Sequence record: NC_021529.2
DNA length: 64,000 nt
Direction: 5' to 3' (one strand)
Under the pieces are notes generated by a model. That model searched no databases, was not told the origin of the DNA, and worked only from the letters and a program-made list of their open reading frames with translations. Shown here piece by piece: positions 1 through 64,000 of this stretch (position 1 is its first letter; the number at the start of each line of letters is the position of its first letter). The position numbers and the translations under genes were made by a program.

Positions 1-2
1 CG

Positions 3-275
3 TTCAATATCGCATCTTATGCACTATTAGTTCACATTCTTGCACAGTTAACTGGCTTGAAAGTAGGTGAATTGATTTTCTCTGGTGGTGATGTTCATCT
101 TTACGAAGATCACGTGATTCAAGTTCTACAGCAAATACGTCGTGAACCGCGTAAGCTGCCGCAAATTGAATTGCCTGAATTTGATACGTTGTCACAACTG
201 TTGACTAAACGTGCAAGTGATTTCGTAATTTACGACTACGACCCATACCCGGCACTGAAAGGTAAAATGTCATGA
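3..275 (+). CDS. td: Thymidylate synthase, C-terminal part (5' truncated by window edge)
   Basis: Frame from nt 3 reads FNIASYALLVHILAQLTGLKVGELIFSGGDVHLY...YDPYPALKGKMS, the ThyA C-terminal motifs. Confidence 0.95.
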   Translation, partial: FNIASYALLVHILAQLTGLKVGELIFSGGDVHLYEDHVIQVLQQIRREPRKLPQIELPEFDTLSQLLTKRASDFVIYDYDPYPALKGKMS

Positions 276-469
276 TCAGTAAAACAGATTATTTTGATTT
301 GAAAGTAGGTACGCCAATCATTGTGATTGAGCGTATTGACACTATTGACGGCGAGCTTCTAAAGCTCCCGTTTAGTAAAGTTGTTGCAGCAGACGATCCA
401 GAAATCGGATACGCACTAGCTGACGGCAAAATCCACTATCTTTTTGACTTTGAAATTGGGGAACGCTAA
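272..469 (+). CDS. Hypothetical protein
   Basis: ATGA overlap with td, operon packing. Confidence 0.6.
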   Translation: MISKTDYFDLKVGTPIIVIERIDTIDGELLKLPFSKVVAADDPEIGYALADGKIHYLFDFEIGER

Positions 470-759
470 TGGCACTGCATATTTACGTAGAAGTAGACAC
501 CAACGACGGTGATTACGTTGGTACGCTGACTGCTGCATCAAGTGAAGAAATCGAACGATTTGAAACGCTTGTACACAAGTCTGGCGATAGTCTAGCAAGC
601 TGGACAGAAGGCGAATGTCAAGAGCGCCCGAATTCAGAAGTATATCCTGAGTTCAGCGAAAATGACATTGAGTTCATTGCTGACAAAATGCCTTACTGTG
701 AATACGGGTTTCACACAGTTGAAGTAATTAAAATCGTGGACGTGTTGAATACATTATGA
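469..759 (+). CDS. Hypothetical protein
   Basis: TAATG overlap, operon packing. Confidence 0.65.
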   Translation: MALHIYVEVDTNDGDYVGTLTAASSEEIERFETLVHKSGDSLASWTEGECQERPNSEVYPEFSENDIEFIADKMPYCEYGFHTVEVIKIVDVLNTL

Positions 760-1079
760 TTAATGAAGTACTAGAAGTAAGTAAGCGCGTCGATAACGGT
801 CGTTGTGTTCGTGATGTATTGGCGAGCGCCGTTGAAGAGCAAGGCGAACTTGCAACTGAAGTTCGCATCAAGTACGGTACATCGTACAAAACTGCTGATG
901 TTGATGGTATCATCGGTGAAGCGGTAGACGGCATTTTGTGTCTACTCGACTTGATTTATGTCGATAATCCAGACGTAACAGAAGCTGAAATCATGCAAGT
1001 TGTTCGCACTAAGCTCGCCAAATGGGAGCGCAAAGAAAGCGAACATAAACTCAAACAAACTGAAGAAATGGTGAAATAA
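756..1079 (+). CDS. MazG-like NTP pyrophosphohydrolase
   Basis: EEQGELA...GEAVD matches the EExxE/ExxD metal-binding helices of the MazG/dUTPase-like fold. Confidence 0.65.
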   Translation: MINEVLEVSKRVDNGRCVRDVLASAVEEQGELATEVRIKYGTSYKTADVDGIIGEAVDGILCLLDLIYVDNPDVTEAEIMQVVRTKLAKWERKESEHKLKQTEEMVK

Positions 1080-1376
1080 ATGACACAACGTTACTCTTTT
1101 GAAGAAATTCTTGGTGAAGACTACGAAGAAAAAGATTACCTTGACTTTCTATTGGACGGTTATGGTGATTATGGCGACGCGAAATTAGTAGACCAAGACG
1201 GTGGTGGCGAAGGCGGCTCAGAATACTGTTACTCAATTATTGAGAAAGCCGGTCGATTCTTCAAGACTGAATACAGCTACTACAGCTACCATGGTTACGA
1301 CAACTACGGTGATCACTTCGTTGAAGTTTACCCAAAGAAAGTTACAATCACGCAGTACGTGAGCACTCCTCAGTAA
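1080..1376 (+). CDS. Hypothetical protein (Tyr/Gly/acid-rich)
   Basis: Operon packing; QDGGGEGGSEYCYSI motif. Confidence 0.65.
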   Translation: MTQRYSFEEILGEDYEEKDYLDFLLDGYGDYGDAKLVDQDGGGEGGSEYCYSIIEKAGRFFKTEYSYYSYHGYDNYGDHFVEVYPKKVTITQYVSTPQ

Positions 1377-2137
1377 TGCGTATTGTTGTCGGGTCAACTG
1401 CGTTGCATCATAATGGTATTCGACTGCGTAAGACCATTAAAGATCTAGATGTATTCGTAGACTCTCCCGACTCGGCTAACGACGGGGATGATTTCATTGT
1501 CATTCCCGTCGAAATCTTGCAGATGTTCGACGGTGAGATAGCAACTGCTGACGAAGTTTACACGATTAAGTGCAGTCATCTTGGATGGGATGAGCATAAA
1601 GTCGGGTATAGTCAGTTTGGTGGGTCAACATTGTGGGACAAGCATAAGCGTGATGTTATCGCGCTATCACGATTCTGCAAGATTAAGCCTGAGCTATACG
1701 CAGCGTTGACCAATCACTGGCGAAGTGAACTTGGAAATAAAGATTATCTGTCATTGAACAAAGATGCAGATGATTTCTTTAATGACAAGGTTCGATACGT
1801 GTACGACCACGATGAACTACATCGAATGGTTGCTGCGCCAAATCGCCCGTTGTATGAGAAAATTCTCAAAGACGAATGTGATGTATTAGTCAGTAAAGAA
1901 AAGTTCGAACAGTTGTCATTCGAAGACAAAATCAATTTGTTTCACGAAGAAATTACAGTTATTGCCATTGAGCGTTACATCGTTCATGGTATGATGCCGT
2001 TGAATGCGTGGAATCATGCGTTGAAGAAGACAATTACGAGACTTACCAAGAACTGGGCATGTGATTTCATTTGTGCAAACATGAGTCATTACATAAAGCC
2101 GAAATACAATTTGAATATTTTAGAAGAAAAGGGTTGA
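1376..2137 (+). CDS. Putative Pol-beta-type nucleotidyltransferase-fold protein
   Basis: N-terminal VVGSTAL...KDLDVF (GS plus DxD); later YDHDELH motif. Confidence 0.5.
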   Translation: MRIVVGSTALHHNGIRLRKTIKDLDVFVDSPDSANDGDDFIVIPVEILQMFDGEIATADEVYTIKCSHLGWDEHKVGYSQFGGSTLWDKHKRDVIALSRFCKIKPELYAALTNHWRSELGNKDYLSLNKDADDFFNDKVRYVYDHDELHRMVAAPNRPLYEKILKDECDVLVSKEKFEQLSFEDKINLFHEEITVIAIERYIVHGMMPLNAWNHALKKTITRLTKNWACDFICANMSHYIKPKYNLNILEEKG

Positions 2138-2207
2138 CAGATGTCAGCCCTTTTTTGTATTATAGCTTTATCGAAACGACATCGACTAACAAAGAGAGAA
2201 CATTATG
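2126..2207 (+). promoter_or_regulatory. Terminator/early promoter/RBS cassette, copy 1
   Basis: GGGTTGAC-AGAT-GTCAGCCC-T6 hairpin containing TTGACA; TATTAT 18 bp downstream; 38-nt leader identical to 21355-21392 and 50911-50948. Confidence 0.85.
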
Positions 2208-2534
2208 AATGACTTAACTAAATTCGACATCAGATTTTCTGAAATCAAAGTTGTTTACTCTATCGGTGCAGAACACCAAAAAGTAGCAATGCGTATTGAA
2301 GATGGTACAATTATGTTGCATGAAGTTTTGTTCATTGATGCGAAAGGTTCATATTGTGAAACTCGTAAACTTTGGAGCACTAAAGTTGAAAAGAAATGTG
2401 CATGGCCAGGTTACGAATCAGCTCAATTAGTTGATAAAATCAAAGCAGCAGGTAAAGTGTCACTTCGTCACTGGCGTGCTGCATCTGAAGCAGATTACGA
2501 ACTATTTCGTTTAACAGAAGCATTCGAGGGTTAA
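2205..2534 (+). CDS. Hypothetical early protein
   Basis: First ORF after the promoter cassette, GAGAG RBS. Confidence 0.75.
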   Translation: MNDLTKFDIRFSEIKVVYSIGAEHQKVAMRIEDGTIMLHEVLFIDAKGSYCETRKLWSTKVEKKCAWPGYESAQLVDKIKAAGKVSLRHWRAASEADYELFRLTEAFEG

Positions 2535-2536
2535 TC

Positions 2537-2941
2537 ATGACTGATATTTACGAAATGTGGGAAAAGAAAATCGAACGTCTTGGCGAAATGCACAAGAAAA
2601 TCTATGACATGGGTCAGCTTGCTGCTGGTGACGAAGGCAAGTATATTTTCAAAACTGAAATGAAGCGTGAGCATCTATCACGCGAGATTTCGCATGATAT
2701 TGACCACAAAGGCATAGACTTGCACCATCTTATGTACAAAGGGTTGTACGAGACGGCACGCGAATATCAAGGTGCAATCATGATTTTCTGCAAAGAAATG
2801 CCGTTGAAACAGCGCCGAGAACTTTTCGACAAGATTCGCGCCGTGTTTAACATTGATGCTTATACAGACGAAGCATGGGAAAAGGTACTCAAGCAGTTCA
2901 AAGGTTCATTGGTAGACCAGGGATTCATGTCAGGAGAATAA
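2537..2941 (+). CDS. Hypothetical protein
   Basis: Operon packing. Confidence 0.7.
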   Translation: MTDIYEMWEKKIERLGEMHKKIYDMGQLAAGDEGKYIFKTEMKREHLSREISHDIDHKGIDLHHLMYKGLYETAREYQGAIMIFCKEMPLKQRRELFDKIRAVFNIDAYTDEAWEKVLKQFKGSLVDQGFMSGE

Positions 2942-2943
2942 TT

Positions 2944-3651
2944 ATGAGCAGTTATAGTGTAAAGAAAGAAGAGTGTCAGAAACGTGGTATCGCGTTCAAT
3001 TTCACTGAAGAGCAATGGAAAACATTACAAAACATGAAAAATGGTGGTCGTTGTGCATACACGAATCATCCATTCAAGTCAGGCTGTGTGAAAATGCGTG
3101 CGACTGTTGAGAGAATCGACGAGTCAATGCCATATGAACCGACGAACTGTGTTCTTGTGACTCAACTTGCGAACAATGTAAAGTGCAAATACATCGAGCA
3201 GAATCAGCCAATCAGCAGTGCCACACCAGAACAAGCGCACACACTGAAAACGATTAAGAAATTTCTTTCTGACAGCAAGCGTGTCAAGAGAGTCGTTCAA
3301 TCATATGTTGACAAGTACAAAGGGTTGGTTATTGAAACACCAACGAGTGATTTAGACATCACTAAACTATACGTGAAATATGCGACTGAAGCACAGCGCA
3401 AAGGTAAGCACTTTGAAATCACGATAGGTGACTTCAAACGCACTGTATCGCGTAAACAGTGTCAAGTCAGTAAAGTACTACTGCCTAGCATCAAACAGCG
3501 CGTAGTGCGCGTTATAGACGATTCTAAGCCTATTACACGTGACAACATTCAAGTAACGTCGCAGCAAATCGACGAGATCATGACTTCTATTGAAGAATTA
3601 GACATGACACCAGCGCAGAAACGCGCATTGATGAAAAACTTGGGGGCATAA
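2944..3651 (+). CDS. HNH/EndoVII-like protein with a degenerate internal duplication
   Basis: CAYTNHPF...ATVERIDESMPYEPTNCVLV; second copy CQVSKVLL...VRVIDDSKPITRDNIQV; start moved to ATG 2944 behind GGAG. Confidence 0.5.
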   Translation: MSSYSVKKEECQKRGIAFNFTEEQWKTLQNMKNGGRCAYTNHPFKSGCVKMRATVERIDESMPYEPTNCVLVTQLANNVKCKYIEQNQPISSATPEQAHTLKTIKKFLSDSKRVKRVVQSYVDKYKGLVIETPTSDLDITKLYVKYATEAQRKGKHFEITIGDFKRTVSRKQCQVSKVLLPSIKQRVVRVIDDSKPITRDNIQVTSQQIDEIMTSIEELDMTPAQKRALMKNLGA

Positions 3652-3652
3652 T

Positions 3653-3907
3653 ATGGCTAAATTAGTAGAAGTTTACTCAACACCTGCAAAGAAAGTTAAT
3701 ATCGCTGGCGTCGAGCTAGTGGTAGAGAATCGATTCAATTACGTGACTATCGATCAATCAGGCACTGTATGGGCTTATGAAGATTCCCCTAGTCTTTGCA
3801 ACGATGGTGATGGTGCGTATTGGGATGTTTGGTCTGGTGAGTCTGATGGTATTGCGCAATTCAGTGATGTGACTGAAGAAGAGTTCACTAAGTTATACGA
3901 GGTGTAA
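3653..3907 (+). CDS. Hypothetical protein, paralogue of 3909-4169
   Basis: GVELVVENRFNYVTIDQSGTVWAYEDSP resembles the next ORF. Confidence 0.7.
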   Translation: MAKLVEVYSTPAKKVNIAGVELVVENRFNYVTIDQSGTVWAYEDSPSLCNDGDGAYWDVWSGESDGIAQFSDVTEEEFTKLYEV

Positions 3908-3908
3908 T

Positions 3909-4169
3909 GTGAGTAAATTATTAACAATGTACAAGGGTTGCATGACAGTTGTGATGGTTAGTGGTGTTCCATTAGTCGTCGATCATGAAACTGAATACGT
4001 AACTGTAGACCGAAACGGTTATGTCACTGGGTGGACTGATCGACCATACTTCGACGAAGAAGAGCAGACGTGGTCGTGTTTTGAGCTTTACGGTGAAGAG
4101 TGGCATTTAGCAACAATCTCAAATCCAACAAAAGAAGCAGTCGAAACGTTAATCGAGGTGTATCCATGA
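3909..4169 (+). CDS. Hypothetical protein, paralogue of 3653-3907
   Basis: GVPLVVDHETEYVTVDRNGYVTGWTDRP. Confidence 0.7.
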   Translation: MSKLLTMYKGCMTVVMVSGVPLVVDHETEYVTVDRNGYVTGWTDRPYFDEEEQTWSCFELYGEEWHLATISNPTKEAVETLIEVYP

Positions 4170-4534
4170 ATGACATCATGCAAGAGCTTGCTAGAGAATA
4201 TCGCAAATCTGATAAGCATAAGAAAGATCTACACTGTGACATCTTTCTAATCCCTTGTGACAAAGATGGTGACATTGAATCGAAATACATCAAAGAAACA
4301 CTGCTTGGGGTGTATGACGAAATCAAACGTTTCACGGGTCTTAGTCACGATGAAGTCAAAGAATGGTTTAAAGAACAGCCGTGCGATACGTGGTTTGGTA
4401 AGAAAATCACACATGAAGAAAAAGTTTATCTTTCGTTTTACGTGCGATACGATATACCTAAGAGTATGTTAAAGACATACGACATGAACAATTGGACTCA
4501 GGGTCCCTCATTCAAAAATAAGGAAGTAACTTGA
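4166..4534 (+). CDS. Hypothetical protein
   Basis: ATGA overlap start at 4166, GAGG RBS. Confidence 0.65.
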   Translation: MNDIMQELAREYRKSDKHKKDLHCDIFLIPCDKDGDIESKYIKETLLGVYDEIKRFTGLSHDEVKEWFKEQPCDTWFGKKITHEEKVYLSFYVRYDIPKSMLKTYDMNNWTQGPSFKNKEVT

Positions 4535-5292
4535 GAATTTTCATTTTTAGCGGTGCTGGTCTTGATGCAGAATCAGGTATCAGCACGTTTCGTGATGCAA
4601 ATGGTTTGTGGGAAAATCACGACATTATGCAAGTGTGTAATATCAACACATTCCGTGATAACTACGAACTGACTCACAAGTTTTACAATCAGCGCCGTAA
4701 GCAATTAGCAGATGTACACCCGAATTCAGCGCACTTCAAAATCGCTGAGCTTTGCGAGAAGTACGACGTTGATAACTACACTGCAAACGTCTCTGACTTA
4801 CTAGAGCGTGCGGGTTGTAAAGACGTGAAGCACATTCACGGTGAACTGACTAAAATCGAGTTGGATTACGCTGACCGAGACGGTGTGACGATTGATATTG
4901 GTTATACTGAGCACAAGCTACGTGACCATCATTACGACAAACCAGCAGTTGTGTTCTTCAATGAAGGCGCACCGATGTATACTGAATTCTGGGGTGCAAT
5001 TGACACTTTATTGCCAAGTGATATCGCGATTGTTGTTGGTTCGACGCTTGAGATCAACCCAATTCACTGGGATTTAGGTACGACTGGTTGTAAATTTATC
5101 TTAATCAACCCGACTGGTATTGATACTGAAAAACATTCTGCGTTGAACGAAGCAATTCGCATGTGTGACGTATTCATCAACAAGCCAGCAACTGAGGCGT
5201 TCGATGAAATTGATAAGCACATTGAAGAACATATTTCTGTTCATTTTCCACATGGTCTCCCTGATCGCGGGAGCAATCGGGATAATTGTTAG
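4531..5292 (+). CDS. Sir2/CobB-family NAD-dependent deacylase
   Basis: FSGAGLDAESGISTFRDANGLW, HIHGEL, KPAVVFF, VGSTLEINP sirtuin motifs. Confidence 0.93.
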   Translation: MRIFIFSGAGLDAESGISTFRDANGLWENHDIMQVCNINTFRDNYELTHKFYNQRRKQLADVHPNSAHFKIAELCEKYDVDNYTANVSDLLERAGCKDVKHIHGELTKIELDYADRDGVTIDIGYTEHKLRDHHYDKPAVVFFNEGAPMYTEFWGAIDTLLPSDIAIVVGSTLEINPIHWDLGTTGCKFILINPTGIDTEKHSALNEAIRMCDVFINKPATEAFDEIDKHIEEHISVHFPHGLPDRGSNRDNC

Positions 5293-5426
5293 TGGTAGTG
5301 GCGCTGTTGCAGCTTTTGTAGCAGCGTTTTTACTCATTCTAGATAAGTTGTATATTTTAGCAGTATGCGCGTCTATACTAGGTGCATTGCTGACGTACTG
5401 CTATATTAAATTGAGTGAGGAACAAA

Positions 5427-7220
5427 ATGTCTAAGCAAGACGCATTTCAAATTTTATCAGACAAACAACACGTGCTTAAACGTCCCGGTATGTATATCGG
5501 ATCGGTTGACAGAGAAGCACATGACAGATTTGTATTAGGCGAATACAAGCAAATCGAATACGTCCCAGGTCTTGTTAAGATCATCAACGAAGTTATTGAC
5601 AACTCATTAGATGAAGCGATTCGTACGAAATTCAAATTCGCAAACATCATCGAAGTTAAGATCGAAGGCAATAGAATCACTGTCAGCGATAACGGTCGAG
5701 GTATTCCACAAGACACAGTAATCGATCCACAAGGCAATGAACTTCTTAGACCAGAAGCTGCATGGACTCGAACTAAAGCAGGTAGTAACTTCGAAGACGA
5801 CAGAACAACAGTCGGTATGAACGGTGTTGGTGCTGCGTTGACAAACTACTTCAGTCATCAATTCATTGGTAAAACGTGTGACAGCAAAAACACAGTGACA
5901 GTAAGTTGTTCGAACAACGCTGATCGTATTTTTGTTCGTACGATGAAAGGTGGTACGCAAGGCACATCAGTTGAGTTCATTCCTGATTTCAATCGATTTG
6001 GTGTATTTGGTATTTCACCACAAGACGAAGAGATAATCAAAGATCGACTTGCGTCATTATCTGTTGCATTCCCTGAGATCACATTCAAGTACAACGGGAA
6101 GAAGCACGCTCCAACATTGAAGCAATACGCAAAAATGTTCGGTACTGATGTTGCATTTGAATTTGATGACGTTGCGATTTTTATTGCAGCATCTGACGAG
6201 TTCAGACACAACAGCTTTATCAACGGTGTGAATACGAAGAACGGTGGTACTCACGTTGATTACTTTTCAAATAAGTTAGCTGATGAGCTAATCCCGATGA
6301 TCAAGCGTAAGCACAAAATCACAGTGCCTAAGCCACAGTTGAAAAACGGCTTGACAATTGGGTTGTTTATTCGTAACTTTGTAGATCCTAAGTTCGACAG
6401 TCAGACGAAAGAGCGTCTAACAAGTTCGCAAGGTGAAGTTTCACCATACTTGAAAGACATCGATTACGATAAGATTGCTAAGAAGATTCTAGCAGATGAT
6501 GATATCATCATGCCGATCATCGAAGCATTGCTTGCAAAGCAACAAGCAGCAGAAGCACGCGAGTTAGCACGTAAGCAAAAGAAAGCTCAAACTGCTAAAG
6601 TTGCAGATCATATCAAAGCGTCGATGCCTGGCGGAACATTGTTCTTGACTGAAGGTAAGTCAGCGATTGGTTATTTGATCAAAGTACGTGACAGTAAGAA
6701 ACATGGTGGTATTCCTCTACGTGGTAAAGTACTGAGCACTTGGGGCAAGCGTCCCGCTGAGATTATGAAGAACAAAGAGCTGAGTGATATCATGTCTGTA
6801 TTGGGTCTTCAGCTTGGCAATGACGACATTCGAGATATGTACTATCATGATATTGGCATTTTAGTAGATGCTGATGTTGATGGTAAAGGTTCGATTTTCC
6901 CATTGTTGCTTGCGTTTTTCTACAATTGGCCAGAGCTATATAAACAGAAGCGAATCAAATTTGTACGCACACCTGTTGTAATCGCCGCGAATAAGAAAGA
7001 CACTAAGTGGTTCTACTCTCTTGAAGAGTATCGCAAAGCGAAGTTGGGAAGTACATGGAAGATTCGATACATCAAGGGTCTGGGTTCTCTCACTGAGAAA
7101 GAATACAAGCGAGTTATCAACGAGCCAGTATTTGACGAAATTGTAATTGACGATCCAGATTTGTTTGAATTGTTGTTCGGTGATGATGCCGACAGACGTA
7201 AGGATTGGATGACCCAATGA
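5427..7220 (+). CDS. 39: DNA topoisomerase II large subunit (gp39 fused with gp60 region)
   Basis: HVLKRPGMYIGS, GHKL motifs (EVIDNSLDE, DNGRGIP, GMNGVGA), TOPRIM LTEGKSA and DADVDG, RYIKGLGSL. Confidence 0.97.
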   Translation: MSKQDAFQILSDKQHVLKRPGMYIGSVDREAHDRFVLGEYKQIEYVPGLVKIINEVIDNSLDEAIRTKFKFANIIEVKIEGNRITVSDNGRGIPQDTVIDPQGNELLRPEAAWTRTKAGSNFEDDRTTVGMNGVGAALTNYFSHQFIGKTCDSKNTVTVSCSNNADRIFVRTMKGGTQGTSVEFIPDFNRFGVFGISPQDEEIIKDRLASLSVAFPEITFKYNGKKHAPTLKQYAKMFGTDVAFEFDDVAIFIAASDEFRHNSFINGVNTKNGGTHVDYFSNKLADELIPMIKRKHKITVPKPQLKNGLTIGLFIRNFVDPKFDSQTKERLTSSQGEVSPYLKDIDYDKIAKKILADDDIIMPIIEALLAKQQAAEARELARKQKKAQTAKVADHIKASMPGGTLFLTEGKSAIGYLIKVRDSKKHGGIPLRGKVLSTWGKRPAEIMKNKELSDIMSVLGLQLGNDDIRDMYYHDIGILVDADVDGKGSIFPLLLAFFYNWPELYKQKRIKFVRTPVVIAANKKDTKWFYSLEEYRKAKLGSTWKIRYIKGLGSLTEKEYKRVINEPVFDEIVIDDPDLFELLFGDDADRRKDWMTQ

Positions 7221-7447
7221 TTACAGCAAAAGAAGCACGAGCACGCAGGAAGTCCCTTCCTGCTGCTGTTCAAAGCGCACTAGATGACTTGAATTTAGCG
7301 ATTCAAGTCGCTTCTTCTAGTAAGAATAGTGTAATGTACAAAACTGACAAACTGACATCGAATGAACGAGACTTGTTGAGAAATAAACTCATTAGTCTTG
7401 GTTATGATGCATTTATCGTCGGTGAGAAACTAGAGGTTGTGTGGTGA
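7217..7447 (+). CDS. Hypothetical protein, member of local paralogue family
   Basis: MITAKEARAR...LISLGYDAFIVGEKLEVVW similar to 8335-8595. Confidence 0.7.
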   Translation: MITAKEARARRKSLPAAVQSALDDLNLAIQVASSSKNSVMYKTDKLTSNERDLLRNKLISLGYDAFIVGEKLEVVW

Positions 7448-7662
7448 TGAGCAATTTTGTAAGAACAACAGAAGACATGTGTCGCGACTTTCGCGCTGAG
7501 TTAAATCAAGCTGCGTGTTCAAGTTCTGACTACTATCTCGTTCAGTTATATGCTGCATTTTTAACATTTGGATTTGCATGTCAAATCGCGATATTCATTG
7601 CATTTTATGTTGCTTTTTGCATACCAACAACTGCATTGGCTCGCTTGTTTGGGATTAAATAA
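7441..7662 (+). CDS. Hypothetical membrane protein
   Basis: Hydrophobic C-terminal half. Confidence 0.55.
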   Translation: MVMSNFVRTTEDMCRDFRAELNQAACSSSDYYLVQLYAAFLTFGFACQIAIFIAFYVAFCIPTTALARLFGIK

Positions 7663-7671
7663 CAGACGGAG

Positions 7672-7941
7672 GTGGCAATTATGCTAAAGTCTTTTATTGA
7701 ACTAAACGAAATGACATACCAAGAGTTGCGTGATCTCACGATCAATGAGATTCACGCACTTGTTAAGAAGCTGAAGCGACAGCTTCCTAAAGAGTACAAA
7801 GACATTATCGATCTACTTGAACCAGACATGTACGAAGATCTGATTGCAGAAATCGCATATGATGGTGGGTTGAAAGGTAAGAAATTTACAAATTTGAAGA
7901 TCCCGAAGCGAATCTTAGATAGGTACGCCGACTACTTTTGA
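7672..7941 (+). CDS. Hypothetical protein
   Basis: GGAGG RBS, operon packing. Confidence 0.65.
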   Translation: MAIMLKSFIELNEMTYQELRDLTINEIHALVKKLKRQLPKEYKDIIDLLEPDMYEDLIAEIAYDGGLKGKKFTNLKIPKRILDRYADYF

Positions 7942-7951
7942 GAGAAATATT

Positions 7952-8338
7952 ATGTTTGACGCTGCTAGTGTTCGTGGTAATTATCACAGGAAGCAAAGTC
8001 CAGAACATCAAAAAGACATCAACGAACTGCAAGATTTTTTGTTTAACACGTTGATGACTATTGATAAGATATCTAAAACAGAGCTTGAATCTAATTTCGG
8101 TGTTCCTGCGAAATTTTATGAAATAGTTGTTGACGAGTTAGAGAATTTAGGTTATCATGTTAGAGCAGTGCAAGATACGTATCATTTAGATAACATGCTT
8201 GACTTGCGAAAACCATCAAAATTCGAATACATCACGTACAAATCACACGAAGACGCAGTAAGACACGTCAATAGTGTTCTTCGTGCGGGTGACAATACTC
8301 GAATGATACTAACACGAATATCTTGGAGACGAGCATGA
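7952..8338 (+). CDS. Hypothetical protein, distant member of local paralogue family
   Basis: MFDAASVR...ELENLGYHV...RISW. Confidence 0.65.
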   Translation: MFDAASVRGNYHRKQSPEHQKDINELQDFLFNTLMTIDKISKTELESNFGVPAKFYEIVVDELENLGYHVRAVQDTYHLDNMLDLRKPSKFEYITYKSHEDAVRHVNSVLRAGDNTRMILTRISWRRA

Positions 8339-8595
8339 TTACAGCGGAAAAAGCAAGAGCGAGAGCAATTCGCAACATGAAGTTGCAATTCGATACTGAA
8401 GATCTCGAACACGTCGAAGACAAAATTTACGAAGCTGTTGATGAGTGTCGTTTCGCAATAAACGTCAAAATGGCTGATGAAATGCCGAACACAGCGAGTC
8501 ACAAGCAAAAACGTCTTCTAATCGAGTATCTACGACTAAATGGCTACAATGCGTTTTATGTCGCTGACATTTTGGAGATTCGATGGCAGATCTAA
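8335..8595 (+). CDS. Hypothetical protein, paralogue of 7217-7447
   Basis: MITAEKARAR...LRLNGYNAFYVADILEIRW. Confidence 0.7.
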   Translation: MITAEKARARAIRNMKLQFDTEDLEHVEDKIYEAVDECRFAINVKMADEMPNTASHKQKRLLIEYLRLNGYNAFYVADILEIRWQI

Positions 8596-9311
8596 AAGTT
8601 TATTACTGTAGTGACATTCACAACGATTATCACGAAACAAACGCGCTAGAAACGCTTGTGGGCGACAAAACTGCTGTACTAGTAGTAGCAGGTGACATTA
8701 ACAGCAAAGGGCGCACTGTGCGCGATTTAGAAGCTGTTGCTGATCGCTGGCGTGCTATTATAGCAGTGCCTGGTAACCACGACTGGTGGGGTCTTGCTAT
8801 TCACGAGACTCACAAGTTCGAAACTACGCTTGACAATGTGCATGTGCTAATGGAAGACACTGTTGTTATTGACGACGTGACATTCTGTGGTACTACACTG
8901 TGGCATGAAATCAACGACTGGTTTGAAGGTCAGCGTTGGAAAGAGACAATGAACGACCGTAAAAAGATTCGCGGGCCTCAGTGGCGCGGATTATATGGCG
9001 AAGACGTTCATGCAATGCATAAACAAGCTGTGAAGTTCATTGAGAAATGTCGCGATATTGAAGGCAAGAAAGTCTTGATCACTCATCACGCACCGTCACG
9101 TCAAAGCATTTCGTCGTATTATCTTTATTCACCGACGAATAGTTTTTATTGCACTGACCTCGAACACTTGCTAGAGGGTTTTGATTTTGCAATTCATGGT
9201 CATGTTCATCAAGAATTTGACTATCACGTAAATGGCTGTAATGTAGTGTGTAACCCACATGCATACGGCTCAGAAAACCCAGAATATGGGATTAGGATTT
9301 TTGACATATGA
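8583..9311 (+). CDS. Calcineurin-like metallophosphoesterase
   Basis: SDIH, AGD, PGNHD, ITHHAP, HGHVH motifs. Confidence 0.92.
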   Translation: MADLKVYYCSDIHNDYHETNALETLVGDKTAVLVVAGDINSKGRTVRDLEAVADRWRAIIAVPGNHDWWGLAIHETHKFETTLDNVHVLMEDTVVIDDVTFCGTTLWHEINDWFEGQRWKETMNDRKKIRGPQWRGLYGEDVHAMHKQAVKFIEKCRDIEGKKVLITHHAPSRQSISSYYLYSPTNSFYCTDLEHLLEGFDFAIHGHVHQEFDYHVNGCNVVCNPHAYGSENPEYGIRIFDI

Positions 9312-9523
9312 TGTTTTTGACACTGTACATTCTAATTGGTGCTCTATTGACAATTGCAATGGGTGACCGTCTTGACAACAACTTTAAACAGATCTCTGAT
9401 GGTGAAGCTTCAAATACCGCGATCAAAATCTTTTCGGTATTTGCATCACCGCTGCTTGCAGTAGTGGTGTTAATCGTCTATATCGTTAAATTTGGTATGC
9501 TTATTGTGAAAAAAGCTGATTAA
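9308..9523 (+). CDS. Hypothetical membrane protein
   Basis: Two hydrophobic segments. Confidence 0.6.
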   Translation: MMFLTLYILIGALLTIAMGDRLDNNFKQISDGEASNTAIKIFSVFASPLLAVVVLIVYIVKFGMLIVKKAD

Positions 9524-9568
9524 ATTGTCATTAAATACGTGCGTCAATTAATAATCAAAAGGTAAAAT

Positions 9569-9814
9569 ATGACGCACGATTTGAATATGCTTCTAGAGCA
9601 GTACAACCTCGCGAATTACGAATGCGACGGTGATTTTGAAGACTATTACTGGTCGGTTGCAGAATGGATTGGTCAGACTGTATTCAGTCATGGCACGATT
9701 CGCAAGCACGATATCCTTGAATTGCTATGCGATTTACTTGAAATATCAGAAGATGACATCAATGTCGATGACGTTGACGAGTTTCTTTCTGAAGCTTATG
9801 AGGTACTTGATTAA
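9569..9814 (+). CDS. Hypothetical acidic protein
   Basis: AAGGT RBS, D/E-rich. Confidence 0.65.
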   Translation: MTHDLNMLLEQYNLANYECDGDFEDYYWSVAEWIGQTVFSHGTIRKHDILELLCDLLEISEDDINVDDVDEFLSEAYEVLD

Positions 9815-9873
9815 TGAAGAAATTTCATCGTAAGGAGTTGTTTCACTGAGTAACTTAACTTGGAGAAACAACA

Positions 9874-10386
9874 ATGACAGAACAAAAACTGTACAAAGGC
9901 GTAAAAGAAAAAGATCTACCTGTTTACACCTCGCGTGAATTTGGCTACAAATACATCTACAAAGATTATGAAGGTGGTTGGGTTCCTGAGTGGGCAAGAA
10001 CTTATGTTCGCTATGAGAAATGGTTGACAATGCGCTTAGCAGTCGGATTTTACATTTCTCGCGAGGCAAACCGCATCATTCGTCTGATGCGTACTGGTGA
10101 GTGCCTAGCACGTCACAAAGGCAACTACGTGTTTCGTTACACACCAGTCCCACACACTGGTGGTCGCAAACAATGGGTGTCAGCTAATCGCGGAAAAGGG
10201 TTGATGTCTCAGATTCAGCACGATAAAATGTGTGTTGATGAGATTGAAACAGAATACGGTAAAGTAGTACGTAAAAAGCGTTCTCTTACCGTTCGTCGTC
10301 TTCGCGATTGGGATGGGCTTACTCATTACGACGCGCCTCAGCGTAGTTGGAAACGCTCTAAAAAGCGTAAGCAGTGGATGAAATAA
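9874..10386 (+). CDS. Hypothetical basic protein
   Basis: GGAG RBS; K/R-rich C-terminus. Confidence 0.7.
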   Translation: MTEQKLYKGVKEKDLPVYTSREFGYKYIYKDYEGGWVPEWARTYVRYEKWLTMRLAVGFYISREANRIIRLMRTGECLARHKGNYVFRYTPVPHTGGRKQWVSANRGKGLMSQIQHDKMCVDEIETEYGKVVRKKRSLTVRRLRDWDGLTHYDAPQRSWKRSKKRKQWMK

Positions 10387-10426
10387 AGAAAAGGGTTGAC
10401 AGATGTCAGCCCTTTTTAGTAACATA
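10387..10426 (+). promoter_or_regulatory. Terminator/early promoter cassette
   Basis: AGAAAAGGGTTGACAGATGTCAGCCCTTTTT then TAACAT 18 bp after TTGACA. Confidence 0.75.
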
Positions 10427-10449
10427 GATGTTTTAATAGGAGAACATCT

Positions 10450-10650
10450 ATGTTATATCAAATTTTAATAGCGACACTTGCTTTTATTTTAGTAGTCATA
10501 TCAGCAGTACCGATGGTATATGTGATTGACAATATCATTGAAGATAGATTCGATTCAACGGTAAATGGGGCACTCGTATTACTATTATGTGTTGCTTTGT
10601 TTTGCTTGACTTTCATTTCAGTTGTCTTTGCTGGCGCTGAGTACATGTAA
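10450..10650 (+). CDS. Hypothetical membrane protein
   Basis: Two TM-like segments, GGAG RBS. Confidence 0.6.
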   Translation: MLYQILIATLAFILVVISAVPMVYVIDNIIEDRFDSTVNGALVLLLCVALFCLTFISVVFAGAEYM

Positions 10651-10663
10651 CGAGAAATATATT

Positions 10664-11260
10664 ATGACAGATAAGAAACAAAAACCGACTCTAATTTTTG
10701 ACGTAGACGGCGTGCTAATCGATTGGGCAAGTCAGCTACCGTTATTCTGCAAACGCTGTGGCATCGACCCTGTACTTGCATTGAAGCACTTCACAGCTAA
10801 AGAACACGTAGATGTTCGAGATCTATTTGGCGTTGAGCAACGTTCAATTGCATTCGATTTACTTGAGCGTTACAACTTAGAACACGGCAAGTACATGACT
10901 GCGTTCCCTGATGCAGTTGAGAACGTACACAAAATCGCCAAAGAATACAATCTAATCGCACTGACAAAGTTCGGTGACACGACTGATCATTGGTTAGTTC
11001 GCAAATTCAATCTTGAAACGTTCTTCCCATCTTGCTTCAGTGAATTGATTACCATTCGCGGTGATGAAAGTAAGGTTGGGTATGTCGCGTCGATTCAAGC
11101 TGATCACAACGTGGTTGGATTTATCGACGACCAGCTTGAAAATATCGAAGCGATTTCACGAGCAACCAAGCTGAAGACGATTCACTTAAATCGATACGAT
11201 GAACGAGCTGATGTAAATCACATGTCTAAATTGCTTGATTTCTTACATCAAGAAGTTTAA
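10664..11260 (+). CDS. HAD-family nucleotidase/phosphatase (T4 gp30.2-like)
   Basis: LIFDVDGVLIDW motif I, FIDD motif IV; close to gene 30. Confidence 0.85.
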   Translation: MTDKKQKPTLIFDVDGVLIDWASQLPLFCKRCGIDPVLALKHFTAKEHVDVRDLFGVEQRSIAFDLLERYNLEHGKYMTAFPDAVENVHKIAKEYNLIALTKFGDTTDHWLVRKFNLETFFPSCFSELITIRGDESKVGYVASIQADHNVVGFIDDQLENIEAISRATKLKTIHLNRYDERADVNHMSKLLDFLHQEV

Positions 11261-11316
11261 GACAAACTGAATTCATAGTACAATAAAGCTCCGTAAGGGG
11301 CTTTTATGAGGTCTAT

Positions 11317-11619
11317 ATGATTAAACGAGCATATTTTGTTCATGCTGATAGCGCACTTGCAAAACGTGCAGTTGTGCTAGATAAGCGTGAAGCAAAAGGC
11401 AAACCATTATTCACAAACAAAGAAGAATGGGAAGCTGAATTAAAAACAGACTGGCAAGAATGGAATAAAGAAATGTGTGACTACATTGTTCACATTTACG
11501 GTGATTATATCGCTGGTAAACGATTCTCAGTTCAAGTATTACACGATCAGTCAGTATTCATTGAGGAAGATAATGTTTGCTATACTAATGAAAAGCAACC
11601 AAGAAGTGGCGATTATTGA
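11317..11619 (+). CDS. Hypothetical protein
   Basis: GAGG RBS behind a GTTTAA-class promoter. Confidence 0.6.
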   Translation: MIKRAYFVHADSALAKRAVVLDKREAKGKPLFTNKEEWEAELKTDWQEWNKEMCDYIVHIYGDYIAGKRFSVQVLHDQSVFIEEDNVCYTNEKQPRSGDY

Positions 11620-11753
11620 TATCGGTGACGTGACAATGCCTGCATTGTACATGAAAGAAGATGACGCACTTCGTACACTGTACAAAAACGACTTATACGA
11701 AAAATGCTTTGTGGCGCGTGTTCGCCCTGAAATTTACATAGATGGTGGTAATA

Positions 11754-13088
11754 ATGATTCTGGAAATTCTGAACAGACTAGCAGCAACAACGAAAAGAAC
11801 TGAGAAAGAGGCAATTCTGAAGTCTGAAAAAGACAACGAATTGCTTAAACGTGTGTTTGAACTTGCATACACGCCAACGTATCAGTTCAATATGAAGAAA
11901 CTGCCTGATGTTACTGTGGGTGGTGCGTATGTTCACGAATACCAAGAACTTGATACAGAGCTTGAGCGTGTATTCAGTACGCTTGTATTGAATCAGATGC
12001 GCGGTCACGCTGCTCAAGATTTTGTAGCTAAAACACTAGCGTCTGTATCTGAAGACGATGCAGAAGTCATTCGTCGCGTTATCTTGAAAGATTTGCGCAC
12101 TGGTTGTACTGGCAGCACCGCGAACAAAATCTGGAAAGGTCTGATTGCAGAACAGCCGCAAATGCTTGCAAGCTCGTTCAAAGAAAAGCTAGTTGACGAC
12201 ATTCTAAAGAAAGAGGCATTCGCAGAGCTTAAAGCTGATGGCGCGCGTTGCTTTGCTCACATCGACAAAGAAGGCAACATCACATTCACGTCGCGCAACG
12301 GTAAGCAATACACTGGCTTGATTAAGTTAGAGCGTGAAATTGCAAAGCTAAATGCAAACGGGTTTGTTATTGATGGTGAACTCGTATACGCCCCAAATGG
12401 GCTAGAAAACGTTGAAGATCGTTCGACTGGCAACGGCATCGTAAACAAAGCAAGCAAAGGCACTATCACTGCTCAAGAGCAAGCAGATATCGTGTTTCAA
12501 GTATGGGATATCATCCCAGATGAAGTTTACTTCGGTATTTGTAAGGGATTGAATTCACCGTATCGTCTACGTAAGCAATTCTTAGCTGATTTAGTAGTCG
12601 ATGCAGTTGATATCGAGCCTATTCCGTGGCATGTTGTTCACACTAAAGAAGAAGCAGGTAAAATCTACGCTGAGTACGTAGCGCAAGGTCTAGAAGGGAT
12701 TATCTTGAAAGACCCCGACGCACTATGGGAAAATAAGCGAAGCAAGTCACTTGTTAAATTCAAAGAAGTGCATGACGGGGATCTTGAGATCATTGAAGTA
12801 CTAGAAGGCGACAAGAAGAACAAAGGTAAGCTTGGTGCTCTTCTATTGCGTTCAGCGTGTGGTCGTTTGATTACTAAAGTTGGTAGTGGGTTCACTGACA
12901 AAGATCGTGAAGAAATGTGGGAAAGACGCGACGAATTGATTGGCATGATTGTCGAAATCAATTATAATGCAATCACCCGCGCACGAAACAAAGATACGTG
13001 GTCTTGTTTCTTACCTATCTTTGTGAAAATACGTGATGATAAAGACGTTGCAAACACGCTTGATGAAATGAGCGGTTTCAATGGTTAA
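11754..13088 (+). CDS. 30: ATP-dependent DNA ligase
   Basis: ELKADGAR (motif I), IDGELV, EGIILK, KVGSGF, FLPIF. Confidence 0.97.
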   Translation: MILEILNRLAATTKRTEKEAILKSEKDNELLKRVFELAYTPTYQFNMKKLPDVTVGGAYVHEYQELDTELERVFSTLVLNQMRGHAAQDFVAKTLASVSEDDAEVIRRVILKDLRTGCTGSTANKIWKGLIAEQPQMLASSFKEKLVDDILKKEAFAELKADGARCFAHIDKEGNITFTSRNGKQYTGLIKLEREIAKLNANGFVIDGELVYAPNGLENVEDRSTGNGIVNKASKGTITAQEQADIVFQVWDIIPDEVYFGICKGLNSPYRLRKQFLADLVVDAVDIEPIPWHVVHTKEEAGKIYAEYVAQGLEGIILKDPDALWENKRSKSLVKFKEVHDGDLEIIEVLEGDKKNKGKLGALLLRSACGRLITKVGSGFTDKDREEMWERRDELIGMIVEINYNAITRARNKDTWSCFLPIFVKIRDDKDVANTLDEMSGFNG

Positions 13089-13094
13089 AATAAA

Positions 13095-13115
13095 AGGGGC
13101 GAAAGCCCCTTTTTT
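13095..13115 (+). terminator. Intrinsic terminator after gene 30
   Basis: AGGGGC-GAAA-GCCCCT plus T run. Confidence 0.85.
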
Positions 13116-13117
13116 CG

Positions 13118-13125
13118 TATAAATA
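13118..13125 (+). promoter_or_regulatory. T4-type late promoter
   Basis: Exact TATAAATA, ATG 24 bp downstream. Confidence 0.8.
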
Positions 13126-13148
13126 CTTTCATTTAAGAGAGACGATAA

Positions 13149-14036
13149 ATGATTATTTTCGAACATCAAGACTCGCTTGTTGAAGCTTTTACGACACCTG
13201 CTCCGTATCGTTGGGCAGATGATAATAATATTGTGTTCAGAGTCGGGTCAACGAATTACCAGGCTAATATCAACTCATACGAGAACAGAAACACGCAGAG
13301 TCGAAATATAGACGTGTCATTTCAATGGCAGACTGAAAGCGGTAGATGGACGTTCACATTGAAAAAAAGTGATAATCCGAAAGATGCACTTACAGTGATC
13401 AGTACAATTCTGGCTGCTACATTCGAAAAAGAAGCAAAAGAGAAGCCAGATACGATTTCGTTTAGTGCGTTCACCGATGACAATGATAGAGACGCACAGA
13501 AGCGTTTCAAACTTTACAAACGAATTGCTGAGCGTTATGCAAAAGAGCGTAATTACACACTACAAGTTCATGATCGTTCTTTTCTTCTAACTAATAACGC
13601 GAAACCAAGTCAGATGAGACGATTCCCGAACGACGGCGTTATTGAAGAAGACGGTCTTGTTTATGCTGAATTCCCGCGTGTCAATGCGTTCACATGGGCT
13701 AAAATGTTCTGGCTTGACAATGCAGGTGATTACATCGACTTGTCTCTACCACATGGTCGTGTTAAGGTGACTCGAACATCAGAAGATGTAGTCACTGTCG
13801 ATGGGCGCAACGCAGAAGGCAAAATCGATAACTTAGATAGCTCTTATGTATGGCTGAGTATGCTTGGTGAGATTAAAGTTCGCACACGAACCGGTCGAGA
13901 ATTCACATTGTCTGAAAGGGGTGTTATACTTGACGCTGGTGACATGATTTTGTGTGACGATAAGACAATATATTACTTGTCAGATGAAGAAATGTTCGCT
14001 GATATTTGGGGTTACGATATTATCGAAATCGTATAA
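13149..14036 (+). CDS. Putative virion internal (ejected) protein, paralogue of 49992-50828
   Basis: Late promoter; N-terminus ...SLVE/AF; shares KDALTV, FSAF.D, KR..LYKR.AER motifs with 49992 ORF. Confidence 0.6.
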   Translation: MIIFEHQDSLVEAFTTPAPYRWADDNNIVFRVGSTNYQANINSYENRNTQSRNIDVSFQWQTESGRWTFTLKKSDNPKDALTVISTILAATFEKEAKEKPDTISFSAFTDDNDRDAQKRFKLYKRIAERYAKERNYTLQVHDRSFLLTNNAKPSQMRRFPNDGVIEEDGLVYAEFPRVNAFTWAKMFWLDNAGDYIDLSLPHGRVKVTRTSEDVVTVDGRNAEGKIDNLDSSYVWLSMLGEIKVRTRTGREFTLSERGVILDAGDMILCDDKTIYYLSDEEMFADIWGYDIIEIV

Positions 14037-14065
14037 AAGAAAAGGGAGCAAATGCTCCCTTTTTT
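14036..14065. terminator. Bidirectional terminator between convergent genes
   Basis: A-run GGGAGC-AAAT-GCTCCC T-run. Confidence 0.85.
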
Positions 14066-14067
14066 GA

Positions 14068-15726
14068 TCATGGTGTTAGAGGACTACGCTCTTTAACCAA
14101 TCGTTCTTCGTCAACCGTTGGTTCGGCTGCACGCATGAAGTCAGCGACTTCAGTTAGTTCATGAATTCGTTCTTGTCGTTTACGTTCAGAAAGAACACTG
14201 AATTTTTCATGCTTGTTCTTTTTCTTCAGTCTGATGACTGCATCGAATTCAGAAAGTTGAATCAGCTCAGCTTCAAACAATGTATTGCGATTGATGATGA
14301 ATTCGCAATCACCTTTCTTCCCATGCTTACCTGTTGCAAGAATCGGCAACCCTTCAGCTTCGATTACAAACACAACGTTCAATTTCTTATCAGTTTCAAG
14401 CATATCTAGCATTGTTGATTTGCTATTTTTATCGATTGCATTCACGATAGTTTTCGATGATGATTCAACGAAGTTACATGCAACAATAGGGTTTGTTGAT
14501 GATGAGATAAACGCAGTAGACGCAAATACCCCAGATTCAAGAATCGCACCAACTCGCTTGCTGCTCATTTCAGCACCACGGTACAATGTCATTGCACTAG
14601 CAGATTTACCCGCCTCAGCAAACGCATAATCGAGACGCTTAATGATGTCTGATGCTTTATCAGATTCAATGCCGTGTACCAATGCTTCATTCACTTTCCA
14701 CGCATATCGCGACGCAGAATAGCGAGAAATTGCAGCTTGCGTAAGCGACCCAAGCCCAGCGAATGAATCTTCTTGCATCAATAGCATAGAAAGACGCTCA
14801 TATTGCGCTTCAAGAGCACGAGAACGCGATTCAAGTAAGCAGTTGAATACATCACTAGGGTTTTTAGATTCGTGCATGTACGAGTTGATAGAGTTAGCAA
14901 GAACTGGTAGCTCAAGATTCATGTCAATCAATCCTTGTGCAGCCATTGCAATTTTCGACTCAGATTCAGTTAATGCAATTTCAGTTAAACGCGCATTGTG
15001 TGATGTGCTGTGATGCGATTCAAGTTGCGGCATTTGAAGAACTGCGTTCGGAACACGAGCAGCAGGATTGTCGCCAACCCACGTATCAAGAACAACGTCG
15101 TCGTAATCATCATATTCAGCACCAGCAGTAACGATGATTGTTTTCTTGCTTGAAATGTCAGTTTCTTGCGACATTTTAGCAGCAATCATGTTTACCGTTT
15201 CTTCAGACGCTTCGAATAGCTTGTCAGCGTTGTATCCTGGTTTTGTGATGACGAAGTAGCTGAAATCATCAACCATTTCAGATGTACCATCGTTAACGAT
15301 TTTAGTCGTCTCGCAGCCATAGCGTAGCTTTTTGAATAGCGTTTTTACGCGCATGTCAAACATTTTACCACTGCCAAGCTTTTGAATTCGCATCGATACG
15401 ACGTTTGCACGACGACTAAGCATGAAGTCGTAAACAAGCGTTACGATAGTTTCAATTAGTTTTTGCTGATCGCCCATTTCACGAATAGTCAACCCGCCTT
15501 TCTTTCCGCGCATAGCAGAAACAGTGCAGAACCAGCTACGTTTGCCACGATTGCCGATGTCTGATTTGGTTTTAGTAGTGAACGAAACAACGATGTCCCT
15601 AGCTTCGCCTTTCATATCGATCACAAAGAATTTGTTTTCTTTGGTCGAGCGAGCCGGATAGTAGTCGTATGTCGCGCTCATGTTTTCTGTTAATTGTTGA
15701 TATCCAATCATTTTGTATAGACTCAC
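14068..15726 (-). CDS. alt: Alt-like NAD:protein ADP-ribosyltransferase
   Basis: TLYRG, FISSS and DCEFIINRN match the R-S-E ART motifs; next to gene 30 as in T4; start could be 15711. Confidence 0.85.
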   Translation of the reverse strand: MSLYKMIGYQQLTENMSATYDYYPARSTKENKFFVIDMKGEARDIVVSFTTKTKSDIGNRGKRSWFCTVSAMRGKKGGLTIREMGDQQKLIETIVTLVYDFMLSRRANVVSMRIQKLGSGKMFDMRVKTLFKKLRYGCETTKIVNDGTSEMVDDFSYFVITKPGYNADKLFEASEETVNMIAAKMSQETDISSKKTIIVTAGAEYDDYDDVVLDTWVGDNPAARVPNAVLQMPQLESHHSTSHNARLTEIALTESESKIAMAAQGLIDMNLELPVLANSINSYMHESKNPSDVFNCLLESRSRALEAQYERLSMLLMQEDSFAGLGSLTQAAISRYSASRYAWKVNEALVHGIESDKASDIIKRLDYAFAEAGKSASAMTLYRGAEMSSKRVGAILESGVFASTAFISSSTNPIVACNFVESSSKTIVNAIDKNSKSTMLDMLETDKKLNVVFVIEAEGLPILATGKHGKKGDCEFIINRNTLFEAELIQLSEFDAVIRLKKKNKHEKFSVLSERKRQERIHELTEVADFMRAAEPTVDEERLVKERSPLTP

Positions 15727-15744
15727 CCTTTAGAAATATATGAG

Positions 15745-15752
15745 TATTTATG
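15745..15752 (-). promoter_or_regulatory. Late-promoter variant for alt
   Basis: CATAAATA on minus strand just upstream of alt. Confidence 0.6.
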
Positions 15753-15874
15753 GTAGTTAGTGAAGCTTGATTAAAAAAATACCACTTTTTGTTTAAAAAG
15801 TGCTTGCAATGTCCATCTGATAGTCGTAATATGTGTTCATCGAAACGAAATACACAAACATGAGAGTACAAATT

Positions 15875-16387
15875 ATGAATGCACAAACAATGACTAACGA
15901 ACAAATTGCTAAACTATTCGACATGAAACTTTCATCAAATGGGTTTCAAGCGATTGACAAAAAAGGTCGTGGTCATTTTCTAACAGATTTGCGTCAACGA
16001 GTCATGAAAGCTGAGAAGACTAAAGCGAAAGCAACAAAAACTCGTAAAGTTCGCGAAGAGCAAGAACCATCAGTATCGGCTGAAGATCTGCTTCATGAAC
16101 TTCAATCAGAATCAAGTGATTACTGGTTCATTCGTGACACTCAACCTGGCATGGATTCGCTTACTCATGGCTTAAATGTGTACGTTTCTGCTGGCAAGCC
16201 TGATCACCATCGTCTAATTGTGCGTAGCAATCAACTCTCAATGAAAGAAATTGACCGTGAACTAGGTTATTTGAACCCTCGCAAACAAGAAGAAGGTCAT
16301 CATCGTGCGAAAACAACTGTGTTTTTCTCGAACAAAACAGCGAAAGAAATCGTTGAGATTGTTGAAAAACTTAAAGAACTAAGTTAA
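15875..16387 (+). CDS. Hypothetical early protein
   Basis: Behind sigma70-like TTGCAA...TAATAT and ATCGAAACGA leader. Confidence 0.7.
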   Translation: MNAQTMTNEQIAKLFDMKLSSNGFQAIDKKGRGHFLTDLRQRVMKAEKTKAKATKTRKVREEQEPSVSAEDLLHELQSESSDYWFIRDTQPGMDSLTHGLNVYVSAGKPDHHRLIVRSNQLSMKEIDRELGYLNPRKQEEGHHRAKTTVFFSNKTAKEIVEIVEKLKELS

Positions 16388-16498
16388 TTGTGACTTAGAT
16401 CGCGAAAATGTGGTAATCGGATATTGACAATAACACGTGAATATCCGATAATAAACACATCAAGACGAGATACACAAACTACTTAAAGAGAGAACATT

Positions 16499-17314
16499 AT
16501 GACTATCACTAAAGCAGAAATGACAGCAATCGCAAACGACATCATGAGCGGCAACAATCTTCTAAAGCGCGATCTTAAAGCTGAAGGTTGGTTCTTCGAA
16601 TTCGGTTCAATGGCTGCTCTAGGCGACTGTCATTACGGCAAGAAAGTTCTACGTCTTTCTGACAAGTACTTGAACGCACGTACTAAAGCTGAGCAAATCA
16701 ACACTATCACGCATGAAATGGCACACGCTATTGCATACACTGATTACAGCGAACGTGGTCACGGTGCAATCTGGAAACGTGTTCATCGTCAACTAGGTGG
16801 TACTGCTGAGCGTACTTCTCGCGTATCAAATCTAGAAGCTGTTGACAAGAAATACGTAGTTTTCTTTGAAAACGACAAAGGCGAACTAGAAGTTATCCAC
16901 AAAATGGATCGTCTGACTGCTAAATTCCGCGGTTCTCGTATTACTAGTCTTTACGTTCCAAGTCGTAAAGAAGAGACTCAAGGCAAACTACGTTGTGTTT
17001 CTTCAGTTACTTTCAACGCAATGAAAGCAAATCTTGAAGAATCTCGCGCTGAAGCGAAAACAGTTGAAGTTAAGCCAGTTGTTAAACCAACTCAAAAGAC
17101 TGAAACTAAGAAAGTTGAAAAGAAAGTATCAGCGCGTGGTCAAGCTGCTCGTGATGCAATCGCTAAAATCGTAACAACTGAGATTTACAAAGATTCGACT
17201 GTTACATTTTACAAGCGTCGTCCAACTGATAGCATTTTCTTCATCAAGATTGAAACTGCGACTGACACAATCGAACAGCGTCTAGACGTGTTCAAAAAGA
17301 AACACAGCTTGTAA
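16499..17314 (+). CDS. SprT-like zinc metalloprotease domain protein
   Basis: LGDCHY, TITHEMAHA, HGAIWK...LGG. Confidence 0.85.
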   Translation: MTITKAEMTAIANDIMSGNNLLKRDLKAEGWFFEFGSMAALGDCHYGKKVLRLSDKYLNARTKAEQINTITHEMAHAIAYTDYSERGHGAIWKRVHRQLGGTAERTSRVSNLEAVDKKYVVFFENDKGELEVIHKMDRLTAKFRGSRITSLYVPSRKEETQGKLRCVSSVTFNAMKANLEESRAEAKTVEVKPVVKPTQKTETKKVEKKVSARGQAARDAIAKIVTTEIYKDSTVTFYKRRPTDSIFFIKIETATDTIEQRLDVFKKKHSL

Positions 17315-17326
17315 TTCTCTCAATCA

Positions 17327-17346
17327 GCCCCGAAAGGGGCTTTTTT
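17327..17346 (+). terminator. Intrinsic terminator
   Basis: GCCCC-GAAA-GGGGC plus T6. Confidence 0.85.
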
Positions 17347-17353
17347 AGGTTGA

Positions 17354-17427
17354 GCGGAAAATTCCGCATCATCTTAGTAGTATTAGTAGTTTTAGTGATA
17401 TTAGAGATATTAGTAAAATTAGTTTAA
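17354..17427. repeat. Hairpin plus six phased 9-bp TTAG repeats, copy 1
   Basis: GCGGAA-AA-TTCCGC; TTAG at 17374, 17383, 17392, 17401, 17410, 17419. Confidence 0.9.
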
Positions 17428-17469
17428 CAAACGCCTTGACAATCGTATAATATACGTCGAGGTGATGAA

Positions 17470-17709
17470 ATGATAACGATATACACAATTCCTAACTGCG
17501 ACGGCTGTCGCCACGCTATTTCCCTCTGTAAGTTCAAAAACGTCCCGTACACTGTAATCGAGTTGCAGTCTCAATCAGACATCGATAAATTGCATACACG
17601 CCTTGGCGGTGTTCGCAATATACGAGTGCCATTAGCAATGCATGGTGATGACTACATTGGTCATTTACCAGAATTGAAGAAATGGATCGATGCTAATCTG
17701 TATAAATAA
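17470..17709 (+). CDS. nrdC: Glutaredoxin
   Basis: YTIPNCDGC active site, VP motif, YIG. Confidence 0.85.
   Translation: MITIYTIPNCDGCRHAISLCKFKNVPYTVIELQSQSDIDKLHTRLGGVRNIRVPLAMHGDDYIGHLPELKKWIDANLYK
17701..17708 (+). promoter_or_regulatory. T4-type late promoter for gp24
   Basis: Exact TATAAATA. Confidence 0.8.
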
Positions 17710-17766
17710 AAGAAATTACGTACATTCTTCCGCTGAAATGCGGCAATAAATTAAAGGAATCATACA

Positions 17767-18660
17767 ATGACTGTATCTACTAGTAACGGTTTACCAGACA
17801 TTGTGACTGTTCAAAAACGTCTTTATCCGTTAATCTTTACGGAGATCGTTTCTGAGCAGGTAACAAAGCAACCAGTAGCAACCGCTTACGGATTCAAAGC
17901 TGTATCTGAAGCTGACGACGGTAGTGGTTGGACTCAATTCGGATTCAGACTTGATCGTTGGTATACTGAAGTTAAATCTTCAAAAATGAAGACTGAAATC
18001 TCACTTGAAACAATTCAAGATCTGCAAGCTCTTGGTGTTAATACTACCATCATTGCTGGGTCATTAGCTGACCAAATTGCAGATGAGATCAATACTGACA
18101 TCATCAATGCACTGAACGGAATTTCAACAGTTGGGACAGCTCTTGTACTTGCTGGTACAACAGACTTTGACAAAGGTCAAGATCTGTATGCTAAAGTTCA
18201 CGTGTCTGCTGCTGAAATTGAAAAATCAACTGGATGTCAAGGCACTTATGTAGTTGCTGGCGGGAAATGCTTCGGTCTACTTACAGGCTGTGGTGTTGTT
18301 AAGAAAATCAGCGATACTGTTTACCAAGCATGGTCTGGATTGTACATCGTACACGATAAATATGCAACATCTGATTATGTGACAGTTGGCGTTAAGAAAG
18401 AACTTGGTGATTATGAGATCTCAAGTATCGTATTCAGCCCATATGTCTTTGATAGCGAAACCGAAGGCGCTATTGCTTATCAATACAAAGGGACTGATCC
18501 GAAATCATTCCACTCTGTGTATGGTGTTATTTCACGATACGCACTGACAGTTGCTCCACTTGAAGAAACTCAAACTGGCGCAGTGGAAATCGATTGGGAC
18601 AACCTTGGCGCATTAGCGAACAGTTCTAAGCTGTCTTACACTCATGCAGTGACAGTATAA
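17767..18660 (+). CDS. 24: Capsid vertex protein (gp23/gp24 family), short form
   Basis: KRLYPLIFTEIVSEQVTKQP, LADQIADEINTDII, SIVFSPY, YGVISRYALTVAP resemble gp23/gp24; late promoter. Confidence 0.75.
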   Translation: MTVSTSNGLPDIVTVQKRLYPLIFTEIVSEQVTKQPVATAYGFKAVSEADDGSGWTQFGFRLDRWYTEVKSSKMKTEISLETIQDLQALGVNTTIIAGSLADQIADEINTDIINALNGISTVGTALVLAGTTDFDKGQDLYAKVHVSAAEIEKSTGCQGTYVVAGGKCFGLLTGCGVVKKISDTVYQAWSGLYIVHDKYATSDYVTVGVKKELGDYEISSIVFSPYVFDSETEGAIAYQYKGTDPKSFHSVYGVISRYALTVAPLEETQTGAVEIDWDNLGALANSSKLSYTHAVTV

Positions 18661-18668
18661 GGTGTGAC

Positions 18669-19184
18669 ATGAAAAATCATTATGTAGATAATAAAGCTCT
18701 ATACGCATCGTTGTGCGAATGGAAAGAAGAAATGAAAACGGCACCTGAAGATGTTCATGTGCCTGTACCGAATTTTGTAGCTGAGAGTATTTTGAAAATC
18801 AGCGAAAATCTATCGAGACGTTACAACTTTAGCGGTTACACAGCAACGTGGAAAGAAGAAATGATTGGTGACGCAATCGAGCACTGTTTGCGTTACATCA
18901 AAAACTTTGACACTGAAAAATACAAAAATCCACACGCTTATATAACTCGAATCTGCTTTAACGCATTTGTTCAGCGTATCAAGAAAGAACGTCAAGACAC
19001 TGCGATTAAATATAAAGTATTCTTATGCGATTCGTCTAACTATTCAATGGACGGTGAAGAAGCTGATTATGAGTTTCTTCAACAGATGCTGGAACGTGTC
19101 AACTCTTACGAAACGAGTAAGAAAGACAAGGCTCAACCAGACGAAAAGAACGAACCACTGAACTTACAAAAATTTTACAATTAA
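18669..19184 (+). CDS. 55: Late transcription sigma factor
   Basis: HYVDNKAL, NFSGYT..WKEEMIGDAIE, NPHAYIT.ICFNAFVQRIKKE. Confidence 0.96.
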   Translation: MKNHYVDNKALYASLCEWKEEMKTAPEDVHVPVPNFVAESILKISENLSRRYNFSGYTATWKEEMIGDAIEHCLRYIKNFDTEKYKNPHAYITRICFNAFVQRIKKERQDTAIKYKVFLCDSSNYSMDGEEADYEFLQQMLERVNSYETSKKDKAQPDEKNEPLNLQKFYN

Positions 19185-19193
19185 GGAATTAAC

Positions 19194-20639
19194 ATGTTAG
19201 GTAACTTTGACTCATTTCTGAGTGAAAATCGCCGTCAAACTCAGGGTGGTAAAATCTACCCTAAGTTTGGTCAAGTTATTGTTGAGCTAGGCACTGCATC
19301 TACTGAGTTCAGCAACGGCAAAGGCGTTGAAACAACTATCGGCATGATGGAAAAGGCAAATGAGCTTAAATCTATCATGGAACAAAAGCTATGCGAAGAT
19401 CCAAACGTTAATCATAATATGTTTGACATGAATCTGAGTGAAAATGTAAGCACCGTCAACTTGCTTATGGAAAACGAATTCCTAGCAATGCCAGCGCATT
19501 CACTACAGCAAGTTAAGTCGATGATCATGTGTACTGAAGCGCGTCTTCCGAGTCTTGTGATCAAAGGTGGTGACTTGAATAAGGTTGTGACTGAAGCAAC
19601 TAAGCTTGGTTACAAGCAAAAAGACATCCACGTTGTTATCCCAATGAGCGAAATGAAAATCGTTCTTGCAGATTCGGATAAGTTGGTCATTGAATCACTT
19701 TCATTTGACGGTCTTACTGCGTCTGAAGTATTAGCAAAAGCAGCAACAATCAATCTTGGTGACGTATACGTTACAGTTGAAAGCGTGTCTAGCGAAGCTC
19801 AACTTTCAGAAATGAAAGAGATCAAGATCAAGACAGCGAATCGAGCAATGACTCTTGGATCTCTTAACCGTCATGTCATGGAGCACTTCGTTGTTAAAGA
19901 AGCGAAAGAAGTTTCATATGCGCGTGAAGTAGCAAAAGACACTGGTCTACCAATGCTAGAAGGGTTCAAGGCATACGATTTCAAACGTAATATCACTATG
20001 ATCGAACATGCTCAGAACGTATTCACTAAAGAGATTGCGCGTGCTCCGATGTCTGCAACTGCATGGCAAAACCTAGTTGACGTTAAAGAAGCGTACTTCG
20101 ATAACGGCTGGAAACTGAAACATAACAACACCAGCATTGTTCTTACAAATGCTCGTGACGCAATGCGTGCTAATCGTGTATGTGAAGAATATCGCGTTGA
20201 GCTATCGGAAGCGGGTTACCCACTTCTTGATATGGTAGCAATGATGGAACGTAAAGGCGTTAAGTACTTCGATTGTCAGTCATTTGCTAAAGCAATGGTT
20301 GAATTTGATGGTTGTGTTACACCAGAGCGTCAAACTGTTACTGCATTCGTTACTGAATCAGCATCAAATCGCGTATTCCATCCTCAGATGATGTCTAGTC
20401 TTCGCCCAGTAACTGAAATGGTTGATAGCGTAGATGAGCTTGTTCGCGCACTTGCTAATGACCAGTTTAGCGAATTCCGTGTTTCTGAGTCGATTGCTGA
20501 GTCAATGCTAGATAAAGAAACTCTTTACAGTATGATGGAAAAAATCATCAGTGAAGGCGTTGACGTTAATATCGATGGTAAACTAGTTGAATTCACTGTG
20601 TCTGACACTAAATACAGCATTAACATTGATATTAAGTAA
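19194..20639 (+). CDS. Hypothetical protein with CTS-like N-terminus, possibly a degenerate P-loop
   Basis: MLGNFDSFLSE/; GKIYPKFGQVIVELGTASTEFSNGKG. Confidence 0.6.
   Translation: MLGNFDSFLSENRRQTQGGKIYPKFGQVIVELGTASTEFSNGKGVETTIGMMEKANELKSIMEQKLCEDPNVNHNMFDMNLSENVSTVNLLMENEFLAMPAHSLQQVKSMIMCTEARLPSLVIKGGDLNKVVTEATKLGYKQKDIHVVIPMSEMKIVLADSDKLVIESLSFDGLTASEVLAKAATINLGDVYVTVESVSSEAQLSEMKEIKIKTANRAMTLGSLNRHVMEHFVVKEAKEVSYAREVAKDTGLPMLEGFKAYDFKRNITMIEHAQNVFTKEIARAPMSATAWQNLVDVKEAYFDNGWKLKHNNTSIVLTNARDAMRANRVCEEYRVELSEAGYPLLDMVAMMERKGVKYFDCQSFAKAMVEFDGCVTPERQTVTAFVTESASNRVFHPQMMSSLRPVTEMVDSVDELVRALANDQFSEFRVSESIAESMLDKETLYSMMEKIISEGVDVNIDGKLVEFTVSDTKYSINIDIK
20607..20614 (+). promoter_or_regulatory. 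Late-promoter variant
   Basis: ACTAAATA, ATG at 20648. Confidence 0.55.
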
Positions 20640-20647
20640 GGTGTGAC

Positions 20648-21295
20648 ATGAAAAAATTCGATACATTTTTGACTGAAGTTCAGAAATACAGCTCAGCAGC
20701 AACGTCTATCAAAGGCAAAGAAGTAGCAGCGTTAGTTAAATTGTTCAAGTCAGGCATGTTTGTGCCTGGCGGAACTGCACTTGACTACGGCGCAGGTAAA
20801 TACGGTCGTAACGCAGAGTTCTTGCGTTCTCAAGGTATTCGTACTTACGCATATGACAAGTTCAACGGTACGTCTGCTGACGGTTGGGATGCAGTTAGTT
20901 TGTCTGTGCCAAATGGCATGACATTCGACACTGGCTTTACTTCATACGTTCTGAACGTTGTTCCAGAGTCAGTTGAAGCTGAAATCGTTCGCGAAGTCGA
21001 GTCGTTAACAACTGGTAAAGTGTTCCACATCACTCGTGGTACTGACATTACACAAACTGTGTTTAATGTGATTTCTGGTAAATCTAAAAATGACGTGATG
21101 ATGCAGTTCGTTGCTCAAGAATATCCAGAGATTTATGGTCAGATTGTCGCTAACGGCGGTACTAAAGAATTAGCTAAAGAAATTGCAACTCGTGGTGTTG
21201 TAACAGCTAAAGACAGCTTTCAACGTATTCCAGACTTATCAAAGTACGGTTACAGAAAGTCTGGTTCAGGCGCATCTGTCGTGTGGACAAAATAA
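20648..21295 (+). CDS. Class I SAM-dependent methyltransferase with capsid-targeting-like N-terminus
   Basis: ALDYGAGKYG (motif I), YAYDKF, FTSYVLNVV; MKKFDTFLTE/ N-terminus. Confidence 0.8.
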   Translation: MKKFDTFLTEVQKYSSAATSIKGKEVAALVKLFKSGMFVPGGTALDYGAGKYGRNAEFLRSQGIRTYAYDKFNGTSADGWDAVSLSVPNGMTFDTGFTSYVLNVVPESVEAEIVREVESLTTGKVFHITRGTDITQTVFNVISGKSKNDVMMQFVAQEYPEIYGQIVANGGTKELAKEIATRGVVTAKDSFQRIPDLSKYGYRKSGSGASVVWTK

Positions 21296-21309
21296 TTTCG
21301 ATTATTTTA

Positions 21310-21392
21310 AAGAAAAGGGTTGCTTCGGCAGCCCTTTTTTTGTATTATAGCTTTATCGAAACGACATCGACTAACAAAGAGAGAACATTATG
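21310..21392 (+). promoter_or_regulatory. Terminator/early promoter/RBS cassette, copy 2
   Basis: GGGTTGC-TTCG-GCAGCCC-T7; TTGCTT-N17-TATTAT; same leader as copy 1. Confidence 0.85.
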
Positions 21393-21653
21393 ATGATTAC
21401 TGAATCAATTCGCTTAACAACTGTATGTGATATGCTAGACTGCGAAGCTACGTCTTTCGCCTTCTGGTCAAACGAGTTCATGATCTTCCCAGACGAAGAC
21501 TTGACTATTAAAGTTGATTATCATGCAAAAGAAGCTCTATTCATGCTAAACGAGAATTGCTTAGTTACTGTGTCATTTGATGATACACTAGAAACATTAG
21601 AAGAAAAATTCTCTGTTGCTCTTACTGCAAGCGTAGAACAAATGAAAAACTAG
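21390..21653 (+). CDS. Hypothetical early protein
   Basis: First ORF after cassette. Confidence 0.7.
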   Translation: MMITESIRLTTVCDMLDCEATSFAFWSNEFMIFPDEDLTIKVDYHAKEALFMLNENCLVTVSFDDTLETLEEKFSVALTASVEQMKN

Positions 21654-21705
21654 TTTAACTTATAGATTTACTGAGCTATAATTTTCAAACATTGAAGGAA
21701 ATATT

Positions 21706-22167
21706 ATGATCTACATCGAAACAAGCAATATCTTATCAGATGACAATCTTGGGTTCACTATGGGTGGTGCACCAGACATCGAAAACGCTGACGAAAAAGA
21801 GCGTAATCGTGTTCTAAACAAAGCACTTGAAGTGAAGCTGTATGAACGTCTCCCATCGACATCAGTACTTGATTTCGCGTTAAATCAACGTATTCCTTTC
21901 ATTGCTATTTTAAGCAAAATCAAGCCTATTGCTGATCAGCAACGTGTTTGGTTTGATGCAATCGGTAAGCACATGAATGTTGACATTATGTTCACTGAGT
22001 TTCAAGACGTTGAACACGATGCTGACACGCTTCTAATCACTGAAGATCGCGACGAACTTGTTGCTCATGCTAAAAAAGGTGGTAAGATTTTACCATACAC
22101 GCATCTAACACAATACCCATTCATCATCGACCAACTGAAACTATCGGTCGACAATAAGGAGCAGTAA
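21706..22167 (+). CDS. Hypothetical protein
   Basis: AAGGA RBS behind a GTTTAA-class promoter. Confidence 0.7.
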   Translation: MIYIETSNILSDDNLGFTMGGAPDIENADEKERNRVLNKALEVKLYERLPSTSVLDFALNQRIPFIAILSKIKPIADQQRVWFDAIGKHMNVDIMFTEFQDVEHDADTLLITEDRDELVAHAKKGGKILPYTHLTQYPFIIDQLKLSVDNKEQ

Positions 22168-22526
22168 TGCAAGAAACACCAGATTTACTTCAAGACGATG
22201 AGATTGTTGACGTTGTTGACGTTGTTGAAGATCAAGAAGTTCTAGACTATCTTGATGAAATGCAACTACGTCGCAAAGCTCTAATCGAGAAAGAAGCTCA
22301 GCGTCGAATCAAAAAGAATTCACGCGAGATCAAACGTCTACGAAAGCACGCTGAAAAGTGTCTAATCGAAGACAATAAAGATGGTTACATCTATGCGATT
22401 CGTAAGTTGCGTTCGATTACTGGTCAACCCGTCGCTGACGATGTGCTTGAAACTCTTTGGAAAACTAGTCGAGATCAAGTGCTAACTATCATTCGTTCAT
22501 TCGCTGAATCTAAAGCGGACATGTAA
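22167..22526 (+). CDS. Conserved T4-like protein (a-gt.4-like)
   Basis: EIKRLRKHAEKCL...YAIRKLR...LWKTSR; lies between 55 and 47 as in T4. Confidence 0.6.
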   Translation: MQETPDLLQDDEIVDVVDVVEDQEVLDYLDEMQLRRKALIEKEAQRRIKKNSREIKRLRKHAEKCLIEDNKDGYIYAIRKLRSITGQPVADDVLETLWKTSRDQVLTIIRSFAESKADM

Positions 22527-22990
22527 TGGACATTAAATCAGGCGCTGGCTATCCAGCTAGTGCGCTGTCAAACTTCGCGCCGCACGCATTTACTGTGCGT
22601 GGTGTTGAGTGTGCGTCAATGGAAGGGTTTCTTCAGGGACTGAAGTTCAAAAACCCAGATATGCAACGTGAAGTCTGCAAACTTGTAGGCAAAGTTGCTA
22701 AAGCACGCGGTGCAAAGAAGAACTGGCAACGTACTCAGACACTGTATTGGCAAGGTGAGCCTATTCAACGCGCATCAATTGGCTATCAGACATTACTTGA
22801 TGATGCCTACGCAGCGTTAGCTCAGAACGTCAAATTTCAAAAGGCATTGCTTGCTACTGGTAAAGCTACCCTTACTCATTCAATCGGGCGTAAGAAGCAG
22901 GCAGAGACGGTTTTAACTGTACAAGAATTCTGTAGCCGATTGACAGAGATTCGGGATTATCTACAAAAAGATGCTGATGAACGTAGTTAA
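22526..22990 (+). CDS. NADAR-family protein (T4 gp30.3-like)
   Basis: YPASALSNFAPHAF, SMEGFLQGLK, LYWQG, LLATG..LTHSIG. Confidence 0.85.
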   Translation: MDIKSGAGYPASALSNFAPHAFTVRGVECASMEGFLQGLKFKNPDMQREVCKLVGKVAKARGAKKNWQRTQTLYWQGEPIQRASIGYQTLLDDAYAALAQNVKFQKALLATGKATLTHSIGRKKQAETVLTVQEFCSRLTEIRDYLQKDADERS

Positions 22991-23477
22991 ATTGATGATT
23001 CGTGCGATCAATCGTGCGAAGAACACAGATAAGCCTATCGTCTATATCGACATGGACAACGTACTTGTTGACTTTCAGAGCGGTATTGATGCACTTTCTA
23101 TTTGGGAAAAGAATCAATATCAAGGTCGTTATGACGAATGTCCGGGTATTTTCACTCACATGAAGCCATTGAAAGGTGCAATTGCTGCATTTGAAGTGTT
23201 GATCAGGCACTATGATTGCTATATACTGTCAACTGCACCGTGGGATAACCCAGGGTCATGGCAAGACAAGCGATTATGGGTTGAGCGTTACTTAGGTAAG
23301 GGTGCTTATAAACGTCTGATCTTGTCGCACAACAAACAGCTAAACTTCGGTCATTATCTCATTGATGATCGCACTAAGAATGGTGCGGGTGAGTTTATGG
23401 GCGAACACATTCACTTTGGTACCGACGAATTCCCTGACTGGCATTCTGTCGTGACCTATCTCACGAGTAAGAAATAA
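22971..23477 (+). CDS. 5'(3')-deoxyribonucleotidase (HAD)
   Basis: YIDMDNVLVDF, ILSTAPW, LILSHNK, YLIDDR. Confidence 0.92.
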   Translation: MLMNVVKLMIRAINRAKNTDKPIVYIDMDNVLVDFQSGIDALSIWEKNQYQGRYDECPGIFTHMKPLKGAIAAFEVLIRHYDCYILSTAPWDNPGSWQDKRLWVERYLGKGAYKRLILSHNKQLNFGHYLIDDRTKNGAGEFMGEHIHFGTDEFPDWHSVVTYLTSKK

Positions 23478-24517
23478 TGAAACTTGCACTATTAGGGGAC
23501 TTACATATCGGCATTAAAGATGACGATCTGTGGGTTCAAGATTATCAGCGCAAATTCTTTGACTTCATGTTTTCTGAACTTGAAAAGCGCGGTATAACTG
23601 AGATCATTCAACTAGGTGACTGGTTTGATGTTCGTCGCGGTGCTACTCAAGAAACGTTGATGTTTCAGCGAACTTATCTAAACGGTATGCTAAACGGGTA
23701 TAATACTCATGTACTTGTCGGTAACCACGACATGCACTTGCGTGAATGCATTGTTCCGAACACGCCGTATGAAGTTCTGAGCATTGTTCCTGATGTTGAA
23801 ATCTACGAAAAGCCAAGAACTGTCAAGTTTGGTGATGTTGCGATTGATATCATCCCGTGGATTTGTAAAGAAAATGCAGTCGAAATCGACGAATTTATCA
23901 AACGAAGCGATTCAGAATACTGTGTTGGTCACTTTGAACTAAATGGGTTTGAATTCCACAAGGGTCAAAAAGCAACTGGTTGTTTAGATGCTGGGTTCTT
24001 GAAGAAGTACAAACAAGTTTGGTCTGGTCACTTCCACACTCAATCTGAAGCAGGCAATATCAAGTATCTTGGTACTCCATATACATTGACACTTGCTGAT
24101 GCCGATGATAAACGCGGTTTTTGGATTTTCGACACTGACACTCATGATCTTGAGTTTGTTGAAAACCCAGATTGTTGGCACACTAAGCTGTACTTTGATG
24201 CTGAAACATTCGATCCAAAGCGAATCCCATCGTATGAAAATCGCAATGTGAAGATCATCGTTGAGCGTCGTTCAAGTGACAAACGTGAAATCTCGTTTGA
24301 TGTCGTCGAAGAGCGCATTGCACAAATTGCACATGCTTGTCAGACTCTAGACGAATTAGACATCAAAACTGACGTTGCAGACGATATCAAGTCGATTAAA
24401 GACATCGGTGATTACGTTGAAGAATACACAAACACGCTTGATGAATCTACTGCGGTGAAAGAGCAAGTAAACGCTATTTTCTCTGCACTGCGTGCTGAAG
24501 CTATGGAGAATGCGTGA
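23477..24517 (+). CDS. 47: Recombination nuclease subunit (Mre11/SbcD-like)
   Basis: GDLHIG, LGDWFD, VGNHD, GHFE, SGHFH. Confidence 0.96.
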   Translation: MKLALLGDLHIGIKDDDLWVQDYQRKFFDFMFSELEKRGITEIIQLGDWFDVRRGATQETLMFQRTYLNGMLNGYNTHVLVGNHDMHLRECIVPNTPYEVLSIVPDVEIYEKPRTVKFGDVAIDIIPWICKENAVEIDEFIKRSDSEYCVGHFELNGFEFHKGQKATGCLDAGFLKKYKQVWSGHFHTQSEAGNIKYLGTPYTLTLADADDKRGFWIFDTDTHDLEFVENPDCWHTKLYFDAETFDPKRIPSYENRNVKIIVERRSSDKREISFDVVEERIAQIAHACQTLDELDIKTDVADDIKSIKDIGDYVEEYTNTLDESTAVKEQVNAIFSALRAEAMENA

Positions 24518-24744
24518 TGACAGAACGTGAATTGGTCAGTCCTTGTAAAATCTGCGGTAAAATGCCGTTCATTCACAAATCGCCAGTAATGGCGAATGGG
24601 TGTTCATTCACTGCGTGGATTGTTGAATGTGACAATGATGACGATGATCAGCGTACACCTCCGTTTGTTGAGCATAGCTTAGTCGTCTATGGTTCAACGA
24701 AAGAAGAAGCAATCGACCGGTGGGATGAAATAGCAAATGATTAA
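24514..24744 (+). CDS. Lar-like (restriction alleviation) zinc-finger protein
   Basis: SPCKICGKMP...VEC...EEAIDRW. Confidence 0.55.
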   Translation: MMTERELVSPCKICGKMPFIHKSPVMANGCSFTAWIVECDNDDDDQRTPPFVEHSLVVYGSTKEEAIDRWDEIAND

Positions 24745-26974
24745 ATTCAAAGATGTGACGTATAGCAATATCATGTCGGTTGGTAACACACCAATCACAG
24801 TTAAGCTAGACGAATTTAACAAGACATTGATTACTGGTGTTAATGGTGCTGGTAAATCGACGTTCATCGAAGCAGTCTGTTTTGCACTGTACGGGAAGCC
24901 ATTCCGTAACATTAAGAAAACGCAGATTGTCAATGCAGTGAACAAGAAAAAGCTATTGGTTGAAATCACGTTTCAAGACAATAAGCACGTGTACAAAATC
25001 ATTCGCGGCATCAAACCGAATAAGTTCGAAATCTACAAAGATGATGAGCTAATTCCACAAGAAGCAGCGGTTGCAGATTACCAAGACATGCTTGAAAAGA
25101 GCATCTTGAAGATGAACTTGAGCACGTTTAAGCAAATCGCTGTGCTTGGTACTGCTGGTTACACGCCATTCATGCTCTTGCCTGCTGCAAAGCGTCGTGA
25201 AATCGTCGAAGATCTGCTTGATATCGGCATTTTCAGTGACATGGCAGCGTTGAACAAAGTTGCATTGAAGCAACTGAATGAGAAGATCAAAGACACTGAA
25301 GCTGACATTGAACGTCGCATGGGTGAATTGAAGCTTCATGTTCAGTTCCAGAAAGAACAGCAAGATAATCGCGACGGTGATTTGGCTCAACTTGAAACAC
25401 GTAAAGCTGAAGCTGAAAAAGAGCTTGCTCCACTCGGTGAGCAAATCGCAGAGCTTGAAAATCAAATCAGTGCTGATAGTAAGATCTTGCGCGAGTTGAA
25501 AGAAACTCTTGCTGCTGAATTGGCAGAAGTTGAAGCAGAGCAAGCAACGGTTCTGAGTGCGCTTGATGCTGAACATAAAGCAAACGTCGAACAGATTGAA
25601 GCTGGTCAAAAGGCTGATATTGATGAGCTGAAGGCGAAGCAGACCAGCGAACAAGATGCACTAGACGAATTGCATGAGCAAGAACTGCTCGACATTGACA
25701 AAGAACATAGTCAAGCGTTGATTGATTTCGATAAAGAGACTGAAGCGACTACTCCAGAAGCACCAAACGCTGACGAAGTAGCTGAATACACGTCTACTGT
25801 TCTTGGCAACAAGAAAGAAATCGTCAAGCTTAAAGAAAACAAAGAATTCTTTGAAGCGAACGGTGACTGTGAGTGTGGAACGTGTAAGCAAACAATCTCG
25901 TCTGACTTTGCTCAGAGCGTCATTGATATGGCTGATAAGCAGATTGCAACGCTGACAGTCGAGTCGAAAGAACTTGCTGACAAGATTCGTGCTGCTCAAG
26001 CGCAATCTAAAGCTCGTAGTGAGTTTTTAAGCAATCGTACGAGCGAACGTTCAGCTTTAGACGAAAAACAGCGCACAGAGCGTTCTACGCTTGTTAAGAA
26101 GCATTCTGCTAAGCGTTCTGAAGTTGTTGATGCTCAGCGTGAAGCAATGTCGCGTTTGACATCTGTTTTTGGTGATACTCTATCGCTATTGCGTGAGACG
26201 CAATCGAAGGTTCGTTCTGATGCTGTATCTGAACATGCAGATATTAAAGCAGCACTGACGAAGAAAGGTGCTAGTGAGCGAGAAGAGCTAACAGCTAACA
26301 TCGGTAAAGATAAAGCTGACCTTGCTACTATCGTGACAAAAGAAGACTCTTTAATCAAGACAATTGCTACTATCGTAGCGGATATTGAAGATGTTAAAGC
26401 AAAGGCAGCGACTGAAGACCGCACGGCATTGATCAAGAAATTGACTGCTGAAGTTAAGTCTGTGAAAGCTGATATGCAAGTTGACTTGCAGACTAAGCAT
26501 TGTCGCAATATCGTTGGTACGTTGTTGAAAGATGACGGCGTGAAGTCGATGATCGTTCGCCAATACATTCCGATGATCAACAAGTACATCAATGATTACT
26601 TGAAGACGATGAATGCGAACTACAACTTTGTTCTTGACGAAGAATTCAACGAGACAATCAAATCTCGTGGTCGTGATGACTTTAGTTACACGTCATTCTC
26701 TCAAGGTGAGCGTTGTCGTATCGACTTGGCGTTGCTATTTGCATTCCGCGACTTGGTAAGCGCACGTACTGGATCAATGACCAACTTATTGGTACTTGAT
26801 GAGGTATTTGATTCTGCTGCTGACACTGACGGTGTTGACTCGATTAACCAGATCTTGGGCACTATTGATGACAACGTGTTTATTATCTCACACAGTGAGA
26901 AACATGAACAAAGCATGTTCGATAAGCACATCAAATTTACGAAGAAAGGTAATTTTACCAGAGAGGTCAAATGA
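24737..26974 (+). CDS. 46: Recombination ATPase subunit (Rad50/SbcC-like), extended coiled coil
   Basis: GVNGAGKS Walker A, FSQGE signature, LVLDEVFD Walker B, hook CECGTC. Confidence 0.96.
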   Translation: MIKFKDVTYSNIMSVGNTPITVKLDEFNKTLITGVNGAGKSTFIEAVCFALYGKPFRNIKKTQIVNAVNKKKLLVEITFQDNKHVYKIIRGIKPNKFEIYKDDELIPQEAAVADYQDMLEKSILKMNLSTFKQIAVLGTAGYTPFMLLPAAKRREIVEDLLDIGIFSDMAALNKVALKQLNEKIKDTEADIERRMGELKLHVQFQKEQQDNRDGDLAQLETRKAEAEKELAPLGEQIAELENQISADSKILRELKETLAAELAEVEAEQATVLSALDAEHKANVEQIEAGQKADIDELKAKQTSEQDALDELHEQELLDIDKEHSQALIDFDKETEATTPEAPNADEVAEYTSTVLGNKKEIVKLKENKEFFEANGDCECGTCKQTISSDFAQSVIDMADKQIATLTVESKELADKIRAAQAQSKARSEFLSNRTSERSALDEKQRTERSTLVKKHSAKRSEVVDAQREAMSRLTSVFGDTLSLLRETQSKVRSDAVSEHADIKAALTKKGASEREELTANIGKDKADLATIVTKEDSLIKTIATIVADIEDVKAKAATEDRTALIKKLTAEVKSVKADMQVDLQTKHCRNIVGTLLKDDGVKSMIVRQYIPMINKYINDYLKTMNANYNFVLDEEFNETIKSRGRDDFSYTSFSQGERCRIDLALLFAFRDLVSARTGSMTNLLVLDEVFDSAADTDGVDSINQILGTIDDNVFIISHSEKHEQSMFDKHIKFTKKGNFTREVK

Positions 26975-27432
26975 AATTAGTTCCAATGACCGTTGATTAC
27001 AGCGAAGATATTTACACTATGAGTAAGTATCTTCTGCTCAACGAAACTCACCCAGACTGTCCAGAAACTAAGATCGGGCGCTTTATGCTCGGTCGTGCGA
27101 CTGGTCATACAACTGCACTGAAGCAAACTGCTGATAGACTGCGTAAAGAAGGCTATCGAGTACTTGAAGTCTATTACAATACTGCAAATCTGCATATGCA
27201 TCGACCGAATAATAAAGATCGACGCATTGCAATTACGTATTCGACGCTAGTTCAAGATAATAGCAATCTATACCGTGGTATGACTCGTGATTCTGTGCCA
27301 GATATTGTGTTGTGTGACGCTTATTCTGTTGCTGAGCAACGCATACGAGGTGTTCGAGAAGTCATGGATGAACTGCCATACATGTTCAGACATATTTTCA
27401 ACAAACAAACTGCGTTTTTCTTCATTCAATAG
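26971..27432 (+). CDS. Hypothetical protein
   Basis: ATGA overlap with gene 46; GRATGHTT weakly P-loop-like. Confidence 0.65.
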   Translation: MKLVPMTVDYSEDIYTMSKYLLLNETHPDCPETKIGRFMLGRATGHTTALKQTADRLRKEGYRVLEVYYNTANLHMHRPNNKDRRIAITYSTLVQDNSNLYRGMTRDSVPDIVLCDAYSVAEQRIRGVREVMDELPYMFRHIFNKQTAFFFIQ

Positions 27433-27486
27433 TGTTTAGACCGTTAAATAGCTGTGTTAACATAAGCACAGCTATTGAGGAAACAC

Positions 27487-27699
27487 AAAATGAACTTAGA
27501 CAATCATCAATCTTTGCCAGATGTGAAACACTGGGTCATTATTGACGGTTTCACTGGTCAAGAAAAAATACTCCCAGAAGTACAATTAATTGAAGCGTTT
27601 GGCGAAGAACGTTGGCGCAAAATCACTTCTGGGTTAGATAACTACTTCACTGCGTACGAGTATAACTACGAATATACTGAGCGCGGATTTAAACTGTAA
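27487..27699 (+). CDS. Small conserved protein, possibly gp45.2-like
   Basis: Position between 46 and 45; FGEERWRKI motif. Confidence 0.5.
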   Translation, partial: KMNLDNHQSLPDVKHWVIIDGFTGQEKILPEVQLIEAFGEERWRKITSGLDNYFTAYEYNYEYTERGFKL

Positions 27700-27732
27700 T
27701 TGAAAACTATATCATTATTTGAAGGTAAAAGA

Positions 27733-28395
27733 ATGAAACTTAACAAATCTACAATCGAAGTACTAAAGAACTTTGCAGGCATCAACAACGGTATGGTTAT
27801 TCACCAAGGCGCGCGAATTCGTACTCAAGACAACTTAAACAAGCAAATCGCTTATGCTGATATCGAAGACTCGTTCCCAGTTGAATTTGCAGTTTACGAT
27901 CTTGGTGAGTTCCTAAGCGCACTGAATCTACTTGACAACGCTGAGCTTGACTTTCAAGAAAAATACGTTGTTGTAACTGGTGATGGTGGCGCTGAGCTAA
28001 CATTCCAATACGCAAACGCTGAGTTTGTAACTGAAGCGCCAGAGAAGTTGAACTTCCCTGAAGACTCAGACGTTGTCCACTTTGACTTGAAAGGCGAAGC
28101 TCTTCAGAAAATCAAGAAAGCATCTGCGACTCTTGGTCTGTCTGATATCTGTGTGAGCACTGTTGCTGGAAGTGATGAAATCATTCTTTCTGCGACTGAT
28201 GCGCAAGGCTCAAGCAAGCACAAATTCGGTATCAATGTGGGCGAAGTTGGCAACGACGTTGAGTTTAAGTTCTTCTTCAAAGCTGAGCGTTTGAACATCG
28301 TTGATCAAGACTACAAAGTGTCGATTCACCCAGCAGGCATTTCTCGCTTTACTGGTCTATCACTTGAGTACTTCATTGCTACTGAAGCACTTTAA
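27733..28395 (+). CDS. 45: Sliding clamp
   Basis: MKLNKSTIEVLKNFAGINNG, AVYDLGEFLS. Confidence 0.95.
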   Translation: MKLNKSTIEVLKNFAGINNGMVIHQGARIRTQDNLNKQIAYADIEDSFPVEFAVYDLGEFLSALNLLDNAELDFQEKYVVVTGDGGAELTFQYANAEFVTEAPEKLNFPEDSDVVHFDLKGEALQKIKKASATLGLSDICVSTVAGSDEIILSATDAQGSSKHKFGINVGEVGNDVEFKFFFKAERLNIVDQDYKVSIHPAGISRFTGLSLEYFIATEAL

Positions 28396-28416
28396 TACTG
28401 ATTTTTTGTAAGTTGC

Positions 28417-28438
28417 GGGGCGTAACAGCCCCTTTTTT
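28417..28438 (+). terminator. Intrinsic terminator after gene 45
   Basis: GGGGC-GTAACA-GCCCC plus T6. Confidence 0.75.
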
Positions 28439-28465
28439 GATTATTTTATTATGGGAAACGCTTAA

Positions 28466-29419
28466 ATGAATTTCGATCCAAAAGAACTACTATGGGAACA
28501 ACGCTACCGTCCACAATCAATCAAAGAATGTGTTCTTCCAGAACGTGTTCGTTCTATCTTTCAGAAGATGATTGATGACAACGACATCCCTAACATGCTT
28601 CTAGCAAGTAGCTCGCCTGGTACTGGTAAGACTACTGTTGCTCGTGCATTACTAGCTGACTTGGGCTACGACGTTCTATTCGTCAACGCTTCATCTTCTC
28701 GTGGTATCGGTCTAGTTCAACAAGAACTCCCTGCATTCTGTTCAACTGTTTCATTCTCTGGTAAGCCTAAAGCAGTTATTCTAGATGAGGCAGACAACTT
28801 AACACCAGATGCTCAGAAAGCATTGCGTGGTCTGATTGAGCAGTTCAGCAAAAACGTTCGCTTTGTACTGACTTGTAACTACCCACAGAAAATCATCACT
28901 CCGATTCGTTCACGTCTACAGCTTTTCGAGTTTGTATATGACAAGTCTGATCGTTTATCGTGTGTAAAGCAGATGATTATTCGCTCTATGGCAATCTGTA
29001 AGCAAGAAGGTGTTCCCGTATCGAACGCTAACGTGCTTAAAGAGCTTGTAAAGCGTAATTACCCAGACAATCGTAAAACTATCGTGTCATTGCAGAACTA
29101 TGCACGTAGCGGTGGTATTGACGAAGGTATTCTGTCTCAGATTACAGCTAATGATGACATTTCAGAAGTTATCAACGCACTGAGATCACGTGATTTTAAA
29201 ACTGTGCGCGGTCTAGTTCCGAAATACACGGGTGACATTGCAGCATTCTTGCATAATCTACACGAAGCGGCATACACTCAGCTTGATCCTAACAGTGTTT
29301 ACACTGCTATTCAAATCATCGGTGACGCGAACAACAACGTAACGAGCTGTGTCGATCTTGAGATACTTCTAACGTATACACTTGCACAGTTGATGTTTGA
29401 ATGTACATTTGCATCGTAA
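28466..29419 (+). CDS. 44: Clamp loader large subunit
   Basis: LWEQRYRP, SPGTGKTT, ILDEAD, SRL. Confidence 0.97.
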   Translation: MNFDPKELLWEQRYRPQSIKECVLPERVRSIFQKMIDDNDIPNMLLASSSPGTGKTTVARALLADLGYDVLFVNASSSRGIGLVQQELPAFCSTVSFSGKPKAVILDEADNLTPDAQKALRGLIEQFSKNVRFVLTCNYPQKIITPIRSRLQLFEFVYDKSDRLSCVKQMIIRSMAICKQEGVPVSNANVLKELVKRNYPDNRKTIVSLQNYARSGGIDEGILSQITANDDISEVINALRSRDFKTVRGLVPKYTGDIAAFLHNLHEAAYTQLDPNSVYTAIQIIGDANNNVTSCVDLEILLTYTLAQLMFECTFAS

Positions 29420-29425
29420 GGGGTC

Positions 29426-29917
29426 TTGATGGATATTTTTGATCTACTAGCGAAAGGTGAAGAAGCAGAAAAGCAAGCTAAAGCAGCGGAAGAAGATTTC
29501 GAAGCTGAAATGAAAGCTGCAAAAGTCAAGAAACTATCGCCTTTTGACTTTCTCAATAGCTTGTACGAGAAAGACTACATTTTGACAGATGATAATGTCT
29601 CTCAATACAATGCATTCATGGTGAATCGAGGTATGTCTAATGGCACTGATACTTTGGTTCACGCTTACATTATGGATCGATACGGCAGTAAATTGCCTGC
29701 GAAAATGCAATATGATTATTACTTTCATGCAGTTCGCAAAGGTAAGCGATACAACGGTTGGGCTAAAGAGCCGAAATACGATTCGATTGACATGATCATG
29801 GAAATCTATGAACTTAGCAAGCCGAAGGCAATTGAAGTTCTAAATCGTCTAACAGTTGAAGAGCTTGAGCAATTGACTACGTGGTTTGATTCCCGAACAG
29901 GGGGCTTAACACGCTAA
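29426..29917 (+). CDS. 62: Clamp loader small subunit
   Basis: FMVNRGMS, QYDYYFHAVRKGKRY; follows gene 44. Confidence 0.93.
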   Translation: MMDIFDLLAKGEEAEKQAKAAEEDFEAEMKAAKVKKLSPFDFLNSLYEKDYILTDDNVSQYNAFMVNRGMSNGTDTLVHAYIMDRYGSKLPAKMQYDYYFHAVRKGKRYNGWAKEPKYDSIDMIMEIYELSKPKAIEVLNRLTVEELEQLTTWFDSRTGGLTR

Positions 29918-29951
29918 TAAATATGTTTTTATTATGCTGTTGAGATTAATC

Positions 29952-30332
29952 ATGGACATTATTAACAAACTTGAAATTCAATTACCTGATGACGATGCTT
30001 TTCTAAAGATTCGCGAAACGTTAACGCGAATCGGCATCGCCAATAACAAAACTAATACTCTGTATCAGTCATGTCATATTCTGCAAAAACGCGGTGTGTA
30101 TTTTCTGGTGCACTTTAAAGAACTACTAGCACTTGATGGTCGCTGCGTTGAAATTACTGACGAAGATATTGAGCGTCGTAATAACATCGCCAAGCTACTT
30201 GAAGATTGGAACTTGTGCAAAATTGCTCATCCTGAATCACACGAATTCAGTGGCGACAATAAGTTCCGCGTTATTTCGTTTCGTGATTCGAAAAACTGGA
30301 ATCTACGTTACAAATACAAAATCGGTGCTTGA
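29952..30332 (+). CDS. regA: Translational repressor RegA
   Basis: FLKIRETLTRIGIAN, LYQSCHILQK, VHFKELL. Confidence 0.97.
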   Translation: MDIINKLEIQLPDDDAFLKIRETLTRIGIANNKTNTLYQSCHILQKRGVYFLVHFKELLALDGRCVEITDEDIERRNNIAKLLEDWNLCKIAHPESHEFSGDNKFRVISFRDSKNWNLRYKYKIGA

Positions 30333-30363
30333 TATGTTCAGAGAAGAAGATTGGTTTTAGTGT

Positions 30364-30384
30364 AGGGGCTTTTCAGCCCCTTTT
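30364..30384 (+). terminator. Intrinsic terminator after regA
   Basis: AGGGGCT-TTTC-AGCCCCT plus T run. Confidence 0.75.
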
Positions 30385-30400
30385 ATTTGAGGAACACAAT

Positions 30401-30919
30401 ATGAATGATGAACGTTTTCAAGAACAATTACATTTCGGTGGCGAATTCGAAGCTGCCGTTGAGCCTAAAATAGCACGTGTTTTCTGTCACTCAGACCCAC
30501 TCGCAATGCTAATCAATACGGCTACATCAAAAACAGATCAGAAGCATAATCGCGGTCAGCGATTAATGTTCTGTCAAGACACATCAGCAAGCTTTATGCT
30601 ACCAGACGTATTTGTTTTCACGAAGGGAAAGCAATTCTGCGTTGAAATCAAGTGTAAGAAACGTTTCTATCGTCACATAGACGGTAAGTTATATGGCGTA
30701 ATCGACACATACAAAGTTCAAGAATATCGAGACGCGGTTCGCCATATGGGATTTGATGGTATATTCTATGTGTTTGGCGACGAAGAAACACGCTCGGTTT
30801 ATTTCGCAAAAGATGATCCAATTGACATGAAAATCAACGCATTTCGCGAATATAAAAACCCGAAAGGCGAGTTTAAAGCTTGGTTAATCGACGATTTACA
30901 CTTTTTAGGGAAATGGTAG
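30401..30919 (+). CDS. PD-(D/E)xK nuclease-fold protein
   Basis: LPDVFV...CVEIKCK; GAGG RBS before ATG 30401. Confidence 0.65.
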   Translation: MNDERFQEQLHFGGEFEAAVEPKIARVFCHSDPLAMLINTATSKTDQKHNRGQRLMFCQDTSASFMLPDVFVFTKGKQFCVEIKCKKRFYRHIDGKLYGVIDTYKVQEYRDAVRHMGFDGIFYVFGDEETRSVYFAKDDPIDMKINAFREYKNPKGEFKAWLIDDLHFLGKW

Positions 30920-30922
30920 TTA

Positions 30923-31426
30923 TTATCTCTGATTGCAATTGTCAAAATGCCAACGATTCATAGCAGGCTTGCCGCCAGATTTACCGCAATGTGGACACGA
31001 TATAATATCTTTTGCAATCCCTTTAATCTTCGATGGGCCTAGTTTGCGACCTCGTTGAGTTTCAGATCTCTTGCGATTTGATTCTTCGGTCATTACTTGT
31101 TTGGCTCTTGCTGCACGAATTTTCGCTCTTGTTTCGTCGCTGCATCGATCAGAACCACCGTGTCCGCCTGTTCGTAGGTTGTAACACATTTCATCATTAA
31201 CAAGAATTTCATCAACTATACGCTCTTCAGCTTCGTTGCATACATTTTCATCGTCGCATATGAAGAGTATTTCTTTGATGAATTTATCTTTACCATACTT
31301 TTTGACGGCACGCTTTATTAATATACCTGAGCCAAGATATGAGTCATGTATATTTTCAGTTTTATGCTTGCCGATGTAGAATTTATTGTTTATTGTGTTC
31401 GTAATTTTATATATTATGTATTTCAT
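30923..31426 (-). mobile_element. Free-standing GIY-YIG homing endonuclease (Seg-like) with NUMOD-like repeats
   Basis: IIYKITN...FYIGKH, YLGSG, YNL, SDETRAKI and TEESNRKRS repeats, C-terminal CPHC; antisense insertion before gene 43. Confidence 0.9.
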
Positions 31427-31450
31427 AAACGCACTTTGACATGAGGTAAT

Positions 31451-34003
31451 ATGAGTATTTATACATCAATTGAGAGAATTGGGTCTAATTTGTGTGAGCG
31501 TTATTTAGATGATGACGGCACTGAGAAAATGCGTAAAATTCCGTATACACCGACGTTGTTCATTCATTGTAATGAAGAAACTGGTTACAAAGACATCTAC
31601 GGTCGTAACTGTCGCCCTAAGTTGTTTGACACGATGGGCGAAGCAAGCAAATACATCAAAGAAACTAAGCAGCATCATGAAGTACTCGGAATGGATGACT
31701 TCGTGGTTACTTACATTTCTGACGTTTACAAAGAACGTAAATTTGATATTGGCAAAATTCGAATTGCGAATATCGATATTGAGACTCCATCTGTGGAGTT
31801 CCCAGAAGCAGCACATGCGCCTGTGCCAATTACATCAATCGGTCACTATGACAACATCGACGATAAGTTCTACGTTTATGGTATCCCGTCAAATACTGAA
31901 TGGTCGCGTGAAAGTAGCATTGTTAAGCCAGAGCTTCTAGAAAAGACTGTTTACATTCGTTGTGCGACTGAAAAAGAGCTGCTGATCAAGTATCTTCAAT
32001 TCTGGCGCGAGAAAACCCCAGCAATCGTAACAGGCTGGAACATTGAATCGTTCGATATGCCGTACATCGTTAACAGATACAAGAATCTGTTTGGTGAGAA
32101 AGTGATGAACAGCTTGTCACCGTGGGGTAAAGTTCAAGTATCGACTACAGTCAACGACTACGGTCAAGAAATGTGCAAGGTCAACATTCTCGGTGTATCT
32201 GAACTCGATTATCTTCAGCTTTACAAAAAGTTCACGTATGTGACTCGTCCGTCATATCGATTAGACTACATTGGCGAAGTTGAGCTTGGTGAGAAAAAAG
32301 TAGAATTCGAACAAGCGAACTACTTGGATTTCTACAACGAAGATTATCAGAACTTCATTGACTACCAGATTCAAGACGTTAACTTGGTTAAGCGATTAGA
32401 TGATAAACTTCAGCTAATGCTTTTGACTGTCTCTCTTGGCTATTACGCTGGTATCAACTATCAAACGGTACTTGGTACAATCAAGCCGTGGGATGCAATC
32501 ATCTTCAACAGCTTGAAAGCTCAGAAGAAAGTAGTTCCGATGATGACATCACATGAGGGTGGTCGATTCATGGGTGCGTTTGTTAAAGCGCCTCAAGTTG
32601 GATATCATCGTGGCATTGGTTCTTTCGACTTGACATCACTGTACCCGTCGATCATTCGTGAATGCAACATTTCACCAGAAACAATCGTTGGTCAGCTTGA
32701 TTACGAAGGCACGCTTGAAGATCGTATCGACAAGATTGTTGACATGGCAATTTCGTTCCCTGCTGATGAGATTTCAAACAGCGCGAACGGTATGCAATAT
32801 CGCAAAGATATTCGCGGTGTAATCCCGATTGAAATCGAGAAGGTGTTCTTCCAGCGTAAAGAAAACAAAAATATCGCGTCTGATTTCAAGAAGAAATCTC
32901 TTGAGATTCGTCATCATATGGATGAGCACGGTGAAACTCCTGAACTTCTAGCTGAATACGAAGAAGCGAAGCATCAAGCTAAGATCTACGACGTGCAACA
33001 GATGGCAAGAAAAATACTTATCAACTCACTCTATGGTGCGTTAGGCAACGAATTTTTCAGATTTTACGATCTGCGTAACGCTGAAGCAGTAACAGCATAC
33101 GGTCAGCTTGCAATCAAATGGGTAGCGCGTGACGTTAACATCTGGTTGAACAAAGTTTGTAAGACAACTGACAAAGACTACGTGATTTACGGTGATACCG
33201 ACTCAATCTACGTTAACTTTGATCCGCTGCTTGAACTGACTGGTATTAACAAGCTTGAAGGTGATGACTACACAGATAAGTTTGCTAAAGTTTGTGAGAC
33301 AGTTGAAACGAAAGTTATCAACCCGTCGTACGAAGCACTTCACAAGTACATGAACACGTACGAGCGTCAAATGTACATGGATCGCGAAGTTCTAGCGCGT
33401 ACTGGCTTCTTTATCGCGAAAAAACGTTATGCGCTTGATGTGCAAGATAACGAAGGTATTCGTGAGCCTAAGCTGAAGATCATGGGTATTGAAACTCAGC
33501 GTAGTTCAACACCGCCGCTATGTCAGAAAGGTCTTAAAGAATCGATTCGCTTGATTCTGCAAGAAGGCGAAGACAAGCTGCAAGAATACGTGAAAGGCTA
33601 CGAGAAGCAGTTCAAGTCAGCGCCGTATCAAGAGATTTCGTTCGTGTCTAGTGCAAACAACATGAACAAATACTCTGATGATAAAGGCAACCCTGGTAAA
33701 GGATGTCCTGGTCACGTGAAAGGTGCGTTGTACTACAACAAGCTTGCTGAAGAGCATGGGTTTGACAAAATCAACGAAGGTGACAAAATCGCTGTTGTGT
33801 TCTTGACTCGTAACAAACACGGTATTGATCGTATCGCGTACCCATCTGGTGGTAAACTGCCAGAAGCGATTAGCTACTTGATTGATCACGTTGACTACAA
33901 TCGTCTGTACGAAGACAAGTTCATCAAACCGTTGTCTGCAATTTCTGAGGCAATCAAGTTTGACTATAAGAAAACAATCACGTTGGAGAGTTTCTTTGGC
34001 TAA
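31451..34003 (+). CDS. 43: Family B DNA polymerase
   Basis: DIET exonuclease motif, [29 protein letters not shown]; 850 aa without intein. Confidence 0.98.
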
Positions 34004-34298
34004 TATAGACAAAATAGCAATCGGTGGCGCAGAAATGCGCCCACCTGTTGATGTGTGTCGCGATCACTTCCCTAATTCAAGAAATTGGCAAGAACCGTGG
34101 ATAGAACCACAAGTTTATGTAACGCAGAATCAAGACATCAACTTGGATATTTCATCTTGGTATGTTGATCATAAGAATAATGTCTTGTCGATTACGCTGA
34201 AAAACGAAGAGTCGTCTATTCATGGCATCGTTGTTCCGCCACGAGTCAATCTTGATCTATCAAAGGTTAAAGACATCATCAACGAAATATTGAAATAA
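33996..34298 (+). CDS. Hypothetical protein
   Basis: Probable TTG start 5 nt after GGAGAG, overlapping the end of gene 43. Confidence 0.55.
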
Positions 34299-34358
34299 GT
34301 TGTTGACAGTGTGCATTTATCGTGTACACTGTCATCATCAATTCGAGAGGAGAGTAAC

Positions 34359-35498
34359 ATGAACGAACTATACAACAACTTAATGACATTAGCTGAATCT
34401 GCTGAAGGTAAGTTCTTCTTTGCTGATCATTTGTCCCCACAAGGCGAGAAATTTCGTGTGTTCAGCTATCACATTGCGTCGTATTCAGATTGGCTTCTGC
34501 CTGATGCACTAGAAGCACGTGGCATCATGTTTCAGCTTGACGAAAACGACGAAATGATTCGTATTGTGTCTCGACCAATGGAGAAATTCTTCAATCTTGG
34601 TGAGAACCCGTTCACGATGGATCTCGATTTGACGACAACTGTTCAACTAATGGACAAAGCCGATGGTTCATTGATTAGCACGTACTTGACTGGTGACAAC
34701 TTCGCGTTGAAATCAAAGACTAGTATCTACTCTGAGCAAGCAGTCGCTGCGAATCGATACATCAAACATGTTGATAATCGCGATCTTTGGGAATTCTGTG
34801 ACGATTGTGCTGCACAAAACTTTACAGTTAACATGGAATGGTGCGCGCCGAACAACCGAATTGTTCTTGAGTACACCGAGCCTAAGCTGATCATCCTGAA
34901 CATTCGTGACAACGAAACAGGTCAGTACGTGAGCTTTGATGACATCCCGATTGGCGCGTTGACTCGCATCAAGAAATGGTTAGTCGATGAGTATGATCCG
35001 ATGACAGCTCATGTTGATGATTTCGTAGAAACTCTGAAAGCGAAGAAAGGCATCGAAGGCATGATCTTGCGTCTAGCGTCTGGTCAATCTGTGAAAATCA
35101 AAACCACATGGTATGTCGATTTACACGCTCAGAAAGACTCTGTGAACTCGCCTAAGAAATTAGTGACGACTATCTTGAATAAGAATCACGACGACCTCTA
35201 CGCGCTGTTCGCTGACGATAAACCGACAATTGAGCGTATTCGTGAGTTTGATGACCACGTGTCGAAGAAAGTCGTCGAGTCGTTTCATGCTGTGAGTCAG
35301 TACTACACTAAAAATCGTCATCTTTCACGTAAAGATTTCGCGATTGCAGGTCAGAAAGCACTTAAACCGTGGGAATTTGGTGTCGCAATGATTGCGTATC
35401 AGAATCAAACTGTTGAAGGTGTTGTTACAATGCTGATTAATGCGTATCTGAAACGACCAGAGCTATTAATCCCTGAAAAGTATCTAAGCGAGGTGTAA
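34359..35498 (+). CDS. rnlA: RNA ligase 1
   Basis: LEARGIMF, RPMEKFFNLGEN, KADGSLIS, EGMIL, KIKTTWY. Confidence 0.96.
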   Translation: MNELYNNLMTLAESAEGKFFFADHLSPQGEKFRVFSYHIASYSDWLLPDALEARGIMFQLDENDEMIRIVSRPMEKFFNLGENPFTMDLDLTTTVQLMDKADGSLISTYLTGDNFALKSKTSIYSEQAVAANRYIKHVDNRDLWEFCDDCAAQNFTVNMEWCAPNNRIVLEYTEPKLIILNIRDNETGQYVSFDDIPIGALTRIKKWLVDEYDPMTAHVDDFVETLKAKKGIEGMILRLASGQSVKIKTTWYVDLHAQKDSVNSPKKLVTTILNKNHDDLYALFADDKPTIERIREFDDHVSKKVVESFHAVSQYYTKNRHLSRKDFAIAGQKALKPWEFGVAMIAYQNQTVEGVVTMLINAYLKRPELLIPEKYLSEV

Positions 35499-35765
35499 AT
35501 GCATCACTTTGTGTTTCAAAACGGGGAGCCGATGAATTTCGGCAACCCTCAAGAATTTCTTGATAAATTCAACACTCAATTCATACCAGAACTGCAAAAA
35601 CGATTAGATAATGACCCTCGCGGTGGTAAGATCGTTTATGCTGGCTCTGCTCAGTCAAACTCAGTTCAAGGTATTGACGTTCAGATTGAAGACAAGAACG
35701 GCGTTATTTCTACGTTCTTCGTCGATCCATTCAGACAGACGTTCTGTCCAGTCTTCTTCCAATGA
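35499..35765 (+). CDS. Hypothetical protein
   Basis: Operon packing, GAGG RBS. Confidence 0.65.
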   Translation: MHHFVFQNGEPMNFGNPQEFLDKFNTQFIPELQKRLDNDPRGGKIVYAGSAQSNSVQGIDVQIEDKNGVISTFFVDPFRQTFCPVFFQ

Positions 35766-35800
35766 TAAATACTCTCATGTGACACACATGGGAGTATATT

Positions 35801-36184
35801 ATGTTCGCACAGTACAAACTTTACATTCTTTTAGCAGTTGCTGCTATTGTCATCGGCTCAATTGGTTACTTGAAGTACCAAAATGTCAGTCTTGAGAAAG
35901 ACGTGGCACAGCAAGCAACTGTAATCGAGAATCTTACCAACGACAACGAACGTCTTTCTGAAACAATCAAGCTCAAAAACAAAACCATCGAAGACTGGCG
36001 TCTTGTATATGAAGAGCAAACGAAATTTCGTTCAGACCTTCAGAAAGAGCTTGATCAGAAGAACAACACGATTGAAAAATACAAAGCTAGACAAGACGTT
36101 GTATTCGCAAAACCGGGATTGGTTCAGCGTTTAGAGCAGAAAGCACTAGATAAATTCTTTGATGAGGTGCGAAATGGTCAATAA
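35801..36184 (+). CDS. Inner-membrane spanin (PseT.3/Rz-like)
   Basis: N-terminal TM then coiled coil; GATAAATA late-like promoter at 35764; T4 synteny rnlA-pseT.3-pseT.2-pseT. Confidence 0.85.
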   Translation: MFAQYKLYILLAVAAIVIGSIGYLKYQNVSLEKDVAQQATVIENLTNDNERLSETIKLKNKTIEDWRLVYEEQTKFRSDLQKELDQKNNTIEKYKARQDVVFAKPGLVQRLEQKALDKFFDEVRNGQ

Positions 36185-36542
36185 AATACTAGCAGTTGTT
36201 CTTGCATCGATGTTAGTCGGGTGTATCGGCACACCAAAAGAACCAGTACCAGTACCAGCAACGAATGAAATCGTTCATCCGAGTATGCCTACTGCACCTG
36301 CAAATCCAGGTGTTGAGATATTGGTAATCACGACTGATACTATCAAACCTAATACTGCTTACGTGGGATTTGAGTACGATGAATGGCTGAACTTTGCTAA
36401 ATGGATGCACTCGTATAAAGCGTATAATGATGATTTGCTTGAAGTTATTCGACTTTATAAAGAGCAAGATCCAGCATTGCAGAAAAAAGATGAAAAAATT
36501 AAAGAAAAGGGTTGCTTCGGCAGCCCTTTTTGCGTATTATAG
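36174..36542 (+). CDS. Outer-membrane lipoprotein spanin (PseT.2/Rz1-like)
   Basis: Lipobox LVGC, Pro-rich linker. Confidence 0.85.
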   Translation: MVNKILAVVLASMLVGCIGTPKEPVPVPATNEIVHPSMPTAPANPGVEILVITTDTIKPNTAYVGFEYDEWLNFAKWMHSYKAYNDDLLEVIRLYKEQDPALQKKDEKIKEKGCFGSPFCVL

Positions 36543-36585
36543 CTTTATCGAAACGAAAGACACAAAACAAAGAGAGCACATTATG
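36501..36585 (+). promoter_or_regulatory. Terminator/early promoter/RBS cassette variant
   Basis: GGGTTGCTTCGGCAGCCCTTTTT; TATTATAGCTTTATCGAAACGA; GAGAG RBS. Confidence 0.8.
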
Positions 36586-36900
36586 ATTACATTCAAACGC
36601 AGAAATCTTATGGAAGATCACCCTGATTGTACACCAATTTGGGCATATGATTCAGTCGATAGACTTGCTAGTACAGATGTAATGATTCGAATCAACGAGC
36701 GTAACTTTTACAATAACGTAACAGGTGAATCTCATTCTAAACTTCGAATCACACGTGACCGATCTGGTAATAAGTGGGTTCTACGTGCAACATCAGCACA
36801 CAATGCATGTAAACTTGTTGTTGTGTGTGAAGACTTCAAGACTAAGAAAGAAGTAGTCGAATACGTAAATGAAGTTTACTTTAACACAAAAGGGCTGTAA
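36583..36900 (+). CDS. Hypothetical early protein
   Basis: First ORF after cassette. Confidence 0.7.
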   Translation: MITFKRRNLMEDHPDCTPIWAYDSVDRLASTDVMIRINERNFYNNVTGESHSKLRITRDRSGNKWVLRATSAHNACKLVVVCEDFKTKKEVVEYVNEVYFNTKGL

Positions 36901-36901
36901 T

Positions 36902-37129
36902 ATGAAGCATCTAGAAATCGCTCAGAAAGAAGCAAACACACAATTTGAACAGTACGGTGTATGTAGCATTTTTCAGCTTGAGAGTTTGATTGAAGAGCTA
37001 GAAGCTGTTGTTCCGAGTAACGTCTTTGTAAAGGCAGCTCGAAATGAGCTTGATGCATTCAGTGCATTGTCTGGTCAGCGCACTGAACAGCTACTTGAAA
37101 TTGCGAAATCCCTTGTAACACGATACTAA
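36902..37129 (+). CDS. Hypothetical protein
   Basis: Operon packing. Confidence 0.65.
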   Translation: MKHLEIAQKEANTQFEQYGVCSIFQLESLIEELEAVVPSNVFVKAARNELDAFSALSGQRTEQLLEIAKSLVTRY

Positions 37130-37140
37130 TAAGGATTAAA

Positions 37141-38046
37141 ATGAAACTGATTGTGACAGTAGGCGTACCAGCGTCTGGTAAAACAACATGGGCAGAGAAA
37201 TACTGCGAAAAAAACAATGCAGTGAACGTCAATCGTGACGACACTCGACAAGAACTATTCGGTCCCTTCAAATGGGGTGAATACAAGTTCGAGAAGAAAA
37301 ACGAAGAGCTTGTGACTAAAGTCAACAAAGACAAAGCTCTAATGTCTCTACGCTTCGGTATGGACGTTGTTATCTCTGATACTAACCTTGTCCCAGGGCG
37401 TCGCGAAGAATGGCGTAATATCGCTAAAGAACTAGGTGCTGAATACGAAGAGCGTCTATTTCATATCTCTTTCGACGAAGCATTTGCACGCGATAAAGCA
37501 CGTGAAATGTCAGTAGGCGGCAAAGTTCTGACTACAATGTTTCAGAACTACCACAAAAACAATCGCGACTTGATTATCAAGCACTTTAAAGAGCGTCTTG
37601 AATACTTGTGGAAGCACGCCACTCAAGCTGTTGTTCTATCTGACATCGATGGTACTGTTGCTGAAATGCACAAAGGTGTTAAAGGTCGTCGTAGCCCATT
37701 TGAATGGTTTCGCGTTGAAGAAGATACACCACGCGATACTGTAATTGAGATTCTTGATTACATGAGTTTTGATTACAAGATCATCTTCATGAGTGGTCGT
37801 GATGGTATCTGTGAAGAGCACACACGTCGCTGGCTAACAGAACACATGCCATTTTTCTGGGCTGATTTGGTAATGCGTAAGAAAGGCGATTCTCGCCCAG
37901 ACTGGATTATCAAGCTAGAATTGCTAGTTGAACTAGCAGAAAAAGGTTATCAACCGAAAGTTATGTTCGATGACCGTGACCAAGTAGTCAATACTCTACG
38001 TGAAGTAGGTGTTGAAGTTTTCCAAGTACAACCAGGTAATTTTTAA
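37141..38046 (+). CDS. pseT: Polynucleotide 5'-kinase/3'-phosphatase
   Basis: GVPASGKTT, NRDD, DIDGT, SGR, FDDR. Confidence 0.96.
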   Translation: MKLIVTVGVPASGKTTWAEKYCEKNNAVNVNRDDTRQELFGPFKWGEYKFEKKNEELVTKVNKDKALMSLRFGMDVVISDTNLVPGRREEWRNIAKELGAEYEERLFHISFDEAFARDKAREMSVGGKVLTTMFQNYHKNNRDLIIKHFKERLEYLWKHATQAVVLSDIDGTVAEMHKGVKGRRSPFEWFRVEEDTPRDTVIEILDYMSFDYKIIFMSGRDGICEEHTRRWLTEHMPFFWADLVMRKKGDSRPDWIIKLELLVELAEKGYQPKVMFDDRDQVVNTLREVGVEVFQVQPGNF

Positions 38047-38059
38047 AAAGGTAAAAATC

Positions 38060-38665
38060 ATGACTGAAACAGTATTAGCAGTAATCGCAATTTCATTTGT
38101 AGCTCTTGTAGTTTACTTGTACATTCGCGAACAAAACAAACGCAAAGCAGCAAATGCAGTATCGATGCGTGACCGCGCTGAGGGGCTTGCAGAGAAGCTT
38201 CCGACTAAAGAGCAACAAGAGCTTGATAAACTGAAAGAAGCAGCTACAGTTCGTTCACAGAACGGCTCACCGACTGGTGCGACTCGTATGAAGCCAACTG
38301 TAACTCATACGTCTCGACATGCTGCACCATCACGCCCTGTAGCGTCTCGTACGCGACGTGACGATGATGACATCATCACTAATCCGCTACACCCGTTGAA
38401 TCCGATTACAGATCCACTAGATGTGTATGGTTCAGATGATACAGTATGCGGTATGCGCGACGAAACACCAGCTCCGACACGAAGCTATTCAGCACCTGAG
38501 CCGAGCTACAGCGAGCCTGAACCATCACGCAGTGCAAGCGTTTCAAGTCCAGGTAGTTACTCATTCGGTGGTAGTTCAGACAGCGGTTCTAGCTCTAGCA
38601 GTTCGAGTGATAGCTACTCAAGTTCAGATAGCGGTTCTAGCTCAAGCGGTGGGGGCTGGGATTAA
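38060..38665 (+). CDS. Membrane-anchored protein with Ser/Gly low-complexity tail
   Basis: N-terminal TM; SSSSSDS...GGGWD end. Confidence 0.75.
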   Translation: MTETVLAVIAISFVALVVYLYIREQNKRKAANAVSMRDRAEGLAEKLPTKEQQELDKLKEAATVRSQNGSPTGATRMKPTVTHTSRHAAPSRPVASRTRRDDDDIITNPLHPLNPITDPLDVYGSDDTVCGMRDETPAPTRSYSAPEPSYSEPEPSRSASVSSPGSYSFGGSSDSGSSSSSSSDSYSSSDSGSSSSGGGWD

Positions 38666-39180
38666 TGATTACACGAGAAATTAGTGGCGATATTGTCGCC
38701 ACTCTCGCTCATACTCTGATGAAACCTAAAGCTGATAAGCGCGTTTTCATCGGTCAAGGTTGTAACTGTTTTATTCGTCAAGGTAGTGGTATCGCTGGTC
38801 AGCTACGTCAATTCCCTGAGATTTTTCAAGCAGACGAAGATTATGGTCGTTTTGGCGATCCGATGAAACTTGGTGAGTTTTCTAGAGCTACACTTGGTGT
38901 AAATCCACTTGATCCTGATGCAGTTGTTTACAATATGTACACTCAGTTCAGCATGGGAACAAACGAACGACACGTTGAGTACTCAGCGATCAAGCAAGCT
39001 GTGAAAAACGTCTGTCTTGATATGTTAGATTGTGGCGATGAGCCGCTTTATCTACCACTAATCGGTGCTGGTCTAGCTGGCGGGGATTGGGAAATCATTC
39101 GAAATGTCATTCATGAGGCAAGTGGTAAACAAGCTGTTGTTATTGTACACTTCGATCAAGGTCGTCTACTAGATTGGTGA
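38665..39180 (+). CDS. Macrodomain protein (T4 Tk.4-like)
   Basis: GCNCF..QGSGIA, LPLIGAGLAGGDW. Confidence 0.9.
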   Translation: MITREISGDIVATLAHTLMKPKADKRVFIGQGCNCFIRQGSGIAGQLRQFPEIFQADEDYGRFGDPMKLGEFSRATLGVNPLDPDAVVYNMYTQFSMGTNERHVEYSAIKQAVKNVCLDMLDCGDEPLYLPLIGAGLAGGDWEIIRNVIHEASGKQAVVIVHFDQGRLLDW

Positions 39181-39333
39181 TAGCATGGAATTTTACGCAT
39201 TTGTATTTCTAGCTGTAGTTGTCAGCGTTTTATTTGCTATTCTCGTCGCTAAGTTAGTTGAGAAGCGAGAATCGAATCTTGTCAAAATGCGTCATTCATT
39301 ATTGCGTAAACGAGCAAGGGGTAAGTTACCGAA

Positions 39334-39564
39334 ATGAGTTTTGAGAAAAACAGAAAATTAGCTGATGCGTTTGATACTTGGCGGGTTGTTCCTCGAATTT
39401 TAGTTGCGTTATATTGCTACTTGCTGTATGATACTGCTATGTGGTTCATGGCACTGCCTGATCCATCTGGTACACAAGCTGCATTCGTATCGACAATTGT
39501 CGGTTCTGGTGCTGCAATATTTGGTTTATACACTAATTCAGGAAAGAGGAATAACAATGGCTAA
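39334..39564 (+). CDS. Small two-TM protein, holin-like topology
   Basis: Two hydrophobic helices, charged termini. Confidence 0.5.
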   Translation: MSFEKNRKLADAFDTWRVVPRILVALYCYLLYDTAMWFMALPDPSGTQAAFVSTIVGSGAAIFGLYTNSGKRNNNG

Positions 39565-39748
39565 ACTACTATACAAGAACGAAGTTGAGCATGAAATGCA
39601 ACGCCGTGACGTGTGGTTGAAAGCATGGTGTCACACCGCGAATGCAAACGACTGTAAAGAAACATCGACTGCGACAACATACGCTGATGCATGTCTTAAA
39701 GCATTCGATCTGCGTTTTGAAAAAATTGAGGTGGTCGGCGGTGAGTGA
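39557..39748 (+). CDS. Hypothetical protein
   Basis: GAGGA RBS, operon packing. Confidence 0.6.
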   Translation: MAKLLYKNEVEHEMQRRDVWLKAWCHTANANDCKETSTATTYADACLKAFDLRFEKIEVVGGE

Positions 39749-40004
39749 TATTCTAGTCATTGAAATCGAAGAAGACGTTTTTGGTGAAGACTTCGAAGCT
39801 GATATGGCAAATTTCATCGATTATGTCATCGAAGCAGAGTCGCGAGAACGTGACTTCACGATGAACGGTTATTTTGTCGGTGATTTACTAAACGTCGAAA
39901 CCGATGACTTAGATCAATCAGTTGTCGTTGAATTTGTCGAGTGGTACAAAAATAAAGCAATTGCTTTCTTCGATCAAGACATAACATTGCACATATACCG
40001 TTAA
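39741..40004 (+). CDS. Hypothetical acidic protein
   Basis: Probable GTG start after GAGGT. Confidence 0.55.
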   Translation: MSDILVIEIEEDVFGEDFEADMANFIDYVIEAESRERDFTMNGYFVGDLLNVETDDLDQSVVVEFVEWYKNKAIAFFDQDITLHIYR

Positions 40005-40081
40005 ATAAAAACCCCATCGATGTCTCAATGGGGTTTTTCGTTTAATTCTAAATAGAATAAACAACATCAAAAGGTAATATA

Positions 40082-41746
40082 ATGAAACTGTTTACTGAAT
40101 TTTATCAAGAAGTGCGTCTTGACGAAATCTCAGACCGCGCCAATATCGATATTGATTGGGATTGGGGTCATGAGAACGGCACTGGCGAAACTTCAGCACG
40201 TTTTAACGCTGCTGGCGAGGATTTCAGCGTAAGCGTTGACGAAAATAATCCTGGTTATTTCACTATTTCGTTCCAAAACTCAGGTGGTTATTCACAGACT
40301 GGTCGCGCTGGTCACTCTGCGGCTGCTGTATTCTCTGGTGTATTGACTACACTACGTGAATTCACTGAGACGTATGAAGAAGAAATGGATAAAAAGCCAT
40401 ACGAATACGATTTCAGTGCTGCGTATGAGCTACCGAGAAATCATGAGTACTACGCTCTACAAAATAATCGCAGAGAAGCACAACGCTTAGACGAAGAAAG
40501 CAAGAAAAAGCTATTGAAAGATCTAATCTCTCGCCCGATGCTTTACTACGCACTATCATTGACGTTTGGTAAAGAATACGGTTACTCGACTGACATTAGT
40601 GATCGCTGGCTTGAGCGTCTAGCAGGTGGTGCTAACGATTTCCGCTCTGTTCGTAAGAACGTAACTCGTGCTATTCTTTCAATGAGTGACAACGATGTCA
40701 ATCAAGCACTTATGCAAATGAGTGGTTCAGTTGGCTTCACGCTTACAAACCAACATCAAAATTCATACGATTACGATGCTCCGTTCGGTCAAGCAAGTCT
40801 AGAAGACACGATTGACGATGCTGATCAATATCAAATCGAAGCATGGATTAATGACGGTCGCGAAGATGAAATTCTAGAACACGCAGATTGGCGAACACTA
40901 GTTCGTATCGCTGAATGGGGTCTGATGCACGATGAACTAATTTACCATGATGATGCGGACGTTCGAGCCGCAGTAATGCGCACGGATTATGAAATGGGTG
41001 ACAAGCTTGCACAATCAAGTGACCCTGATCATCGACAAGAAGCTGCTGAAAATGGGTTTTCTATCTGGGAACTTGTTCTTGACTCAGACGACGACGTTCG
41101 CGAAGCTGCGTGGGATTGGTCTTTTGAGAATGACGACGCAGATACACGAATCGACTATGCAAAACGTATCAAGAGCGAAATGGGTCGATCTATTGCAGAA
41201 GACTTCTGGGACAGAATGATTGATGATGTAGACGACTACGAAGACCGCGTTTACGTTGCTGAACAAGGCTATCGCCTTGAAGAACTAGTTGATGATCATG
41301 ACGAAGATGTTCGACAAGCAGCAATGAACTACTACTTCAACAATTACGGTTCTGAAGACGCTGTTGGATCAATTCTCGAATACGGTGATGCTTATCGTGA
41401 AGAGAACTTCGCATACATCATGGGTGGTAACTTCGGCCCATCTGCTGAAGAAAAAGCAATCGAACTTGCGAAAGAAAATGATGTAGATGTGAGCGAATAT
41501 GTTCGTACTTCAGACATCACATGGTACAAGTGGAATGATCCTGTTGCTGATATGAAAGTTGTCGATGAAGAAGGCACTGAATTTGATATTCAAATTACCG
41601 CGCAGGATGATGGTAACTTTACCATTGTCATTGACGGTGATGAAACTTCTGACATTCCATTCAGTGACATCTATAGTATTTTCAAGACTGAGTACGGCAT
41701 TAATATAGATGATTACACTTATGTGTACGATGATTTAAATAATTAA
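40082..41746 (+). CDS. Very acidic putative internal protein with HEAT-like repeats
   Basis: MKLFTEFYQEVRLDE/; L..D.D.DVR.AA repeats; TCTAAATA at 40047. Confidence 0.7.
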   Translation: MKLFTEFYQEVRLDEISDRANIDIDWDWGHENGTGETSARFNAAGEDFSVSVDENNPGYFTISFQNSGGYSQTGRAGHSAAAVFSGVLTTLREFTETYEEEMDKKPYEYDFSAAYELPRNHEYYALQNNRREAQRLDEESKKKLLKDLISRPMLYYALSLTFGKEYGYSTDISDRWLERLAGGANDFRSVRKNVTRAILSMSDNDVNQALMQMSGSVGFTLTNQHQNSYDYDAPFGQASLEDTIDDADQYQIEAWINDGREDEILEHADWRTLVRIAEWGLMHDELIYHDDADVRAAVMRTDYEMGDKLAQSSDPDHRQEAAENGFSIWELVLDSDDDVREAAWDWSFENDDADTRIDYAKRIKSEMGRSIAEDFWDRMIDDVDDYEDRVYVAEQGYRLEELVDDHDEDVRQAAMNYYFNNYGSEDAVGSILEYGDAYREENFAYIMGGNFGPSAEEKAIELAKENDVDVSEYVRTSDITWYKWNDPVADMKVVDEEGTEFDIQITAQDDGNFTIVIDGDETSDIPFSDIYSIFKTEYGINIDDYTYVYDDLNN

Positions 41747-41786
41747 AAGAAAAGGGTTGACAGTAGTCAGCCCTTTTTTGTATCAT
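41747..41786 (+). promoter_or_regulatory. Terminator/early promoter cassette
   Basis: GGGTTGAC-AGTA-GTCAGCCC-T6; TTGACA-N18-TATCAT. Confidence 0.8.
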
Positions 41787-41814
41787 ACGTATATCAACTC
41801 AATGGAGAGAAATT

Positions 41815-42078
41815 ATGATTATCCAAGACCTAACTGAAATCTTCATCAACATCCCTGATGAGAACTATGATGCAGACGATTACGAAAATCGTGTATTAGC
41901 AGCGATTGATCGCGACGACGTACACGGTGTGATGATGTCGTTCACTCAAGGCATCAGTCTATTCATCGAAAATATTGACAACTCTGACTTAGATATGTCA
42001 GAATATGAAGCGTTCGTTATTGAAAAGCTCGAAACTGAGTTTGGCGACGAAATTGGTGAAATTGAATTTATCTTTTAA
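41815..42078 (+). CDS. Hypothetical acidic early protein
   Basis: GGAGAG RBS after cassette. Confidence 0.7.
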   Translation: MIIQDLTEIFINIPDENYDADDYENRVLAAIDRDDVHGVMMSFTQGISLFIENIDNSDLDMSEYEAFVIEKLETEFGDEIGEIEFIF

Positions 42079-42089
42079 GAGAGAATCAC

Positions 42090-42722
42090 ATGCTTTTAGC
42101 TGACTACATCAAACAATCAATGCAAGAACATCACACGATTTTTGAAACACGTTTCGCCGTGTTAGACCATTTATTCGCAGTGAACGGTAACGGTATCGAA
42201 ATTAAAAATGGTTATCTGTGTGATTGGGATACAATGGACACAACGCCGAAGCCGTTGCTGACTCGTGAAGAAATCATTGCATCTGTGCGTGAAGATTCTC
42301 AGCACTTCATTGACATGATTGAAAAAACGATTGTATCTCTTGAAGAATATGATGAACATGATGATCTCATTCAAGATTTCAAACAAAAGCTCGATGAACG
42401 AAATGAAAAAGACGAGCGTACAATCGAACGTCTTTGCAACATTGACGAAGCATACAAGATTCAGCCTGATTTCACAAATCTCAATGTTTATCAATGGGGT
42501 TCGAACAAGCGTTATATCCCGATGTACGAGTTTGAGCACGCGAAATACACTGATTTAGTTGAACAGCTAGAGTATTTCAGAGACTGTATTGTTAAAGCAG
42601 ATGTGAAAGAGATTGACGGTGGCAATGAACTTTCCAATTATTACGCTCGTTCTGTGCAATCTTGGAAAGATAACATTGATAAAGTCAATGCATTCATTGA
42701 GAAGGTGAAAAATGCATCATAA
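42090..42722 (+). CDS. Hypothetical protein
   Basis: GAGAG RBS, operon packing. Confidence 0.7.
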   Translation: MLLADYIKQSMQEHHTIFETRFAVLDHLFAVNGNGIEIKNGYLCDWDTMDTTPKPLLTREEIIASVREDSQHFIDMIEKTIVSLEEYDEHDDLIQDFKQKLDERNEKDERTIERLCNIDEAYKIQPDFTNLNVYQWGSNKRYIPMYEFEHAKYTDLVEQLEYFRDCIVKADVKEIDGGNELSNYYARSVQSWKDNIDKVNAFIEKVKNAS

Positions 42723-43089
42723 GTTTTCAACACACTCGTTGATGAACATGGTCAATTATATGAGTTCTCAGTTCGTACGTGATACGACATTCTTGGGATT
42801 CATACCGATTACAGCATACGACGATACATGGGGAATGAAAGTACCTGATAGCGATTATCGTTGGTGTGCTGTACACTTGTTCGATACTGAGCAACAAGCA
42901 ACGCGATCTGATGAAGAAGAGCGCGAACAAAAGCGAATTGACAAAGGTTACGAGTGGTTGATTGTGCTTTACGGGGTCGATAACACGTCGTACATGAAGC
43001 GTTTCAAGAAACGTGAAGATGCGATTTATTGGTTCTTTAATCAAGATTCAATTAAAACGCTTGATGGGCTTTTTTACTATAACAGTTGA
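42712..43089 (+). CDS. Hypothetical protein
   Basis: Operon packing. Confidence 0.65.
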   Translation: MHHKFSTHSLMNMVNYMSSQFVRDTTFLGFIPITAYDDTWGMKVPDSDYRWCAVHLFDTEQQATRSDEEEREQKRIDKGYEWLIVLYGVDNTSYMKRFKKREDAIYWFFNQDSIKTLDGLFYYNS

Positions 43090-43096
43090 GATAATT

Positions 43097-43714
43097 ATGG
43101 ATATTGAACGCGAACTGCACGAACTTAATGTGCATAATAACAGAGTTTACACTCGTGTAGTTGATGAGGTGATGAAGCCAAACATCATTGAAATCTACAA
43201 GCATATGCGTGATGAAATCGGGTACAATCAAGAAATTTGGTACGGTGACATGGATGTGTATGTGTCAATCGAAGAAGCATATGAAAAGCGTGAACGTTCG
43301 TTTGATGCGTTGATCATCAATAACGTTGTGTCATGTGCTGATCAGCCGATCACTGTTGCTCTTATTGAGAAAAACACGTACTCAATCCCTCTTTGCAAAT
43401 GCGTTGCGTCATTTGGCGAGAAGAAAGAACAAGGTCATGTATGGAATGATCATCGAGATTGGGTTCTTGAAGGGCTAGATACGTTGCGTGACCACAATTG
43501 GAAATTTGGGTACGAAGATCTACGAGACCCGAATTTGGTTTTCGAGCGTGCTTGCTTATGGGAAAAAGTAATGCCTGATAAAGCATACAACGGATGGACA
43601 CCATTTTCATATGGTTGTGGGTTTAACACAAGCTATCTGTTGTATGCTGAGCGTGAAATTCGCTGGGCTATGCAATCAATCACTGAAAGAACATATCATT
43701 TACAGGGGCAATAG
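43097..43714 (+). CDS. Hypothetical protein
   Basis: ATG 43097; ends in hairpin at 43704-43723. Confidence 0.65.
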   Translation: MDIERELHELNVHNNRVYTRVVDEVMKPNIIEIYKHMRDEIGYNQEIWYGDMDVYVSIEEAYEKRERSFDALIINNVVSCADQPITVALIEKNTYSIPLCKCVASFGEKKEQGHVWNDHRDWVLEGLDTLRDHNWKFGYEDLRDPNLVFERACLWEKVMPDKAYNGWTPFSYGCGFNTSYLLYAEREIRWAMQSITERTYHLQGQ

Positions 43715-43721
43715 CCCCTTT

Positions 43722-44777
43722 TTATGGTCTGTAGATCATATGATCAGAGCCCATACGTTCCCAATCACCACTGTTCATGCGTCTTTTCATTTCATCGAAT
43801 AACGCAGGGTTAGCTCGAATATCGTTTAATGGTAGAGCAACAACACCTTCTGTTTTGTGAGCTAGTAACTCAAGTTTATCAAGCAGATCGCTTGATGTTC
43901 TACCGTCGTACTTGAATTCACTAAACCAATAACCAATCTTACTGAACTTACGATCTCTGGTGTATTTCACATCGAACCCTTTCAATGCATACAGCAAGCT
44001 ACTTTCTTTGCCATGAAACGGCTTTTTGTATTCGCTGTGTTCAGCACCAGCACGAGCAAGTAATCGTTTCTTAGCCTCTTCTGGTATATTGAACCAACCA
44101 TCGAAATTATTCTTAAATCGATTCATCCATGCTTCAGCAGTTGCAGGCGAGCCTTTAAACTGAGATTTCGTATCAGCAATTGCTTGTGCATATCGTGCGT
44201 TAATCTCATGAGAATAGTTCTGATATTCGTCGTGAGACGCTTTGTGACCGGCTTTAGCGTGTTTGACGAACTCTTTATCGATATAAGCTCTATTACGCCC
44301 TGAGTGTTGATACACGCCGTCTTCGTCGCGTGTCTCGAAGTCTTCTATATCACCAGAACGCCAGTTATCGTATGCATGTTGCAGTTCGTGCAATGCAGTA
44401 CTGTACATTTGTTCTTTCTTGACTCTGAACTTTGCCATAATCTGACTAACAGCAGTTACACCAGTGATGTCAACGGTGATTTGCAAGTTACCTGCTTCAC
44501 CAGCGTCTGGGTCGTGTAAAGCACCACGCCAAACACCCATTTCAGTTGGTGATTGATTGTCGAGCTTCAGATACGCGACGATACCACGTTCTAGCAATGC
44601 ATCGAATTTGCTTTCACCAGTTTTGATGTTCAGACTCTTGGTATTGATTGCAAGATTGTTCGGATCGAATGGTCTTGTTGATAATGCATATTCCAACTGT
44701 GTTTCAAGTCGGTCAACGATAAACTTTGCTGCGTACTCTAATGCACGCTGAGATTGAACGCTTTCAAAAATAATCAT
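43722..44777 (-). CDS. Zincin-like metallopeptidase, putative late/virion protein
   Basis: TALHELQHAYD (HExxH) and downstream HEINARY; ACTAAATA on minus strand at 44810-44817. Confidence 0.75.
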   Translation of the reverse strand: MIIFESVQSQRALEYAAKFIVDRLETQLEYALSTRPFDPNNLAINTKSLNIKTGESKFDALLERGIVAYLKLDNQSPTEMGVWRGALHDPDAGEAGNLQITVDITGVTAVSQIMAKFRVKKEQMYSTALHELQHAYDNWRSGDIEDFETRDEDGVYQHSGRNRAYIDKEFVKHAKAGHKASHDEYQNYSHEINARYAQAIADTKSQFKGSPATAEAWMNRFKNNFDGWFNIPEEAKKRLLARAGAEHSEYKKPFHGKESSLLYALKGFDVKYTRDRKFSKIGYWFSEFKYDGRTSSDLLDKLELLAHKTEGVVALPLNDIRANPALFDEMKRRMNSGDWERMGSDHMIYRP

Positions 44778-44852
44778 CTTTTTTCTCTAAAACTATTGAC
44801 TGTATATCTTATTTAGTTTAATATCTCTTACATAGAAACAAGAGAGAACATT

Positions 44853-45518
44853 ATGAACGTACTGAAGTATATACACAACATATTGCACGTCGCACCGATA
44901 AAGCCTCAAGTTAGCATCAGAGCACATCAAGAAAACAGACGTGTGAGTGACGGCCCATTGACATTTCTACCATCTGAAAAGAATGCTCCCTATAGATTAT
45001 GGGTTGCAGATGCTAGTAAACTTCATCATCATATGTACAGATTTCGTCATATGTGTTCTGAATGGTATGAAACTCGCGATGACATGGCTAAGAGAATGAT
45101 CAAAGCGCGTGCTGATTACGCAGAAGCGAAAATGAAGACGTGGGAAGATTACAAATACGACGTTGAACAACCAGCGATTGAAATCATTCGTAAGATGCTT
45201 GAAAAGCCAAAACGTTTTCACATCGAGAAGTTCATCGACCCTGCTAAAGTGTTTGATGAACATAACTCAAAAACTGTTCTTGTCGATAAAGACACTAGGG
45301 TGAAATTTGTAATGAATGAAAATCCTGGCAGTTATCTTGAACGTCGTCTTCTATTACCAAGCGTATTTTCTGGTGCAGAGGCAAAATGCATTTGCGAAGC
45401 CATGCATGATGTTGTATACTCACGAATGAGTGACATCGAAGATAAGAAACGAAAAGCAGAAGAAAAGCGTCGTCAAAATCATCGTAATGAACTAATGCAA
45501 CAATACTGCGGGGAGTAA
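44853..45518 (+). CDS. Hypothetical early protein
   Basis: TTGACT-N17-TAATAT promoter and GAGAGAACATTATG leader. Confidence 0.7.
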   Translation: MNVLKYIHNILHVAPIKPQVSIRAHQENRRVSDGPLTFLPSEKNAPYRLWVADASKLHHHMYRFRHMCSEWYETRDDMAKRMIKARADYAEAKMKTWEDYKYDVEQPAIEIIRKMLEKPKRFHIEKFIDPAKVFDEHNSKTVLVDKDTRVKFVMNENPGSYLERRLLLPSVFSGAEAKCICEAMHDVVYSRMSDIEDKKRKAEEKRRQNHRNELMQQYCGE

Positions 45519-45522
45519 TAAC

Positions 45523-45915
45523 ATGGCATACGAAGTAATCAACGGTAAATTGCGTAAAGTCAAGAAAGAAAAGGCACGCGACTACGACAAAGAATGGTCA
45601 AAGATGCAAGAAATTGCTAAGCGACAAGTTAAAATCATGGATCGTATTCGTGAACGTGACGAGATCGACAGCTTAGACACACGTGAACGACATGAAGCAA
45701 TGATTGAGCTTGCAGAACGCAACGAGCGAAAAGGTAAGAAAGGCGGTGACTGTAATGTAACTCAGTGTCAAAAGCCAGGCGCAAGCTCTTACAACGTAGC
45801 AATGCGTGCGTATTACTGTGAGTGCTGTGCTCAAGAAATTTGGCAAGCAGCGCAACGTAACGGTCAAGACTTCATTCGACCAACACCAGACTACACATAC
45901 AAATACGAGGGTTGA
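45523..45915 (+). CDS. Hypothetical Cys-rich (zinc-binding) protein
   Basis: CNVTQC...YYCECC. Confidence 0.65.
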   Translation: MAYEVINGKLRKVKKEKARDYDKEWSKMQEIAKRQVKIMDRIRERDEIDSLDTRERHEAMIELAERNERKGKKGGDCNVTQCQKPGASSYNVAMRAYYCECCAQEIWQAAQRNGQDFIRPTPDYTYKYEG

Positions 45916-46157
45916 TTATGACTGATTTTCTAATTGCAGCTTTCTGCTTTACATTCTTCCTAGCAAACGTCGGATCAATATTTACGATGGTGTATATTGC
46001 AACAGCTCAGCAATACAATATACCAATGATTATTCTATGTGTTTACGGGTTTATCGGGACTATCGGAGTGATGATTGTAATCGGTCTCGTGATGCTCGTT
46101 AGTTGGATTGAGGAATCGAAATTCTGGAAAAAAATATCAAAAATGAGAGACATTTGA
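45912..46157 (+). CDS. Hypothetical membrane protein
   Basis: Two TM-like segments. Confidence 0.6.
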   Translation: MIMTDFLIAAFCFTFFLANVGSIFTMVYIATAQQYNIPMIILCVYGFIGTIGVMIVIGLVMLVSWIEESKFWKKISKMRDI

Positions 46158-46498
46158 TGAAAAACGTGATTCTCCTAGACCATGACACACCTAGAAAAGC
46201 TGTTATCGTTAGAACACGCGACCCTGAGACAGATCTGTACATTGATCGATTTCGTGATGTAGGCATAAAACGTATATACAGTGCGAATATGATTGCAGTT
46301 GAAGATCTAGATGGGAAATACATTCTAGTCAAGAACCGTTATACGTGTGGTGCACATGACGATAAAATTCGCTTTAGCACTATCGATGGGATGATTGCAT
46401 ACATGAATTCGTTCTTAATCGACTGTGCATTACCAACAATCAACAGTGTGTTTGACGAAAACGCTCAAGCATATGCAACGGGGATACGTGGGATATGA
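46154..46498 (+). CDS. Hypothetical protein
   Basis: Operon packing. Confidence 0.6.
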   Translation: MMKNVILLDHDTPRKAVIVRTRDPETDLYIDRFRDVGIKRIYSANMIAVEDLDGKYILVKNRYTCGAHDDKIRFSTIDGMIAYMNSFLIDCALPTINSVFDENAQAYATGIRGI

Positions 46499-46773
46499 GC
46501 TTTGAAACAAAAATAATCTGCTATGCAGCACCAGTAACTGAATATGAACCGGGTTGGTCGCGTCCAGACGGTTACATTATCGCGAAAACCAAAGAAGACT
46601 TGCTTGCAAAAGGCGAAGCAATGCGCCAATACGCACAAACTGCAAAGTATGGGTATGAGCTGATCGGTGAATGTTTTATCTTCGAACCGACTCAGAAAGC
46701 AATTGACGAACTTTCAAATCGCGATTACGTGTGGACTTATAACAATTTCAGCGAATACGGCAAAGTAATTTAA
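46495..46773 (+). CDS. Hypothetical protein
   Basis: ATGA overlap. Confidence 0.65.
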   Translation: MSFETKIICYAAPVTEYEPGWSRPDGYIIAKTKEDLLAKGEAMRQYAQTAKYGYELIGECFIFEPTQKAIDELSNRDYVWTYNNFSEYGKVI

Positions 46774-46886
46774 AAACTTGTTTAATATCAGTAACATGAT
46801 GTTATACTAGCTCCACATGCAGAGAGTTGCATGACACGTCTGATTAAGTTGTACAGATAATAACAATCAAAAACAAAAGGTATAAA

Positions 46887-48242
46887 ATGAAGAAAGCTTT
46901 ACTTGCATTAGCATTAGTATGTTCTACGTCAGCGTCAGCATTTGATGGACTACCGACTAGTGGTGTAGAAACACCAAGTCCATTATCAACTGAATTCGCA
47001 TTCCCATATTTGACGAACGGTTATCACAACTCAGTTCTTCGTACATGGGTTAACACTGCCATGAAAGAAGCAGATGCAGAATTCCAAAAGACTGGTGAAA
47101 TCTCTCAAGTCGTCAACGAGAACTACATTTCGATGAACAGTTCTGGTTACAAATACTGGAATGATTCAGATGACAGAGCAACGACATCACCAGCAGCAGA
47201 TATGAAAGCGTTAAGCAATCTTGCAATGGCGCCACTGAAATGGGCTTGTACTGTATCAGGCGGCTGTTACGACAACGGCTACGAATACACACTTCGAATG
47301 AATGCTGATTCAAGCAACTTCGATGTAAACGGAACTTTGCATGTTGGGTGGGCAAACTTGCGTCGTGAAAGTTGTGCTCTTGCATACGGTGGTGTTCGAG
47401 TATGTACAACCATCGATGACATGAACTACGGTGGCGATCTAGCAGGCTTCTGGATCAAAGCAATTGATTGGATTAACGAGAAAGAAAATCTTTCAAACAT
47501 TCAAACATCGATTGATCAAGTGAAGAAAACATTTGACCGTCCGTATGTTACAGTGAACGCTACTCTAATCCCTGGTAAAGTATCTGGTGGTGATATTTCA
47601 TACTTCCATATGGCTGATCCAGAATGGTGGACTCTGTGGCAACGTCAAGTTAACTTGAACTCAGTTGCAATCGGGTACAAGCTAGGTCAAATTGAGCCGA
47701 TTCTAGCAGGCGACCATGCGGGTCTAAGACAGTCATATCTTCCGCAGGATGAGCAATGGGCTGGAAAATACGGTTCTCATCTAGCAGGTGCTTTACCGCT
47801 ATACGAATACAACCCATTGCGTGCGCTTGAAATCGTACACAGACAACGAATGCAGCTACCGTTAGGTGACTATGCACAATTCGACAACAACTATAAAGCG
47901 TGTCGAGTGAATCTGATGATGACTGGCGATGATGGTTACTTGCCGTCACCTGGGTATTACGGCGTAACAGCACTTTACGGTATAGCACCTCAATATACAC
48001 CAGTGCTTCAGCTAGCCACGTTCGCATGGTCAGCTAACACGAAGTCGCAGTCGAAGATGTACGAAATGGCAAACTATGATCACAACGCACGTGTGTTCCT
48101 ACACGAGCTAGGCCATAACTACGACTACGGTCACGATACAACACCGTCGGCAGACTCATACTGGAATGACCTGAGCGTAACAGTTCCATCATTCATCGAT
48201 GACCGTCGCAGCGACGATCAGTGCGTAAACCGCGTACTTTAA
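46887..48242 (+). CDS. Secreted protein with C-terminal HExxH metallopeptidase motif
   Basis: Sec signal MKKALLALALVCSTSASA; VFLHELGHNYDYGH; own promoter (46780-46808) and terminator (about 48250-48270). Confidence 0.75.
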   Translation: MKKALLALALVCSTSASAFDGLPTSGVETPSPLSTEFAFPYLTNGYHNSVLRTWVNTAMKEADAEFQKTGEISQVVNENYISMNSSGYKYWNDSDDRATTSPAADMKALSNLAMAPLKWACTVSGGCYDNGYEYTLRMNADSSNFDVNGTLHVGWANLRRESCALAYGGVRVCTTIDDMNYGGDLAGFWIKAIDWINEKENLSNIQTSIDQVKKTFDRPYVTVNATLIPGKVSGGDISYFHMADPEWWTLWQRQVNLNSVAIGYKLGQIEPILAGDHAGLRQSYLPQDEQWAGKYGSHLAGALPLYEYNPLRALEIVHRQRMQLPLGDYAQFDNNYKACRVNLMMTGDDGYLPSPGYYGVTALYGIAPQYTPVLQLATFAWSANTKSQSKMYEMANYDHNARVFLHELGHNYDYGHDTTPSADSYWNDLSVTVPSFIDDRRSDDQCVNRVL

Positions 48243-48289
48243 TAAACTAAGTGGCTACTTCGGTAGCCACTCTCTAAGAGGAATATATC

Positions 48290-48523
48290 ATGGCAATACT
48301 AGCACTAGTTTCATTCTTAATCGGCGTGACATTTATGGTAAATCTTCGAATTCCATTGATGTTGCGTGCTTCAAACCCAAAAGAAATGCTGAAGAAGGCA
48401 ACGCGACTTGAGCAACTTGCGTTTATCGCTGGTATCGTAGGCGTGCTTGTGTACTACATTCTGTTTTTCGTTTTCGTTGCGTGGGGCAAACTCAGCAATT
48501 CAAAGTGGAATAATAAGGAGTAG
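48290..48523 (+). CDS. Hypothetical membrane protein
   Basis: Two TM-like segments. Confidence 0.6.
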   Translation: MAILALVSFLIGVTFMVNLRIPLMLRASNPKEMLKKATRLEQLAFIAGIVGVLVYYILFFVFVAWGKLSNSKWNNKE

Positions 48524-48525
48524 TC

Positions 48526-48735
48526 ATGTCTGCTGCTCCTAAAACACACTTACAGCGTTACGATGAGTTAGGTCGTACGCTGTACATTCAAGATTCATTT
48601 GCGCATCACTACTTTGAGTATGACGACGAGCTAAAGACTGTTACAGTCTCAACAGTTATGCTTTGTAATGGTGAAACTGTAAAGACTGGCGTGTATCCGC
48701 AAGATGAATTCGGTCACATTTCAAGTAAAGGTTAG
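48526..48735 (+). CDS. Hypothetical protein
   Basis: AAGGAG RBS. Confidence 0.6.
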   Translation: MSAAPKTHLQRYDELGRTLYIQDSFAHHYFEYDDELKTVTVSTVMLCNGETVKTGVYPQDEFGHISSKG

Positions 48736-48894
48736 TTATGTTCGTATTAAAACACGCAACTGATGGATATATCGTACAGATTGGATGTGATATCTGTTGC
48801 ACAGACGATTTAGAAAAAGCCGACTCGTTTGAAACATCTGATGTTGCGAGTGAGTTTAAAGATCAATGGGACTTATGGGATTGGGAGGTAAAAC

Positions 48895-49080
48895 ATGTAT
48901 AGACATGAAATAGAAGAAATGATTGAAAAGCGCGGGTTTACTGCGGGAGAAGCAATCAACGCATATAACGAGTCACGCTGGCAAGTTATCGAGAATGGTA
49001 CGGTAATCTACGAATCATACAATGAACATTGCATTGAAGCATTCTTGCTAGGTATTGATTACGTACAAGACGCACTATAA
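48895..49080 (+). CDS. Hypothetical protein
   Basis: GGAGG RBS. Confidence 0.6.
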   Translation: MYRHEIEEMIEKRGFTAGEAINAYNESRWQVIENGTVIYESYNEHCIEAFLLGIDYVQDAL

Positions 49081-49414
49081 GCCGCATCAGCGGCTTTTTG
49101 AGGTTAATATGCGAAGACAAATTAAGAAAATCCAATCTGACAACAACAATTTCAAGAAATACATGCGTCTTAAAGCTGCACGTAGCGCACGACGCGAGAT
49201 TATACACCACATTGCGCACAATAAGACTAAATTTCTAATCGGGTCTTACACGATGTACGAGCGTAGCGATTTGAAAGTCGTTAAGCAGTTAATGCGTTAT
49301 GCTGGGTTCGAGAATGCACATGTTGAAGCTGTGCCGATTGTAGGTACACTCGTTGATTGTACAAATGTTATACACAGCATTGGATTTCAAGTTGATCTAG
49401 GAAGTGCTAAATAA
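49055..49414 (+). CDS. Hypothetical basic protein
   Basis: Operon packing; true start probably ATG near 49109. Confidence 0.55.
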   Translation: MITYKTHYKPHQRLFEVNMRRQIKKIQSDNNNFKKYMRLKAARSARREIIHHIAHNKTKFLIGSYTMYERSDLKVVKQLMRYAGFENAHVEAVPIVGTLVDCTNVIHSIGFQVDLGSAK

Positions 49415-49698
49415 TGATAGTTAACATTGCTCATCAATCTTTTGATGTGTACATCGGTCGCGGCACTCCGTTCGGAAATCCATTCAAATCAGGGATTGAC
49501 GGCACACGAAGCGAAGTTATAGAGCTTTATCGCGTGTGGTTGCGCATTCAATTACAAGATGACGAATTTAGAAAGCAGTTCATGCAATTAAAAGGAAAGA
49601 TTCTCGGTTGTCATTGTAAGCCCAAAGCTTGTCATGGTGATGTTATACTCGAAGAGCTTGATAGGATGAGCAGCCCTCTTAACAGTTTTATAGGTTAG
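49414..49698 (+). CDS. DUF4326-type protein
   Basis: VYIGRGTPFGNPF...LKGKILGCHCKPKACHGDVI. Confidence 0.85.
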   Translation: MIVNIAHQSFDVYIGRGTPFGNPFKSGIDGTRSEVIELYRVWLRIQLQDDEFRKQFMQLKGKILGCHCKPKACHGDVILEELDRMSSPLNSFIG

Positions 49699-49701
49699 TC
49701 T

Positions 49702-49995
49702 ATGAGAGAAGCTATTGCATTATTAAGCAACACAAAAATTGGATATACTGACATCAGCGCGTTTGGCGATCCAGTATTATTTGTTCATGCAGGTCGTGAG
49801 ACAGTACTAAAGGTACAATATACCGAAGACTGCTATTCGTTTTACGATTATCGAAGTAAATACTTGTATGAAGAACAGACAATCGATGATCTTGAGATTC
49901 ACCTCAAATCAATCGAAATCGGTCTAGACGACGATCTACCCTTGAATGGTAATGTCGATTTAGAAACGATACCAGATGGGGAATTTTTAGAGTGA
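49702..49995 (+). CDS. Hypothetical protein
   Basis: Operon packing. Confidence 0.6.
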   Translation: MREAIALLSNTKIGYTDISAFGDPVLFVHAGRETVLKVQYTEDCYSFYDYRSKYLYEEQTIDDLEIHLKSIEIGLDDDLPLNGNVDLETIPDGEFLE

Positions 49996-50828
49996 AATTT
50001 AGCGAATATCAAAACGAACTAAACGAAGCGTTTGACCGACCAGCACAGATCACAAATAGACGTGGAAATCAAAGTTATTTCATGATTGGTCAGAATGAAT
50101 ACATGATTGGTTTGTATTACGATGATTCCGAGAGAAAACTATCAGTTGATTTCATGATGAGACCGGCAGGCGAGTCATCATACTATTACACATTGGCAAA
50201 AGGCGACACTAAAGACGCATTGACTGTGTTCGCAACGGTGATTTCAGAAATCAAACGTAAAATGAAGACTGATATTGTAAATATTATCGAGTTTAGTGCA
50301 TTCGCTGATTCTGATAGCTCAGATGCTCGTAAACGTGAGCGATTGTACAAGCGCATGGCAGAACGATTCAGCAAAGAAATTGGGTTCAAACTATCTGCAA
50401 GTAGTGGAGACTTTGTTCTACATCGAACCAAAATAGTTGAAGCGCCAACTGGTTATGATACAGCGTGGGGAACTGAAACACTTGATGTCAATCTAATCAA
50501 TGACGCAGCGATTGTGAAAGTGACTGGTGGTGACGGTGAATGGCGTCTCGATGACTGGAATAAGCTAATCGTCAAAGACGGAAAAGTGACATTAACATCT
50601 GGATCAATCAACTCCGATGATGCGTGGTATGATGCATTCTTCGATCTTGAATGGGACGATGGTGATGAAGAGTGGATTGATGGCGAGCAAGAGATTGCGA
50701 TTATCAATGGCAAAGTATGGGTCATTAATGGCACTGAAATCACCATATGGAAGAGCATTTCAGATCTTGAAATGCAAAGTGAAGGTTTAACGCTATCAAG
50801 TACTACATTGCATACGTTGGGATATTAA
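49992..50828 (+). CDS. Putative virion internal protein, paralogue of 13149-14036
   Basis: MKFSEYQNELNE/AFD; shared KDALTV and KRERLYKRMAERF; acidic C-terminal domain. Confidence 0.65.
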   Translation: MKFSEYQNELNEAFDRPAQITNRRGNQSYFMIGQNEYMIGLYYDDSERKLSVDFMMRPAGESSYYYTLAKGDTKDALTVFATVISEIKRKMKTDIVNIIEFSAFADSDSSDARKRERLYKRMAERFSKEIGFKLSASSGDFVLHRTKIVEAPTGYDTAWGTETLDVNLINDAAIVKVTGGDGEWRLDDWNKLIVKDGKVTLTSGSINSDDAWYDAFFDLEWDDGDEEWIDGEQEIAIINGKVWVINGTEITIWKSISDLEMQSEGLTLSSTTLHTLGY

Positions 50829-50830
50829 TA

Positions 50831-50855
50831 AAAGGTAGCTTCGGCTACCTTTTTT
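50831..50855 (+). terminator. Intrinsic terminator
   Basis: AAAGGTAGC-TTCG-GCTACCTTT plus T run. Confidence 0.85.
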
Positions 50856-50869
50856 CGGTTTATTGAAAA

Positions 50870-50948
50870 AAGTGCTTGCATTGCGAATCTGATGACAGTA
50901 TTATAGCTACATCGAAACGACATCGACTAACAAAGAGAGAACATTATG
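50870..50948 (+). promoter_or_regulatory. Early promoter plus shared leader, copy 3
   Basis: TTGCAT...TATTAT; ATCGAAACGACATCGACTAACAAAGAGAGAACATTATG identical to copies 1 and 2. Confidence 0.8.
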
Positions 50949-51158
50949 CACAATCCAAAATACAAATTTGAAGCTGGTCAGAAACTTAAATCTACAGATC
51001 CAGAACTTCGCAACGAACGTTTTGAATTTGTAGAATATCGTCAGTTGAAAACGTCAACAACGTGGGATGGTAAGCCTTTTTATCAAGATTGTGTTATCAA
51101 ATGTCTAAATGATGATATCGAAATCATCTTAGATTCTTCTGAATTCAAACCTGCATAA
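50946..51158 (+). CDS. Hypothetical early protein
   Basis: First ORF after leader. Confidence 0.7.
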   Translation: MHNPKYKFEAGQKLKSTDPELRNERFEFVEYRQLKTSTTWDGKPFYQDCVIKCLNDDIEIILDSSEFKPA

Positions 51159-51169
51159 GGGGTATTAAA

Positions 51170-51469
51170 ATGGACGTAACATCTAAGCTTGAATTGTCAA
51201 TGAAAGAGTTCGTTGACGTGCCTTACAATCATTATAAAACGCATTCACTCGTTGGTCAAGCAAGTGAGCACATCGAACAGTCGTTCAATCAGCCTGGCGA
51301 AATCGTGACTTCAAACGTCATGTACGTTGAAGTGAACGGTGGTATTGTGTACGCTGTAACGCATTCTAAGAGTCGTTACCAACTGACCAACGTATCAGTT
51401 CAAGAAATGCAAGAAATGGTTAAAGCAGCGCAAGAGCGCGAAATTAACATTCCTTTTTACATGAACTAA
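51170..51469 (+). CDS. Hypothetical protein
   Basis: Operon packing. Confidence 0.65.
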   Translation: MDVTSKLELSMKEFVDVPYNHYKTHSLVGQASEHIEQSFNQPGEIVTSNVMYVEVNGGIVYAVTHSKSRYQLTNVSVQEMQEMVKAAQEREINIPFYMN

Positions 51470-51522
51470 GCAACGCTTTTCTGTTTTACTAAATTATCGA
51501 TTACTTTAGAGAGAATTATATT

Positions 51523-51843
51523 ATGACTATCAAAACAAACGTTAACTTCACTGCTGCTATCGAACTAACTTCAAAGTCTCTAGTTGAGACGAATCGCATC
51601 GAAGGTCGTTTCTACAACTCGACTGTTGGTCACGAGCAAGGTGAAGAAGCAAAAACTGCACCTGTTGAAGGGTTCAAGGTAATCGACAACAAAGTTTACG
51701 CTGAAACACGAAACGCTGTTTATCACATTCGCAATCTGTCTGCTGTGGCACTGTCTGATTTCAACACAATCGGTGCGCCTGTATACATCAAAAAAGCTGA
51801 TGCTAAATTTGATGAAATGGTAGTAGCAGCATTGCTATCATAA
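51523..51843 (+). CDS. Hypothetical protein
   Basis: GAGAG RBS. Confidence 0.65.
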   Translation: MTIKTNVNFTAAIELTSKSLVETNRIEGRFYNSTVGHEQGEEAKTAPVEGFKVIDNKVYAETRNAVYHIRNLSAVALSDFNTIGAPVYIKKADAKFDEMVVAALLS

Positions 51844-51974
51844 ACTGAAGCATATATAAGTCTCTAATGAACATAATGCATCAATTATGAGTCATTAGAG
51901 ACTTATTTTACCTTTAATGTGTTTAAAATGATACATTAACGATTATAATAATGCTTTAACACAAGAGACGTATT

Positions 51975-52907
51975 ATGAAAAGCACAATGTTTTTGAACAA
52001 CATCACGGTTATCGATCACGCATGGGTAGATGATGTTGGTGAAATTAATGGTAATAGCTACAATCTTTGTGTAGAAATTACAGGCGAAGTCGATGAAACT
52101 GAACAAGTTGTCATCGACTTTAGTGGTTGCAAAAAAGCAATCAAACAACTTGTAGACGAATCGAAATTCGCTCTAGATCACCGACTAGTCATCGTTGACG
52201 GATTCAGCGACGCTGTTCTGTCACTCGTTGAAGATCGTGATCGCATTCAAATAAATACGCCAGTTTTTCATGCTGTATCAACAGTAGATGATTGGTATCA
52301 AGTCATCACACCAAGCGAATTAATTGAAGCAGATTTCAAAATCCCAAGCGATTCGCTTTACATGAACTACGTAACTGAATATCTCGAAGATATGCTACTG
52401 ACACAACTTAGAGAACAAGGTTACCCAGTCACATACGTAGCAGTAGAGCTATCAGAGAAGTTTGACTTACCATCGTGGGCTAACAGTCACGTTGAATTCA
52501 ATTACGCTCACGGGCTGCGTTCAAGTACTTCATACGGGTGTCAGAATATCGCTCATGGTCATCGTTCATTCATTGCAGTTGATAACCACTTGAACAGCAA
52601 CGGTCGCAAGGTACTGAAGCGCATTGCAAAAGAAATGAGCGGCTATCTAGCATGGTCAGACAACATTCGCAAAGAAGATGAAGTATCATACACATCACAG
52701 CGCGGGAATTTCTATTTACGACATGAGAACATCAAAGTCATCCCGACTGAAACGACGGTTGAGAATCTAGCAAGCTATATTGCATCAACATACGAAGAAG
52801 ATTTTCAGCGTATGGGTGTTCAGCGAGTTTGGGTTTCTGAAGGTCTTTCGAAAGGGGCGGTTGTTGATATCAAGTTAAACAAAGCACTTTTAGGTAGAAA
52901 TGCATGA
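51975..52907 (+). CDS. queD: QueD-like 6-carboxytetrahydropterin synthase (long, two-domain T-fold type)
   Basis: IDHAW, VIDFS..KK.IK, ALDHRL, AHGL...IAHGHRS, PTETTVENLA; next to folE. Confidence 0.75.
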   Translation: MKSTMFLNNITVIDHAWVDDVGEINGNSYNLCVEITGEVDETEQVVIDFSGCKKAIKQLVDESKFALDHRLVIVDGFSDAVLSLVEDRDRIQINTPVFHAVSTVDDWYQVITPSELIEADFKIPSDSLYMNYVTEYLEDMLLTQLREQGYPVTYVAVELSEKFDLPSWANSHVEFNYAHGLRSSTSYGCQNIAHGHRSFIAVDNHLNSNGRKVLKRIAKEMSGYLAWSDNIRKEDEVSYTSQRGNFYLRHENIKVIPTETTVENLASYIASTYEEDFQRMGVQRVWVSEGLSKGAVVDIKLNKALLGRNA

Positions 52908-53584
52908 ATAGCGTACAAGATAAATCAGTTCTAATGGGTGATGAATTACTTTTCAGTGAAAGCGAATGGGTTCCATTCGATACGATGAACACTGAAAAGA
53001 AAATTCTATCAAACCCAATATTCGACGAAGGTCTGAACAGAATTATCAAGCAGTACACTCCGAAAACAGACACAGCGTTTATTTCGCTGTGTACTACTAC
53101 TCGACCATATGAAAATAGTCGCAAGTGGAAAACGTTCATGGAAACGTTTGGTAGTAGTGCTGACTTGATTGTTATTTCGAACGGCGGGGTAATACCACAG
53201 CAGTTTTGGCACAGTTATCCGTATCTGAACTACGATGGTGACCCAAAAGTCAATCCACAAACTGAACTTTATTGTGAAATCTGTGAAGAACGTGTTTATC
53301 GTTTCTTCAGTCAGGTGAAGTTCAAAAACATCGTCGCGAACTTTAAGCACGTACAACGTAACACTGAAGCAATCAAGAGCGCGTTGAAGCGACTTAAAGA
53401 CGACGGTCACATTGAAAACTATGTTGTTCTACCAACTGTTGAGCAGTATGAAGAATTGCAGTCTCGTGGGTTCCCGAAAGGGAAAGTTTTCCCAGATGTC
53501 GATGATAAGATACTTGAACACTTGCGTTCGGCAGTACATTCGTACTCGCCACCGAAAGAAAATAGCTTAGCTAACTTCTTTTAG
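52904..53584 (+). CDS. ArcS/DUF5591-like protein
   Basis: FISLCTTTRPYENSRKW and VISNGGVIP..F..SYP..NYD resemble the archaeosine synthase core; position in cluster. Confidence 0.6.
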   Translation: MNSVQDKSVLMGDELLFSESEWVPFDTMNTEKKILSNPIFDEGLNRIIKQYTPKTDTAFISLCTTTRPYENSRKWKTFMETFGSSADLIVISNGGVIPQQFWHSYPYLNYDGDPKVNPQTELYCEICEERVYRFFSQVKFKNIVANFKHVQRNTEAIKSALKRLKDDGHIENYVVLPTVEQYEELQSRGFPKGKVFPDVDDKILEHLRSAVHSYSPPKENSLANFF

Positions 53585-53640
53585 TGTTTAAATACAACTC
53601 TCATCGTGTATAATACATTCTCAACAAGTGAGGAAATAGA

Positions 53641-54315
53641 ATGGCATTTAATAAAGAGAAATGCGACGCTGAACTAGGTCGCAAAATTGAAGAACATCTT
53701 CGTGAAATCGGTATGAACACACCAATGCGTGAAGATAACGGTATCACTGATGATGTGAAAATTCAATACATCGAATCGTCTTTCACTGACATCATGAATG
53801 TGTTGGGTTTAGATTTATCTGACGATTCGCTTGTTGACACGCCACGTCGTGTAGCAAAAATGCTAGTTAAAGAGACAATGTGGGGTCTGAAGCCAGAGAA
53901 CTTTCCTAAGTGTACTGCAATCGACAACAAGATGAACTACGATGAGATTGTATGTGAAACTGGTATTACTGTCATGTCGCAGTGTGAACATCACTTCGTG
54001 ACAATTGATGGTAAAGCAACAGTTGCTTACATCCCTAACAAGAAAGTTCTTGGCTTGTCTAAGATGAATCGCATTGTTGAGTATTTCAGTCGTCGCCCTC
54101 AAGTGCAAGAGCGTTTAACGATTCAAATCGCTGAAGCTCTAAAGCTTATCTTAGAAACTGACAACGTAGCAGTAGTTCTAGACTGTGAACACTATTGTGT
54201 TAAGTCTCGTGGCGTTGAAGATCACACATCAAGCACGGTGACAAGTAGCTTGTCTGGTGTGTTTCGAACAAAGCCCGAAGCACGTGCTGAGTTCATGGCA
54301 CTAGCAAGAAAGTAA
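53641..54315 (+). CDS. folE: GTP cyclohydrolase I
   Basis: DTPRRVAKM, SQCEHHF, VLGLSK, RRPQVQERLT, HYCVKSRG. Confidence 0.97.
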   Translation: MAFNKEKCDAELGRKIEEHLREIGMNTPMREDNGITDDVKIQYIESSFTDIMNVLGLDLSDDSLVDTPRRVAKMLVKETMWGLKPENFPKCTAIDNKMNYDEIVCETGITVMSQCEHHFVTIDGKATVAYIPNKKVLGLSKMNRIVEYFSRRPQVQERLTIQIAEALKLILETDNVAVVLDCEHYCVKSRGVEDHTSSTVTSSLSGVFRTKPEARAEFMALARK

Positions 54316-54400
54316 ATCAGAAACGCACATTATGTGCGTTTTTTTGTTTAAGTAGTTCATAAAAATGATAATATAATTGAGCTAACAAGAGAGGTTTACA

Positions 54401-55795
54401 TTGATTATTGAATACGTAATGTCAGCGACTGGACATGCTCGTCTTAGTACTGCATATAAGCTTAGAGATAAAGTTGATATAACTTATCTCCGAGACATTT
54501 TAAACGCTGCACAAAACTTAGACGGCGTTCACAAGATCAGTATGCTTTATAACGCATACACTGAGAAGAAAATTGGTCGAGAACTGCGTGAGATTTTTGG
54601 TGATTCAGTTTACAAGATTCACGTTGACTCTGGCGGTCTACAGATGATCACCCTCGGACTCGACAACACACCAGAATTACGTGCTGGTGTTTACAAGAAT
54701 CAAGCAGAATCTGGTGACATTGGTATGTGTTTCGATGAAATCCCAATTCACAACACGTCGAAAGGTGGTGGTGCTGCACGATTAAACGCGAACGATAAAG
54801 TATTCATCAGCGACATGGCATATGAATATGGTGTTCGTTCTGGCAAGAACATCAAAGATCAGATAGAAGCATATCTTGCAGATGAAAGTCAGTGCAAACC
54901 GTATGTAATCTTTCATGGTAACACTGAAGAAGACTACATGAATTACTGTGATGGTATGATGTCTCAGCTTAAAGGGCTTGAGCATCACATTGCTGGCTGT
55001 GCGGTTTCTGGTGCTGCGATTGGGTATGATTCTCGTGAAACAATCGACATGATGAGCGTTGTTCGTAAACTGAACATCCCAGAACACATCAAAAAGTCTG
55101 TTCACATGCTTGGGTTTGGTTCTGTCAAGCGTCTACTACCGTCTATCGCTCTTATACGCAGCGGTTACTTCGGTGACGACTTTCATATCAGCTACGACTC
55201 TTCGACTCACACGGGCTGTTTGACGAATCGTGAGTACACGGATAAGCTTGGTCGTCGAATTAAGATTGAGGGACGCCCGCAGAAGAAGAACAAAGATGTT
55301 CAAGACGCATTTTCTATGATGCTGAATGCTCGTAACCCAGGCAGTGCGGTTGATGAATCGAAAGACTCTGAATCAACAGAGCTTCTTGACAACATGTTGT
55401 CTGAAGTATGGGGTCGATTCTCACATGTAATTCCGCGTTCTGAATCTGAATTCAAAGATTTTGCAACTAAAATGTGGTTTAAGAAGCTGAATCGAGAATC
55501 GTTATCAGAAGAAGATCAAGTGTTTGAAGTTGCATGTAATCTGTGTATCATTCTTTCACAAATCCTCAACTTTCAAGCGATTGTTTCTGAAGCATTCGAC
55601 TTGGACACTGATGGTAAAGAACGTGACGGGTTCGTCAAATGGTCGTCTAAACGTCGAATGTCAGTGCTTGATGACATCATCACGCATGATTCTCCAGAAG
55701 ACTTTGAGAACTGGTACAAGAATAACAGCAAACAATTGCCGTCTATTCGTATTCGACGCGGTACAACTGCTGAATACCCAGATTTTAAATCATAA
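54401..55795 (+). CDS. dpdA: DpdA-like (TGT-fold) DNA guanine transglycosylase
   Basis: VDSGGLQM, MCFDEIP, HMLGFG, SYDSST match TGT catalytic positions; no C-terminal CxCxxC zinc motif. Confidence 0.8.
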   Translation: MIIEYVMSATGHARLSTAYKLRDKVDITYLRDILNAAQNLDGVHKISMLYNAYTEKKIGRELREIFGDSVYKIHVDSGGLQMITLGLDNTPELRAGVYKNQAESGDIGMCFDEIPIHNTSKGGGAARLNANDKVFISDMAYEYGVRSGKNIKDQIEAYLADESQCKPYVIFHGNTEEDYMNYCDGMMSQLKGLEHHIAGCAVSGAAIGYDSRETIDMMSVVRKLNIPEHIKKSVHMLGFGSVKRLLPSIALIRSGYFGDDFHISYDSSTHTGCLTNREYTDKLGRRIKIEGRPQKKNKDVQDAFSMMLNARNPGSAVDESKDSESTELLDNMLSEVWGRFSHVIPRSESEFKDFATKMWFKKLNRESLSEEDQVFEVACNLCIILSQILNFQAIVSEAFDLDTDGKERDGFVKWSSKRRMSVLDDIITHDSPEDFENWYKNNSKQLPSIRIRRGTTAEYPDFKS

Positions 55796-55870
55796 GTTGT
55801 TTAATATATCATGAAATTGGCTATAATGAGTGTTCAGGATGAGCACTCAATAGCTTCGAGAGGTTATAAA

Positions 55871-56587
55871 ATGAAAGTAGTTTCTGTTTTAAGCGGTGGT
55901 CTTGACAGTACAATTCTCACATACAAGCTAGTAAATGATTTCGGTGCAGACAATGTGTTTGCTCTATCGTTCTACTACGGTCAAAAACAGTCAATTGAGC
56001 TAGAAAAAGCTAAGTTGACGTGTCAAAAGCTCGGCATCGAGCATCGTCTAATCGATATTTCGTTCTTAGGTGAAGTTGTAGCGCCAGTCTGTGCGAATAT
56101 CGCAGGCTCAGAAGTTGCAATGCCGACTATTCAAGACGTTCTAGGCGACCCTCAGCCGCCAACTGAAGTTCCATATCGTAACATGCTATTGAATACAATT
56201 GCGTTCTCGTTTGCTCAAGCAAATGGTTGTTCTGCTGTGTTCACTGGCATTCAAGTGCATGACGCATACGGGTATTGGGACTGTACACAAGACTTCCTTG
56301 ATGGTATGAATCAAATCTCATCGTTGAATCGCCAGCATGAAATCACACTACACGCACCGTTTGCTCAGATGTCAAAAGCAGATGAAATCAAGATTGGTCT
56401 TCTGCTAGGTGTCCCGTTCGAAGATAGTCTAACTTGTTACGACCCGAACGAAGCAGGTGAAAGTTGTGGTGTATGTCCATCATGTGCTGAACGCATCATG
56501 AACTTTGGCAAAGTCGGCATCAAAGATTCTGCGCCATATTCGAAACATATCCCATGGGAACAAGTATTTGCTAAGGCAGGTCATTAA
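55871..56587 (+). CDS. queC: 7-cyano-7-deazaguanine (preQ0) synthase
   Basis: VLSGGLDST, YGQKQ..EL, VPYRN, YWDC, CY...CGVCPSC.ER. Confidence 0.96.
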   Translation: MKVVSVLSGGLDSTILTYKLVNDFGADNVFALSFYYGQKQSIELEKAKLTCQKLGIEHRLIDISFLGEVVAPVCANIAGSEVAMPTIQDVLGDPQPPTEVPYRNMLLNTIAFSFAQANGCSAVFTGIQVHDAYGYWDCTQDFLDGMNQISSLNRQHEITLHAPFAQMSKADEIKIGLLLGVPFEDSLTCYDPNEAGESCGVCPSCAERIMNFGKVGIKDSAPYSKHIPWEQVFAKAGH

Positions 56588-57195
56588 TGTGCGGTTTATT
56601 TGCTGCTAGAAGCAAGCAAGAGCTTATTGAATTATCAAAAAGCAATCTACATCGTGGTTCGCGTACTCACTCTGTGAGTACGTTTAAGAACGGTCACGTG
56701 TCAGTACATAAATTCACTGGTGCATTCGATCCTGTCAATGTCCCTGACAGTGCAGATTTCTATATCTGTCACGTACAAGCACCAACTGGAACTAGTGCGC
56801 AAGCACATCCAGCTATTGTAACAGTCGATGAGAACGGTCAGTTACACGACTCACACGTGTGGCATAATGGCATTCTCAAAGATCATTACATGAAAAAGCA
56901 GACTCAAGATTGGGATACTGCACACATTGCTGAAGCTATTTGCTATGGCAAATTGAATGAGCTTGACGGTACATTCGCGTGTTTTCACTTCATCAACGGC
57001 AATTTACGTGTGTTTCGTAATGAAATCAGCCCGTTGTTCATGAACGAAGACGGCACAGCATTCAGTAGCACTAAGACGATTCTAACACCGTATCATGTTG
57101 ATGCGAATAAAGTGTTTAATATCGACTTGCGAACATTTAAACTATCGGTAGTGAGTGAGTTCAAGACACTCGAAAATCCATATTTCTTTTTGTAA
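56587..57195 (+). CDS. Stand-alone class II (Ntn) glutamine amidotransferase
   Basis: N-terminal MCG, CHVQAPT, WHNGIL, WDT, DGTFA; TAATG coupling to queC. Confidence 0.85.
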   Translation: MCGLFAARSKQELIELSKSNLHRGSRTHSVSTFKNGHVSVHKFTGAFDPVNVPDSADFYICHVQAPTGTSAQAHPAIVTVDENGQLHDSHVWHNGILKDHYMKKQTQDWDTAHIAEAICYGKLNELDGTFACFHFINGNLRVFRNEISPLFMNEDGTAFSSTKTILTPYHVDANKVFNIDLRTFKLSVVSEFKTLENPYFFL

Positions 57196-57204
57196 GGTAA
57201 CATC

Positions 57205-57480
57205 ATGATTGAAGTGAACATCGATGACTTGCTGAAAAACGGCAAAGTCACATTTGAATTTGAAAAAGCAGATGGTTCTGTTAAGACTGTAACTGGTACT
57301 CGCAATCTTGACTTCATCCCTGCTGAGTTTCATCCGAAAGACAAGCCTTTAGCTGAAGGCGAAGCGCCGAAAGAAAAGACTGAAAAGCAGAAAGCTACTT
57401 GTGGCTACTTCGACTTAGAAGCTAACGGCTGGCGCTCGTTCAAGCGTGCTAATCTTCGTGAAGTGAAATCGTTTGTATAA
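57205..57480 (+). CDS. Small beta-barrel protein (WYL/SH3-like, common in T4-like phages)
   Basis: FEFEKADGS.KTVTGTR...YFDLEANGWRSF. Confidence 0.6.
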   Translation: MIEVNIDDLLKNGKVTFEFEKADGSVKTVTGTRNLDFIPAEFHPKDKPLAEGEAPKEKTEKQKATCGYFDLEANGWRSFKRANLREVKSFV

Positions 57481-57682
57481 CGATCCTTTTGCTGAGCTAT
57501 TGCGCGTCGGACAGTGGATTGTTCACAAGAAGACGGGCAATGTGTATACAGTAATGGGTAAAGGCAAACTCAAGTTCGACGGTAAATGGTACGATGCTGT
57601 CACTTACTCGAACGAACTAGGCGACGTATACACAAGAACATACGACGACTTCCGCGGGTTTGAACTAAATTGTCCGCACTGA
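57473..57682 (+). CDS. DUF1653-like protein
   Basis: HKKTGNVYTV...VTYS....VYTR. Confidence 0.55.
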   Translation: MYNDPFAELLRVGQWIVHKKTGNVYTVMGKGKLKFDGKWYDAVTYSNELGDVYTRTYDDFRGFELNCPH

Positions 57683-57776
57683 GAGACATGTCGCAGTGCG
57701 CTGATAAAACAGCGATCAACAAATAGGAGTGATGGGTCCTAACTCATCGTTTATCAACTTTCGTGAGACATAGATA

Positions 57777-57983
57777 ATGGCTACAGACAAAGAATTACTC
57801 GATGACGTAAACAATTACTGGATTGGTTGGGATCAACGTGGTCCCGAGAGTCGTGATTACGACATCGAACATGGTAATATGCGCAAGAAATGTCGTGAGT
57901 TTGAAGAACGTAAGAAAGAAACAGACGCACGAATTGCAGCATTTGAAGAAGCACGAAACAAATATAAAAGGCAAGAACAATGA
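57777..57983 (+). CDS. Hypothetical protein
   Basis: Operon packing. Confidence 0.6.
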   Translation: MATDKELLDDVNNYWIGWDQRGPESRDYDIEHGNMRKKCREFEERKKETDARIAAFEEARNKYKRQEQ

Positions 57984-58312
57984 CACTTAAAGCATACGCA
58001 CTAGGCGAACAAATCATCATCGACACTAAAGCGATCAAAGAAGGCGAAGAAATCAAATCTAGTGGCGGCATCGTTCTTGGACGAGCTACACAAGGTGAAG
58101 TTCCGCTATTCGGCATTGTGATTTCTGTCGGGGAAGACGTGGATCAAGACGTTATCCAAGTCGGTGACAAAGTTCTGTTGCCTCAAGGCAATATCAAAAA
58201 CGTACCTGACCCTCGTATTATCTCAGGTGAAATGAAACAAGATGACGCAGATCGCGCACTGTGGGTTCACACTCACTACAAAAACGTAGCTGCTGTTTAT
58301 CGTGAGGAATAA
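57980..58312 (+). CDS. 31: GroES-like co-chaperonin
   Basis: ALGEQII...SSGGIVLG...GIVISVGE..VGDKVLLP. Confidence 0.92.
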   Translation: MTLKAYALGEQIIIDTKAIKEGEEIKSSGGIVLGRATQGEVPLFGIVISVGEDVDQDVIQVGDKVLLPQGNIKNVPDPRIISGEMKQDDADRALWVHTHYKNVAAVYREE

Positions 58313-58316
58313 GTCA

Positions 58317-58706
58317 ATGAATGACAATTTGCGAATGATTGAAGTGTCTGCTGTAGGTTACTACAGCAACGCTACTGCTGCACACACATGCTGGGTGACT
58401 GAAGAGTTCGTCGAGAAGTACAAAGACGACATCAAAGCATTTGATTTTTACTTCAGCGACCTAGATGGTAAGCATTCTGAAACACATGCAGAAGTGAACA
58501 TTCTTGAACATTCGAAAGAAATGGCACTGGCATGGAGCGAGTCTCAAGGTGAGTGTTGGTCAATCACCGAATGCATGTTTGATGAGTTCGAATTCGATTC
58601 TGCTGACATTGAAGAAATGATCTCGTTGAACGAAGACATGAACAACACGATTGAAGTCAAGACACAAACGATCATCACAATCGGTACTGAAACTATCGTT
58701 GTATAA
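58317..58706 (+). CDS. Hypothetical acidic protein
   Basis: GAGGA RBS. Confidence 0.65.
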   Translation: MNDNLRMIEVSAVGYYSNATAAHTCWVTEEFVEKYKDDIKAFDFYFSDLDGKHSETHAEVNILEHSKEMALAWSESQGECWSITECMFDEFEFDSADIEEMISLNEDMNNTIEVKTQTIITIGTETIVV

Positions 58707-58736
58707 AAGAAAAGGGAGCATATTGCTCCCTTTTTT
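58706..58736. terminator. Bidirectional terminator
   Basis: A-run GGGAGC-ATATT-GCTCCC T6; near-identical to 14036-14065. Confidence 0.85.
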
Positions 58737-59241
58737 ATTCCTCTTCCTCATAACCATACTTGTTGCTTCTGAAGTCACAACGTGGGTTATTCAAGAAACT
58801 CTTTCTGTAAATCTTCTCTAAATCGCTCTTCTTAGCACCATCTGGGTATTTCAACCCAAGACTATCTAGATGATCTTTCTGCTCTTGAAGCTTCAATCGA
58901 CTGAATATCTTCGTTTGGTCTTTTGGGTGCTGTGGGTGATAGTCATTATCTGAATAATCAGCACTTAGATACTCAACTAGATTGGTAAGCCACTCAAGAT
59001 AATCGATACCTTTACCTTTCAGACCGCTTCGCGTGAACTTATGAATCAAAACACCCTCGTATGTATTGCACGCTCGGCACAGTACACCGCGTATATGCCC
59101 TGATTCGTGGTCGTGGTCAGTATGTGGTGTGCTTTTCTCTTCGCTTAGCTTCGTACCGCACAGAACGCATTTATCAAGCTGACTCATGATTAATTCATTA
59201 CGACATTCGGTAAGGTCTGATTGTTTTAATTGTTTGCTCAT
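58735..59241 (-). CDS. 49: Endonuclease VII (Holliday junction resolvase)
   Basis: CVLCG, DHDH, RGVLCRACN..EG, HPQH. Confidence 0.93.
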   Translation of the reverse strand: MSKQLKQSDLTECRNELIMSQLDKCVLCGTKLSEEKSTPHTDHDHESGHIRGVLCRACNTYEGVLIHKFTRSGLKGKGIDYLEWLTNLVEYLSADYSDNDYHPQHPKDQTKIFSRLKLQEQKDHLDSLGLKYPDGAKKSDLEKIYRKSFLNNPRCDFRSNKYGYEEEE

Positions 59242-59317
59242 CTTTTTCTCAAAAAGTTATTGACTATGCTATTGTTTATATGTACAATACGAAAGAAATT
59301 TCTAATAAGGAAATAAC

Positions 59318-59572
59318 ATGAACGCAAGACAATTAAGAAAACGACTTGAAGATCTAGCAATATGTGAGTTCAGTTCAGTTGAAGTTCGATACTTCGAAAG
59401 CGGAGCTGAATCGTATAAGTCGAAAGACTTTAAGTTTGAAGTAAATCCAGACGTGTCAATTGTATTGATGTCTGACTCTGAAGGTCGTGTTGCATACACC
59501 GATTCAGAGATTGAAAATGTAATCGCGGGTCTAGAAAAAGACGCGCATGTTGAAAGATTTTTAGGCATTTAA
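59318..59572 (+). CDS. Hypothetical protein
   Basis: AAGGA RBS. Confidence 0.65.
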   Translation: MNARQLRKRLEDLAICEFSSVEVRYFESGAESYKSKDFKFEVNPDVSIVLMSDSEGRVAYTDSEIENVIAGLEKDAHVERFLGI

Positions 59573-59581
59573 GGGAAAATT

Positions 59582-60565
59582 ATGAGCTTTGTGAAATACA
59601 CATCATTAGAAAACAGCTACCGTCAAGCATTCGTAGACAAATGCGACATGCTTGGCGTTCGTGATTGGGTCGCACTTGAGAAGATTCACGGTGCGAACTT
59701 CAGCTTCATCGTCGAATTCGACGGTGGGTACACTGTAACGCCCGCTAAGCGTACTTCTATCATCGGCGCTACTGCTACTGGAGATTACGACTTCTACGGC
59801 TGTACGAGCGTTGTAGAAGCTCACAAAGAGAAAGTAGAATTAGTCGCAAATTTCTTGTGGTTGAATGAGTACATCAATTTGTATGAGCCGATCATCATCT
59901 ACGGTGAGCTTGCAGGTAAAGGCATTCAGAAAGAAGTCAACTACGGTGACAAAGATTTCTGGGCGTTTGACATCTTCTTACCACAACGTGAAGAGTTCGT
60001 CGATTGGGATACGTGTGTTGCAGCATTCACAAACGCTGAGATCAAATACACGAAAGAACTTGCTCGTGGTACACTCGATGAGTTGCTTCGCATCGATCCT
60101 CTATTTAAGAGCTTACACACGCCAGCAGAGCACGAAGGCGATAACGTAGCAGAAGGGTTCGTTGTTAAGCAATTGCACTCTGAGAAACGCTTACAGAGCG
60201 GCTCACGTGCGATCTTGAAGGTCAAGAACGAGAAGTTCAAAGAGAAAAAGAAAAAAGAAGGTAAAACGCCGACTAAACTTGTTCTCACTCCTGAGCAAGA
60301 GAAGCTTCACGCTGAGTTTAGCTGCTACTTGACAGAAAACCGTTTGAAAAACGTACTAAGTAAGTTAGGTACTGTGAATCAGAAACAGTTTGGCATGATT
60401 AGCGGTCTATTTGTCAAAGACGCCAAAGATGAGTTTGAGCGTGACGAACTCAACGAAGTAGCGATTGATCGTGACGACTGGAACGCAATCAGACGTTCAT
60501 TAACGAATATCGCCAACGAAATCTTACGCAAGAATTGGTTGAATATTCTCGATGGGAACTTCTAA
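59582..60565 (+). CDS. rnlB: RNA ligase 2
   Basis: EKIHGANFS, KRT, YGELAG, AFDI, EGFVVK, ILKVKNEKF. Confidence 0.96.
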   Translation: MSFVKYTSLENSYRQAFVDKCDMLGVRDWVALEKIHGANFSFIVEFDGGYTVTPAKRTSIIGATATGDYDFYGCTSVVEAHKEKVELVANFLWLNEYINLYEPIIIYGELAGKGIQKEVNYGDKDFWAFDIFLPQREEFVDWDTCVAAFTNAEIKYTKELARGTLDELLRIDPLFKSLHTPAEHEGDNVAEGFVVKQLHSEKRLQSGSRAILKVKNEKFKEKKKKEGKTPTKLVLTPEQEKLHAEFSCYLTENRLKNVLSKLGTVNQKQFGMISGLFVKDAKDEFERDELNEVAIDRDDWNAIRRSLTNIANEILRKNWLNILDGNF

Positions 60566-60568
60566 TAA

Positions 60569-60763
60569 TTGAAAAAACGTGCTTGGTTCTTTGTTTTTTG
60601 TGGGATTGGGGCAATAAGCTACTTCGGTGGCTTATTCGTCGCGTCATTACTCATATTCGAATCTGTTGAAGCATCTATATTATTCATCATTCTAGTGTTT
60701 TTAGCTCTATTAAATACAGTCAGAGCAGGCATCGAAGATGATGAGAACAACAAAGCTCCTTAG
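60569..60763 (+). CDS. Hypothetical membrane protein
   Basis: Two TM-like segments. Confidence 0.55.
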   Translation: MKKRAWFFVFCGIGAISYFGGLFVASLLIFESVEASILFIILVFLALLNTVRAGIEDDENNKAP

Positions 60764-60778
60764 GGAGCTTTTTTATAG

Positions 60779-61327
60779 GTGAATGAAATGGCATTTTTGA
60801 AGAAAGAGAAAGACACAAAAGACATCACAGAAGCAGATATGCAGTACGCAATAGCAGTACAAAGCGTATGGATTCATAAACGCTATACAGCAGTAGTGCC
60901 TAACTGCTATACTAAATGGGATAACGAAGCAGACTTATTTGCTATTAGACCAAGTGGGTTGTGTGATGAGATTGAAATCAAGGTGTCTAAAGCTGACTTT
61001 CGAATCGATGAACAAAAGTCTGTTAAAGTGATTGACGAAAGTACACCGAATCTGCGTTGGCATCGTTATGAAGACGTTCCAAAACGCACAGCATTGCAAG
61101 ATGGAAAGATGAGCAACTACTTTTGGTATGCATTCCCTAAAGGGCTTGTAGACCATGCTGAAGTCCCAGAATGGGCAGGTATAATCGAAGTCGATGGGTT
61201 CTTAAATGCCAGAGAAGTTCGAATGCCAAAACGACTGCACGGTGGTAAGATGACACTCGAAGAGCAGTTAAAACAAATCAAGAAGCTGGGTTACCGTTTT
61301 TGGAATCTAGTTAAAAAGAACCGATAA
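60779..61327 (+). CDS. PD-(D/E)xK nuclease-fold protein (MmcB-like)
   Basis: EADLFAI...EIEIKVSKADF..D, NYFWYAFP, WAGII. Confidence 0.75.
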   Translation: MNEMAFLKKEKDTKDITEADMQYAIAVQSVWIHKRYTAVVPNCYTKWDNEADLFAIRPSGLCDEIEIKVSKADFRIDEQKSVKVIDESTPNLRWHRYEDVPKRTALQDGKMSNYFWYAFPKGLVDHAEVPEWAGIIEVDGFLNAREVRMPKRLHGGKMTLEEQLKQIKKLGYRFWNLVKKNR

Positions 61328-61339
61328 CAAGGAATAACA

Positions 61340-61648
61340 ATGAAAACTTTCAATGAATTTTTAGCTGAAGCTCAACACATGTATGAGCTACCACCTGGGT
61401 ATGAAGTATTCGGTCTAGTAGATGTAGATGGGAAAGAGGTTGAACTCCATTCAGACGATGTGATGCGTGACGAATTAACAAGAGTTGCAAACGCACGTAA
61501 CGTAGCTATTGCAACTGGTGGTGTTTCTTCAGAAGAAGCAGGTGTATTAATCACCAAAGGCGGTAAAGAAGTTGATTACTTCCCGCATGAAGATAAAGCA
61601 AGTGGTCCACGCTTTAAAAACTTCGTGAAACGTCACTTCAAGGTCTAA
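61340..61648 (+). CDS. Putative internal head protein
   Basis: MKTFNEFLAE/ closely matches the T4 IP capsid-targeting sequence MKTYQEFIAE. Confidence 0.7.
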   Translation: MKTFNEFLAEAQHMYELPPGYEVFGLVDVDGKEVELHSDDVMRDELTRVANARNVAIATGGVSSEEAGVLITKGGKEVDYFPHEDKASGPRFKNFVKRHFKV

Positions 61649-61662
61649 TCAGAAACGGATAA

Positions 61663-61738
61663 GGCGGAAAAATTCCGTCTCATCTTAGTAGTATTAGTAG
61701 TTTTAGTGAAGTTAGAGATATTAGAAGTATTAGGAGAT
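61663..61738. repeat. Hairpin plus six phased 9-bp TTAG repeats, copy 2
   Basis: GGCGGAA-AAA-TTCCGTC; TTAG at 61685, 61694, 61703, 61712, 61721, 61730. Confidence 0.9.
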
Positions 61739-61821
61739 TGAAAATAACTTGAAAAAGTTGTTGACAGTCTCCTTTTTGATCATACTATACAGTTATCGAA
61801 ACAAACTATTGAGTGAAGATT

Positions 61822-62346
61822 ATGAACTTGCGTGAACGTGAAGAAGAGCTAAAAGCACTATCAGTACATCCAGATGACGTTGAAATTGCTGTCACTGTAT
61901 CGTGTGCTGGTATGAGCAATCACTACACTGTCTGTCCTTTCGAGTTCAAAGACTTTTTAGACGAACATGAAGGTACATCCTATATAGCATTTGAATGGCA
62001 CAATTTCCCAAATGATTTGCAAGACGAAGAACTAGACTTCGATGAGTTAGATGCATTGTTCAGCCTCGAAGATAGTCAGCGTGAAATCTGCGAACTGTTA
62101 TACGATAATAGAGTTTGTATGTCTTATGAAGACGCTGCTGAGAAAGTCGAAGACTGTTGGGTGTTCGAAGGCACGAAAGAAGAATACGCAGAGCATGTAA
62201 CATCAGAGCTAATGGGAATTCGAAGTGAAGATATCCCTGCAATCTTACGCAGCAACATCAATTGGGGTGATGTATTCATCGATTTAGATGCTGACGGTAG
62301 CATCTTTGAATTATCACGAAACAGATACTTAACAGTGAATCAATAA
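61822..62346 (+). CDS. ArdA-like antirestriction protein
   Basis: Highly acidic; EEYAEHVTSELMG...IPAILRSNINWGDVFIDL resembles the ArdA C-terminal domain. Confidence 0.65.
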   Translation: MNLREREEELKALSVHPDDVEIAVTVSCAGMSNHYTVCPFEFKDFLDEHEGTSYIAFEWHNFPNDLQDEELDFDELDALFSLEDSQREICELLYDNRVCMSYEDAAEKVEDCWVFEGTKEEYAEHVTSELMGIRSEDIPAILRSNINWGDVFIDLDADGSIFELSRNRYLTVNQ

Positions 62347-62347
62347 T

Positions 62348-62920
62348 ATGAGTAGTACTAAAGGTAACGTCAACAAAGACGATTACTATGCTACACCATC
62401 TTGGATTGTTGAAGAGTTTCTACGCGAGTTTGAAGCTCGTATTCAACTCGATATGAGCATGGCAGAAATGTACGTGCTCGATCCATCGTGTGGTGGCTGT
62501 TCAGAACATGAAGCAGCGTATCCAGTAGCATACAAGAAAATGTATGGTGTTGACATCGACACGATGGATATTCGTGAAGATAGTCACGCTAATCTAATAG
62601 CGAATTATCTAGAAACAGATATCCCGGTCAAGTATTATGACATGATAATGACGAATCCGCCATTCAGCTTGTCTGTTGACTTTGCTGAGAAAGCACTTGC
62701 TGAGGTGAAATATGGTGGTTATGTTGTGATGTTGCAGCGTCTGAATTGGCTTGGTAGCATTAAGCGCAAACCGTTCTGGGACAAGATGCCATTAAAAGCT
62801 GTGCTTGTGCATCATCGCCGTCCGTCGTTTCACGGTACAAAAGGTACAGACTCGATTGAGTATGCTCATTTTGTGTTTCAGAAAGGGTACAATCAGTCTG
62901 CTAAATTGGTGGTGATATGA
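62348..62920 (+). CDS. DNA amino-methyltransferase (N6-A/N4-C type)
   Basis: DYYATP, VLDPSCGG, TNPPF. Confidence 0.9.
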   Translation: MSSTKGNVNKDDYYATPSWIVEEFLREFEARIQLDMSMAEMYVLDPSCGGCSEHEAAYPVAYKKMYGVDIDTMDIREDSHANLIANYLETDIPVKYYDMIMTNPPFSLSVDFAEKALAEVKYGGYVVMLQRLNWLGSIKRKPFWDKMPLKAVLVHHRRPSFHGTKGTDSIEYAHFVFQKGYNQSAKLVVI

Positions 62921-63129
62921 TTACTAAAGTTGACATATTTGACGGATGGCTTGATGTATTTGATGAACCACAACAAAACAAAATCGTTGATGGTACTACG
63001 TATTACAGATTATTTGGGTTTGTTTTGTTCAAACGCAACCGTAAGTTTGAAGTTGCAACACACAACTATAACATACATCTGTCGCCTGAGTGGCATCTAT
63101 ACATGTGGAGAGTAACACGTGTCATTTAA
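62917..63129 (+). CDS. Hypothetical protein
   Basis: ATGA overlap. Confidence 0.55.
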   Translation: MITKVDIFDGWLDVFDEPQQNKIVDGTTYYRLFGFVLFKRNRKFEVATHNYNIHLSPEWHLYMWRVTRVI

Positions 63130-63154
63130 AAACATGAGAAAAATAAGGGAATAC

Positions 63155-63517
63155 ATGTCAAATTTCAAAGCAAATCTAGTAGGTCGCGGCACAATCGAAG
63201 TCAATGGTAAAAAATACCAAGGTACGAGCGTGACTGTGAAGAACGGCAAAGTCATCGTTGATGGTCGTCTGCAAGAAGATGTGTCTGATTGTCAAACTGT
63301 GACTGTTAACATCGAAGGCAGTGCAACGCTTGTACAAAACGAAAACGGCAATGTTACTATTGGCGGTGAAGTGAAAGGCGATGTTAAGACAACTAATGGC
63401 GATATTCATTGCTTGAACGTTCATGGTAATGTTAAGACAACCAACGGTGATATCGATTGTTACGATGTTGCTGGTGATGTTGAAACTGTTAATGGAGATA
63501 TTAGTCGAAAATGGTAA
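63155..63517 (+). CDS. Beta-repeat protein (DUF4097-like)
   Basis: Repeated G(D/N)VKTTNGDI units. Confidence 0.7.
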   Translation: MSNFKANLVGRGTIEVNGKKYQGTSVTVKNGKVIVDGRLQEDVSDCQTVTVNIEGSATLVQNENGNVTIGGEVKGDVKTTNGDIHCLNVHGNVKTTNGDIDCYDVAGDVETVNGDISRKW

Positions 63518-63804
63518 AACAAACAGATTTCTTTGGTCGTGATATCAAAGACGGTGATTTCATCTTGCGTGCTAAAAACGCAGGTCGTTCTTATACTATG
63601 GAAGTGTTGCTAATCGTTGATGTTTCAGATGGTAAGCGAAAATACATCAGCGTATCTCGAACGTATGCTCATACTGGCGCACGTCTACCGTGTGGTAGTT
63701 CAGCGACAATCGTCGAGCCAGAGCTAGTCGAGGCGCAATACCCAGATGGGTTCAAGCAAGCATTGCAACTCGCAAAAGAGCTTAAAACTCCAATGTTGAA
63801 ATAA
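63511..63804 (+). CDS. Hypothetical protein
   Basis: TDFFGRDIKDGDFI motif, operon packing. Confidence 0.65.
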   Translation: MVKQTDFFGRDIKDGDFILRAKNAGRSYTMEVLLIVDVSDGKRKYISVSRTYAHTGARLPCGSSATIVEPELVEAQYPDGFKQALQLAKELKTPMLK

Positions 63805-64000
63805 CTTGACACATGTTGTCAGTCGTGTATAATTCTCTTAAAACGGGAGAATACTATGATTGACAACATGATAAAAGACATGATTGAGTCTGAATTTGCA
63901 GTAGAAGACATCATTGACTGTCTAGTAAACCAGTACCAAATGCCTCACGATGAAGCGTTCGACGCATATCAAGAGGTGCTTAACGAAATGTGAGAAATAC

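Follow-up and report, generated by a model that had tools for sequence, protein, structure and literature searches.

The DNA between positions 51975 and 57195 of the stretch analysed here (64,000 nt of NC_021529.2, hereafter the window) holds the dpdA2/arcS2 genes for 7-deazaguanine DNA modification in Vibrio phage nt-1, a cluster already published as the type example for DpdA2 and ArcS2, so that its identification is a recognition and not a discovery. The DNA is identical (100%) to that of the published system (Hutinet et al. 2019, PMC6884629; Cui, Hutinet et al. 2023, PMC10516641) and corresponds at 100% identity to positions 235486-240706 of nt-1 NC_021529.2, whose annotation matches. Only one detail is apparently unreported, namely a gene behind queC for a free glutamine amidotransferase (Gat). 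Judging from gene context, this Gat is most likely, at somewhat better than even odds, the glutaminase partner or subunit of QueC and not a second archaeosine (G+) synthase. We give the explanation as a whole, comprising the nt-1 dpdA2/arcS2 cluster, the preQ0 pathway and Gat as partner of QueC, a probability of about 0.65.

All six co-oriented genes claimed for the region by a first-pass annotation are present on the + strand, in the order two-domain QueD, ArcS2 (DUF5591 core), FolE, DpdA2, QueC and free Gat. Its reading is borne out: they form a cluster for 7-deazaguanine modification of DNA and include a DpdA-type transglycosylase, an ArcS-core protein and, as a separate gene, Gat. Vibrio phage nt-1, which it named as a precedent, is the phage that this DNA comes from. 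The features are as follows.

51922..51949, + strand: promoter-like TTTAAA-N16-TATAAT upstream of queD, from a consensus scan only
51975..52907, + strand: QueD-like 6-carboxytetrahydropterin synthase, 310 aa, two T-fold domains (VPFG_00168, YP_008125319)
52904..53584, + strand: ArcS2, stand-alone DUF5591 / ArcS C1 core domain, 226 aa (VPFG_00169, YP_008125320)
53641..54315, + strand: FolE, GTP cyclohydrolase I, 224 aa (VPFG_00170)
54319..54343, + strand: terminator-like hairpin and T-run directly after folE, a pattern match from a consensus scan
54401..55795, + strand: DpdA2, DNA 7-deazaguanine transglycosylase, 464 aa, TTG start (VPFG_00171, YP_008125322)
55871..56587, + strand: QueC, 7-cyano-7-deazaguanine (preQ0) synthase, 238 aa (exsB, VPFG_00172)
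56587..57195, + strand: predicted stand-alone class II (Ntn) glutamine amidotransferase, 202 aa, annotated hypothetical (VPFG_00173, YP_008125324)

With gene E-values down to 1e-90 and tight, co-oriented packing, the assembly is far beyond chance. The reference proteins of the published system are YP_008125322 (DpdA2) and VPFG_00169 (ArcS2), and our assignments of FolE, QueD, QueC and a distant QueE agree with its gene table. The terminator-like hairpin has a stem of 11 pairs and a loop of 3 nt followed by the T-run. A promoter-like match identical to that before queD was returned by the consensus scan at 53587-53614, upstream of folE; over the whole region, promoter-like sites are no more numerous than expected from shuffling, making these sites weak evidence.

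FolE, QueC, QueD and the DUF5591 protein all score above the curated cut-offs of Pfam or NCBIfam profiles. FolE reaches 302.9 bits on NF006824 (cut-off 202) and E = 8e-60 on Pfam GTP_cyclohydroI, and QueC reaches 168.6 bits on TIGR00364 (cut-off 150.3) and E = 8e-53 on Pfam QueC, scoring also on the Asn_synthase and NAD_synthase PP-loop models. We place the QueC start at the ATG at 55871, which is preceded by a GAGAGG ribosome-binding site, a longer ORF from 55811 being without one. The QueD-like protein matches Pfam PTPS in two stretches (44.5 bits, cut-off 22.4) and has a C-x3-HGH motif in its C-terminal domain, whereas the QueD equivalog model covers only residues 22-73 and stays below its cut-off; it was named QueD in the 2019 supplement (PMC6884629). 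QueE is encoded by VPFG_00333 at record positions 70296-71171, ∼165 kb from the cluster and outside the window, in which no ORF of 60 aa or more contains a CxxxCxxC motif. GTP is converted to preQ0 by FolE, the two-domain QueD, QueE from ∼165 kb away, and QueC.

The nt-1 DpdA2 is the founding member of its subfamily (PMC6884629, PMC10516641). Sequence searches of Pfam, NCBIfam and the PDB gave no match to it, but the best PDB fold match of its AlphaFold model (pLDDT 89.3) is the tRNA-guanine transglycosylase 7ovs_C (E = 6e-7), followed by TGT-like Cap10, and no member of the DpdA2 family departs from the motifs DSGGLQ (residues 76-81) and S-Y-D-S (264-267). The start of arcS2 overlaps the stop of queD. 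ArcS2 scores 43.7 bits on PF17884 (cut-off 26) but only 30 bits on the full-length ArcS equivalog (cut-off 440), aligning to model positions 283-399 of 575, and it carries the motif LC-TTT-RPY-EN-S-RK-W. In 50,697 phage records ArcS2 turns up in nt-1 and CZ01 and nowhere else, apart from a weak match in an archaeal virus. Published work shows that DpdA2, a very divergent TGT-fold enzyme, acts after replication and puts preQ0 in the place of guanine in double-stranded DNA, and that ArcS2, which has the C1 core but no other domain of the archaeal archaeosine synthase, converts a small part of the preQ0 to the amidine G+.

The mixed output of dPreQ0, dG+ and dADG proposed in the first-pass annotation is correct and already published, and so is no new inference: nt-1 virion DNA contains 232 dPreQ0, 72 dADG and 44 dG+ per million nucleotides, each modification at 0.11% of G or less (PMC6884629, PMC10516641). 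As only 0.1% of G or less is modified, any protection that the system gives nt-1 is putative. In E. coli, DpdA2 alone yields dPreQ0 in plasmids at 926 or 1607 per million, DpdA2 with ArcS2 yields dG+ at only 4-7 per million nucleotides, and no modification was detected in a queD deletion strain (PMC6884629, PMC10516641). [quoted passage not shown] This zero could have a cause other than an inability of the QueC-Gat pair to make G+, namely QueF draining preQ0 together with a DpdA2 that prefers preQ1.

Catalytic residues, profiles and fold together identify the 202-aa protein as a predicted class II (Ntn) glutamine amidotransferase. Its N-terminus reads MCG, and C2, R23-G24, H93-N94-G95 and D110 are invariant in 25 members of the family. 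For the nt-1 protein itself, Pfam gives no GATase match even at E = 1, but homologues pass the Pfam cut-offs for PF13522 and PF13537 (GATase_6 and GATase_7), and the family profile finds the glutaminase domain of GlmS (E = 1e-4) and PurF (E = 7e-3). Foldseek with the structural model (pLDDT 92.5) returns PurF (2e-8), then GlmS and EgtC, and also viral Gn_AT_II proteins. The free-standing family is large, with 320 cluster representatives at E < 1e-30, nearly all of 195-235 aa. In the profile alignment, Gln64, invariant in the family, aligns with GlmS Arg73, which we take to be the binder of the glutamine carboxylate, so that the substrate may be something other than free glutamine. Neither nt-1 nor its relatives have a Gat entry in the 2019 gene table (PMC6884629), and in the main text of the 2023 paper “amidotransferase” is used only for the fused Gat-QueC and not for a stand-alone Gat (PMC10516641); an earlier mention may exist elsewhere in the literature.

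Gat tracks QueC, not ArcS2. The start of gat overlaps the stop of queC (TAATG), and Gat lies directly behind queC in 51/51 phage records and four of five metagenomic loci having it, the pairs coming from Vibrio, Pseudomonas and metagenomic T4-like phages. All four metagenomic phage contigs found via Gat homologues carry the QueC-Gat pair, with or without QueF. In most phage records examined, phi-Grn1 and phi-ST2 among them, QueF is present and ArcS2 absent, the order being FolE-DpdA2-QueF-QueC-Gat in pf16 and QueD-FolE-DpdA2-QueF-QueC-Gat in VH7D. QueC and Gat are co-conserved between nt-1 and VH7D (92% and 91% identity), as opposed to only 61% for DpdA2, the neighboring genes being at 74-92% (QueD 75%); the Gats of phi-Grn1 and phi-ST2 are 90.6% identical to that of nt-1. 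A tblastn search with Gat found no match in some DpdA2 phages of Stenotrophomonas, Acidovorax and Xanthomonas, indicating that Gat is not obligatory.

PP-loop amidoligases such as AsnB and NadE are commonly paired with a glutaminase, and both steps of QueC consume ammonia. We predict that Gat, translationally coupled to queC, would hydrolyse glutamine and pass the ammonia to QueC for its two ATP-dependent steps, from CDG to ADG to preQ0; phage preQ0 synthesis would then not depend on free ammonia. Against such a partnership, the nt-1 QueC resembles an ordinary ammonia-dependent enzyme, and its E. coli counterpart works with no partner. Gat may also have a supporting part in nt-1 G+ formation. 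A further point against a role confined to QueC is that the fused Gat-QueC of phage 9g does lead to dG+.

The first-pass annotation had put the free Gat forward as a second candidate, beside ArcS, for the conversion of preQ0 to archaeosine. This is not favored given the overlap with queC, the constant place behind it and the ∼90% conservation in relatives bearing QueF and not ArcS2, of which the two measured have no dG+, the sufficiency of ArcS2 and DpdA2 for dG+ in E. coli, and the distance from the Gat domain of 9g Gat-QueC. Its overall interpretation therefore stands for cluster type and mixed output but not for a division of labor between Gat and ArcS on preQ0.

One form of involvement in G+ synthesis, which we consider unlikely, is that Gat also or instead gives ammonia to ArcS2, with G+ arising by direct amidination of preQ0 and no RaSEA. 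According to the literature, archaeal ArcS makes preQ0-lysine and requires the radical SAM enzyme RaSEA for G+, and an nt-1-specific radical SAM gene was not found in a RaSEA-like screen of the record outside positions 105-183.5 kb, consistent with the lack of CxxxCxxC ORFs in the window; the QueE-like gene and a twitch radical SAM gene (VPFG_00320) are found also in relatives without ArcS2, and a metagenomic contig with two ArcS2 copies has a Gat homologue too. However, Gat is ancestral to the QueF-type relatives, it is coupled to queC and not to arcS2, which is 3 kb upstream, and dG+ formation from ArcS2 in E. coli has been published without Gat.

Quite unlikely, too, is that QueC and the free Gat are a split Gat-QueC, itself a G+ synthase placing glutamine-derived ammonia onto the preQ0 nitrile, which would give nt-1 two parallel archaeosine routes. 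The precedent is 9g, whose fused Gat-QueC can stand in for QueC and, with DpdA, yields 9-18% dG+ in E. coli; both Gats are class II with an MC start and an HNG motif, the absence of QueF from nt-1 leaves preQ0 available, and the 4-7 dG+ per million with ArcS2 alone leave room for a missing helper. Yet phi-Grn1 and phi-ST2 have the same QueC-Gat pair and zero dG+, dG+ and ArcS2 make their appearance jointly in the lineage, and the nt-1 order is the reverse of the fusion. Moreover, the free-Gat profile scores 6.5 bits on 9g Gat-QueC versus 25 bits on E. coli GlmS, and the hhalign probability with 9g Gat-QueC is 4%, pointing to independent recruitment rather than a split fusion.

Very doubtful is that the protein is an Ntn amidohydrolase on a non-glutamine substrate, like the gamma-glutamyl amidohydrolase EgtC, with a loose link to the pathway or none: EgtC among the fold matches, Gln64 and the missing Pfam match of the nt-1 protein would fit, but not the place directly behind queC, the invariant nucleophile Cys, oxyanion Asn-Gly and Asp, or the GATase_6 and GATase_7 scores of homologues.

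Compared with nt-1, the Schizotequatrovirus phages KVP40, VH7D and phi-ST2 have the same backbone (QueD-FolE-DpdA2-...-QueC-Gat) and flanking genes, with QueC and Gat 91-92% identical. They differ in having QueF between dpdA2 and queC, in lacking ArcS2, and in a DpdA2 of only 61% identity with a preference for preQ1; dPreQ1 and mdPreQ1 but no dG+ are present in their DNA. Within the T4-like vibriophages, nt-1 and CZ01 exchanged QueF for ArcS2, placed between queD and folE, and their DpdA2 diverged while QueC and Gat stayed at ∼91% identity; the exchange and the divergence fit the published specificity shift from preQ1 to preQ0. Archaeal ArcS-RaSEA shares with ArcS2 the DUF5591/C1 catalytic core with its conserved Cys and (K/R)-P-Y. 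The Nt (TGT-like), C2 and PUA domains are missing from ArcS2, which has a degenerate motif (P to L, K to R, H to W), is without a dedicated RaSEA in the part of nt-1 screened, and belongs to a DNA and not a tRNA pathway. Enterobacteria phage 9g and Crenarchaeota have a G+ synthase that is a Gat-QueC fusion; like the nt-1 pair, it brings together a class II Gat and a QueC PP-loop domain, and in 9g it likewise sits in a deazaguanine DNA-modification cluster. In nt-1, by contrast, there are two genes with QueC first and Gat second, no specific relationship links the two Gat families, and two measured relatives with this type of pair show no dG+. Finally, in asparagine synthetase B and glutamine-dependent NAD synthetase a glutaminase, of Ntn or another type, delivers ammonia to a carboxylate-adenylating PP-loop enzyme, the same logic as proposed for Gat and QueC; with a putative coupling and ammonia channel, the nt-1 proteins would resemble a split asparagine synthetase B, being on separate polypeptides.

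Six genes, tightly packed and all on the plus strand, occupy positions 51975-57195 in the ORF map of the window:

51975-52907 (+), queD, two-domain QueD-like protein
52904-53584 (+), arcS2, 226-aa protein (ArcS2, VPFG_00169) with a DUF5591 core
53641-54315 (+), folE
54401-55795 (+), dpdA2, 464-aa protein (DpdA2, VPFG_00171)
55871-56587 (+), queC
56587-57195 (+), gat, 202-aa stand-alone class II glutamine amidotransferase (Gat, VPFG_00173; ORF392 in our ORF set)

This stretch matches positions 235486-240706 of Vibrio phage nt-1 (NC_021529.2) with 100% identity and hence is the cluster published for nt-1; the window covers the last 64 kb of the GenBank record, ending on its final base (window position 64000). 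The cluster is not new, being the reference case of the DpdA2/ArcS2 route that was described in 2019 (Hutinet et al. 2019; PMC6884629) and reconstituted in 2023 (Cui et al. 2023; PMC10516641). The gene calls of the first-pass annotation were accurate, its interval opening exactly where queD starts and closing exactly where gat ends, and the mixed output that it predicted is the one published for nt-1 virion DNA, in which LC-MS/MS detected dPreQ0, dADG, and dG+ at 232, 72, and 44 per million nucleotides, respectively (PMC6884629). Gat does not figure in the 2019 gene table or in the main texts consulted, and relative to these sources nothing is new except the annotation and genomic behavior of the free Gat, which we regard as a modest lead.

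The two-domain QueD-like protein, the DUF5591 protein, FolE, and QueC score above curated profile cut-offs (QueC with 168.6 bits against the TIGR00364 equivalog, cut-off 150.3), and neither Pfam nor NCBIfam gives a match for the 464-aa or the 202-aa protein. The most likely start of queC is 55871, where a GAGAGG ribosome-binding site lies ahead of the ATG; a longer ORF from an upstream ATG at 55811 was rejected as it has no ribosome-binding site there. The preQ0 pathway is complete in the genome, with FolE, QueD, and QueC encoded inside the cluster and a QueE-like protein (VPFG_00333) encoded outside the window at record positions 70296-71171, approximately 165 kb from the cluster. The 2019 gene table for nt-1 likewise lists FolE, QueD, QueC, ArcS (YP_008125320), and a distant QueE (YP_008125479) (PMC6884629). 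No ORF of the window contains a CxxxCxxC motif.

Several other features were observed in and around the cluster. The same promoter-like sequence, TTTAAA-N16-TATAAT, occurs at 51922-51949 before queD and at 53587-53614 before folE, and a terminator-like hairpin lies at 54319-54343, 3' of folE; all three are pattern matches only. A DNA methyltransferase (VPFG_00186) is annotated at 62348-62920 (+), approximately 5 kb downstream of the cluster, as it is in Vibrio phage VH7D, and at least one further DNA-modification gene is therefore annotated nearby. At 46887-48242 (+), a 451-aa ORF with a hypothetical annotation matches Reprolysin_5 in its C-terminal part (M12 zinc metallopeptidase; residues 378-422, 29 bits, cut-off 27). 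ARAGORN found no tRNA or tmRNA genes in window positions 1-64000.

The 464-aa protein is identical to YP_008125322, the nt-1 protein on which the DpdA2 subfamily was defined (PMC6884629). Plasmid DNA in E. coli acquires preQ0 when nt-1 DpdA2 is expressed there by itself; the nt-1 enzyme accepts preQ0 and not preQ1, whereas the VH7D enzyme prefers preQ1 (PMC10516641). At the sequence level the protein is remote from known transglycosylases: it does not match the tRNA-guanine transglycosylase (TGT) domain model PF01702 in searches of Pfam and NCBIfam, a single-sequence search of PDB sequences returned no match, a search with the family profile returned noise only, and hhalign relates it weakly to the DpdA of phage 9g (E = 0.05). 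A structure model built from a 32-sequence alignment (pLDDT 89.3) has TGT as its best match in the PDB (E = 6e-7), with TGT-like Cap10 in second place and generic TIM barrels ranking below. Two motifs, DSGGLQ (76-81) and S-Y-D-S (264-267), which would correspond to the two catalytic-aspartate motifs of TGT, are invariant in all 32 sequences, the latter aligning with the CDSS motif of 9g DpdA in the same weak hhalign comparison (E = 0.05). By this model and its identity with the published reference, DpdA2 belongs to the DpdA family of DNA transglycosylases and has the TGT fold, its membership of the TGT superfamily resting on the fold match together with the published HHpred result. In the published part of the mechanism, DpdA2 exchanges G for preQ0 post-replicatively, and partial conversion to G+ depends on ArcS2.

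ArcS2 is the published reference protein of that name: the DUF5591 protein was renamed ArcS2 and shown to yield dG+ in E. coli cells that also express DpdA2 (PMC10516641). It matches PF17884 with 43.7 bits (cut-off 26) as a stand-alone domain and reaches only 30 bits against the full-length ArcS model NF040592 (cut-off 440), aligning with positions 283-399 of 575, that is, with the C1 core and not with the four-domain architecture of ArcS (Nt, C1, C2, PUA). The ArcS C1 motif PC-x3-KPY-x2-S-x2-H reads LC-TTT-RPY-EN-S-RK-W in nt-1, and all eight members of the ArcS2 subfamily keep the C, the R/K-P-Y, and a K-W/Y further downstream; the motif was termed "slightly degenerated" in 2023 (PMC10516641). 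ArcS2 is rare: of 50,697 phage records, those of nt-1 and CZ01 alone contain it, apart from a weak match to an archaeal virus, and metagenomes contribute five clusters.

Co-expression of ArcS2 in E. coli reduced dPreQ0 from 926 to 0 and from 1607 to 11 per million nucleotides, a loss of >99%, yet dG+ reached only 4-7 per million nucleotides in the same ArcS2 and DpdA2 co-expressions (PMC10516641, Table 3). Most of the lost dPreQ0 signal in that table is unaccounted for; the explanation is either poor use of the G+ base by DpdA2 or an ArcS2 product that escaped monitoring. We consider it improbable that ArcS2, like its archaeal parent, attaches an amino acid, be it lysine or a different amine, to the preQ0 of DNA, in which case the adduct would be the main product, outside the LC-MS/MS targets, and dG+ a minor breakdown or side product. 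This reading is prompted by the disparity between dPreQ0 lost and dG+ gained, and by the fact that archaeal ArcS is a lysine transferase that completes G+ only with the radical SAM enzyme RaSEA; the enzyme of T. kodakarensis transfers lysine even onto the nucleoside of preQ0, with RaSEA required for the final conversion to G+. In a screen of the nt-1 record outside positions 105-183.5 kb, no dedicated RaSEA partner was found: there is no CxxxCxxC ORF in the window, and the two radical SAM genes found elsewhere in the genome are both common to relatives that lack ArcS2. One of these, VPFG_00320 (record positions 59964-61019), encodes a twitch-domain radical SAM protein and was rejected as the RaSEA of ArcS2 because it is 85-90% conserved in relatives without ArcS2. 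VPFG_00320 scores 132 bits against NF033640, below the cut-off, is kept across KVP40-like phages, and belongs to a minus-strand operon at record positions 59964-62261 (L015:9964-12261, a region of the nt-1 record outside the window), whose other members are an 89-aa ORF and a 327-aa weakly glycosyltransferase-like ORF.

Two metagenomic phage contigs that bear ArcS2 (L009:2404-8686 and L007:684-15032) each have two ArcS2 copies among two or three DpdA2-like paralogs, the order in L009 being GARS, DUF5591, DpdA2-like, DpdA2-like, DUF5591, and DpdA2-like. Such pairing of a C1 core with a TGT-like protein is reminiscent of an archaeal ArcS divided over two genes, which hints at a core domain acting on DNA beside a TGT-like partner. 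The loss of dPreQ0 linked to ArcS2 deserves untargeted mass spectrometry.

The 202-aa protein begins with MCG and contains HRG, WHNG, and DGTFA motifs. It has an N-terminal nucleophile Cys, M1 and C2 being invariant in 25/25 sequences of its family alignment, along with R23-G24, H93-N94-G95, and D110. A profile of the family detects the glutaminase domain of E. coli GlmS (E = 1e-4, 25.3 bits) and PurF (E = 7e-3). Gat R23, N94-G95, and D110 align with R26, N98-G99, and D123 of GlmS, in which N98-G99 is the oxyanion Asn-Gly and R26, R73, and D123 bind glutamine; as a caveat, the position aligned to R73 is occupied by an invariant Gln64. The structure model (pLDDT 92.5) matches PurF best in a Foldseek search of the PDB (2e-8, TM-score 0.59-0.69), followed by the GlmS glutaminase domain and EgtC, and matches Gn_AT_II proteins among viral models; Gat is thus modeled with the four-layer alpha-beta-beta-alpha fold of Ntn hydrolases. 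The nt-1 protein itself gives nothing against Pfam GATase_6 or GATase_7 up to E = 1, and a single-sequence PDB search gave no match, whereas its homolog in Pseudomonas phage pf16 (tblastn E = 3e-27) passes both GATase models (39.9 bits vs. a cut-off of 27, and 32.6 vs. 25). A word-indexed search returned 27 relatives, some with GATase_6 and GATase_7 domains, and an exhaustive profile search returned 320 representatives at E < 1e-30, nearly all 195-235 aa long and almost always free-standing; among the best 150 representatives, 148 are about 155-235 aa.

In nt-1 the queC stop and the gat ATG overlap as TAATG, and by tblastn Gat is found in 51 phage records, directly after queC in 51/51. The order is QueD-FolE-DpdA2-QueF-QueC-Gat in VH7D and FolE-DpdA2-QueF-QueC-Gat in pf16, and the QueC-Gat pair is present, with or without QueF, in all four metagenomic T4-like contigs that were fetched via Gat homologs. 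In L007, which was fetched via an ArcS2 homolog, the two genes are not neighbors, Gat being located approximately 0.9 kb upstream of queC. The identity between nt-1 and VH7D is 92% for QueC, 91% for Gat, approximately 75% for QueD and FolE, 86-94% for flanking ORFs, and only 61% for DpdA2 (window 54401-55795 vs. L003:2915-4291, the VH7D locus). The low value for DpdA2 reflects accelerated divergence or replacement, coinciding with a swap of QueF for ArcS2. By the pattern of identity and gene order, the nt-1 lineage kept QueC-Gat, lost QueF, gained ArcS2, and remodeled DpdA2, a remodeling that fits the published difference in preQ1 versus preQ0 specificity.

Judging from these sequence comparisons, Gat is probably the glutaminase partner of QueC (probability roughly 0.55). 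QueC and Gat would then form a split, asparagine-synthetase-like, glutamine-dependent preQ0 synthase, and Gat would not be the second enzyme converting preQ0 to G+ beside ArcS2 that the first-pass annotation had suggested. Alternatively, Gat may belong to a G+ synthase split over two genes, donate ammonia to ArcS2, or be an unrelated Ntn hydrolase; even taken together, these alternatives are less likely. [quoted passage not shown] As a split copy of the Gat domain of phage 9g Gat-QueC, the protein is contradicted by profile scores, the free-Gat profile reaching 6.5 bits against the 9g protein (vs. 25.3 bits for GlmS) and an hhalign probability of 4%. ORF392 is not the missing QueE, having an Ntn fold without a CxxxCxxC motif while QueE is located elsewhere, nor is it DpdM, which belongs to DUF3109 and has a CxxxCxxCC motif.

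Gat adds a seventh component that had escaped notice, a free-standing amidotransferase of class II whose gene is coupled to queC in those T4-like DpdA2 phages that were surveyed. The coupling extends across Vibrio and Pseudomonas phages and hundreds of metagenomic clusters, and not to the Stenotrophomonas, Acidovorax, and Xanthomonas group. If Gat is the glutaminase of QueC, phage preQ0 synthesis would be driven by glutamine, and published reconstitutions carried out without Gat may underestimate the output of the pathway. The 9g-type Gat-QueC fusion would in that case represent a second, independent union of both activities, and independent unions, if true, would bear on the origin of G+ synthase activity. 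In the 9g-type enzyme an N-terminal Gat domain and QueC form one polypeptide, whereas nt-1 has two separate genes, queC followed by gat, and a Gat domain that is not specifically related to that of 9g.

Follow-up and report, generated by a model that had tools for sequence, protein, structure and literature searches.

A hairpin-led array of 9-bp TTAG units at six dispersed sites in Vibrio phage nt-1 and its relatives, tentatively an origin-like element

What is the role, in an intergenic gap of a T4-type phage, of a small hairpin and the six phased 9-bp TTAG units behind it? The question is raised by positions 61663-61738 of the window analysed here, which is 100% identical to record positions 183512-247511, the final 64 kb, of Vibrio phage nt-1 (NC_021529.2/HQ317393.2), a T4-type phage of 247.5 kb that belongs to the KVP40 group. 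The sequence at this place agrees with the first-pass annotation and consists of the hairpin GGCGGAA-AAA-TTCCGTC (61663-61679), TCATC (61680-61684) and six units (61685-61738). As read from the window, units 1-3 are TTAGTAGTA, TTAGTAGTT and TTAGTGAAG, and units 4-6 are TTAGAGATA, TTAGAAGTA and TTAGGAGAT. Another copy, claimed to lie 44 kb away, is indeed present at 17352-17427, 44,311 bp upstream, and direct comparison finds units 1, 2 and 4 identical in both copies, as had been stated. Tandem Repeats Finder assigns period 9 to both arrays. An 18-base core shared by the two copies and a four-unit TTAG-N5 pattern occur at these two places only within the 64-kb window, with 0.00 matches to either expected from dinucleotide-preserving shuffles of the window. 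Coordinates of the individual features are collected in Table 1.

Table 1. Features of the two copies located in the window, and positions of all six copies in the nt-1 record
Feature	Position	Strand	Description
c5 intrinsic terminator (window)	17326..17347	+	Directly upstream of c5; stem-loop, then T-run
c5 hairpin (window)	17354..17367	+	GCGGAA-AA-TTCCGC
c5 linker (window)	17369..17373	+	TCATC
c5 array (window)	17374..17427	+	Six phased 9-bp TTAG units; top strand without C
c5 early-type promoter (window)	17424..17451	+	TTAACA-16-TATAAT; -35 hexamer overlaps last array unit
c6 hairpin (window)	61662..61680	+	One extra A-T pair included; stem GGCGGAA/TTCCGTC, G-T wobble, AAA loop
c6 linker (window)	61680..61684	+	TCATC; first bases lengthen the stem
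c6 array (window)	61685..61738	+	Six phased 9-bp TTAG units; 14 G, zero C on top strand
c6 outer terminator-like hairpin (window)	61733..61777	+	Predicted by RNA fold; encloses the -35 hexamer
c6 sigma-70-type early promoter (window)	61761..61788	+	TTGACA-16-TACTAT; 22 bp 3' of array
ORF404 (window)	61822..62346	+	Acidic 174-aa protein; first gene downstream of c6
DNA methyltransferase, ORF405 (window)	62348..62920	+	phrog_799
c1 (record)	51325	+	5 units; before lipoprotein gene, hyperplastic region
c2 (record)	130564	+	5 units; between gp12 and wac
c3 (record)	104120	-	6 units; between gp3 and dNMP kinase
c4 (record)	157688	-	5 units; between gp35 and uvsY
c5 (record)	200885	+	6 units; between SprT-like gene and nrdH/gene 55
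c6 (record)	245196	+	6 units; before ORF404

The two copies in the window are real, but they are not the whole set: piecewise scan of the remaining record raised the number of dispersed copies in the nt-1 genome to six, labelled here according to the downstream gene and each oriented in the direction of its flanking genes. KVP40 and VH7D carry six copies apiece at sites identical to those of nt-1. F86, the most divergent relative examined whole, has five copies with six units in each and is devoid of c1, and the element is also retained in 6E35.1a and in 1.081.O, the latter with a tandem duplicate. BLAST located it in 51 phage records, all of them from Vibrio phages, at 5-7 places per near-full-length genome, and a metagenome scan added at least three true relatives among the 120 loci listed. 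Exact matches to a strict 36-base pattern numbered zero in 185,579 bacterial and archaeal genomes, and origin of the motif from a host or a prophage was rejected on this ground. Scanning viral contigs for bare five-unit TTAG-N5 arrays returned only unrelated tandem repeats, mostly in giant-virus bins. Description of the array was not found by full-text literature search, the scope of which did not extend to the original KVP40 genome paper, where it may be mentioned; the text of the nt-1 genome paper, checked for TTAG and repeats, does not mention a 9-bp array (PMC4122927). We regard the element as a DNA module that acts in cis and is confined to the KVP40/nt-1 lineage.

Seven phages and three metagenome contigs together provided the 29 non-redundant copies in which conservation was assessed. 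Positions 1-4 of units 1-5 are T, T, A and G in all 29. In these units C is never found at position 5, which takes any of the other three letters, and position 6 is occupied by a purine in all copies. Purines also fill position 7 in about 85% of units, and A or T fills position 8 in about 95% and position 9 in 121 of 145. Cytosine accounts for 20 of the 870 letters (2.3%) at variable positions of units 1-6. The invariable purine at position 6, the exclusion of C from position 5 and its rarity elsewhere show that constraint extends beyond TTAG. The phase itself is broken by no indel in any of the 29 copies. Six slots are present in 27 arrays and six TTAG units in 21, five further copies having five TTAG units and a degenerate sixth slot (TTCG or TTTG); the outliers are one copy with five units, one with seven and one with a seventh slot starting CTAG. 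The TCATC linker is invariant in 29 of 29 copies (alignments A1 and A2), as is most of unit 1, and conservation falls off toward unit 6. Neither repeat number nor phase thus varies freely among relatives, and the selection on both that had been suggested stands. Such a pattern makes it likely that the array is bound by a phased, sequence-specific, multimeric protein.

Likeness is 84.0% for copies within a genome, 83.0% for orthologous and 81.2% for non-orthologous ones, and this near-equality within and between genomes indicates variation that is bounded rather than clock-like. In F86, position 9 of unit 2 is C in all five copies, compared to one of 24 elsewhere (Fisher 5e-5), and the adjoining columns differ among these five copies. 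Sites that all answer to a single trans-acting reader would be expected to change in one column throughout the genome, and divergence of the neighbouring columns argues against simple homogenisation. The F86 pattern looks like that of sites following a common reader, with gene conversion as an alternative.

The hairpin has its own record of change. One stem type is found in 22 of the 29 copies. Both central G-C pairs are flipped to C-G in three (c3 of KVP40, c3 and c6 of VH7D), wobble variants occur in c5 of F86, with two wobble pairs, and in copy b of 1.081.O, and the hairpin is disrupted in 3-4 copies; the arms are mismatched in one metagenomic copy. Across alignment A2, which holds all 29 copies, 85% of cells are paired and two pairs have changed on both sides. 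The covariation score was reached by none of 500 shuffles, and all slid registers scored lower. Judged by this covariation, the hairpin structure is under selection, although the pair flips probably represent one or two evolutionary events only. Folding, either as RNA or as single-stranded DNA, extends the stem to 8-10 pairs by using the first TCATC bases and leaves the array unstructured. In 14 of 29 copies the array is preceded, at a distance of 40-47 nt, by a box containing GCGAAGC, a heptamer that forms an unusually stable mini-hairpin in single-stranded DNA. No intrinsic terminator was called at the hairpin of the element itself, which is followed by TCATC and the array and by no T-run. 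A known RNA family was also sought: comparison with Rfam 15 at a permissive threshold gave three chance-level matches only (E 1-7), none of them over the element.

The surroundings of the copies share several components in varying arrangement. A sigma-70-type promoter is located downstream of every copy of c2-c6, its score being 7-11 of 12 and at least 9 in all except three. The TTGACA promoter reported after c6 is present and conserved in relatives, yet it stands in no fixed geometry to the array: the gap at c6 is 22 bp in nt-1, KVP40 and VH7D, 11 bp in F86 and 19 bp in 6E35.1a, and over all sites the distance from array to -35 hexamer ranges from -5 to +22 bp, differing from site to site and, at a single site, from phage to phage. 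At c4 (uvsY), as at c5 (nrdH), the last unit overlaps the -35 hexamer. Genes driven by the c5 promoter are nrdH (17470-17709) and then gene 55. The early-type promoter of the wac copy (c2) is kept in four phages, and a late-type motif, TATAAATA, which we take to be a late promoter, also precedes wac. No promoter accompanies c1; there the array passes directly into the next gene's ribosome-binding site and start codon. One copy lies at uvsY and three at the ends of late operons. An intrinsic terminator is found at most 90 nt upstream in 18 of 29 copies. The commonest site is hence the least transcribed part of the intergenic gap, which favours a role at the DNA level. Copy c1, with neither terminator nor promoter, must be transcribed as an intercistronic spacer.

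Copy c6 together with its promoter is 94% identical to KVP40 over 132 bp, against 82% for the surrounding 2.3 kb, and on this comparison it is under stronger selection than the neighbouring genes. In the predicted RNA fold, a stem forms between GGAGA of its last unit and TCTCC (61768-61772), and a T-run comes next (61773-61777); the pairing is preserved by compensatory variants, GGGGA/TCCCC in VH7D and TTAGAG/CTCTAA in F86. Because this terminator-like hairpin lies 3' of the array, the c6 array is probably transcribed, and such varied context means that the element may sit on either side of a terminator. Between the VH7D group and nt-1, homology at c6 starts precisely at the hairpin. The methyltransferase gene announced behind the c6 promoter is confirmed as ORF405. 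The description of ORF404, the gene preceding it, as ArdA-like fared less clearly. The protein belongs to PHROG 15771, for which no function is given, and it matches no Pfam family at E <=0.01 and no PDB sequence below E 0.25, so that neither Pfam nor PHROGs support the name by sequence family. An AlphaFold2 model computed with six sequences (mean pLDDT 65, medium confidence) gave 2W82, an ArdA structure, as the best and sole distinct Foldseek match in PDB, a marginal one (probability 0.99, E 0.018, TM 0.41-0.44). Likeness to ArdA is thus plausible but weak on a predicted model, and by this weak fold match ORF404 would resemble a DNA mimic of the ArdA kind more than a protein that binds DNA.

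Repeated intergenic cassettes are already known in this phage group. PeSL (promoter-early stem-loop) cassettes have been described for T4-like phages, nt-1 included (PMC4122927; PMC2839356); the published nt-1 stem-loop has the form A3-4 G3 - loop - C3 T3-4 and lies just upstream of an early promoter of the type TTGYVH-N17-TAWWAT (PMC4122927). The present element likewise recurs in intergenic gaps and places a stem-loop ahead of an early promoter of sigma-70 type. At c2-c6 this promoter fits the published nt-1 type and is followed by a ribosome-binding site and start codon, c1 having none, and one copy, c6, is placed at a homology breakpoint. Its hairpin, however, GGCGGAA-AAA-TTCCGYC or the pair-flipped variant, falls outside the published stem-loop pattern. 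PeSLs are also numerous and lie preferentially in hyperplastic regions and beside indels or exchanges. The element is present in 5-6 copies at conserved core positions, c1 being in the 51-56 kb hyperplastic region, and c1 is without the promoter that belongs to a PeSL. PeSL-type stem-loops (G-run/C-run stem, T-run) are found upstream of the element at four sites, c3-c5 included. As the element has its own, unlike hairpin and such a stem-loop in front of it, it is an insert within cassettes of this kind, placed after their stem-loop and before their promoter.

By nearest-neighbour calculation the six nt-1 arrays reach -53.8 to -60.9 kcal/mol per 54 bp, compared to a genome mean of -70.1 (sd 3.8), and belong to the least stable 0.00-1.3% of 54-bp windows, the c5 array being the least stable of all (fraction 0.0000). 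Windows of 54 nt that lack G or lack C and contain at least 10 of the other base occur at three loci of the genome, all of them arrays. The sites are over-dispersed on the circular 247.5-kb map, with a minimum gap of 26.4 kb (P of one as large = 0.006) and a maximum gap of 53.6 kb (P of one as small = 0.002), in a test that assumes uniform choice of sites, whereas only intergenic gaps can host them. Two traits of iteron origins, a type known from plasmids, are present, namely phased direct repeats (5-7 units in strict 9-bp phase in 29 copies) and an easily unwound AT-rich segment, here the arrays themselves. Few and well-spaced copies, the most meltable DNA of the genome, a structure-prone flank, an asymmetric strand, shielding from transcription and an outward early promoter lead us to suggest, tentatively, that the array is an origin-like DNA-opening site. 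The six modules may then be replication origins of KVP40-type phages, read by a dedicated putative initiator with about one protomer per 9-bp unit, a possibility that we hold to be well short of probable.

In such a scheme, about six protomers of a sequence-specific protein, probably phage-encoded, would read the units singly. Binding would start at the best-conserved units near the hairpin and spread along the phase, and the bound array would mark the site of opening. The adjoining early promoter would fire away from the array, while the terminator would usually block incoming transcription. Once opened, the array would present its C-free strand, together with the hairpin, as a place where the replication machinery could be loaded.

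Comparison with T4 supports this scheme in part. T4 has at least five origins; they lie among late genes and require a promoter close by. One of them is at the uvsY promoter, and oriE contains evenly spaced direct repeats of undefined role (PMC3016281). Placement of the nt-1 family copies at ends of late operons and at uvsY matches this distribution, and the terminators upstream of 18 of 29 copies, together with promoters downstream of c2-c6, favour action on DNA. The repeats of oriE resemble the array in being short, direct, evenly spaced and conserved in relatives of a T4-type genome, among late genes and beside an early promoter (PMC3016281), but they are 12 nt long and confined to one origin, whereas the 9-bp unit is common to six sites. 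T4 origins have no common motif, and at two of them, oriF and oriG, the promoter precedes the unwinding element (PMC3016281), the reverse of the order seen here. Synteny with oriF was considered and rejected: in the T4-type phage RB59 the gap between gene 25 and uvsY has only 76 bp, into which the array would not fit, and the parallel between the uvsY copy and oriF is positional only. GC skew tracks gene direction only, does not shift at the six sites and so lends the origin reading no support, although two T4 origins likewise lie outside skew shifts (PMC3016281). Further points weigh against the proposal. Copy c1 has neither terminator nor promoter, and its array, and probably that of c6, is transcribed; the hairpin is broken in 3-4 of 29 copies, its wobble-preserving variants would suit RNA better, and the spacing statistic overlooks the restriction to intergenic gaps. 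No initiator, which iteron-type origins usually have encoded close by, is evident among the genes adjoining the six sites (wac, dNMP kinase, uvsY, nrdH, lipoprotein gene, ORF404), and multi-copy intergenic motifs of phages are transcription signals more often than origins.

Control of promoters is accordingly the reading that comes closest, nearly as likely as an origin-like site and itself still rather doubtful. The units would be operator or activator sites, or an unusually elaborate upstream element, that set strength or timing of a single early or delayed-early promoter at each site, and the small regulon so defined would cover the wac region, dNMP kinase, uvsY, nrdH-gene 55 and ORF404-methyltransferase. 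A sigma-70-type promoter within -5 to +22 bp of all c2-c6 copies, an orientation of the element that always equals that of the promoter, overlap of the last unit with -35 at the uvsY and nrdH sites and the position of the module in the AT-rich upstream region of PeSL cassettes (PMC4122927) all point this way. KVP40-group phages, moreover, possess AsiA and no recognised MotA partner (PMC1524935), so another promoter-directed factor is expected. Yet the gap to -35 is fixed neither in length nor in helical phase, c1 is promoterless, the module accompanies only six of many early promoters, and the downstream genes are unrelated in function; even spacing, extreme instability and the C-free strand would be left unaccounted for. 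Two known kinds of DNA site are comparable. Ribbon-helix-helix proteins are small cooperative binders of 7-8-bp tandem operator repeats. The phage array shares with them short abutting units just upstream of promoters and a period below a helical turn, by which bound protomers would spiral around DNA in both cases; it differs in period, motif and strict strand asymmetry. Stoperators of mycobacteriophages occur singly, as 13-14-bp sites of which temperate phages have dozens. They too are asymmetric sites in one orientation, scattered in intergenic gaps, and they are read by one phage protein, while the element combines a six-unit array with a hairpin in a lytic T4-type phage. Sigma-54 enhancer logic was dismissed after no -24/-12-type element was seen downstream by eye. 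If the element acted instead on read-through transcripts, its hairpin would nucleate an oligomeric RNA-binding protein on the C-free UUAG repeats, and the bound protein would control processing, stability, termination or translation. This we consider unlikely, in spite of hairpin covariation that includes G-U-type wobbles (c5 of F86, copy b of 1.081.O), a nearly C-free array predicted to be unstructured, and two suggestive copies: the c1 array contains the translation signals of the gene behind it (ribosome-binding site and start codon), and the last c6 unit provides the 5' strand of a terminator-like hairpin that bound protein could switch. TRAP and HutP, ring-shaped attenuation proteins of Gram-positive hosts that bind repeated RNA triplets, present a similar picture of UAG-containing repeats on unstructured RNA with one subunit per unit, and the overlap of the last c6 unit with a terminator-like hairpin recalls them as well. 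Their period is about 5-7 nt in place of 9 nt, and other known triplet-repeat RNA binders have no 9-nt period either. Most element copies lie between a terminator and a promoter, the least transcribed place (18 of 29), and not in a leader; the element is found on either side of terminators, and it has no Rfam match.

The remaining explanations are less probable still. A recombination cassette or selfish repeat, a homology patch comparable to PeSLs that gene conversion would maintain and module shuffling would use, without a dedicated binder, has a low probability in our estimate. It would explain why the c6 hairpin is the homology breakpoint between the VH7D group and nt-1, why hairpin variants have spread non-orthologously (the pair-flipped type at c6 of VH7D, for example), why the arms of one metagenomic copy fail to match, as in a recombinant, why copies within a genome are as alike as orthologues and why 1.081.O has a tandem duplicate, and PeSLs are documented in nt-1 itself (PMC4122927). 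A homology patch, on the other hand, needs no invariant tetranucleotide, phase, set of six units, exclusion of C or covariation, and the copies number only 5-6 and keep conserved positions in core-genome gaps, not in hyperplastic regions. It is more improbable again that the arrays are sites of DNA chemistry, either targets of 7-deazaguanine insertion by phage DpdA2 or of nicking. Per million nucleotides, nt-1 DNA contains 232 dPreQ0, 72 dADG and 44 dG+ (PMC6884629), and from these levels about 170 7-deazaguanines per genome are calculated, so modification must be rare and selective. The six arrays hold 34 TTAG guanines, with 75 G on the G-rich strand of the six 54-nt windows, and they melt easily and adjoin a hairpin. 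Enzymes of the TGT family act on hairpin loops. The counts, nevertheless, agree in order of magnitude only, and a low level of modification could also reflect weak enzyme activity. Finally, the array could be coding. Frame 1 would then specify a peptide of Leu-x-x repeats or a membrane tail at a C-terminus; most arrays leave this frame open, small ORFs over c3 are annotated in two records (nt-1 ORF204 and F86 VPHF86_0317), and at c1, c4 and c6 the first stop codon upstream shares the frame of the array. This idea is refuted, and retains next to no probability: most copies have an in-frame stop directly upstream and no start codon, a stop codon interrupts the c2 array of KVP40, hairpin pair flips alter putative residues, and TTA has never been replaced by a synonymous Leu codon in 145 units. 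A Rho-loading site on the antisense transcript was set aside as well; the strand is C-rich and G-free, but most C follow A and not a pyrimidine.

The element predicts a sequence-reading protein and names six sites for examining occupancy, transcription and early DNA synthesis. It accounts for two small ORFs, nt-1 ORF204 and F86 VPHF86_0317, which are likely mis-annotated, and, having no exact 36-base match in the 185,579 genomes scanned, it is usable as a sequence marker of the KVP40/nt-1 lineage. It also provides a handle on two matters of T4-type biology, the question of an origin motif and the missing partner of AsiA (PMC3016281; PMC1524935). If the origin-like reading is true, the six sites would constitute the first set of T4-like origins with one common sequence, and origins of KVP40-type phages would be locatable from sequence alone.

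In Vibrio phage nt-1, the gap between gp12 and wac holds copy c2 of the element. The conserved early-type promoter of this gap is followed by TATAAATA, located immediately 5' of wac, which we take to be a late-promoter motif of the T4 type. Tiny coding sequences are annotated over the array of c3, the copy preceding the dNMP kinase gene, in both nt-1 and the related phage F86. They merely translate the TTAG array in frame 1 and are probably annotation artefacts. In phage 1.081.O, the whole element is doubled in tandem upstream of the dNMP kinase gene: seven units (L162:1494-1600, at the locus designated L162) are followed by six (L162:1658-1750), with a start-to-start distance of 164 bp.

Coordinates of annotated genes and of the gp12-wac gap (L004 and L286, stretches of the nt-1 and F86 records)
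Feature	Position	Record position	Strand
ORF204/VPFG_p12 (nt-1), tiny CDS	L004:4496-4636	nt-1 104096-104236	minus
VPHF86_0317 (F86), tiny CDS	L286:46491-46628	F86 195891-196028	minus
gp12-wac gap: terminator, element, conserved early-type promoter, TATAAATA, wac	L004:31040-31100	nt-1 about 130640-130700	
Alt ADP-ribosyltransferase gene	window 14068-15726		minus (opposite strand)
Alc-like "inhibitor of host transcription" gene	window 15833-16387		

Toward c5, the copy before nrdH and gene 55, the Alc-like gene is directly followed by a SprT-like gene and then by the element. Two other tandem repeats lie within coding regions of the window. A perfect 9-bp repeat, TTGTTGACG (22204-22228, 2.8 copies), bears no relation to the TTAG arrays; the other has a 48-bp period (63380-63481, 2.1 copies, 74% matches) and falls within the ORF at 63119-63517.

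Judging by the sequence in which accession numbers run, the genes for 7-deazaguanine (preQ0/G+), DpdA2 among them (YP_008125322, so named in PMC6884629), seem to occupy window positions of about 53000-57000, upstream of c6 by a few kb. Modified guanines in nt-1 DNA amount to only about 170 per genome (PMC6884629).

At c6, the copy preceding ORF404 and the DNA methyltransferase gene, a segment within the promoter spacer pairs with the last array unit and a T-run follows (window 61733-61777), so that the -35 hexamer sits inside a terminator-like hairpin. VH7D and F86 carry compensatory variants in both arms of this predicted structure. When nt-1 is compared with the VH7D/ValKK3/phi-Grn1 group, DNA homology sets in exactly at the element's own hairpin (window 61662-61680), and the genes upstream of it are replaced. 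At the c6 site, the element thus forms a module boundary.
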